A stretch of 24,000 nt of DNA, from positions 1 through 24,000 of the forward strand of contig DUPM01000025.1 in assembly GCA_012838315.1 (NCBI GenBank), in the 5' to 3' direction. The position numbers and the translations under genes are program-made. Shown here piece after piece: positions 1 to 24,000 of the stretch (position 1 is the first letter of the stretch; the number at the start of each line of letters is the position of its first letter). Origin of the DNA: Clostridiaceae bacterium. Its GTDB lineage: Bacteria > Bacillota > Clostridia > Saccharofermentanales > Saccharofermentanaceae. The notes beneath the pieces are model-generated. The model was given only the letters and a program-made list of their open reading frames with translations. It did no database searches and was not told the origin of the DNA.

Positions 1-130
1 ATAACGAGGGGCTTTAATATGCAAATATTCATAATTTCTATGGCCGAATTAGCGATTTACGCTCAAAGACACAGAAACAAATAACCAAACAGTCGAACTC
101 AAAATTGCGAGGCGCTCTTAGGCAAAACTA

Positions 131-1729
131 TCATGGTGCAACCGTCGTAGCCTCTGTCGTAGCCTCAGTTGTTGCTTCAGTCGTAGCTTCAGTCGTAGCT
201 TCAGTCGTAGCCTCTGTCGTAGCCTCTGTTGGTGTAGTCGTTTCCTCAGTTGGTTCTGTTTCGCTCGGTAATGTTTCTGACGTCGTTTCTTCGGATTCAG
301 ACGATTCTGTAGACGCTGTTGTCGTTTCCTCAGTTGGTTCTGTATCGCTCGGCAAGGTTTCCTCCACAGTCGTTGCTTGCGTTGCGGGTGGTGAAGTTGT
401 TGCTTCTGTCTGCGGAATGGGTGTCGGGTCAGCTTCCAGTTCTGGCTGGAATTCATCAATAGTAGGATCAAGCTCAGAAAGATATGATGTCACAACAAAT
501 CCCTCTATGCCGTTATCCAAAGCAACTTTGCAGAAATACTCATTAAACTCCAAAATTGTAACGGCTTCTCCGCGCATTAGGTTGTAAAGAATCTGACTTT
601 CCAAAGCGGATGAAGCAAATACAGCATTGTTATCTTGTGTGCTGTACATTACCATGAAAAACACTTCAGATTCGTCGACGGTGCCTGTGATTATGGGCTG
701 GTTATCCTTGTCAATCTTTCCGATATTAAATAAAATCATCATTCCGAGACGACCTATTCCAAAAGTAACAAGCAGAATAATTATGGGTATAAATATATTG
801 CGGAGAATTCGATTCTTTCTTTTTCTTGCCATTAACTCATCATCTCCCTTTGCTGAGATCGTATCGGAAGTGGCAGATTTCTCGGATATATTGTTATCAG
901 CATATGCAATAGGTAGGCCTACGAACGGCGACACCACTTCAAAAGAAATTGAAACGATCGTCAATCCATATTTTGCCTGCTTCTCCTGAGCGAGTTCAAT
1001 TAATTTAAGTGTCTTCTTCTCAATCGCAAAATCTTCAGATACAATTGCTGTCATCTCAGCGGGTAATAGGTTGTGAGATATACCGGTACCGAATAAATAT
1101 ATCTCATCACCTTGCATTAGTTTAAAGTTAATCTTTAAGTCGGGGGTCACTTGACCATCTTGTTGGGATTTTCCTAGGTATTGTGTGAGATCGTTGCGTT
1201 CCGGGTGATTGATTTCGAGGTCTTTAGGCACCGATCCCATTTGTACATATCGGTGGGCAATTGTATGATCTTCAGTTAACGCAATTAATCGTCCTTTGCG
1301 ATAAAGAAAGGCCTTGGTATTACCAATATGAAAAATACGAACGACATCTCCGAAAACCACTAAAGCGGTCATAGACATCTTGATAGTAGCACCATTTTGA
1401 GTCGCTGAAGTGACCACCACCTCATTCAGCTCTCTAGCACACGATTCAGCATACACCTCGAAATCAGAATTAGCCGAATGCATCTGTGCCTGAGTAATTG
1501 AATGAAATTTAGCTATTACGGATTGTAATGTAGTCGCGGCGATATTGTCCGGTCCTTGCGCAGAAAAAACGCAAAATACCTGAACATCATTATGAGACGT
1601 CGCTTTCTTAGCAAATACTGTAGAATACTCTTGCGGCTGTCGGTAAAGGCCTTGAATGTATATATTCTCTTGGTTAGAACCGGATAATTTATTAGTATGG
1701 CAGATTGTAGCTGCACTGGTATGACTCAT
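131..1729 (-). CDS. Membrane-anchored PP2C-fold protein (predicted catalytically degenerate). It has an N-terminal cytoplasmic PP2C-like domain, one TM helix, an extracellular SH3b-like domain and a C-terminal Thr/Glu/Pro-rich repeat tail.
   Basis: ORF 131..1744. I prefer the ATG at 1729 (MSHTS...), which is preceded by GGGGAG plus a 7-nt spacer; the track start at 1744 is a TTG. The protein aligns block by block with PrpC/Stp-type PP2C: HIGNTKAFLY vs HIGDSRxYL, LTEDHT vs TEDHS, HPERNDLTQYLG vs HPRKNVLTKALG, GDEIYLFGTGI vs GDxLLLCSDGL. TM helix: ILRNIFIPIIILLVTFGIGRLGMMILF (about nt 728..811). SH3b-like pattern: RGEAVTILEF..KVALDNGIEGFVVTSYLS (about nt 470..667). The tail is TEATT/TEPTEETTT repeats. 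Confidence 0.8.
   Translation of the reverse strand: MSHTSAATICHTNKLSGSNQENIYIQGLYRQPQEYSTVFAKKATSHNDVQVFCVFSAQGPDNIAATTLQSVIAKFHSITQAQMHSANSDFEVYAESCARELNEVVVTSATQNGATIKMSMTALVVFGDVVRIFHIGNTKAFLYRKGRLIALTEDHTIAHRYVQMGSVPKDLEINHPERNDLTQYLGKSQQDGQVTPDLKINFKLMQGDEIYLFGTGISHNLLPAEMTAIVSEDFAIEKKTLKLIELAQEKQAKYGLTIVSISFEVVSPFVGLPIAYADNNISEKSATSDTISAKGDDELMARKRKNRILRNIFIPIIILLVTFGIGRLGMMILFNIGKIDKDNQPIITGTVDESEVFFMVMYSTQDNNAVFASSALESQILYNLMRGEAVTILEFNEYFCKVALDNGIEGFVVTSYLSELDPTIDEFQPELEADPTPIPQTEATTSPPATQATTVEETLPSDTEPTEETTTASTESSESEETTSETLPSETEPTEETTTPTEATTEATTEATTEATTEATTEATTEATTVAP
144..239 (-). repeat. In-frame 12-bp tandem repeat of about 7 good copies plus 1 degenerate copy, encoding (TEAT)n at the C-terminus of the PP2C-like protein.
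   Basis: Plus-strand units are gtcgtagcctct / gtcgtagcctca / gttgttgcttca / gtcgtagcttca x2 / gtcgtagcctct x2 / gttggtgtagtc, head to tail from 144. The period of 12 bp equals 4 codons. Confidence 0.9.
237..352 (-). repeat. Two copies of a 32-bp unit, 84 bp apart, encoding the ETLPS(D/E)TEPTEETTT segment.
   Basis: gtcgtttcctcagttggttctgtttcgctcgg at 237..268 versus gtcgtttcctcagttggttctgtatcgctcgg at 321..352 (31/32 identical). Confidence 0.85.
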
Positions 1730-1731
1730 AA

Positions 1732-2880
1732 TTATTCTCCCCAAATAAATTGATGTAGTTCAGGAATTTGCCTGTTCCAATCTACAATCATCATCCAAGG
1801 ATTCTGTTGCACCGTAAATAATCCATCTGCTGGAACACGATATTCCGTTCGATTATCAAGGATATCAAGAACCGAGGAACCGACACGAATGAGATCAATT
1901 GATGTCATGTTAGTCTCAAACATGCCGGCCATATCTTCAACGAGTGACATTTGTTGAAGTGTTGAATATGACGATACTTTGGTCATTAAAGCAAACGCCA
2001 GTGTGCGCTGTCGGCCACTTCTCACATAATCCGAGTCTAACTTACGAATACGAGACCAAGCAACGGCCTGAATGCCATCAAGAGTTTGATAACCGCCATG
2101 CGTCAAATAGGGCACATTCTTATTTAGTAGTTGATTCTGTTCTTCAATAGACATATTGGCATACTTAGCTTCACCTGCAGTAATCTCCAACTCGATGCCG
2201 CCGACTGCATCAATGACTTTTGTAGAGCTACTAAAATCAAGCATGACAAAACGCTGAATATCCAATCCGAAATTCTCATTAATAGTATTAATTAATAAAC
2301 CAACCCCACCATAAGTATACGAGTGATTTAGCTTATCTGTTTTCGATCGGCCTTCAATGGTCACACCGGTATCCCTCATCAATGAGATGAGTTTAATCGT
2401 GTCTGTTTTTTTATCAATAGAAACTATCATAATCGCGTCCGCTCGACTCTGAACTTCTCCGGACCCACGTGCGTCAATACCAAAGACAAGAATATTCTCG
2501 ACATCGCGATCTTTTTGTTTTACTTTCTTTATCGGATGGTCAGGGTCGACGTACACACTGGTATGTCCGCCATCTTGCCAAGATGATGTAGTGTCACCGC
2601 TCATGTCGAAACTATCTAGCGAGCCGATTTCTATTGGCTCGTAATCTTCTGCCTTGACAAATGGTGTGATTACATGTCTAAATCCATTAGAAATATTTAG
2701 TATATACGAGAATATGCCGGCGCCTAAACCAAAGGCCCCGATAACAATATAAAGTAAAGATTTAAGTAAAACGCCAACCGCCCTTTTACCAAGAGATTTC
2801 TGGGGCGCAGGTGTCATTGTAGCAGTCGAAGACCGACCTTGAGTCGCAGATAACCTATTACTATTTACACGATTTTTCAA
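1732..2880 (-). CDS. LytR-CpsA-Psr (LCP) family cell-wall glycopolymer ligase / 'transcriptional attenuator', with an N-terminal TM anchor.
   Basis: LCP hallmarks: ILVFGIDARG....SRADAIMIVSID....IKLISLMRDT, plus GGVGLLINTINENFGLDIQRFVMLDF and AVGGIELEI. TM helix: VGVLLKSLLYIVIGAFGLGAGIFSYIL. The start is a TTG at 2880, preceded by GAGAGGTG and a 7-nt spacer. Confidence 0.9.
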   Translation of the reverse strand: MKNRVNSNRLSATQGRSSTATMTPAPQKSLGKRAVGVLLKSLLYIVIGAFGLGAGIFSYILNISNGFRHVITPFVKAEDYEPIEIGSLDSFDMSGDTTSSWQDGGHTSVYVDPDHPIKKVKQKDRDVENILVFGIDARGSGEVQSRADAIMIVSIDKKTDTIKLISLMRDTGVTIEGRSKTDKLNHSYTYGGVGLLINTINENFGLDIQRFVMLDFSSSTKVIDAVGGIELEITAGEAKYANMSIEEQNQLLNKNVPYLTHGGYQTLDGIQAVAWSRIRKLDSDYVRSGRQRTLAFALMTKVSSYSTLQQMSLVEDMAGMFETNMTSIDLIRVGSSVLDILDNRTEYRVPADGLFTVQQNPWMMIVDWNRQIPELHQFIWGE

Positions 2881-2912
2881 TAATTGTCACCTCTCTAAAA
2901 CGAATCGCACTC

Positions 2913-2941
2913 ATGATACCTTGTTTGGAGACTATTTTCAA
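2913..2941 (-). promoter_or_regulatory. Candidate sigma-A promoter for the LCP / PP2C-like gene pair.
   Basis: Minus strand reads TTGAAA (2941..2936), a 17-nt spacer, then TATCAT (2918..2913), about 30 nt upstream of the RBS. Confidence 0.45.
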
Positions 2942-2992
2942 TCGTATTGTTTTAATCATAAGACTAGAGTGATCTTCACAAAAAATACGTAA

Positions 2993-3020
2993 TTTCATTC
3001 CAGAGGAAGTGTGGTAAAAT
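2993..3020 (+). promoter_or_regulatory. Candidate extended -10 promoter for the DUF3048 lipoprotein gene.
   Basis: TTTCAT (2993..2998), a 16-nt spacer, then TAAAAT (3015..3020) with an upstream TG (tgGTAAAAT, 3012..3020). The RBS AGAGG lies at about 3038..3042, before the ATG at 3051. Confidence 0.4.
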
Positions 3021-3050
3021 GATGGAAATTTTAGACAAGAGGTATAAAGA

Positions 3051-4247
3051 ATGAAAATATATACTAAGAAACTCCAATCTTTGCTCGTTTTTTTACTCGT
3101 AATTCTTTCTGCATTTACGATTGCTTCATGCGGTAAAAAACCGAATGAGACGGCTTCGACTTCTATCGTAGAATCATCCGCAACGATACCGGAGACGCTT
3201 CAAGAGACGACAGTGCCGGCTGAGACAACAGTACTGGAGACGAGACCTACGAAATCAGAAATCGGCGAGAACGGACTCGCTTATAACCCGTTAACCGGAG
3301 AATATTCCACATCAATAGACAACATTGGCAAAAGATCTGTCAGTATTGTTGTGAACAATCATCAATCCGCTTTGCCACAGCGCGGTCTTAGTGCTGCTGA
3401 AATAATATACGAGTACGAGACTGAGGGCGGCCAAACTCGGTTGTTGGCTCTATTCACTGATATTTCGACAGTTCCGGAAATCGGCTCAATTCGAAGCGCA
3501 CGCACAGTGAGCACAGATCTTGCTGCCACTACTCAATCATTGTTTGTTCATTTTGGGTTCAATCCACGCGTACCTGACTATCTTGCCGCGAATAAATTAG
3601 ATCATATCGACGGGAATAATTACTGCGCATCATCCGGATCTTCTGTGAATGGTCAGATTGAACTTTCATCGGGACGCTTTTTCTGGAGAGATAACACATG
3701 GAAATCTCAGCGTTCATCTGAGCATACGGCCGTGACAAACGGAACACAATTGCTAAGAGCTATGGAACATCTTGGAATCACTCAAGAAGGTAGTACTCCG
3801 GAAATGTTCTATTTTGGAGATACATCTAAATCTGCAATTGCAAACGGTAAAGATTGTAATTCAATGAACGTGTATTTTTCTGCCACGAACGATGATGCCT
3901 TATTTGAATATGATCCTGAGATTAAGCTTTATTCAAAAAGCCAGTACAATGGCAAGGCGCAGATTGACGAAACCACCGGCGAACGCATAAAGTTCAAAAA
4001 CGTATTTGTGTTTTTCACCGACATCAAACCTCATGGAGACTCTACAGTAAATGCAAATTTCCATCTTGGCGGAACGGGATACTACGTCAGCGAAGGAAAA
4101 GCAATTGACATCACTTGGACAAAGGACACCCCAAACTCATTGTTTGTCGTCAAAGACGCTTCGGGAGAAGAAATTACTGTAAACCCGGGGAAATCGTATA
4201 TTTGTATTGTAAGATCAACCAATGCATCAAAGACCACAATTTCCTAG
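3051..4247 (+). CDS. Lipoprotein of the DUF3048 (YerB-like) family.
   Basis: Signal peptide plus lipobox (LVILSAFTIASC|GK). A Thr/Glu-rich linker follows. The DUF3048-like core is RSVSIVVNNHQSALPQRGLSAAEIIYEYETEGGQTRLLALF, as recalled from YerB-type proteins. Confidence 0.8.
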   Translation: MKIYTKKLQSLLVFLLVILSAFTIASCGKKPNETASTSIVESSATIPETLQETTVPAETTVLETRPTKSEIGENGLAYNPLTGEYSTSIDNIGKRSVSIVVNNHQSALPQRGLSAAEIIYEYETEGGQTRLLALFTDISTVPEIGSIRSARTVSTDLAATTQSLFVHFGFNPRVPDYLAANKLDHIDGNNYCASSGSSVNGQIELSSGRFFWRDNTWKSQRSSEHTAVTNGTQLLRAMEHLGITQEGSTPEMFYFGDTSKSAIANGKDCNSMNVYFSATNDDALFEYDPEIKLYSKSQYNGKAQIDETTGERIKFKNVFVFFTDIKPHGDSTVNANFHLGGTGYYVSEGKAIDITWTKDTPNSLFVVKDASGEEITVNPGKSYICIVRSTNASKTTIS

Positions 4248-4264
4248 TCTGATAGAGTATTCTT

Positions 4265-4825
4265 CTACTCCACTAAAAGCGGCTCTTTATGCCGCTTTTT
4301 TCTTATGATGTTGGTTATGAATATAATGATACGAATGAAAATGAGCACCAGCATACCACTTGCGACATCAATTAGCACATCGAAGAATCTCCCGTTTCTT
4401 CCGGGAACAAACAATTGATGGTATTCGTCGATGACTGCGATAAGAACCGTAATCCAAATTGAGAATGAAGCATTCATATCAAATCCAGGCTTTATATCCT
4501 TGTCAGTAACGACGATAATTCTTCGAGAAAGAAGAATTCTCGAAGATGAAGCAAACGCAAGATATGAAAGAAGTGTTAGTATAGAGAATTCCGCAAAATG
4601 TGCAAACTTACGCACTAGGTATAACGGAAACTCTCTGCCGGTCCAAGACAATAATAACTTACCAATTTCTTCGCTTCTTGTGGCTGAATCGATTCCGCTC
4701 TCTGATGAAAACATGAAAATGACCATCATCCAAAAAATAACGCAAACCCAAAGGGTTATCGCTAATAATAAATACGTTAATCGAATTTTCTTTTTTTTCT
4801 CTTCCAATGTGTCCCACCCATTCAA
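4265..4825 (-). CDS. VanZ-like family membrane protein.
   Basis: Four predicted TM segments and VanZ-type motifs: RKFAHFAEFSILTLL and DEYHQLFVPGRNGRFFDVLIDVASG. The start is uncertain: the TTG at 4825 has no convincing SD and lies 2 nt after the smpB stop. Confidence 0.7.
   Translation of the reverse strand: MNGWDTLEEKKKKIRLTYLLLAITLWVCVIFWMMVIFMFSSESGIDSATRSEEIGKLLLSWTGREFPLYLVRKFAHFAEFSILTLLSYLAFASSSRILLSRRIIVVTDKDIKPGFDMNASFSIWITVLIAVIDEYHQLFVPGRNGRFFDVLIDVASGMLVLIFIRIIIFITNIIRKKRHKEPLLVE
4275..4301. terminator. Bidirectional rho-independent terminator between convergent genes.
   Basis: AAAAGCGGC-tctttat-GCCGCTTTTTT. The 6-bp stem is AGCGGC/GCCGCT (G+C-rich, extendable by flanking A-T pairs), with an A-tract on one side and a T-tract on the other. 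It lies 28 nt after the stop at 4247 and inside the last codons of the vanZ-like ORF. Confidence 0.7.
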
Positions 4826-4829
4826 AAAA

Positions 4830-5306
4830 CTATTGAGCGTCTTTGGCTCGATTTTTCATGACACGTTCAATATCGCGCTGTGACTCTCTCTTAGACAATG
4901 CCTCGCGCTTGTCATAAGTATGTTTTCCCTTTACAAGAGCAATTTCAATCTTGACCCGACCTCTTTTAAAATAACACTTTAAGGGCACAATTGTCAGGCC
5001 TTCTTGCTTTACTTGCAAAAATAAACGCAATATTTCATTTTTATGAAGTAATAATTTTCGATGTCTAAGCGGATCTTTGTTGCTGCGATTGCCCTGTTCA
5101 TAAGGGCTGACATGTGTGCCAATAAGCCACATCTCTCCATTTTGAACAGAGGCGTAACTATCTTTAAGATTGATTTTCCCGGCTCGTATAGACTTTACCT
5201 CTGTGCCCGTCAATACAATTCCGGTCTCAAATCGCTCAATGATATGGTAATCATGAAACGCTTTGCGATTATCTGCAACGACCTTTATTGATTCTCTATC
5301 TGCCAT
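4830..5306 (-). CDS. smpB: SsrA (tmRNA)-binding protein SmpB.
   Basis: NRKAFHDYHIIERFETGIVLTGTEVKSIRAGKINLKDSYA..., with the basic C-tail typical of SmpB. RBS is AGGAGACAAA-ATG. Confidence 0.95.
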   Translation of the reverse strand: MADRESIKVVADNRKAFHDYHIIERFETGIVLTGTEVKSIRAGKINLKDSYASVQNGEMWLIGTHVSPYEQGNRSNKDPLRHRKLLLHKNEILRLFLQVKQEGLTIVPLKCYFKRGRVKIEIALVKGKHTYDKREALSKRESQRDIERVMKNRAKDAQ

Positions 5307-5314
5307 TTTGTCTC

Positions 5315-6334
5315 CTAATATTGCATTTGCTGTATTGATGGATATGCGTTTAATGAAAGATCTGCGCGAACGCCATTGATATAATTATAGTATCCTGCCG
5401 CAGCCACCATCGCCGCATTGTCTGTACACAAATCAAGCGGTGGCATGTATAAGTTGATATCATTAGCAGTCGCTAACTCACTGATTTTCTTTCTTAAGAA
5501 AGAGTTGGCGCTCACGCCGCCTGCTATACAAAGTGTATCATACCCGGATTGAATACATGCGGCCACAGCGTTCTCTGCAAGAACATTCGCAACCGAACTC
5601 TGATAAGACGCCGCGAACGATGCAATATCAATTTTTTCTTGTCGTTGCTCGTATTGATGAATCAGATTCAGAGCAAAAGTCTTAATGCCACTAAAAGAAA
5701 AGTCCAGACCGCTCCCAGCTGTCGGCTTAGGGAAGGTGTAACGACCGACATCTGCATTTTGAGCAATATTATCCATTTTGGGCCCGCCGGGGTATCCCAA
5801 ACCCAAAACGCGAGCAATCTTATCAATCGCTTCTCCTGCAGCATCATCACGCGTTCCGGCGATAATTTCAAATTTATTCCAATCGGACACCTTAATGATT
5901 TCACTATGACCGCCGGATACAACTAAAGTCATAAACGGCGGCTTCAAATCTGAATGAACCAAATAATTTGCGGATATGTGTGCATTGATATGATTGACCG
6001 GGACTAATGGTTTTCCGGTCATTTCCGACAAACCTTTTGCGGCAGATACTCCCACCAATAATGCCCCGACAAGGCCAGGGCCACACGTGACACAAATAGC
6101 ATCAATATTATCAAGAGAGATATTCGCTTGAGATAATGAATCCGATAGACACGGAATGACTGCCTCAACATGCATACGAGCCGCAATTTCAGGAACAACA
6201 CCGCCATAGACACTATGAAAGTCTGCCTGGGAAGCAATAATGTTCGACAACAGCTCCCTGCCATTTTTTACAACAGCACAGGCCGTCTCGTCGCACGATG
6301 TCTCTATTCCTAAAGTATATATATCCAAGTTCAT
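5315..6334 (-). CDS. tsaD: tRNA N6-adenosine threonylcarbamoyltransferase TsaD (Kae1/Gcp family).
   Basis: LGIETSCDETACAVV, GVVPEIAARMH, CVTCGPGLVGALLVG, VPVNHINAHI and VSGGHSEI. The start may be the ATG at 6334 or the TTG at 6328, because GAGGAG abuts the ATG. Confidence 0.95.
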   Translation of the reverse strand: MNLDIYTLGIETSCDETACAVVKNGRELLSNIIASQADFHSVYGGVVPEIAARMHVEAVIPCLSDSLSQANISLDNIDAICVTCGPGLVGALLVGVSAAKGLSEMTGKPLVPVNHINAHISANYLVHSDLKPPFMTLVVSGGHSEIIKVSDWNKFEIIAGTRDDAAGEAIDKIARVLGLGYPGGPKMDNIAQNADVGRYTFPKPTAGSGLDFSFSGIKTFALNLIHQYEQRQEKIDIASFAASYQSSVANVLAENAVAACIQSGYDTLCIAGGVSANSFLRKKISELATANDINLYMPPLDLCTDNAAMVAAAGYYNYINGVRADLSLNAYPSIQQMQY

Positions 6335-6372
6335 CTCCTCAAAATAACTATGTATATATTATATGCGATATT

Positions 6373-7383
6373 CTATCCGAAAAACGTATCCAGATAATGA
6401 TTTATTACACGAAGATAAAGATCGGAATCGGTCTCATACGACTCAATATATCCGGCGTTCTCAAACACCTGTTTAACAGTGGTATTCGGGTGAAGTCGCT
6501 CTCGCTCAGTTACCATTTGATCGATAATATCTTTTCCGATGAACAAATCGTTTTCGCCATATAAGATGCAAATCGGAATGGAAAGTCGGGAAATCTGCGA
6601 AGCGAGATTAACATTTTCTGATTCACCGGACGAGATCCTGATGGCATAAGGAACAAAGTATTGAGTCAGAAATCCGAGTCGGAAATTTTGCTTTACAACA
6701 GGCCTCAAGTAATCATCAGAATATTTTGCAGGAGAGTCAAGTATTAATCCGGAAACATAACTTCTATCAAAATCAAGGTCTCGAATTTTTGCGGGATAAT
6801 TCGACGAATCATCCGTGGCTGTCGGCAAATGGTAAATTGCTAAAAGCGAAGATGAGCAACCGGTTCCAATACCGTAGAGAATGACATCCTGCGTGACAGA
6901 AATCTTTCTCACATGATCTATTGCACCAATGACGTCTTTCCACTCCATATAACCGAAAGCGCTGGTATTTCCGGAAGATTCGCCGGAATTTCTCTGGTCA
7001 AATAAAAATACGTTATAACCAAGGTTCATAAAATCTTCAATCATATCGACCGTTTCCACATCAAATTGGAGGCGATTTGAACCGGTGTTATGAACAAGAA
7101 TGATCGTGCTCTTCGGGTTGTTCACCTTGAAAAACCAAGCAGATAGGTTCGTTTGATTATCGAAAGAAGTAAAACTCGTAGGCAAATATGGTGGCAAGAT
7201 ATTCGAAGGAATCGAAATCTTTGTAACAGTCTTAGTGCTCATCATGCTGTTGGCAGTATTTGCAGTAACTATAATGACGAAAGCGACAAGAACTGCCATA
7301 ACACTGAATATCAATGCAGAGCGAACGATAATTTTCTGAACAGGAATCCGCGTGCCCTGGTGTTTGGTAAGTCCTCTTCCCAT
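6373..7383 (-). CDS. Membrane-anchored alpha/beta-hydrolase-fold protein in which the catalytic triad appears degenerate.
   Basis: N-terminal TM helix (ALIFSVMAVLVAFVIIVTA). Fold landmarks: IILVHNTGSNR; GYNVFLFDQRNSGESSG; nucleophile elbow ILYGIGTGCSS; ICILYGENDLFIG; FENAGYIESY. RBS is GAGAGG plus a 5-nt spacer. Confidence 0.75.
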   Translation of the reverse strand: MGRGLTKHQGTRIPVQKIIVRSALIFSVMAVLVAFVIIVTANTANSMMSTKTVTKISIPSNILPPYLPTSFTSFDNQTNLSAWFFKVNNPKSTIILVHNTGSNRLQFDVETVDMIEDFMNLGYNVFLFDQRNSGESSGNTSAFGYMEWKDVIGAIDHVRKISVTQDVILYGIGTGCSSSLLAIYHLPTATDDSSNYPAKIRDLDFDRSYVSGLILDSPAKYSDDYLRPVVKQNFRLGFLTQYFVPYAIRISSGESENVNLASQISRLSIPICILYGENDLFIGKDIIDQMVTERERLHPNTTVKQVFENAGYIESYETDSDLYLRVINHYLDTFFG

Positions 7384-7393
7384 CTCGACCTCT

Positions 7394-8371
7394 CTACAAC
7401 ATCTGCTTCTTTTTTAAGATATATACAGCAGATATGATACTGACAATACCGGCAATCAGAACCATGACAAATGGTACCGGATTCGTTGAAAAATCCGGAT
7501 TCCACGGCATAGGTACGTTCTGTCCAAAAAAACTGCTGATAACCGTAGGAACAGATAATACGATAGTCGCCGCTGCCATAATTTTCATAATTAAGTTCAT
7601 ATTATTATTAATGATGGATGCATAAGCGTCCATCGTGCCATTGACAATTGACGCATAAATCTCAGCCATTTCACGGGCTTGCTTATACTCGATGATAACG
7701 TCTTCAAGGAGGCTCTCATCATCTTCATACTGTTTCACGACTCGCCCACGCATTAACTTCTCAAGCACCGCCTCGTTGGACTTCAAAGATGTTGAGAAGT
7801 AAACAAGCGATTTGCCGAGTTCTAATAACTTATACAAATCTTTGTTACTGATCGACTTAGCCAGTGCTCGCTCTGACGTCTCAAGCGTCTTGTCCATGTA
7901 ACGCAAAAGCTTCAAATAGTCTTTCGCAACAGAGAGAAGGATTTGAATCGCAAATCGCGTACGAAAATTAACGATAAAATCGCGAACTCTGTTCTCAATG
8001 AATGGATCTAATACCGACGCCTCACGCAAAGATACTGTCAGCAGATGCTTTTTGGTGATGATGATGCCAAGTGGCGATGTCTCATAATGTACCGAATTCT
8101 CTTCTTGGCGAGTACACGGGATATCGATAATTAAGAGAACATCCCCGGTATCCTCATCAACGTCAATTCTAGGACGCTCTTCTTCGTCTAAAGGATAGCG
8201 CAAAAATTCTTGAGGAACGGATGTCATTCGCTCAACTAAGGCAATCTCATCTTCAGTCGGCGCAAACATATTAATCCAACAATCGTCACGGACTTCATCA
8301 ATGCGTTCTATTCGATGAGCCGCCTTCTCTTTCAAACTTGACAGATGCTTGGTGACATAAATGTCAATCAT
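7394..8371 (-). CDS. corA: CorA-family (2-TM GxN) divalent-cation channel with GQN in place of GMN.
   Basis: The C-terminus has two TM helices flanking FFGQNVPMPW, compared with YGMNFEYMPEL in Thermotoga CorA, and ends in KKKQ. The start is reassigned to the ATG at 8371 (MIDIYVTKHL...), preceded by GGAGAGGAGG. The track ORF start at 8443 lies over the leader hairpin. Confidence 0.85.
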   Translation of the reverse strand: MIDIYVTKHLSSLKEKAAHRIERIDEVRDDCWINMFAPTEDEIALVERMTSVPQEFLRYPLDEEERPRIDVDEDTGDVLLIIDIPCTRQEENSVHYETSPLGIIITKKHLLTVSLREASVLDPFIENRVRDFIVNFRTRFAIQILLSVAKDYLKLLRYMDKTLETSERALAKSISNKDLYKLLELGKSLVYFSTSLKSNEAVLEKLMRGRVVKQYEDDESLLEDVIIEYKQAREMAEIYASIVNGTMDAYASIINNNMNLIMKIMAAATIVLSVPTVISSFFGQNVPMPWNPDFSTNPVPFVMVLIAGIVSIISAVYILKKKQML

Positions 8372-8408
8372 ACTTGCACCTCCTCTCCAGAAATCGAAAT
8401 TTTCACTC

Positions 8409-8444
8409 AAAAAAACGACGCAAGCGCTGATAATTTCTTGCATC
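8409..8444 (-). terminator. Intrinsic-terminator-like hairpin plus U7 in the dut-corA spacer (dut terminator or corA leader attenuator).
   Basis: Minus strand reads GAUGCAAG-aaauuaucagcg-CUUGCGUC-G-UUUUUUU. The stem is 8 bp including one G.U pair. The T-tract is at 8415..8409, only about 37 nt upstream of the corA ATG. Confidence 0.55.
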
Positions 8445-8459
8445 GGGATATCTTAGTGT

Positions 8460-8468
8460 ATTTTACCA
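8460..8468 (-). promoter_or_regulatory. Candidate extended -10 element (TGgTAAAAT) upstream of the corA leader hairpin.
   Basis: Minus strand reads tgGTAAAAT in the intergenic spacer 35-43 nt after the dut stop. The -35 region is poor (TGGAAT). Confidence 0.3.
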
Positions 8469-8502
8469 CCAAAAGGAAGACCATTCCAGCGTTTTGAGAA
8501 TT

Positions 8503-9003
8503 TTACATATCCTTAATGCCGGTCGATCCAAACCCACCGCTTCGGTCACTCCCGATGCCATCAAGAGATTCGAATTGAATAAACTCTGCCTTTTCTACCT
8601 TTGCAATAACCATTTGAGCAATTCTGTCTCCGACTCGAATATGATATGTGCCCTTCGGTGAGCCTTTTGCAGATAAATCATACACGACGTCATTGTCTGT
8701 AACATCAGACGCAGAGGTCGCATTACTAAGAATTACTTTAATCTCATCTCTGTAGCCGGGATCGATCGTACCCGGGCTGTTCGGAATTCTAAGCATTGTG
8801 TTGTATGACAGCCCGCTTCTAGGACGGATTTGGATCTCATATCCATCGGGAATCGCCGCCTTCAAGCCGGTAGGGACCAATACGGTTTCGCCCGGACGAA
8901 TAGTGACATCTTCAGCCGAATAAATATCCATTCCAACATCGTTATCATGTGCATAACGAGGTATTTTGGCATTGGGTCGAATCATAACCATAGGAATATT
9001 CAT
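8503..9003 (-). CDS. dut: dUTP diphosphatase (trimeric dUTPase).
   Basis: AHDNDVGMDIYS, IRPRSGLS, PGTIDPGYRDEI, GDRIAQMVI and a C-terminal RSGGFGSTG. RBS is GGAGG. Confidence 0.95.
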   Translation of the reverse strand: MNIPMVMIRPNAKIPRYAHDNDVGMDIYSAEDVTIRPGETVLVPTGLKAAIPDGYEIQIRPRSGLSYNTMLRIPNSPGTIDPGYRDEIKVILSNATSASDVTDNDVVYDLSAKGSPKGTYHIRVGDRIAQMVIAKVEKAEFIQFESLDGIGSDRSGGFGSTGIKDM

Positions 9004-9045
9004 AATTATCCTCCAATAGCGCTAATGTGTGAAAATAATAACAAG

Positions 9046-10641
9046 TTACACATCCGCGCTCATATCTGACAGAATTCTAAAAATTTGATGTTCACTTTCA
9101 TCAATGATACGAATCAATCGTAACACATTTAAACCTCGTTGCGAAAAATTGCGAACCAAAACCGAACGATCGTATTTTGATTTTCCGTAGAGTTCAGACG
9201 TGCAACTCATTGGTCGCAATATAAGACGAGCCATCTCTTCTTCCTGCCTCTGATTCTTCGTTACGTGAAAGGTGTTAGTCCCATTCGCGCAAGCCTTACA
9301 ACTTGGTGCATTTTTCCCAACAGGACAAAAGTGCGACAACATCCACTCAATCGGTCCATAGACTTGGATAAGAACCGGAATACCGGAGTGATCCAGATGA
9401 TAATTTAGAAGCTTTTCCAGCGAAGAATTATCAACTTCATGTGAAAACTCAATGGCATCCGGCTGTTTGTCTAAGATAACAGATAGCGAAGCAATATTTG
9501 TAATATTTGCATGGTGAGAAATAATATACGAAGTCCCATCGGTTGTCGGTGCATCCGTAATGTATCCCAAAAATTGATCACCATGACTTCTTGTTTTTGT
9601 ATTCATTTCGATTCGCATATCTCTGTCTTGCAAAAAACGAGATGACGAATTAAGTCTGATTGCGAAAGAATAGCCGGGATGATTCTTGAAAAAGTCATCT
9701 ATGCGTTTGTAAGTGTCGCCGCTCAGAATGTCAAATGCTGAAAATACATAAAACATTGTAGACGGTTCGATATCAGTAATACCATCGTTTATGGAGTGTA
9801 AATTTATGTATTCAACCGCAATTTTATAAGAGCACATATGACCATTTGTAACATCGGAACCGGACAACAAATTTTTCGGTGCGCACAGAAAATCAGATGT
9901 GTTGACACGAGTATTAGACTTATGACGTTTAAACGATGCAACATAAAGCGTCTCAAAAGATTGAAGCATAGTTCGACGGATATGATTTAATAAAGAAACC
10001 GGAGCTATAGGTAAATCACCTGAGAAATCCACTTCTGTGACACGAAAAGAAGTCCCGCCGGTCTTACTCATCTGCGAACGAATTCGATCTATGGATAAAG
10101 CACCGCCCGAATATGCAAGGTCAACAGAAAAATCTTTGCGAAGAGCGATTGTGTGGTCCGATTCAGATCGGACGGACACGATGATTTCAGAATCTCCCTG
10201 ATGGTATATCAATTGAAAAGATACAGGCAAACAAGAGGCTAAATCCATTGACACGGCTCTTTTTCGCGCAACAAGATAGAGCGAATATGATGGTTTTACA
10301 AGACGCAGCTGGTCCGGGTGTGCGCCATATAGACCCCACTTTGCGAATTGATCCGCAGGGGTCGGATGGTCCAATTTGCCCACTGGAAACGTGATGATGT
10401 CATTATTACCGTCACGAACCGCAACCGTATCGCCCACGTTGATTTGAAGCGATACTAACTCAGACGAGACAAACACCACTCCCTTATGGGGATGAACATC
10501 CACAATGCGACCGAAATAGACGCCGTAGTGGCTGACAAAATCACCACTATGTAAAAGACTTCCACGGTGGTCCTCATAATAATGCGACGAAAAATCGCCA
10601 CCTCGATTGAAGCTTAAGAGTAATTCGGTTTCATAATCCAT
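9046..10641 (-). CDS. C-terminal portion of a long-form U32 family protein (the post-barrel FNRGG/beta-barrel region, a DUF3656-like middle, and a Cys-rich C-terminal module), encoded as a separate ORF.
   Basis: It begins ...LLLSFNRGGDFSSHYY..SHYGVYFGRIVDV...GDTVAVRD, matching the segment that follows the catalytic barrel in long U32 proteins as I recall them (FNRGGFT.GY ... H.G..iG.V). The C-terminus, EWMLSHFCPVG...CKAC...LRLIRIIDESE, resembles the C-terminal module of those proteins. The start is uncertain: the ATG at 10641 has a weak SD, or a GTG at 10650 could be used. The track start at 10785 overlaps metY by 56 nt. Confidence 0.6.
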   Translation of the reverse strand: MDYETELLLSFNRGGDFSSHYYEDHRGSLLHSGDFVSHYGVYFGRIVDVHPHKGVVFVSSELVSLQINVGDTVAVRDGNNDIITFPVGKLDHPTPADQFAKWGLYGAHPDQLRLVKPSYSLYLVARKRAVSMDLASCLPVSFQLIYHQGDSEIIVSVRSESDHTIALRKDFSVDLAYSGGALSIDRIRSQMSKTGGTSFRVTEVDFSGDLPIAPVSLLNHIRRTMLQSFETLYVASFKRHKSNTRVNTSDFLCAPKNLLSGSDVTNGHMCSYKIAVEYINLHSINDGITDIEPSTMFYVFSAFDILSGDTYKRIDDFFKNHPGYSFAIRLNSSSRFLQDRDMRIEMNTKTRSHGDQFLGYITDAPTTDGTSYIISHHANITNIASLSVILDKQPDAIEFSHEVDNSSLEKLLNYHLDHSGIPVLIQVYGPIEWMLSHFCPVGKNAPSCKACANGTNTFHVTKNQRQEEEMARLILRPMSCTSELYGKSKYDRSVLVRNFSQRGLNVLRLIRIIDESEHQIFRILSDMSADV

Positions 10642-10729
10642 TGAAGTCACTATTCCACTGTCCTCGTCTTGGCGCTTCGATAAGACGGATGCCTTAAGAA
10701 AGCACAAGTAATGCTGTGCCTTTATCGTT

Positions 10730-12010
10730 TTAAATCTGAGACAACGCTTGATCAATATCTTGAATAATGTCTTTGACGCTTTCAATACCCACTGACAAAC
10801 GAATCATGTCTGAGCTGACACCGGCAATTGCCAAACCCTCTTCGGACAACTGACGATGCGTGTGACTTGCCGGATGCAAGACACAAGTTCTCGCATCGCA
10901 GACATGCGTCGCGATTGATGCAAGTGAGAGTGAATCCATAAATGTGACCGCAGCATCTCTGCCACCCTTGACACCAAAACTTAAAATTCCGGGAACACCA
11001 TACTTCAAATATTTGCGTGACAATGCGTGCTGAGAATCGCCTTCAAGCCCGGGATACTTGACCCAAGACACTTTAGGGTGATTATTGAGGTAGTTTGCAA
11101 CTTCAAGCGCATTCTGAGCATGCCGAGGCACACGAAGATGAAGCGTTTCAAGTCCAATGTTCAATAGAAACGCATTCATTGGTGCAGGAGATGATCCAAG
11201 ATCTCTCATTAATTGCGCTGTCGCCTTGGTCAGAAATGCAACTTTGCCGAAATCCTTGGTGTAAATCACGCCATGATATGAGTCATCCGGCTGTGTCAAT
11301 CCGCGAAAACGCTCCGGATGGGATGCCCAATCAAAACGACCGCTATCTACGATGCATCCACCGACACTCGTCGCGTGACCATCCATATACTTGGTCGTTG
11401 AGTGAATGACAATATCTGCACCCCACTCAATCGGCTTACACAATATGGGTGTTGGAAAAGTATTGTCGACAAAAAGAGGCAGTCCACAAGCATGTGCCGC
11501 ATTGGCAAAGGACTCGATATCTAAAACATTAAGCGCAGGATTTGCAACAGTCTCTCCGTATATCAATTTGGTATTTGGTCGGACTGCAGCTTTGATTGTC
11601 TCTTCATCTGAATCCGGCGGAATAAATGTCACTGATACACCCATTTTCTTGAGTGTTACAGAAAAGAGATTGAACGTTCCACCGTATAAAGCCGAGGCAC
11701 TTACGAAATGGTCTCCGGAGTCACAGATATTCATGATGGCGATAAATATGGCCGCCTGACCGGATGAAGTCAGCATGCCTCCTGATCCACCCTCGAGTGC
11801 TGCAATCTTGGCCGCTACAGCATCGCAAGTCGGATTGGCCAAACGAGTATAAAAATACCCGGGCTCTTGCAGAGCGAAAAGACGTCCCATCTGCTCTGTT
11901 GAATCATATTTGAAAGTTGTACTTTGGGTAATTGGCAAAACGCGCGGCTCACCATTGCCCGGATGATAACCAGCATGCAAACAATTGGTTTCAATACTGT
12001 AATCACTCAT
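10730..12010 (-). CDS. metY: O-acetylhomoserine sulfhydrylase / aminocarboxypropyltransferase (Cys/Met-metabolism PLP-dependent enzyme family).
   Basis: TNCLHAGY, YTRLANPT, the PLP-lysine motif HSTTKYMDGHATSVGG, and a C-terminal IRLSVGIE. The start is reassigned to the ATG at 12010 (MSDYS...), preceded by GAGGTG and a 7-nt spacer. Confidence 0.9.
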   Translation of the reverse strand: MSDYSIETNCLHAGYHPGNGEPRVLPITQSTTFKYDSTEQMGRLFALQEPGYFYTRLANPTCDAVAAKIAALEGGSGGMLTSSGQAAIFIAIMNICDSGDHFVSASALYGGTFNLFSVTLKKMGVSVTFIPPDSDEETIKAAVRPNTKLIYGETVANPALNVLDIESFANAAHACGLPLFVDNTFPTPILCKPIEWGADIVIHSTTKYMDGHATSVGGCIVDSGRFDWASHPERFRGLTQPDDSYHGVIYTKDFGKVAFLTKATAQLMRDLGSSPAPMNAFLLNIGLETLHLRVPRHAQNALEVANYLNNHPKVSWVKYPGLEGDSQHALSRKYLKYGVPGILSFGVKGGRDAAVTFMDSLSLASIATHVCDARTCVLHPASHTHRQLSEEGLAIAGVSSDMIRLSVGIESVKDIIQDIDQALSQI

Positions 12011-12060
12011 ATATATCACCTCGCTGACAAGTATTTATGGAATTTATGAATTATATCATA

Positions 12061-12891
12061 TTACGCGTTCACAGACGTCTCCGCAAGAATCTGATTGAGT
12101 AATCTTCGATATATTGATACAACGTTTCGAACATATTCCGGGCTTCGCATTCGGCCTTCAATCTTGAGTGAGTCAACGCCCATATGAACTAATTCGCCCA
12201 AGAAATGATAAAGACTTCGATCCTTAATCGAAAATACTGCGCCTTCAGATATTTTCCCAGATTGCCCCAAGATAGCATAATTCTCGCGACAAGGTTGCGC
12301 ACAATCACCGCGATTCCCGCTTCTCATTCCACCTTTGTTCATCGCGCTGAATAAACAAATACCCGAACAACTGACGCAATGTGCACCATGGACAAACACT
12401 TCCGTACCGATACTATATTCTTGAGATAACTTAATGGATGCCTTTATATCTTCTCGAGAGAACTCACGCGGAAGTACCCAGCGAGAAATACCCAATTGCT
12501 GAGCCAAATGAAACGAATCCTTGTTGTGGACGTTCATCTGTGTGCTGGCATGGATTTGAAGGTCTGGAAAAGACTCACTAACAAGCGCGCATAACCCTTT
12601 ATCTTGAATAATGACAGCATCAATGCCTTCGCGATATGCCTTGAGAACCGTATCCATCGCCTCATCAAATTCGTCGTCATGTATCAGCGTGTTAATCGCG
12701 AGATACGCTTTCACACCACGAGCATGACAATAATCCGAGACCATTCCTATTTGGTCTATCGAAAAATTATCTGCTTTGGCACGTGCGCTAAACTGCGACA
12801 CGCCAAAGTACACTGCATCAGCACCGGCAATAAGTGCTGACTGAAGCGCAAGCTCAGAACCGGCAGGTGCAAGAAGTTCAGTTGTCATCAT
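12061..12891 (-). CDS. U32 family protein, catalytic (beta/alpha) barrel half (peptidase U32 / RlhA-TrhP-UbiU-type Fe-S hydroxylase family).
   Basis: ELLAPAGS...GADAVYFG; the U32 signature EVFVHGAHCVSCSGICLFS....RSGNRGDCAQPCR (nt 12286..12402); VDSLKIEGRMRSPEYV. The start ATGATG at 12891/12888 overlaps the zapA-like stop (12878..12880). Confidence 0.85.
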   Translation of the reverse strand: MMTTELLAPAGSELALQSALIAGADAVYFGVSQFSARAKADNFSIDQIGMVSDYCHARGVKAYLAINTLIHDDEFDEAMDTVLKAYREGIDAVIIQDKGLCALVSESFPDLQIHASTQMNVHNKDSFHLAQQLGISRWVLPREFSREDIKASIKLSQEYSIGTEVFVHGAHCVSCSGICLFSAMNKGGMRSGNRGDCAQPCRENYAILGQSGKISEGAVFSIKDRSLYHFLGELVHMGVDSLKIEGRMRSPEYVRNVVSIYRRLLNQILAETSVNA

Positions 12892-13522
12892 TGATCTCAT
12901 CTTCTGAATCATTGTCTTCGGAGAAGCGAAAAACAAGCGACTCTAAAGGTAACGGCTCAATCTTGCTTAATGCTTCTGCGTCTTCTCTGGACTTGGAATT
13001 GTGTTCAATATGGTCCTTAAGACGAAGAATTTCTTTTTTCAGTTCCCAATTAATTTCGCGAATCTGAGCATAATCTGCTTTTAGGTTATCGATTTCACTT
13101 TGGAATCGACTCTGCAAGTCAGTCATCGTAAGCCGTTTATGTTCAGACTGATTCCATTCATCAATCGCGTTGATTAATGCCAAGACAAGTACGTTCGACA
13201 TGTGAAATCCCGGATGTGAATCGCTGATACTTTCTATCATTCGATTGGCCTGGTCGGCAATCATTTGAACATATGATTCTTGGTCGGGATCAGATACAGA
13301 TATTTTATGCTGCATTCCGGCAATATAAACGTCAATTTTGAAGGAATTCGGCTTATCTGAAGAAGGTTTAGAGGCTCGCTTATTCTTATACCGTTGTCGA
13401 TAGTTCACAATCTCTTTCGTTGAATCCTGCTCCGGTGTCTCTTTGGCCTTCTGAGGTTTGGATTTCTTCGCGGACTCGGAGTATTGCTTAAACAAACTGC
13501 CGGTATTACTGTGATATTCCAT
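12878..13522 (-). CDS. zapA: ZapA-like cell-division protein, extended form (basic N-terminal region, ZapA core, coiled coil, acidic tail).
   Basis: Core: KIDVYIAGMQHKISVSDPDQESYVQMIADQANRMIESI....SNVLVLALINAIDEW, which fits the ZapA pattern. RBS is GGAGGAGG. At 214 aa it is about twice the length of a typical ZapA. Confidence 0.65.
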   Translation of the reverse strand: MEYHSNTGSLFKQYSESAKKSKPQKAKETPEQDSTKEIVNYRQRYKNKRASKPSSDKPNSFKIDVYIAGMQHKISVSDPDQESYVQMIADQANRMIESISDSHPGFHMSNVLVLALINAIDEWNQSEHKRLTMTDLQSRFQSEIDNLKADYAQIREINWELKKEILRLKDHIEHNSKSREDAEALSKIEPLPLESLVFRFSEDNDSEDEINDDN

Positions 13523-13543
13523 GAGTCCTCCTCCACACTTTAC

Positions 13544-14401
13544 TTATGTATCTCTACTCATTGTAACATTCTCTTCGAAGAGAGAAGCATATAAACGGAG
13601 AAAATCTCGAGGTGCCATCGCTTCCGCTCGAATCGTATCTCGAATCCCCGAGTTAAGAAATGCTTTAGTGATTTGCTCGCGGGAAAAGGAAAAACTCGAG
13701 GCCAAAAGATTCTTGGAGATCGTTTTGCGACGCATGGCAAAGCAATGTTGAACAAATGCAACCAAGTTTTTCGATAGGAACGTTGACGTTTCATTTTTAT
13801 CAAATGCGATAACCAAAGATCGTGTTTGAGGCTGTGGGTCAAAACTTCGTTGGTCTACAACGAAGAGTTTCGACTTTTTGCCATAAATGGATGTCAGCAC
13901 GGAAAGCGGACCGTATGACTTTGTGTCAGGCACCGCAAATATTCGCGCTGAAGCATCTTCTTCTATCATAAAAACCATTTTCCTAGACTCCGAATAATCT
14001 TGAAGACATTTGATTATTAGCGGAGTCATAATATAATAAGGAAGATTTGAAACGATAATATCAACGGATTGATGCGCTGAAAGCCACTCGTCTCGTTTGA
14101 GCAATAAAAAATCTGACGCAACAAGCGAAAAGTTCGAAAAAACGGAAAATCGGTTTCGCAGTAAGGGATACAAATTCTCATCAATTTCAGATGCAAAAAC
14201 GCTTGCTCCCGTATGAATTAATAGTTCCGTCAATGCGCCTATACCGGGACCGATTTCCAAAACAACATCTTGAGCACGAATGCCGGCAGAATCAACAATT
14301 CTGCCGGCAACCGAATCGTTGCACAAAAAGTTTTGACCGAGAGATTTTCGGGCTTTCAAACCATATTGATCACAAAGCTCAGCAATCTCTTTTCGATTCA
14401 T
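13544..14401 (-). CDS. rsmA: 16S rRNA (adenine1518/1519-N6)-dimethyltransferase RsmA/KsgA.
   Basis: LGQNFL, the SAM motif VLEIGPGIGALTELL, and VSNLPYYI. The ATG overlaps the purL stop (ATGA at 14401). Confidence 0.95.
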   Translation of the reverse strand: MNRKEIAELCDQYGLKARKSLGQNFLCNDSVAGRIVDSAGIRAQDVVLEIGPGIGALTELLIHTGASVFASEIDENLYPLLRNRFSVFSNFSLVASDFLLLKRDEWLSAHQSVDIIVSNLPYYIMTPLIIKCLQDYSESRKMVFMIEEDASARIFAVPDTKSYGPLSVLTSIYGKKSKLFVVDQRSFDPQPQTRSLVIAFDKNETSTFLSKNLVAFVQHCFAMRRKTISKNLLASSFSFSREQITKAFLNSGIRDTIRAEAMAPRDFLRLYASLFEENVTMSRDT

Positions 14402-17400
14402 CAGAGAAAATACCTAACACCGGAAGCAAATAAGCCTTGGTCTTTGTTGCCTGGAATATTAGATCCAATACGATCACCGTAGCGCTCGTTATGACCCATT
14501 TTTCCAAGAATGCGACCGTTCTTGCTCATGATGCCTTCAATGGCTGCATACGAGGCGTTCGGATTAAACTCGGTTGACATCGAAGGAAATCCTTTGTCAT
14601 CAACATATTGCGTTGCGATTTGACCTGAAGCAAATAAATCTTGAAGTATAGAGTCATTTGCTACAAAACGTCCTTCCCCGTTCGATATCGGAACCGAAAA
14701 TACATCACCCACTTCAACCGAACTCAGCCAAGGAGAATTGTTTGAGGCAATTCGCGTTGAAACGTACATCGACTGGTGTCGCCCAATCTTATTGAATGTC
14801 AGAGTCGGGCTTGAAGGCGTTGAAGACTTAATGATGCCATCCGGCAACAAGCCGACCTTAACCAAAGCTTGAAAACCGTTGCAAATTCCCAAGATCAGTC
14901 CATCGCGACACTCAATCAGATCAGAAACCGCATCCGAAACCGATGGATTGTTCAAGGCTGCAACCATAAACTTGGCCGAACCTTCCGGTTCGTCACCTCC
15001 CGAAAAACCACCGGGAAGCATCAGAATATGGCTATTCAGAATACGACGACTCATTTCAGCGAGGGCTTCAGATATATCCTTAGGGCTCAAATTCTTGACG
15101 ACCAGAACATCCGCATCCGCCCCGGCTCTCTCGAAAGCGTAAGCGGCATCAAATTCCGTGTTAGTTCCCGGAAAAACCGGAATAAACACCTTTGGCTTCA
15201 CGTTGAGCAATACAGCCGGCTTGTGAATCTTAGTACTATTATCGAGCTTGGGATACTTGTCCTCATAGGGTTTTTCATCCGTTTTTGTCGGGAAAACAGG
15301 CTCTAATTTTGACTCGTACGCTTTTTGCGCATCTGCAAGTGTAACCAAATGACCGTTCCATGTGATGGTCTCGGTAGCATTCGTCTCACCCAAGAGATAT
15401 CCGCCAACCATCTCAATCTTGTCGACCGCATTTTTATCGTTAACTGATAAAAGAATGGTTCCGAAAGATCTCGAAAATAAATTTTCCATCGGCAAATTGT
15501 CTCTAAATGCAAAACCGAGACGATTGCCCATTAGCATTTGAGCGACCTTTGCGGCAATTCCAAATCCACGCACGACCGACGCGGATTGAAGTTGACCGCG
15601 ATCGTTAATCTGGTTGAGCGCTTTGAAAACACGGTCAACGTTGCTTTTTTTGTACATCATCGCGTCGTCTTTTGACAGCTTAATGGCGTAAAGTTTCTGA
15701 CGAGGTGCAGTCAAACAAGACGATACGGCCCGATCGACAGGAATAGTGGTGACCGCAAAAGAAACGAGAGTCGGCGGAACATTGATATCATTAAAAGTCC
15801 CGCTCATACTGTCTTTGCCACCGATTGCCGGAGTCTTATAATCCATTTGCGCCTTAAATGCTCCAAGCAAAGCCATCGTCGGCTTTCCCCATGAAGATTC
15901 AGATGTCATACGCTCAAAATACTCTTGAAAAGACAACCGCGCGTTGTAAGGATTCCCTCCTAAAGCAGCAACTTTGAGAAGCGACTCAACGACCGCATGA
16001 TATGCGCCGTGATAGGGACTCCACTCCGACAAGTACGGATCAAAACCATATGTCATAACGGATGCGGTTCGCGAATCGAAGTTTGCCGTCGGAATCTTAG
16101 CAATCATGCCATCCTCAGGTGTCATCTGGTATCTGCCTCCTAAAGGCATCAGTACGGATCCGGCACCAATAGAACCATCGAATCTTTGAATTAAGCCTTT
16201 TCTAGAGCATGCTTCCAGGGTGGATAATGTATTAATAATCGAACCAGCAAAAGAAGCACGATCAAAAGTCGGCAAAACGGAATCCGGATAAACATTATCC
16301 GTTGTCACCGGAACGACTTTAGAACGTGCGAATGAAGGAGCACCGTTCGTGTCGATAAAACGCCTGGGCAAATCGACGATCGTCTTAGCCTTCCAAGTCA
16401 TCACCATGCGAGGCTCTTCGGTAATAGTGGCAACTTGAACCGCTTCCAAATTCTCCTCATGCGCATAAGCAAGGAAGGTTTCTTTATCTTGAGCACGAAT
16501 TACAACCGCCATACGCTCTTGAGATTCGGATATTGCCAGCTCGGTACCATCCAGCCCTTCGTATTTCTTGGGCACCGCATCCAAGTCTATGGTCAGACCA
16601 TCCGCCAATTCTCCAATGGCAACAGAAACGCCGCCGGCACCGAAGTCGTTGCAGCGAATAATCATCGAAGAAGCCTTCTTATTCTTGAAAAGTCGCTGAA
16701 TCTTGCGCTCAGTAGGCGGATTACCCTTTTGAACCTCAGCACCACAGGTCAATACGGACTTCTCATCGTGCGCTTTTGATGAGCCGGTTGCACCGCCAAT
16801 TCCATCTCGACCGGTGCGACCGCCGAGTAAAATGACGATATCTCCAGCAGACGGTCGTTCACGAACAACATTTCCTTCAGGAGCAGCAGCAATAACTGCA
16901 CCAATTTCCATGCGCTTCGCCACATATCCGGGATGATAAATCTCATCGACTTGACCGGTGGCCAGACCAATTTGATTGCCATAGGCACTATATCCTGCCG
17001 CAGCAGTACGTACTATCTTCTTTTGAGAGAGCTTGCCGGGCAACGTCTGCTCAGTAGGTACCGTCGGATCGCCTGCCCCGGTCACGCGCATGGCCTGATA
17101 GACATAGGAGCGCCCAGACAGCGGGTCGCGAATCGCGCCACCCAAACACGTTGCAGCTCCACCGAAAGGCTCAATCTCCGTCGGATGATTATGCGTTTCA
17201 TTCTTGAACATCAACAGATATTTTTCGGTGCCGACAGCGGTTTCAACATCAACTTTGATGGAGCACGCATTTATCTCCTCCGAGACATCTAAATCTTGAA
17301 GGAATCCGTCTTTTAACAATAACTTCGTCGCCATGGTGGCCATATCCATGAGACACACAGGCTTCGAAGACAACCTCTCCCCATAATACCGAGATCTTTC

Positions 17401-18186
17401 TGAAAGATACATGTCATAGGTGCTTTTTATTTCTTTGGCTACAACTGAATCCTCAGGAATTTCAATAGACTCCAAAGTCGTTAGAAAAGTAGTATGCCGA
17501 CAGTGGTCCGACCAATAAGTATCTAAGACACGAATTTCTGTCACCGAAGGATCACGATTCTCCTTAATGAAAAAGTCGCGAGTAAATGTAAGATCATCGA
17601 CCGACATGGCTAGTCCCATGTCATTTTTTAATTGAAACATCTCTGTGTCGGACTTCTCGCGAAATCCTTCCATAATCGATACATCTTCAGGCATGTCCAG
17701 ATCTTCGAGCAAGGAAACCGGCATATCGAGTGAAGCGGATCGGGACTCGACCGGATTAATCAAAAATCGGCTGACCTTTTGCTTTGCCTCTTCATCCATT
17801 TCTCCATAGAACGCATATATCTTAGCGGTTCGAATCAGAGGCGGTTCACCGACCGTCATAATCTGAACACACTGAGCAGCAGAATCGGCGCGCTGATCAT
17901 ATTGACCGGGAAGCGATTCAACCGCAAGTACAAAGCACGCGTCGTTAAGATCGGGATCAGTCTTATAAAGCGTGTCCACCGGTGGTTCTGAAAAAACGAT
18001 ATTTTCCACCAAGTCTAACTCTTCTCGGCTCATTCCGGACACATCATAGCGGTTAAATATGCGGACGCGTTCAACACCCGAAAGTGATAAATCTGAACGG
18101 ATATCTTTCAATACTTGATTGGCCTCAACCGCAAACAAAGGCTTCTTTTCCGAGAACAGTCTTATGACCTGATCGCAATTACTCAT
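14401..18186 (-). CDS. purL: Phosphoribosylformylglycinamidine (FGAM) synthase, single-chain large form with a C-terminal glutaminase domain.
   Basis: 1261 aa. Motifs: HNHPTEIEPFGGAATCLGGAIRD, DFGAGGVSVAIGE, and the C-terminal type-1 GATase ILGICNGFQAL ... MGHNERY. Confidence 0.95.
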   Translation of the reverse strand: MSNCDQVIRLFSEKKPLFAVEANQVLKDIRSDLSLSGVERVRIFNRYDVSGMSREELDLVENIVFSEPPVDTLYKTDPDLNDACFVLAVESLPGQYDQRADSAAQCVQIMTVGEPPLIRTAKIYAFYGEMDEEAKQKVSRFLINPVESRSASLDMPVSLLEDLDMPEDVSIMEGFREKSDTEMFQLKNDMGLAMSVDDLTFTRDFFIKENRDPSVTEIRVLDTYWSDHCRHTTFLTTLESIEIPEDSVVAKEIKSTYDMYLSERSRYYGERLSSKPVCLMDMATMATKLLLKDGFLQDLDVSEEINACSIKVDVETAVGTEKYLLMFKNETHNHPTEIEPFGGAATCLGGAIRDPLSGRSYVYQAMRVTGAGDPTVPTEQTLPGKLSQKKIVRTAAAGYSAYGNQIGLATGQVDEIYHPGYVAKRMEIGAVIAAAPEGNVVRERPSAGDIVILLGGRTGRDGIGGATGSSKAHDEKSVLTCGAEVQKGNPPTERKIQRLFKNKKASSMIIRCNDFGAGGVSVAIGELADGLTIDLDAVPKKYEGLDGTELAISESQERMAVVIRAQDKETFLAYAHEENLEAVQVATITEEPRMVMTWKAKTIVDLPRRFIDTNGAPSFARSKVVPVTTDNVYPDSVLPTFDRASFAGSIINTLSTLEACSRKGLIQRFDGSIGAGSVLMPLGGRYQMTPEDGMIAKIPTANFDSRTASVMTYGFDPYLSEWSPYHGAYHAVVESLLKVAALGGNPYNARLSFQEYFERMTSESSWGKPTMALLGAFKAQMDYKTPAIGGKDSMSGTFNDINVPPTLVSFAVTTIPVDRAVSSCLTAPRQKLYAIKLSKDDAMMYKKSNVDRVFKALNQINDRGQLQSASVVRGFGIAAKVAQMLMGNRLGFAFRDNLPMENLFSRSFGTILLSVNDKNAVDKIEMVGGYLLGETNATETITWNGHLVTLADAQKAYESKLEPVFPTKTDEKPYEDKYPKLDNSTKIHKPAVLLNVKPKVFIPVFPGTNTEFDAAYAFERAGADADVLVVKNLSPKDISEALAEMSRRILNSHILMLPGGFSGGDEPEGSAKFMVAALNNPSVSDAVSDLIECRDGLILGICNGFQALVKVGLLPDGIIKSSTPSSPTLTFNKIGRHQSMYVSTRIASNNSPWLSSVEVGDVFSVPISNGEGRFVANDSILQDLFASGQIATQYVDDKGFPSMSTEFNPNASYAAIEGIMSKNGRILGKMGHNERYGDRIGSNIPGNKDQGLFASGVRYFL

Positions 18187-20129
18187 TCATTTCCTCCACC
18201 GCTGTTGTCGCGATTATTAATGATGTTCAATAGCAAAGTGGCATGATCCTTGAGAAACTTCTTAAGTCCCTCCGCATCTAGAGATCCATGGCTCAGTCTT
18301 GCCTGATCGTAAAGCTGATCACAAATGATGCGCGCAGAATCTTCCGCTTCGTCTTTTTCGACAAGATCAAGAAGTCGAACGACGAGCGGATGGTCAGCGT
18401 TGAGAACCAGATCCTTTTTCTCGGGGAACATATCGTCAAGATTTCCGTACGGATCGTCTTCACCGCTCTTTTTCATTTTCTCGAATTGCTTCTTCATCTC
18501 AGCCATGCGACGAGATTCTTCGGTCTCTCGAATAAACGCGGGAAAAGAATCCACACCCAATGACATGACTTCAACATCAAGCTTCGGCTCTTGAACCAAT
18601 GACTTAAATCGCTCCACCAAATGAGTGTACGCCTCATCTTTGTGTGATTCACCATCAAACTCCGCGTCGACACGCATAAAGCGTTTGGCGGGCATTTTAT
18701 ATTCCATAAACGAAATGAAGTTGTTATCGATTTCATGGTCAAGAACAACAACAGGATAGCCCTTCTGTGTTGCAATCTCAACATATGCCGCCTGCTTGTC
18801 GGCAGACTGAGTATATCTGATGGCATCATGTTTTTCGGTAAGCTCGTCGTATGTGAGATACTTTCCTTCAACGGTCTTAAAAAGCATGAAGGACTTTGCC
18901 TTTTCGAAAAACTTATCTTCCTTCATCATGCCGTACTTGACGAATACGCCAATGTCATCCCAGTACGATTCATAGTCTTCACGTTGCTTCTTGAACAGTG
19001 TAGATAATTTGTCGGACACTTTTCGGATGATATGAGAGGAAAGCTTTTGCACATATGTATCTTGCTGAAGCGCAGAACGAGAGACATTAAGCGGTAAATC
19101 AGTACAATCCAAACAGCCTCTCAGTAAAAACAAGAAATCAGGAATAATCTCTTCAATGTTATCGGCAACAAATACTTGTTGGTTATAGACTTTTATGCGC
19201 CCGTCAAGCGTCTGATAAGCATTGTCCGTCTTCGGAAAGAACAAGATGCCTTGCAATGTAAACGGATAATCAAGATTCAAATGAATCCAGAAGAGCGGGT
19301 CCCTAGGATCTGAAAACACCTGATGATAAAACGAAATATATTCTTCATCCGTGCAGTCCTTCGGCGCCTTCTGCCAAAGCGGAGCCACCGGATTAATTCT
19401 GTCCGGAGCATATTCGGACACGCTAATTTCTTCGTCTTTATCAGAGGCTTCTTTGGCGCGTTTCTTTTGCGCTTTATCATGCTCATCTTTGCGCTTCAAG
19501 TCAGAATAAAACAGCGGATACGGCAAAAAGGAGCAATACTTTTCGAGTATACTTTTGATTTTTAGAGCATCGAACAACTTCTTAGCTTCATCGGACAAAT
19601 ATAACGTGATCGAAGTGCCTCGATTCGTTCTTTCAGAGTCCGAAACGGTATACTCCATGCCGTCTTCAGATTCCCACTTAACGGGCTTCTCTCCATCAAT
19701 GTACGAAAGGGTATCAATGACCACACGATCTGCAACCATAAATGCAGAGTAAAAGCCGAGTCCGAAATGGCCGATAATAGAATTCTCTGAACCGCCTTTT
19801 TCCTTGAATTTCTCAACAAAGTCCATGGCTCCTGAGAATGCAATCTGGTTAATATATCGATCAAGCTCATCCGCTGTCATGCCGATGCCTTGATCCTCAA
19901 TAACCAATATCCCCTTCTTCTCATTAAACGACACTTGAATCGATAGTGGGTCTTCGTCGACTATCTTGGTTTGCCCCAAATTGACAAGCCGATTCAGCTT
20001 AGTCGTTGCGTCTGCGGCATTGGACACAAGTTCCCGCACAAAAATATCGTGATCTGAATACAACCACTTTCGAATGATCGGGAAAATGTTTTCTGTGGTA
20101 ACGGTGACTTTTCCTGTTCTGGTACTCAT
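18183..20129 (-). CDS. htpG: Molecular chaperone HtpG (bacterial Hsp90).
   Basis: IFVRELVSNAADA, IEDQGIGMT, IGHFGLGFYSAFMVA, and VFVADN...LPLNVSR. The start is reassigned to the ATG at 20129 (MSTRTGK...), preceded by GGAGG. The stop overlaps the purL ATG (ATGA at 18183..18186). Confidence 0.95.
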   Translation of the reverse strand: MSTRTGKVTVTTENIFPIIRKWLYSDHDIFVRELVSNAADATTKLNRLVNLGQTKIVDEDPLSIQVSFNEKKGILVIEDQGIGMTADELDRYINQIAFSGAMDFVEKFKEKGGSENSIIGHFGLGFYSAFMVADRVVIDTLSYIDGEKPVKWESEDGMEYTVSDSERTNRGTSITLYLSDEAKKLFDALKIKSILEKYCSFLPYPLFYSDLKRKDEHDKAQKKRAKEASDKDEEISVSEYAPDRINPVAPLWQKAPKDCTDEEYISFYHQVFSDPRDPLFWIHLNLDYPFTLQGILFFPKTDNAYQTLDGRIKVYNQQVFVADNIEEIIPDFLFLLRGCLDCTDLPLNVSRSALQQDTYVQKLSSHIIRKVSDKLSTLFKKQREDYESYWDDIGVFVKYGMMKEDKFFEKAKSFMLFKTVEGKYLTYDELTEKHDAIRYTQSADKQAAYVEIATQKGYPVVVLDHEIDNNFISFMEYKMPAKRFMRVDAEFDGESHKDEAYTHLVERFKSLVQEPKLDVEVMSLGVDSFPAFIRETEESRRMAEMKKQFEKMKKSGEDDPYGNLDDMFPEKKDLVLNADHPLVVRLLDLVEKDEAEDSARIICDQLYDQARLSHGSLDAEGLKKFLKDHATLLLNIINNRDNSGGGNE

Positions 20130-20172
20130 AGTATCAGCCTCCAAACATTTTTTATTTGCAAGCCCAAATGGC

Positions 20173-21075
20173 TTATTGACGTGTCGTATGGTCGGATTGC
20201 CTAGATTGAATATAAAAATCGACAATTTCCTTATAATACTGAGCAACGGATTGCAACTTCGAAGATGAAGCAGAATAAAACTCAAATTCAGAGATGCTCT
20301 TGATCGGAAGAATATCAAAAGGTGAGCTTGTCACAAAAACGGCAAAATCTTTACCTTCGCGACGCGCTCGACCTTGTAATTCGACCAAATCGGACAAGGC
20401 AAACGTTTTCTCTTGGTAATGAAGCCCGGCGTGAAGCATGGCTTTCAGAACGTATTTCCGCGTAATCCCAATTAAGATGCAATCTTCAGATGGCGAATAC
20501 ACCGTCTGATCGAAAAGAACGAAAAAATTCGAACGACTACCTTCAGTAATTTTTTGCGCATGATCACATAACAATACTTCATAAGGCATGCCGAATGGTG
20601 TCTCATGTTCAAAAGCTGCTGCGACAGCCGCCTTATAATCTCCGCGAAAAACCTTGATTTGAGGCTCAATCCGCTCCCATTCCAGTACAGAAGAAACTAT
20701 TCCTTCTTGATAAAAAGATGACGGAGGATAAGATGCATCTGAAAGATGGACTAAAGTCTTAGAGTTCGTCAGTACAATTCGAAGGTTTCCCTCGGTCACC
20801 TCAGGCTCAACCTCTCTCATGAGCTTCGTCGCTTGCTCATAGAGCTGCTCAGAATCAAAGGCAAAATTCTCTTTCCCCGCAACTGATTCATGTAAACGAA
20901 GCATATGCGCTTCGAAAAATATCATGATTTGTGACTTAAATCGAATCGACTCATAATAAATTATATCATCGGTCGGCTCAAGAAGCGCTCTGCCCTCTGC
21001 CGAGTCAAAACGTACGGCATGTCCATCAATATAGCAAATATCGCCAAGTGGTTTTTCAAGCATTCGAACAGCCAT
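20173..21075 (-). CDS. Aminotransferase class IV fold protein (BCAT / D-aa aminotransferase / ADC-lyase family; subfamily not resolved).
   Basis: EGSRSNFFVL, ILIGITRKYVL and a candidate PLP Lys in PQIKVF. The start is probably the ATG at 21075 (MAVRML..., preceded by AAAGGA plus a 5-nt spacer) rather than 21099, which has no SD. Confidence 0.7.
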   Translation of the reverse strand: MAVRMLEKPLGDICYIDGHAVRFDSAEGRALLEPTDDIIYYESIRFKSQIMIFFEAHMLRLHESVAGKENFAFDSEQLYEQATKLMREVEPEVTEGNLRIVLTNSKTLVHLSDASYPPSSFYQEGIVSSVLEWERIEPQIKVFRGDYKAAVAAAFEHETPFGMPYEVLLCDHAQKITEGSRSNFFVLFDQTVYSPSEDCILIGITRKYVLKAMLHAGLHYQEKTFALSDLVELQGRARREGKDFAVFVTSSPFDILPIKSISEFEFYSASSSKLQSVAQYYKEIVDFYIQSRQSDHTTRQ

Positions 21076-21119
21076 AGAAATCCTTTCAACAAGAGACATA
21101 AAACAATTTACTGATTTGC

Positions 21120-21147
21120 ATTATATGATTTTACCCCAGAGTGTCAA
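21120..21147 (-). promoter_or_regulatory. Near-consensus sigma-A promoter heading the aminotransferase-htpG-purL-... gene train.
   Basis: Minus strand reads TTGACA (21147..21142), a 16-nt spacer, then TATAAT (21125..21120). Confidence 0.65.
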
Positions 21148-21344
21148 CAGCGTAAAGCATTCCAAAGGCTATTAGGTCTGAATAACTCTCAGGATCTTAT
21201 AATTTCGACAAATGATTGATAGCCGAGAATACGTAAAATGTATCTGAAGGCTCATAAGCAACACTCGCCGGCCGTCGGAAGAAGACGCGGCCGAAAACGC
21301 GATAAAGTCGATATGTACTCCATAAATTCTACATTTTTTCCTGA

Positions 21345-23012
21345 TCAAAACTGCATCGATTGTTCTTCGATTTTTTCAATATAGTCAAACAACGACATAC
21401 TGTCTTCCAAGTCAATCGAAATATCTTTCGGATCAATCATTGAAATAGAGCATTCGAAGTCAATAATATTATTTTCACTGTAGCCGTCATCTATGCGAAG
21501 TTTACCATCTTTAAACGTCGTCTCAGATTTGCCGTCGGTCAAAGCACCCGTCACTTCTATTACAAAGCCGTTCTCGCCTCCAAAAGACAAAACAGCTTCA
21601 AAGTTATCGCCCATTTTATCCTTAGTATCCCACTCCATTTCAAAAGTCGCGCTTAAATACTCTTCTTTTCGTTCTCCATCGATGAATACTTCAATTTCTC
21701 TTTTAAAAACACCTCGTTCAAAAGACTGCTCCCAATCCATGCCTAGCTCAACTTCTTCGCCTTCTGCGCTCAGCGTTAGGATGGCGGAGATGTCGTCGGT
21801 TGGGTTATTCTTGCCACCGAGCAGCATTTCAAATTCGATTGCAAGATCTCCACTTTCACCTACCATGGACAACTCAAATTCATCCACGGAAATTATTCGA
21901 ACAAAATCATTCCTGTCAACATAGTAGGTGATGATGATGTCTCCCTTTATCTTGATTCCACTGAACACATCAAAAGCACTGTCAAAGGCCTCTTGACTGG
22001 TCTCGAGTTCGTATCCCTGATACATGTAACCCATACTGTCGAAAAACCACTGCTTATATGCACCCAACGCATCCTGCAAATAATCATTTGCGTCGTCTTC
22101 TGAAATCACGTAAGACATCGCATCCAGTTTATATCTTTTGCCATTTATCTTTTCAGTAACCGATTTTCCATGAGAAAATTCTGCAAAATCCTCTAAGAAC
22201 TTTGCCTCTCGATAATACGCCGCAACCTCATCCAAATTCTTTCCCCCAGCCTCGGATTTTCCAAAAAACATATCCAAAGCTTCGTCGATATAATCTGACG
22301 GCAATGACGGCTCCGTCCCAAGTTCCTCAATATCATCAGCAAATGTATCAGGATCTATGGTAAGAAACGTCGCATCATTAAATAATTCCGGAAATGAAAT
22401 AGCAATTAGCTCTCGCGAAATATACATCAAATTGTCATCATAGACCTGAGTACCATTATCAAAAAGCATTTCGAAAAGCGCCTTCTCCGCCTCGGCATCA
22501 TATAAGACAGATATATCCGCACCAACACCTTCCGATTCAACAGAAAACTCGTACTCAACCGCTTGATCCGCATATTTACTCATGTCAATTAATTGCATAT
22601 CGCTTTTGTCAGAAAAAGTTCTGCCAAGCGACACCTGTAAATATCTCTCCGGATTAACTAACTTCAGAAACTTATAGCGCAAAATAATCCCAAGGCCGAC
22701 GATTAATGCAACGAAAATGACAATTGCTATCACAGCAATGAAACCTTTATTCTCAGATTTATTCTTTCTCGAAGGATCTGCCACGGCGTGATTCGAAATC
22801 TTTTCAGCATCGCCTTCAGTCGTCGAATTATCAACAGAAACTGGACTAATCGGTACGAAAACCGTATTTTCATCCTGTTCCAAAGTCTCATTATTCATAA
22901 TAACTTCATCGGAATTATCTTGATCCGTGTCCAAAGCAATCAACTTCTCGCCGCACGATTCGCAATAAGTCGCATCCGTAGAATTTTCAAAATTACATTT
23001 CGAACAAATCAT
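21345..23012 (-). CDS. Zinc-ribbon membrane protein of unknown function (cytoplasmic CxxC..CxxC ribbon, one TM helix, and a roughly 440-aa acidic extracytoplasmic domain).
   Basis: MICSKCNFENSTDATYCESCGEKL. TM helix: GFIAVIAIVIFVALIVGLGIILRY. I do not recognise any catalytic motif in the remainder. RBS is GGGGGG plus a 5-nt spacer before the ATG at 23012. Confidence 0.75.
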   Translation of the reverse strand: MICSKCNFENSTDATYCESCGEKLIALDTDQDNSDEVIMNNETLEQDENTVFVPISPVSVDNSTTEGDAEKISNHAVADPSRKNKSENKGFIAVIAIVIFVALIVGLGIILRYKFLKLVNPERYLQVSLGRTFSDKSDMQLIDMSKYADQAVEYEFSVESEGVGADISVLYDAEAEKALFEMLFDNGTQVYDDNLMYISRELIAISFPELFNDATFLTIDPDTFADDIEELGTEPSLPSDYIDEALDMFFGKSEAGGKNLDEVAAYYREAKFLEDFAEFSHGKSVTEKINGKRYKLDAMSYVISEDDANDYLQDALGAYKQWFFDSMGYMYQGYELETSQEAFDSAFDVFSGIKIKGDIIITYYVDRNDFVRIISVDEFELSMVGESGDLAIEFEMLLGGKNNPTDDISAILTLSAEGEEVELGMDWEQSFERGVFKREIEVFIDGERKEEYLSATFEMEWDTKDKMGDNFEAVLSFGGENGFVIEVTGALTDGKSETTFKDGKLRIDDGYSENNIIDFECSISMIDPKDISIDLEDSMSLFDYIEKIEEQSMQF

Positions 23013-23062
23013 TATAGCCCCCCCTGCCAGAACATCTTCTATTCGTCAAAGAAATATTTTCT

Positions 23063-23071
23063 ATTATACCA
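23063..23071 (-). promoter_or_regulatory. Candidate extended -10 promoter (TGgTATAAT) for the zinc-ribbon protein gene.
   Basis: Minus strand reads ctcTGGTATAATag, about 50 nt upstream of the ATG at 23012. The -35 region is weak. Confidence 0.45.
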
Positions 23072-23267
23072 GAGAAACTATTGGAATATATTTGTATTCC
23101 TCTGGAGTCAGCGTGTCCAAGAGAATAATCCTCTTGTTTATACTGCCAAATCACTGTGTCCGTTCTTTTGACTGCAACTGCATTAAATCAATTCAAAAAA
23201 ATAAATCCGCCCCAAAAGACTGCGAATATTTTGTTCAATTGGTTAAATATATTGATCCCATTAACGC

Positions 23268-23401
23268 TTTATGCATAAAATGATTATTATCAGAAGTTCT
23301 TGTATTAATATAGTCATAAATATAGAATGGATATTGACTCGCATTATTACTTCTGATAATATTCAGATATTTATTCGTCAAGATTAATATTTATGCATAA
23401 A
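23268..23401 (+). promoter_or_regulatory. Candidate operator set around the argG promoter: two copies of a perfect 12-bp palindrome plus a 17-bp inverted repeat.
   Basis: TTTATGCATAAA occurs at 23268..23279 and 23390..23401 and is its own reverse complement. The inverted repeat is tgattattatcagaagt (23281..23297) versus acttctgataatattca (23349..23365), complementary at 16 of 17 positions. The right arm covers the spacer and -10 element. Confidence 0.5.
23334..23362 (+). promoter_or_regulatory. Candidate sigma-A promoter for argG.
   Basis: TTGACT (23334..23339), a 17-nt spacer, then TAATAT (23357..23362). GGAGG lies at 23403..23407 and the ATG at 23413. Confidence 0.55.
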
Positions 23402-23412
23402 TGGAGGACAAT

Positions 23413-24000
23413 ATGACTAAAGAAAAAATTTTACTTGCTTATTCCGGTGGTCTGGATACTTCTATTATCATTCCGTGGTTGCTTGAGCACTACGATTGTG
23501 AAGTTATTGCTATGGCCGGCGAAGTCGGAATTGGCATTGACCGTCAATTCTTGATTGACAAGGCACTCAAGTGTGGTGCAAGTGCATGTTTTGTTGAAGA
23601 TATTTCTGAAGAATTTATTTCTGACTTTGTTATTCCGACGATGAAGGCGGGCGCTGTTTACGAAGGCAAGTATTTGCTTGGCACATCTTTTGCGCGTCCC
23701 GTCATCGCAAAAAGAATGGTTGAAATTGCAAAGCGAGAGGGTTGTACCGCCATTGCACACGGTTGCACCGGAAAAGGCAATGACCAAGTACGTTTTGAGT
23801 TAACGATTAAGGCATTGGCTCCTGAGATGAAGATTATTGCTCCTTGGCGGATTTGGGATATTAAGTCACGTGACGAAGAAATCGACTATGCCAACGCACG
23901 TGGCATACCGGTTCCTGTTACCAAAGAAGATAACTACTCCATGGACGAGAATCTTTGGCACCTCTCTCACGAAGGTATGGATCTTGAAGACCCTGCGAAT
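23413..24000 (+). CDS. argG: Argininosuccinate synthase, 5' portion (runs off the window end, so absent from the ORF track).
   Basis: Hand translation gives [22 protein letters not shown]..., [15 protein letters not shown] and NLWHLSHEG. The frame is open from 23413 to 24000 (196 codons). Confidence 0.95.

Follow-up and report, generated by a model that had tools for sequence, protein, structure and literature searches.

A conserved, predicted pseudophosphatase of the PP2C fold, membrane-anchored and encoded next to an LCP ligase gene in Clostridia

The 24,000-nucleotide stretch of clostridial DNA analyzed here (contig DUPM01000025.1; hereafter the window) carries an intact open reading frame at positions 131..1744 of the minus strand. 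Its actual start is the ATG at 1729, which is supported by the MS(K/H)T motif that forms the N-terminus of all relatives and is preceded by GGAG 8 nt to its 5' side; the resulting product of 532 residues is the one given in the initial annotation of the locus. The protein consists of four parts, namely a cytoplasmic PP2C-fold domain, one transmembrane (TM) helix, an SH3b-like ectodomain and a tail that is acidic and rich in Thr, Ser and Pro (Table 1). This topology had been proposed from the sequence alone, and hydropathy, an AF2 model and Foldseek searches agree with it. The product of the gene directly upstream matches the Pfam LytR_cpsA_psr profile (PF03816; E-value 3.6e-33, 115 bits, model positions 1-149 of 150) and TIGR00350 (3.3e-27, 95.6 bits, cutoff 62.3), and a TM segment is seen in the N-terminal alignment of the LCP proteins; it is predicted to be an LCP glycopolymer ligase with an N-terminal TM anchor. 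The junction of the two genes reads GGA GAA TAA tt ATG, so that the pseudo-PP2C gene begins 2 nt past the LCP stop codon, as first annotated, and is predicted to be co-transcribed and translationally coupled with the LCP gene. Membership in such an operon shows co-expression and not physical interaction.

Table 1. Features of the pseudo-PP2C locus in window coordinates
Feature	Position	Strand	Basis and remarks
Pseudo-PP2C/SH3b protein gene	131..1729	-	532 aa, predicted bitopic membrane protein; stop codon 131-133; intact ORF, start from family alignment and ribosome-binding site
Acidic Thr/Ser/Pro low-complexity C-terminal tail, aa 421-532	134..469	-	Composition; pLDDT <50
12-nt tandem repeat, 6.9 copies, encoding the TEAT repeats of the tail	144..226	.	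Tandem Repeats Finder score 117
Extracellular SH3b-like domain, aa 357-420	470..661	-	Pfam SH3_3, PDB profile matches, AF2/Foldseek
Single TM helix, hydrophobic core aa 311-335	725..799	-	Hydropathy scan; AF2 helix 297-339
Juxtamembrane linker, predicted disordered, aa 266-310, ending in RKRKNR	800..934	-	pLDDT <50 for aa 269-296; identity 0.35
Cytoplasmic PP2C-fold domain, aa 1-265, without catalytic metal ligands	935..1729	-	NCBIfam, PDB, hhalign, AF2, Foldseek
LCP stop/pseudo-PP2C start junction, GGGGAGAATAAtt 5' of ATG	1730..1745	-	GGAG Shine-Dalgarno-like, inside the last LCP codons
LCP (LytR-CpsA-Psr) ligase gene, co-oriented, directly upstream	1732..2880	-	PF03816, TIGR00350; 5' end is a mechanical TTG ORF start, true start may differ
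DUF3048 lipoprotein gene, divergent from the LCP operon, frequent neighbor of the pair	3051..4247	+	Pfam DUF3048 and DUF3048_C

Searches with the window protein recovered 169 homologues, a relative being present in 114 species-level genomes. The family set analyzed comprises 81 species-level orthologues from Saccharofermentans/Mageeibacillus-type Clostridia, and gene context was compared at 80 related loci. No paper describing this pseudo-PP2C/SH3b family was found in the literature.

The proposed relationship of the N-terminal 260 residues to PrpC/Stp-type PP2C phosphatases was recovered by several comparisons. The NCBIfam Stp1_PP2C_phos model matches residues 76-260 with an E-value of 2.2e-22, at a score (79.7 bits) that lies far under the equivalog cutoff of 230 bits. 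In a phmmer search of the PDB the domain retrieves Stp1 (2pk0; 5.5e-14) and tPphA (~1e-11), and the PDB matches of this search and of a profile search also include S. aureus Stp1, while hhalign aligns the family with Staphylococcus aureus Stp1 over residues 9-261 (probability 99, E 7.7e-17). The AF2 model has a pLDDT of 85-95 across residues 1-265, and when compared by Foldseek it superposes on PstP, tPphA and Stp1 with target-normalised TM scores of 0.82-0.88. The Pfam models PP2C, PP2C_2 and SpoIIE do not match the window protein at E<=1, and Pfam PP2C matches only one of 51 relatives (E 0.0075). The flap region characteristic of PP2C (residues 150-195) is nearly invariant in the family. The soluble Stp1/PrpC/IreP-type PP2Cs of Firmicutes are thus homologous to the window protein over the whole domain, but the latter differs from them in the absence of the catalytic residues, in its membrane anchor and in having no adjacent PASTA kinase gene.

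We read the columns of the catalytic motifs against 54 close full-length relatives, 51 of which retain the phosphate-binding arginine and all five aspartates, and then across the 81 family sequences. In the window protein the Asp of the DGMGG motif is replaced by Ser56 (codon 1562-1564), that of GDS, an M3 ligand, by Asn137 (codon 1319-1321) and that of SDG by Thr215 (codon 1085-1087). These three replacements had been noted before as VADGMGG to VFSAQGP, GDSR to GNTK and SDG to GTG, and all of them hold against the 54 relatives. The two terminal motifs had been recognized as altered but were read one residue out of register. The NEDN motif corresponds to N19-Q20-E21-N22; its Glu is replaced by Gln20, and its Asp is lost, as the reading of NED as QEN implied for the Asp, but the column of this first Asp is occupied by the conserved Glu21 (codon 1667-1669) and not by Asn. 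Likewise, the (K)DN(I/V)T motif corresponds to K253-Y254-G255-L256-T257, where the last Asp is lost as claimed, but DN is replaced by YG rather than GL, with Tyr254 (codon 968-970) in place of the Asp and Gly255 in place of the Asn. The phosphate-binding Arg (R..NED) is Ser16 (codon 1682-1684), and 79 of the 81 family sequences lack it. The claim that every metal-binding Asp is replaced therefore stands for Asp itself, but the shifted register reveals a carboxylate, Glu21, at the first position, of the kind that the initial annotation had named as counter-evidence; these two corrections leave the pseudophosphatase conclusion standing.

Across all 81 family sequences the five former Asp positions hold, in order, E, S, N/I/V, L/T/V/I and S/A/Y/F/G, and an acidic residue is never found at positions 56, 137, 215 and 254. 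In the window protein, neither the M3 position nor any of the three M2 positions carries an acidic residue. The polar residues Gln20, Glu21, Asn22, Ser56, Asp61 and Thr138, which line the former active site, are invariant; among them Glu21 keeps an acidic side chain where the first ligand would be, and Asp61 follows Ser56 by five residues. Glu21 might still organize a metal-bound water, and a single-metal or polar site of non-canonical type may persist. Catalysis by PPM phosphatases requires a binuclear site and has its rate-limiting step set by M2 (PMC12002173). As four ligand positions and the Arg are lost, a binuclear Mn/Mg center cannot form, and the PP2C-fold domain of the window protein is predicted to be catalytically inactive. 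Judged by its sequence and fold, it would be a pseudophosphatase in the sense in which the term is defined for RssB and PHLPP2, that is, a PP2C homologue without residues essential for catalysis.

The family is under strong constraint. At the 80 related loci 74 ORFs are complete and six are truncated solely by the end of a contig; none has a frameshift. The median dN/dS of the PP2C-like domain, 0.039, is the lowest in the protein (SH3b 0.18; linker and TM helix 0.18), and mean pairwise identity in the family falls from 0.66 in the dead domain to 0.45 in the SH3b domain and 0.35 in the linker (residues 266-305). Thirty-nine columns are invariant across 51 sequences with 29-59% identity to the window protein (except for one 99% near-duplicate), and all 100 neighbor-joining (NJ) bootstraps recover the family as monophyletic. 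With the ligand losses common to all 81 sequences and four positions never acidic in any of them, the protein is a conserved, predicted pseudophosphatase and not a product of decay, as had been proposed from the single sequence.

The basic RKRKNR stretch immediately before the TM core indicates a cytoplasmic N-terminus. On the other side of the membrane, Pfam SH3_3 scores 25.7 bits (E 1.4e-5) with the window protein, slightly below its cutoff of 27, and matches 45 of 51 relatives at E<=0.01 (best 3e-9); profile matches of the ectodomain to SH3b NMR structures reach ~3e-3. The AF2 core of the ectodomain has a pLDDT of ~90, and its best, albeit weak (E ~1e-3), Foldseek matches are the SH3b domains of 3npf, 6biq, 4krt, 2krs, 2kt8 and 9ovi, with the crystal SH3b domains of wall hydrolases (3npf, 6biq, 4krt, 9ovi) superposing at an rmsd of 1.3-2.1 A over ~63 columns. 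From its domain type, the SH3b domain probably docks on peptidoglycan. The tail opens with a conserved DPT...DPTP motif in the family alignment and in the window protein consists of 53% T/S/P and 26% D/E with no K/R; across the family it averages 47% T/S/P with almost no K/R, the composition being conserved and the sequence not. A sortase signal is absent from the window protein, and the tail of ~110 residues would extend into the wall.

The pairing of LCP and PP2C-like genes is conserved in related genomes. An LCP gene lies directly upstream in 62 of the 80 loci, and in 57 of these 62 the two genes overlap, or no more than 8 nt separate the LCP stop from the pseudo-PP2C start. The pairing extends to P0140, the most divergent member of the family, and is ancestral for the family. 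The remaining 18 loci, where LCP is not adjacent, indicate that the pseudo-PP2C gene can be kept without this linkage. The DUF3048 gene lies beside LCP in most loci; in five of the six DUF3048-context loci without LCP (L049, L051, L059, L070 and L072) it is directly upstream of the pseudo-PP2C gene on the same strand, and in the sixth (L065) it is on that strand with other ORFs intervening. The paired LCP proteins have a short, basic cytoplasmic tail that lacks conservation and offers the dead domain no obvious docking motif. As stated in the initial annotation, the window encodes no kinase; neither there nor within 8 kb at the 80 loci is a kinase, FHA or STAS gene found.

Catalytically intact proteins related to the family show a comparable gene arrangement. 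Among the active proteins, P0145, P0278, P0280 and P0284 score highest with the family HMM (135-140 bits for the P0145 type), and the gene of each lies 4-15 nt past the end of an LCP gene. They carry the NEDN and DGMGGE signatures, fall in the PP2C subfamily of the window family and share with it the insert between strands 2 and 3. Unlike the window protein, they keep the Arg and all five Asp residues, and their TM helix lies at the extreme C-terminus (tail-anchored) with almost no ectodomain in place of the SH3b domain and tail; their neighborhood, with FtsH, MurE and PRPP synthetases, also differs from that of the window. The LCP-PP2C gene pair thus exists in active and dead forms. As the LCP-linked active clade is not resolved as sister of the dead family in the NJ tree, the shared linkage could be convergent. 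The LCP pairing of active relatives suggests that the module probably began as a real phospho-signaling device, and it may be linked to a kinase encoded elsewhere, although the initial annotation argued against a PASTA kinase partner. Some close active relatives sit in type VII secretion loci with FHA-EssC. Catalytically intact clostridial bitopic PP2Cs with Big_2 ectodomains also exist.

Several known systems share parts of this organization. PstP of Mycobacterium tuberculosis, which has a role in cell-wall control and whose gene sits in a kinase/FtsW/PBP operon, is among the best fold matches (PDB 1txo, 2cm1; TM 0.88). Architecture and orientation are those of the window protein, with an N-terminal, cytoplasmic PP2C domain followed by a juxtamembrane linker, a single TM helix and an extracellular part (PMC3052367). 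PstP, however, depends on Mn2+ for its activity and has three metal sites. In the window protein the four direct ligand Asp residues and the Arg are replaced, the ectodomain is an SH3b domain with an acidic T/S/P tail, and the gene is paired with LCP. Escherichia coli RssB is an accepted bacterial pseudophosphatase that lacks some of the Mn-binding aspartates; its C-terminal domain, a bacterial PP2C fold like the window domain, acts by protein binding (PMC6546054). RssB differs in that it is soluble, is fused to a response regulator and serves to deliver sigma-S to ClpXP; it has no membrane anchor, ectodomain or envelope gene context. It is not among the 16 (phmmer) or 20 (profile) PDB matches at E<=0.01, nor among the best 50 fold matches listed. 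TAB1 and PHLPP2 resemble the window domain in having a PP2C fold with a degraded binuclear site that is conserved and functional without phosphatase activity; they bind a single metal at M2 and yet are inactive (PMC12002173). They differ in keeping this M2 metal, where the window protein has all three ligands non-acidic, and their domain context and biology are unrelated.

The translational coupling and the ancestral LCP pairing lead us to propose, at somewhat better than even probability, that the protein is a bitopic membrane pseudophosphatase serving as a non-catalytic partner or regulator of LCP in wall-glycopolymer attachment. Its cytoplasmic domain descends from a clostridial membrane-anchored PP2C subfamily, having kept the fold and the flap region while losing the M2/M3 Asp ligands, the bridging Asp of DGxGG and the phosphate-binding Arg. 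Since constraint is strongest on the dead domain and the polar residues of its pocket are invariant, it would most likely bind a partner instead of catalyzing a reaction. Outside the cell the SH3b domain would dock on peptidoglycan with the tail reaching into the wall, and the protein might position or regulate the attachment of wall glycopolymer to peptidoglycan. It could also connect this attachment to cytoplasmic Ser/Thr phospho-signaling. Together these features suggest that the protein helps to build or monitor the cell envelope in a non-catalytic way.

It is conceivable, if rather unlikely, that the protein instead acts as a decoy or regulator in phospho-signaling, binding a Ser/Thr kinase, an active PP2C paralogue or phosphoproteins, which it would protect or sequester, essentially independently of LCP, with the operon reflecting co-expression only. 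Pseudophosphatases of the PP2C fold are commonly binders or adaptors (RssB, TAB1), and such a role would accord with the near-invariant flap, with retention of the gene in the 18 loci without LCP, and with active relatives that serve other envelope machines (type VII secretion, FHA-EssC), which suggests flexible partner specificity in the subfamily. However, loss of the Arg and of all metal-mediated phosphate contacts makes canonical phosphopeptide binding unlikely, the LCP pairing is tight and ancestral, and kinase, FHA and STAS genes are lacking both from the window and within 8 kb at the 80 loci.

That the domain has kept enzymatic activity, as a hydrolase or transferase of non-canonical type with a remodeled Glu21/Asn22/Ser56/Asp61/Thr138 pocket and one metal or none, appears quite improbable. 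These five residues are invariant in 81-121 sequences, Glu21 supplies an acidic group in place of the first ligand, and the dN/dS of 0.039 is as low as that of many enzymes. Against this, the M2 ligands are all non-acidic, the Arg is lost, positions 137 and 215 vary among hydrophobic residues and 254 among the small or aromatic S/A/Y/F/G, and a PPM-fold enzyme that functions without the binuclear site is not known to us. The inactivity of TAB1 and PHLPP2 despite their M2 metal also argues against it.

Equally, we give little credence to the view that the Thr/Ser-rich tail is a substrate glycosylated or decorated by the co-encoded LCP protein, with the cytoplasmic domain a mere anchor. LCP enzymes can modify proteins, as Actinomyces oris LcpA does its substrate GspA (PMC6381275), and both the coupling of the two genes and the conserved tail composition, rich in T/S/P and nearly devoid of K/R, would fit. 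However, this leaves the strongest constraint, that on the cytoplasmic dead domain, unexplained; the LCP-linked active relatives have almost no ectodomain, so that the LCP link is independent of an extracellular tail, and the window protein has no sortase signal.

Finally, a functionless, decaying phosphatase gene, to which the lost catalytic residues and the failure of the Pfam PP2C models might point, is refuted with near certainty by the intact 532-residue ORF, the frameshift-free related ORFs, the low dN/dS and the 39 invariant columns.

A PP2C-type fold for the N-terminal domain (aa 1-265) of the 532-aa window protein, as claimed in the initial annotation, is borne out by profile comparisons, structure-database matches and modelling. 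The Pfam PP2C models give no match to the protein; the NCBIfam Stp1 model aligns with aa 76-260 at 2.2e-22, far under its equivalog cutoff, and PDB sequence searches match S. agalactiae Stp1, tPphA, S. aureus Stp1, PstP and MspP. Comparison of the family with S. aureus Stp1 by hhalign yields a probability of 99 over aa 9-261; the Stp1 sequence was taken from a PDB search queried with a B. subtilis PrpC sequence, whose role was limited to that query and to the second row of the hhalign alignment. An AlphaFold2 (AF2) model built with 51 family sequences has pLDDT values of 85-95 across aa 1-265 and target-normalised TM-scores of 0.82-0.88 against PstP, tPphA and Stp1. When 1.84 billion representatives were scanned in full with HMMER, a tight family was recovered, with 23 representatives at E<=1e-30, and then, beyond a sharp drop, a continuum of ordinary PP2Cs (10,579 at E<=1e-3). 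The nearest of these, with 22-28% identity across the whole domain, belong to one clostridial subfamily recognised as PP2C by Pfam, which has the signatures G..R..NEDN(F/L)Y, (C/F)DGMGGE, (I/L)GDSR, CSDGLT and GGKDN(I/V)T and has in common with the window protein an insert between strands 2 and 3. The window protein belongs to the PPM superfamily by descent and, as judged from its motifs, falls outside its catalytic members. Neither Pfam nor NCBIfam has a dedicated model for the family; some sources name its proteins PrpC, and the database label 'serine/threonine protein phosphatase PrpC' is probably wrong for them.

The catalytic positions were mapped by alignment with 54 close relatives, 51 of which have the Arg and all five Asp residues, and we regard this mapping as unambiguous. 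In the window protein R..NEDN has become S..NQEN (Arg to Ser16, Glu to Gln20, Asp to Glu21), DGMGGE has become SAQGPD (Asp to Ser56, with Asp61 at the +5 Glu/His position), GDS has become GNT (Asp to Asn137), SDG has become GTG (Asp to Thr215) and KDN(I/V)T has become KYGLT (Asp to Tyr254, Asn to Gly255). The changes initially reported for the DGMGG, GDS and SDG motifs therefore stand, whereas the registers NED to QEN and DN to GL were off by one and are replaced by those given here. With the first motif in its corrected register one carboxylate, Glu21, is kept at the first Asp position, and by this alignment the direct metal ligands and the phosphate-binding Arg are lost. Among 81 species-level family sequences position 21 is always E and position 56 always S, position 137 is N, I or V, position 215 is L, T, V or I with three rare exceptions, and position 254 is S, A, Y, F or G with one T; the phosphate-binding Arg is gone in 79. 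PPM catalysis needs a binuclear centre with a bridging water that makes the attack on the phosphate, and the rate-limiting step of this catalysis is set by M2; TAB1 and PHLPP2 are inactive though one metal is still held at M2 (PMC12002173). Since all three M2 ligands of the window protein are non-acidic, the lack of canonical phosphatase activity is a strong prediction. Degenerate catalytic motifs of another kind (e.g. NSHN, SEGFG, GNT, CSSTF) occur in three members of the NEDN/DGMGGE subfamily, P0170, P0180 and P0182, which may be independent pseudophosphatase lineages.

Relatives of the window protein are present in 114 species-level genomes of the GTDB collection, and among the best 80 loci of these the ORF is uninterrupted in every case (74 complete, 6 running off a contig end). 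Mean pairwise identity is 0.66 in the PP2C-like domain, 0.45 in the SH3b domain, 0.44 in the TM region and 0.35 in the linker. Over 279 pairs with dS<2 the Nei-Gojobori median dN/dS of the dead domain is 0.039, as against 0.18 each for SH3b and linker plus TM, absolute values that are rough as many pairs are near saturation; the pair furthest from saturation, with dS 0.46, has a ratio of 0.032. The strongest constraint in the protein falls on the dead domain, in agreement with the earlier proposal of a conserved pseudoenzyme rather than a decaying gene. Thirty-nine columns are invariant among 51 sequences that are 29-59% identical to the window protein, save one 99% near-duplicate, and they include Gln20, Glu21, Asn22, Ser56, Gly59, Asp61, Gly136, Thr138, Gly214, Gly216 and Gly255, which sit in or beside the former active site. 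The ex-ligand positions drift, 137 and 215 among hydrophobics and 254 among small or aromatic residues. This combination of invariance and drift points to a pocket that is still constrained, though probably not as a metal site.

The remainder of the protein comprises a membrane segment, an ectodomain and a tail. RKRKNR precedes the only hydrophobic segment, aa 311-335, which places the N-terminus in the cytoplasm, and AF2 predicts a single long helix at aa 297-339. An SH3b-like ectodomain occupies aa 357-420: Pfam SH3_3 scores marginally under threshold in the window protein and matches 45/51 relatives, and a separate AF2 model, with a core pLDDT of about 90, superposes at 1.3-2.1 A on the SH3b domains of NlpC/P60 enzymes, a phage endolysin and a B. 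anthracis wall protein, as well as on C. perfringens NMR SH3 domains at higher rmsd, with the weak E-values expected of a 60-residue domain. The tail has a family median length of 114 aa and consists of 47% T/S/P, 20% D/E and 1% K/R; no sortase signal is seen in the window protein. Hydropathy, AF2, SH3_3 and composition thus uphold the initially described order of cytoplasmic PP2C-like domain, one TM, SH3b ectodomain and low-complexity tail, and this bitopic membrane protein, which is intact and conserved, combines a PP2C fold with an SH3b-type ectodomain. A 12-nt tandem repeat of 6.9 copies, coding TEAT repeats in the tail region, may make tail length vary between strains; it also gives a long mechanical antisense ORF (VVASVVAS..., 160 aa) that is almost certainly not a gene.

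The start of the gene was taken as the ATG at 1729, because all 120 listed homologues open with MS(K/H)T there. The gene upstream encodes an LCP (LytR-CpsA-Psr) ligase (Pfam LytR_cpsA_psr, 3.6e-33; TIGR00350 exceeds its cutoff), and the junction of the two, GGGGAGAATAAttATG, consists of the LCP stop codon, two bases and the ATG, with GGAG within the final LCP codons ahead of that ATG. Promoter and terminator scans gave the same counts as in shuffled sequence, so that it is only the 2-nt junction that points to a shared promoter. Kinase motifs (HRDxKxxN, PASTA-like) were found neither in the window, as had been stated before, nor in the 80 loci. No active PP2C was found near the gene, the sole DG[MLVI]GG match being a chance one within a 1261-aa PurL-like ORF.

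Coordinates of features in the window and in related loci
Feature	Location	Coordinates	Strand	Remarks
Pseudo-PP2C/SH3b gene	window	131-1729	-	ORF from 1744 to 131; 532 aa from ATG 1729
12-nt tandem repeat	window	144-226		in tail region
Antisense ORF	window	105-587	+	over tail repeat
LCP ligase gene	window	1732-2880	-	upstream of pseudo-PP2C gene
DUF3048 lipoprotein gene	window	3051-4247	+	
VanZ-family membrane protein gene	window	4265-4825	-	between smpB and DUF3048/LCP cluster; syntenic in many related loci; a further envelope-related neighbour
DUF3656/collagenase-type gene	window	9046-10785	-	ORF limits in 9046-12936 overlap, starts as called mechanically
Cys/Met-metabolism PLP enzyme gene	window	10730-12019	-	between DUF3656/collagenase-type and U32 peptidase genes
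U32 peptidase gene	window	12061-12936	-	
555-aa ORF	window	21345-23012	-	no Pfam match at E<=1e-5
Rest of window, called housekeeping	window			DUF3048 lipoprotein, VanZ, SmpB, TsaD, CorA, dUTPase, U32 peptidases, ZapA, KsgA, PurL, HtpG, aminotransferase
LCP-PP2C locus	L082/L083	4916-7416		active tail-anchored clade
LCP-PP2C locus	L166	3813-6437		active tail-anchored clade
LCP-PP2C locus	L167	3843-6485		active tail-anchored clade
LCP-PP2C locus	L168	3917-6443		active tail-anchored clade
Type VII secretion locus	L169	1-5828		P0142/P0147 type
Type VII secretion locus	L170			P0142/P0147 type
Type VII secretion locus	L171	1-6206		P0142/P0147 type

Members of the family come from Saccharofermentans, Mageeibacillus and 'Ruminococcaceae/Clostridiales' MAGs of rumen, gut and digester origin. 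The next gene upstream is an LCP gene in 62/80 loci, so that the pairing seen in the window is conserved in related genomes, and in 57 of these 62 the start of the pseudo-PP2C gene overlaps the LCP stop or is <=8 nt from it. The widely syntenic block reads CorA - hydrolase - TsaD - SmpB - VanZ - DUF3048 (opposite strand) - LCP - pseudo-PP2C. P0140, at 30% identity the member that diverges most, is likewise paired with LCP, with an 8-nt overlap, and is followed by a convergent aspartokinase gene and by HAD, EF-P and NusB. Twelve of the 18 LCP-less loci retain this aspartokinase-side neighbourhood, so far as the length of the flank lets it be seen, with a glutamate-dehydrogenase-like gene upstream in place of LCP; in five of the other six (L049, L051, L059, L070, L072) a DUF3048 lipoprotein gene on the same strand immediately precedes the gene, and in L065 DUF3048 is farther upstream. 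Because P0140 shares the pairing and the LCP-less loci keep flanking genes, the pairing is ancestral to the family and was secondarily lost in some lineages; the translational coupling to the LCP ligase gene is likewise ancestral. The cytoplasmic tails of the LCP proteins, being short, basic and unconserved, lend no support to a docking motif there. The DUF3048 lipoprotein, for which the literature offered nothing functional, accompanies the pair in most loci and has an N-terminal linker that is also T/E/S/P-rich.

Many members of the active NEDN/DGMGGE subfamily are membrane proteins, some with Big_2 domains that come after a TM helix at about 280-310, and others with a C-terminal tail anchor. 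The active proteins scoring best against the family HMM (135-140 bits) are of the P0145 type; in P0145 and three homologues of it (P0278, 69% identity; P0280, 40%; P0284, 37%) the Arg and all Asp motifs are kept, and an LCP gene ends 4-15 nt upstream of the gene in each case. A live enzyme, too, can therefore be the PP2C partner in such a gene pair. PP2Cs of this clade are about 470-495 aa long, catalytically intact by motifs and tail-anchored, and their locus, which is conserved but unlike that of the dead family, comprises FtsH, MurE (opposite strand), LCP, PP2C, two convergent PRPP synthetases, EngB and ComEC; we found no description of this operon in the literature. LCP linkage is not general to the active subfamily, as LCP is nearby in 0/80 metagenome loci that represent the wider tail-anchored group and come mostly from termite gut and soil, and among active relatives it is confined to the P0145/P0280 clade. 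In a bootstrapped NJ tree the dead family is monophyletic in 100/100 replicates, and the sister position falls to other active sequences in 61 and to a mixed group in 23, but never to the LCP-linked clade by itself; the tree is compatible with the LCP link of the dead and active forms having been inherited once or having arisen convergently.

In the reading that we favor the cytoplasmic dead domain would work through binding, the ectodomain would bind peptidoglycan, and the protein would act with the LCP enzyme in attaching wall glycopolymer, possibly with a tie to phospho-signalling. It is built like PstP (PMC3052367), and in its mode of working we liken it to the PPM pseudophosphatases RssB (C-terminal domain; PMC6546054), TAB1 and PHLPP2. 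No paper was found that links LCP enzymes with a PP2C operon partner. A more elaborate proposal, tentative and as a conjunction rather unlikely to hold in every part, is that LCP ligase and membrane PP2C or PP2C-like protein constitute an unrecognised two-gene clostridial envelope module coupling cytoplasmic Ser/Thr phospho-signalling to wall-glycopolymer attachment. In Saccharofermentans/Mageeibacillus the phosphatase would have turned into a dead, highly constrained sensor or scaffold, whose remodelled pocket (Gln20, Glu21, Asn22, Ser56, Asp61, Thr138) might bind a specific ligand or partner, whose newly acquired SH3b ectodomain might read or tether peptidoglycan, and whose transmembrane link might control LCP from both membrane sides. 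The main competing explanation is that the protein is a phospho-signalling decoy, the LCP link reflecting co-expression only. Less likely, we believe, are a remodelled enzyme and a role of the tail as LCP substrate, for which A. oris LcpA and GspA are a precedent of a protein substrate of an LCP enzyme (PMC6381275). Simple decay of a phosphatase gene is refuted by the intact ORFs and low dN/dS.

Bacterial pseudophosphatases have rarely been described, the RssB C-terminal domain being the example found in the literature; here there is a whole family, encoded in no fewer than 114 species-level genomes of Clostridia from rumen, gut and digesters, whose PP2C domain by sequence is no longer catalytic and is nonetheless under stronger constraint than any other part of the protein. 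What regulates LCP enzymes and puts them in position is a standing question of Gram-positive wall assembly, and a conserved, translationally coupled partner is a concrete candidate regulator. As active and dead versions of the partner exist in related lineages, their comparison offers a way to part the catalytic from the scaffolding roles of membrane PP2Cs.

Two further close active relatives, P0142 and P0147, are encoded last in type VII secretion loci, where they follow genes for FHA-containing EssC, YukD and WXG100 proteins, which suggests a dedicated phospho-regulation of this secretion system in the Clostridia concerned.

Follow-up and report, generated by a model that had tools for sequence, protein, structure and literature searches.

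An RlhA-type U32 gene divided by metY in uncultured Clostridia

Background

RlhA-type U32 enzymes belong to a class of hydroxylases, only recently recognised, that depend on prephenate and not on O2. Neither their structure nor their in vitro activity has yet been established, no member of the family having been shown to be active biochemically in vitro (PMC10990095), and the PDB holds no long-form U32 structure. RlhA forms ho5C at 23S rRNA position 2501 in dependence on prephenate and Fe-S biogenesis. In E. coli RlhA (YdcP), the 23S rRNA 5-hydroxycytidine C2501 synthase, residues E161, C169, C176, C580 and C611 are essential (PMC5727448). Among U32 proteins the DUF3656 domain is confined to the RlhA subfamily, and RlhA-type proteins are common in Clostridia (PMC5727448). 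The cysteine pattern of the family, CX6CX15CX3/4C, provides the [4Fe-4S] ligands in UbiU and UbiV (PMC6747719). Stand-alone U32 barrels of about 250–300 amino acids occur naturally, among them 5D88, UbiV (PMC6747719) and TrhP2 (PMC6599085).

Organisation of the locus

The window, that is the whole 24,000-nucleotide stretch analysed, contains an RlhA-type U32 gene split in its inter-domain linker, with metY between the halves, and the ORF positions of the original prediction proved correct. All the genes concerned lie on the minus strand. zapA (12878..13522; 214 aa; PF05164, E 1.5e-9), the position of which is constant across all relatives, precedes the N-terminal half of the U32 gene (12061..12888; 275 aa), a stand-alone TIM barrel, and its stop codon overlaps the start of this half (ATGATGACAACTGA). 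There follow metY (10730..12010), which specifies a 426-aa O-acetylhomoserine/O-acetylserine sulfhydrylase, a spacer (10651..10729), the C-terminal half (9046..10650; 534 aa, GTG start) and the dUTPase gene dut (8503..9003; PF00692 and NF001862), which synteny shows to be conserved downstream of the U32 gene. The two half-ORFs are 1,410 nt apart, and U32 and DUF3656 are not on one polypeptide. From the N-half stop to the C-half start the offset is 1413 nt in the window versus 1408 nt in the related locus L001, and the relative frame differs between lineages. The neighbours rsmA and tsaD, from which a role in RNA modification had been proposed, are only suggestive of it.

The U32 and DUF3656 halves

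ORF 12061..12891 matches the Pfam Peptidase_U32 profile (PF01136, E 5.5e-60, profile positions 3–202 of 233). HGAHCVSCSGIC...RSGNRGDCAQPCR is present in it, and the ORF runs on for 22 aa past KIEGRMRSPEYV, in keeping with the claim that it is a U32 barrel stopping soon after that motif. The start codon is probably ATG 12888, giving the 275-aa product, with ATG 12891 as the alternative. This half is 48% identical to residues 1–266 of the fused relative P0003, and the closest PDB fold to its model is the U32 barrel 5D88. The cysteine motif C171-x6-C178-x17-C196-x3-C200 occupies 12289..12378; E163 and H167 lie just upstream. In the alignment with E. coli RlhA, E161, C169 and C176 correspond to E163, C171 and C178. 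The four cysteines match the family pattern except that the middle spacing is two residues longer, are invariant in 31 fused relatives and the sister lineage, and are the presumed [4Fe-4S] ligands.

ORF 9046..10641 contains a DUF3656 domain (PF12392, E 3.5e-10, 41 bits, cutoff 22.1), located at 9949..10230 or residues 138–231 of the 531-aa reading. The start, however, is most likely GTG 10650, which yields 534 aa, since in both sister lineages the ATG stands at this codon in the alignment, and NCBI HHT76664.1 has the same start. The FNRGG motif was found at 10597..10611, as predicted, by alignment with fused proteins, in which some 25 linker residues separate it from the barrel. According to the AlphaFold secondary-structure map, a linker helix bearing FNRGG comes first, followed by a beta-barrel, DUF3656, a variable linker and, at the C-terminus, an alpha/beta module. 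The C half has no Pfam U32 match and is 56% identical to P0002, its stand-alone counterpart in the sister lineage.

A four-cysteine module, CX8CX2CX28C (9202..9327), lies at the C-terminus. Its residues, C717, C726, C729 and C758 in the numbering of the concatenated halves, are invariant in the 31 fused relatives and are kept in the window and L001. C729 aligns with E. coli C580; the alignment to C611 is ambiguous, the E. coli CxxC being CxC in the fused relatives and CxS here.

With U32, DUF3656 and the C-terminal cysteines taken together, the assignment to the RlhA type holds at the level of sequence. The locus had been described as RlhA/TrhP-type, of which the second part fits less well, DUF3656 being a mark of the RlhA subfamily alone. 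The tRNA U34 hydroxylase TrhP (YegQ), which combines U32 with Peptidase_U32_C and lacks DUF3656, was rejected: the equivalog profile NF011996 reached 181.5 bits, below its cutoff of 534, and covered the barrel only, and DUF3656 is present instead. The two-piece locus is a variant of the known RlhA family, the variant feature being the placement of U32 and DUF3656 on separate ORFs.

Collinearity and synteny with fused relatives

Residues 1–266 of the N half align with residues 1–266 of P0003, a fused protein of 785 aa, and residues 6–489 of the C half with residues 284–750. When the C half was used as an exhaustive search query, almost all full-length matches had 750–900 aa, with query residue ~5 falling at residue ~285. 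All of the 120 best relatives of P0003 are fused (776–797 aa). The end-to-end, non-overlapping alignment to single proteins bears out the proposal that the halves are consecutive parts of one protein.

In the nearest relatives (Saccharofermentans/Oscillospiraceae-like) the gene order is purL-rsmA-zapA-U32-dut-tsaD-smpB-vanZ, and in the syntenic loci L007, L010 and L013 zapA and dut flank a fused gene that contains no metY. Since the halves match fused proteins and the syntenic relatives carry the fused gene, two readings are ruled out: that the C half descends from stand-alone proteins unrelated to U32 C-terminal regions, and that the divided layout is the ancestral one. This gene string has another single-gene insertion, corA, which the split clade and L013 have and L007 and L010 lack.

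At the junction the halves differ from fused proteins by a net one residue. It is quite improbable that fission came first, for example by a nonsense mutation followed by a new start, and that metY entered the intergenic gap later. L010 does show that an in-frame TAA can arise in the same linker, and the gene string also accepted corA; yet this TAA is isolated, relatives at ≥90% identity reading Tyr, and L010 has no in-frame start ahead of FNRGG. Adjacent halves without metY were not found among 5.8 billion protein clusters, and the linker length, kept within one residue, fits a single clean event.

metY, the spacer and expression signals

The metY product matches TIGR01326 (OAH/OAS sulfhydrylase; 584.1 bits, cutoff 495.1) over profile positions 2–417 of 418 and PF01053 (E 1.6e-123) over positions 1–380 of 381. 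Its translation contains the STTKY segment with the PLP-binding lysine. GAGGTGA lies 7 nt ahead of the ATG, and just 50 nt are available upstream. No Rfam family matched in 8400–13700 at E≤1, so there is no SAM riboswitch or T-box. An intact metY with its own ribosome-binding site and neither of these elements had been predicted, and was found. The gene is 87% identical to that of the sister lineage, with a pN/pS of 0.10.

The N-half stop codon TAA and a conserved non-coding block, TAATATGATATAATTCATAAATTC, lie at 12040..12063, and the block is identical over 24 nt between the window and L001 despite saturated synonymous sites. It includes an extended −10-like element, TGATATAAT, at 12058–12050, and TGnTATAAT is kept after the N-half stop in all three split lineages. 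From its sequence this block is a putative promoter that would serve metY and perhaps the C half as well. A distinctly doubtful extension is that this metY-borne element drives metY together with the C-terminal subunit, tying assembly of an RNA hydroxylase to sulfur/methionine metabolism, or that the halves have separate partners or functions; in either case nature would have demonstrated that the RlhA barrel can be separated from its RNA-binding/Cys module.

With the C half most likely starting at GTG 10650, the spacer that separates it from metY has 79 nt rather than the 88 first given. Its only conserved part is GACGAGG, about 11 nt upstream of the C-half start codon. The two hairpins reported there exist as sequence but are not conserved between lineages, and shuffling the spacer makes no real difference to how well it folds (z −0.97 in the window and −1.24 in a relative). 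No significant structure and no convincing terminator were seen in it.

Among the ORFs in or beside the locus none matched a transposase or integrase family, and direct or inverted repeats flanking metY were at chance level, which agrees with the absence of such features noted from the start. A mobile or excisable element (skin-like, IS or prophage) was rejected: only metY lies between the halves, with no recombinase or transposase and no repeats. An origin of metY as a copy of the gene near a fused relative was also rejected; in L007 a metY lies 4 kb from the fused gene on the opposite strand, and it belongs to a different branch (57.6% identity).

Age of the split and selection on both halves

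The same split with metY inside was found in L001–L003, from three sources, and in L095, from a third lineage. The window's own lineage has been re-assembled independently (L012, L096 and NCBI HHT76664/HHT76666). Misassembly, or a recently disrupted pseudogene with its halves still open, is already refuted as an explanation. All the data are metagenome assemblies, the only source from which these uncultured Clostridia are known, and the original prediction had itself raised the possibility of misassembly; but the split recurs in independent assemblies, with the same junctions in those of ENA, JGI, Logan and NCBI and on contigs of up to 380 kb, which excludes it, and three diverged lineages share the layout. 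Against decay stand a low pN with saturated synonymous sites and 809 codons free of frameshifts and stops.

Identities across the split lineages are 75–84% for the N half and 56% for the C half. Between the window and L001, pS is 0.71–0.76 (saturated) and pN is 0.15 for the N half and 0.28 for the C half; by NG86, dN/dS is 0.08 for the N half, with dS undefined for the C half. Judged by these substitution patterns, both halves are under purifying selection. Of the earlier alternatives, a two-subunit arrangement or a very recent insertion, the first is supported; a recent split is ruled out by the occurrence of the layout in three diverged lineages and by the saturation of synonymous sites. No intermediate lineage was found, N-half identities jumping from 75% to 50%.

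Functional uncoupling is unlikely. It would have the barrel function as a short-form U32 enzyme, by itself or with a different partner, and the DUF3656 half act independently or in a new role, adjacency being operon inertia. The natural stand-alone barrels are consistent with this, and the promoter-like block after the N-half stop could let the halves differ in expression. The C half also departs from the sampled fused relatives, a phylogenetically narrow reference set, at 50–55% of their positions with ≥95% conservation. Its divergence is nevertheless within the normal range of fused proteins: C-part identity is 55.6% at an N-part identity of 74.9%, against 45.7–55.4% in fused pairs with N-part identities of 72–78%, and therefore constraint on the C half is not relaxed. 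All four invariant C-half cysteines are kept, including the counterpart of the essential RlhA C580, and both halves are kept together in three of three lineages. Finally, no stand-alone DUF3656 family turned up in an exhaustive search of 1.84 billion representatives; P0136, the only other stand-alone DUF3656 ORF examined among the shorter matches, was rejected as a contig-end fragment. The genome may carry a second, intact rlhA elsewhere.

A probable two-subunit enzyme

The probable explanation is an old insertional fission that led to a two-subunit RlhA-type enzyme. The ancestral gene would have specified a single polypeptide composed of the U32 Fe-S barrel, a beta-barrel, DUF3656 and the Cys-rich C-terminal module. 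A metY fragment of about 1.4 kb with its own expression signals would then have cut the linker of ~25 residues that joins the barrel to the FNRGG segment, giving the barrel a stop codon and the remainder a ribosome-binding site and start codon. No linker residues would have been lost, and one, the initiator Met, gained. The split has a shared ancestry: the event may be placed before the divergence of at least three species-level lineages of uncultured Clostridia, which have kept it since. Both products would be expressed from one, presumably co-transcribed, gene string, zapA-U32N-metY-U32C-dut, and most likely reassemble non-covalently into the architecture of the fused enzyme, presumed to be a prephenate-dependent, O2-independent RNA hydroxylase of the 23S rRNA cytidine type.

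An AlphaFold model of the concatenated halves had a pLDDT of 79 and a pTM of 0.82. Only junction residues 274–278 fell below 50, flanked by helices 250–268 and 281–289; the cut lies in a flexible loop. E163, H167, C171, C178, C196 and C200 are retained in the first half and C717, C726, C729 and C758 in the second. In E. coli RlhA the U32 motif and the C-terminal region each contain essential cysteines, so counterparts of essential residues here sit on two separate polypeptides.

A two-piece version that selection has maintained in nature points to a place where the enzyme tolerates a cut. Accordingly, the Fe-S barrel might be expressed apart from the DUF3656/Cys-module part and the two then reassembled, which could aid biochemical and structural work. 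The locus would also be a clean bacterial case of insertional gene fission by a housekeeping gene, not a mobile element. For annotation it is a warning: a stand-alone "DUF3656 domain-containing protein" and a short "U32 family peptidase" around metY may be the halves of one enzyme.

Comparison with known systems

The fused U32+DUF3656 proteins of 776–797 aa occupy the orthologous position, htpG-purL-rsmA-zapA-[U32]-dut-(corA)-hydrolase-tsaD-smpB-vanZ, and are collinear with the split halves over their whole length, but are single ORFs. E. coli RlhA shares the E, H and C residues of U32 at equal spacing, DUF3656 and the Cys-rich C-terminal region, and counterparts of its E161, C169, C176 and C580 are all present here. 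It is one polypeptide of 653 aa, whereas here there are 275 + 534 aa with metY between the genes, and the middle and C-terminal regions are far longer, as in the 776–797-aa clostridial forms.

[quoted passage not shown] TrhP1 and TrhP2 of B. subtilis are specified by tandem genes of a single operon, and tRNA hydroxylation requires the two of them (PMC6599085). These systems show that multi-subunit U32 enzymes are viable. They consist of paralogous U32 barrels that arose by duplication, whereas here one multidomain protein has been cut, the second subunit lacks a U32 match, and an unrelated gene separates the halves. The mitochondrial cox2 of Campsomeris wasps is likewise divided into two complementary ORFs by inserted DNA with other ORFs; both products are expressed and are thought to reassemble (PMC5374615). 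That case is organellar and its insert includes a putative nuclease, a possible cause, whereas the insert described here consists of a biosynthetic housekeeping gene and includes neither a nuclease nor a recombinase.

Gene content of the locus

The minus strand of the window carries, in order, htpG, purL (1261 aa), rsmA, zapA, a 275/276-aa ORF, a 426-aa ORF, a 531/534-aa ORF, dut, corA, an alpha/beta hydrolase, tsaD, smpB and vanZ. Among the three ORFs in the middle, the first (N half; 12061–12888) contains a complete Peptidase_U32 barrel (PF01136; E-value=5.5e-60), and the third (C half; 9046–10650) possesses a DUF3656 domain (PF12392; E-value=3.5e-10). Between them, also on the minus strand, lies metY (10730–12010), which specifies a full-length O-acetylhomoserine/O-acetylserine sulfhydrylase (TIGR01326; 584 bits against a cutoff of 495). 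The motifs, coordinates, metY ribosome-binding site and 50-nt upstream gap listed in the original prediction were all found in the sequence. Comparison of the locus region with the Rfam families gave no matches, and no riboswitch or T-box was found for metY.

The N half probably starts at ATG 12888, giving a protein of 275 residues. For the C half the most likely start is GTG 10650 (534 aa), since this codon aligns with an ATG in both sister lineages and the NCBI annotation of the same protein agrees. The last codons and stop codon of zapA overlap the start codon of the N half, suggesting that the two genes may be translationally coupled. ZapA itself (12878–13522; 214 aa) is roughly double the Pfam ZapA domain in length, with an N-terminal extension of about 60 residues rich in Lys, Ser and Pro and an acidic C-terminal tail. 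Elsewhere in the window, the only family match of a 555-aa ORF (21345–23012) is an N-terminal zinc ribbon (PF13240; E-value=2e-4), the remainder being without a Pfam match.

The two halves as parts of one protein

The two flanking ORFs had been predicted to be pieces of a single split gene, and they do align to consecutive, non-overlapping parts of P0003, a fused U32+DUF3656 protein of 785 residues: the N half to residues 1–266 (48% identity) and the C half to residues 284–750 (29% identity). In a multiple alignment the halves abut exactly, and the linker from the last barrel helix to the FNRGG motif retains the length found in the fused proteins plus one residue, the new initiator Met. With the C half as query, HMMER was run exhaustively against 1.84 billion representatives and retrieved almost exclusively proteins of 750–900 aa, in which residue ~5 of the query aligns to residue ~285. 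The sole full-length stand-alone match was P0002, the C half of a sister lineage that is split in the same way. P0136, a candidate independent stand-alone DUF3656 protein, was rejected as a contig-end fragment of a fused gene. The best relatives of P0003 are all fused (120 of 120; 776–797 aa) and, where named, come from Saccharofermentans sp., Oscillospiraceae and Ruminococcaceae bacterium YAD3003. The original interpretation is correct, and the feature is real and conserved.

Predicted structure and position of the cut

The concatenated halves were modelled with AlphaFold2 using a 43-row alignment (mean pLDDT 79.3; pTM 0.82). In the model the N half forms an alternating beta/alpha barrel with a long helix at its end (residues 250–268), the junction residues 274–278 have pLDDT values below 50, and a helix (281–289; ETELLLSF) leads into a beta-barrel and the DUF3656 domain, followed by a disordered linker (521–548) and a C-terminal alpha/beta module. 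The top fold match in the PDB is the stand-alone U32 barrel Mk0906 (5D88); sequence searches of the PDB with both halves gave no matches, and the database holds no long-form structure. From the low pLDDT at the junction and the barrel fold, the cut site is predicted to be a flexible inter-domain loop, and the cut would leave an autonomously folding barrel of a type which occurs naturally as a separate protein.

The C-terminal ~260 residues of the C half (9046–9830) make up, in the AlphaFold model, an alternating beta/alpha module with four invariant cysteines (CX8CX2CX28C). No Pfam match to this module was found. Using hhalign it gave a weak in-register match to the U32 barrel (probability 6%), pairing SHHANI, SHEVD and QVYGPI…C with ASTQMN, PREFS and EVFVHGA.C of the barrel; the module might be a degenerate second U32-like domain, comparable to the RlhA2 motifs of PMC5727448.

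Synteny, distribution and age of the split

A fused gene occupies the position between zapA and dut in four syntenic relatives (L007, L008, L009 and L010), while the contig of a fifth (L013) begins inside the gene and shows the fused 3' part followed by dut. The gene string purL-rsmA-zapA-U32-dut-...-tsaD-smpB-vanZ is common to the fused relatives, and in none of the five does metY lie inside the U32 gene. The synteny comparison proposed in the original prediction thus shows the fused gene at the same place in relatives, and for this reason the fused state is taken to be ancestral. In the split clade and in L013 a corA gene (7394–8443) separates dut from the hydrolase gene; in L007 and L010 it is absent from this position. 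Here the string, rigid in other respects, has gained or lost a further single gene, and single-gene insertions into the cluster are therefore not exceptional.

The split with metY inside occurs in three lineages. The first is that of the window, recovered in independent re-assemblies (L012, L096 and NCBI HHT76664/HHT76666); the second (L001–L006) is represented by ENA, JGI and Logan assemblies with contigs of up to 380 kb; and the third (L095) has an N half 83.6% identical to that of L001 and 74.5% identical to that of the window. Misassembly, a concern raised at the outset, is excluded, since both junctions are common to independent assemblies and to three lineages. The sequence comparisons place the split before the divergence of these three species-level lineages. 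Of the two readings first put forward, a functional two-subunit arrangement or a very recent insertion, the former is the best description and the latter is contradicted by this age. No intermediate lineage was found in the databases, identities to the N half falling from 75% to ~50% and those to the C half from 56% to 30%.

Two other interruptions of the linker were observed. In L010 (5811–5813; ENA ERZ28573574 scaffold_2054) the fused gene carries a single in-frame TAA, preceded by …RRMIDAY and followed by EGGLNADLL…FNRGG. The sequence GAAGGAGG occurs after the TAA, but FNRGG is not preceded by any in-frame start. At the TAA position relatives with ≥90% identity have Tyr, and L010 was rejected as an intermediate split without metY; the TAA must be put down to an isolated nonsense mutation or to an error in sequencing. 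In L011 (5001–5985; ENA ERZ27268037 k119_14453) a U32 gene that is also linked to zapA, but more distant, specifies a 282-aa protein, P0046, which stops after …QLLHLF, exactly where FNRGG would be expected to start. The 136 nt after the stop code, on the opposite strand, for a U32-type beta-barrel-like segment that continues past the end of the contig. Either the sequence was inverted, with a breakpoint in this same linker, or the contig end is chimeric.

Selection and retained residues

The window was compared with L001 using uncorrected pN and pS, with NG86 for dS. Synonymous sites are saturated (pS 0.71–0.76; NG86 dS 2.1 or undefined), and the uncorrected pN/pS ratios are therefore too high; they were 0.21 for the N half (pN 0.15), 0.36 for the C half (pN 0.28) and 0.10 for metY (pN 0.08). 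Neighbouring housekeeping genes show rates like those of the N half. Both halves are under purifying selection, and recent pseudogenisation was rejected, with pS saturated, pN low and no disruptions in either ORF. Fused pairs with 72–78% identity in the N part show 45.7–55.4% in the C part, compared with 74.9% and 55.6%, respectively, for the split pair; the faster rate of the C half is thus characteristic of the family and does not result from the split.

In the alignment, residues E163, H167, C171 and C178 of the N half correspond to E161, H165, C169 and C176 of E. coli RlhA, a 23S rRNA hydroxylase, and the full four-cysteine motif (C171-x6-C178-x17-C196-x3-C200) is kept. Four cysteines of the C-terminal module (C717, C726, C729 and C758) occur without exception in 31 fused relatives and have been retained in the split protein, C729 aligning with C580, which is essential in E. 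coli RlhA. As judged by alignment, all residues of known functional importance with a clear counterpart are kept. The chief reason to think that the halves still depend on one another is that these residues are now distributed over two polypeptides throughout the split clade.

Expression signals

Directly after the N-half stop lies a 24-nt non-coding block (12040–12063) which is identical in the window and L001 despite the saturation of synonymous sites. It contains an extended -10-like sequence, TGATATAAT, and TGnTATAAT is kept in all three split lineages. In the remaining spacers of the locus conservation is limited to Shine-Dalgarno sequences. The block is a putative extended -10 promoter for metY and possibly for the C half too; having no -35 match, it was missed by a consensus promoter scan.

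Of the spacer between metY and the C half, only GACGAGG (GGTGGGG in L095) is kept, some 11 nt ahead of the start codon. The two hairpins predicted in it are present as strings, but the spacer is no more stably folded than shuffled controls (z=-0.97 and -1.24) and is not conserved, and a role of the hairpins as terminator or regulator was rejected. No convincing terminator was found in this spacer, which makes co-transcription of metY and the C half plausible.

Origin of metY and mechanism of insertion

In agreement with the original prediction, no recombinase or transposase was found at the insert, and no flanking repeats or target-site duplications around metY. The relative reading frame of the halves varies between lineages (offsets of 1413 and 1408 nt), which argues against a read-through or excision-type mechanism. 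The GC content of metY (~0.46–0.47), checked against that of its flanks (0.40–0.46) as had been suggested, is not distinctive.

A local origin from the metY of L007 (12630–13910), 4 kb downstream of the fused gene, is not supported, the two proteins being 57.6% identical and falling in different tree groups. Each is 66–70% identical to MetY proteins of mixed Clostridia and Bacteroidales. Neighbour-joining paired the window and L001 proteins with that of a yak-rumen Clostridiales MAG (L015), and placed the L007 protein with Oscillospiraceae. This pattern, at odds with species relationships, points to probable horizontal exchange among gut and rumen anaerobes, and the source of the inserted gene may be horizontal transfer or another site in the same genome. 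Among the 80 closest metY loci of GTDB species representatives none adjoins a U32 gene, and at the four nearest metY loci inspected (L015, L016, L022 and L024) the upstream regions bear no resemblance to the conserved block.

The insertion may itself have split the gene, or metY may have entered a gene that was already split. The former is favoured, because the length of the linker is exactly preserved and because no lineage was found with adjacent halves and no metY.

Comparison with known systems

Co-occurrence of DUF3656 and U32 is confined to the RlhA subfamily (PMC5727448), and since DUF3656 occurs with U32 only there, the split protein is assigned to this subfamily by its domain content. 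It differs from the family description in one feature, RlhA being a single polypeptide. Identity with TrhP was rejected (NF011996; 181 bits against a cutoff of 534). Among two-protein systems, UbiU and UbiV, each with one [4Fe-4S] cluster, copurify as a heterodimer (PMC6747719), and tRNA hydroxylation needs both TrhP1 and TrhP2 (PMC6599085); these are pairs of paralogous barrels, whereas the present case is a cut multidomain protein. A text search of the literature revealed no paper linking U32, RlhA or DUF3656 with gene fission. Among described cases, the nearest one found concerns mitochondrial cox2 of Campsomeris, which underwent insertional fission; as a difference, the insert there carries a putative nuclease (PMC5374615).

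An RlhA-type gene would thus have undergone an old insertional fission, with metY nested between the resulting subunit genes, and the locus is best described as such a fission, its product now presumably a two-subunit enzyme. Its interest is moderate, and lies in the unusual case of gene fission and in the natural split site that it offers for an enzyme class without structural and biochemical characterisation. The split locus is a variant within a known family and not a new kind of system.
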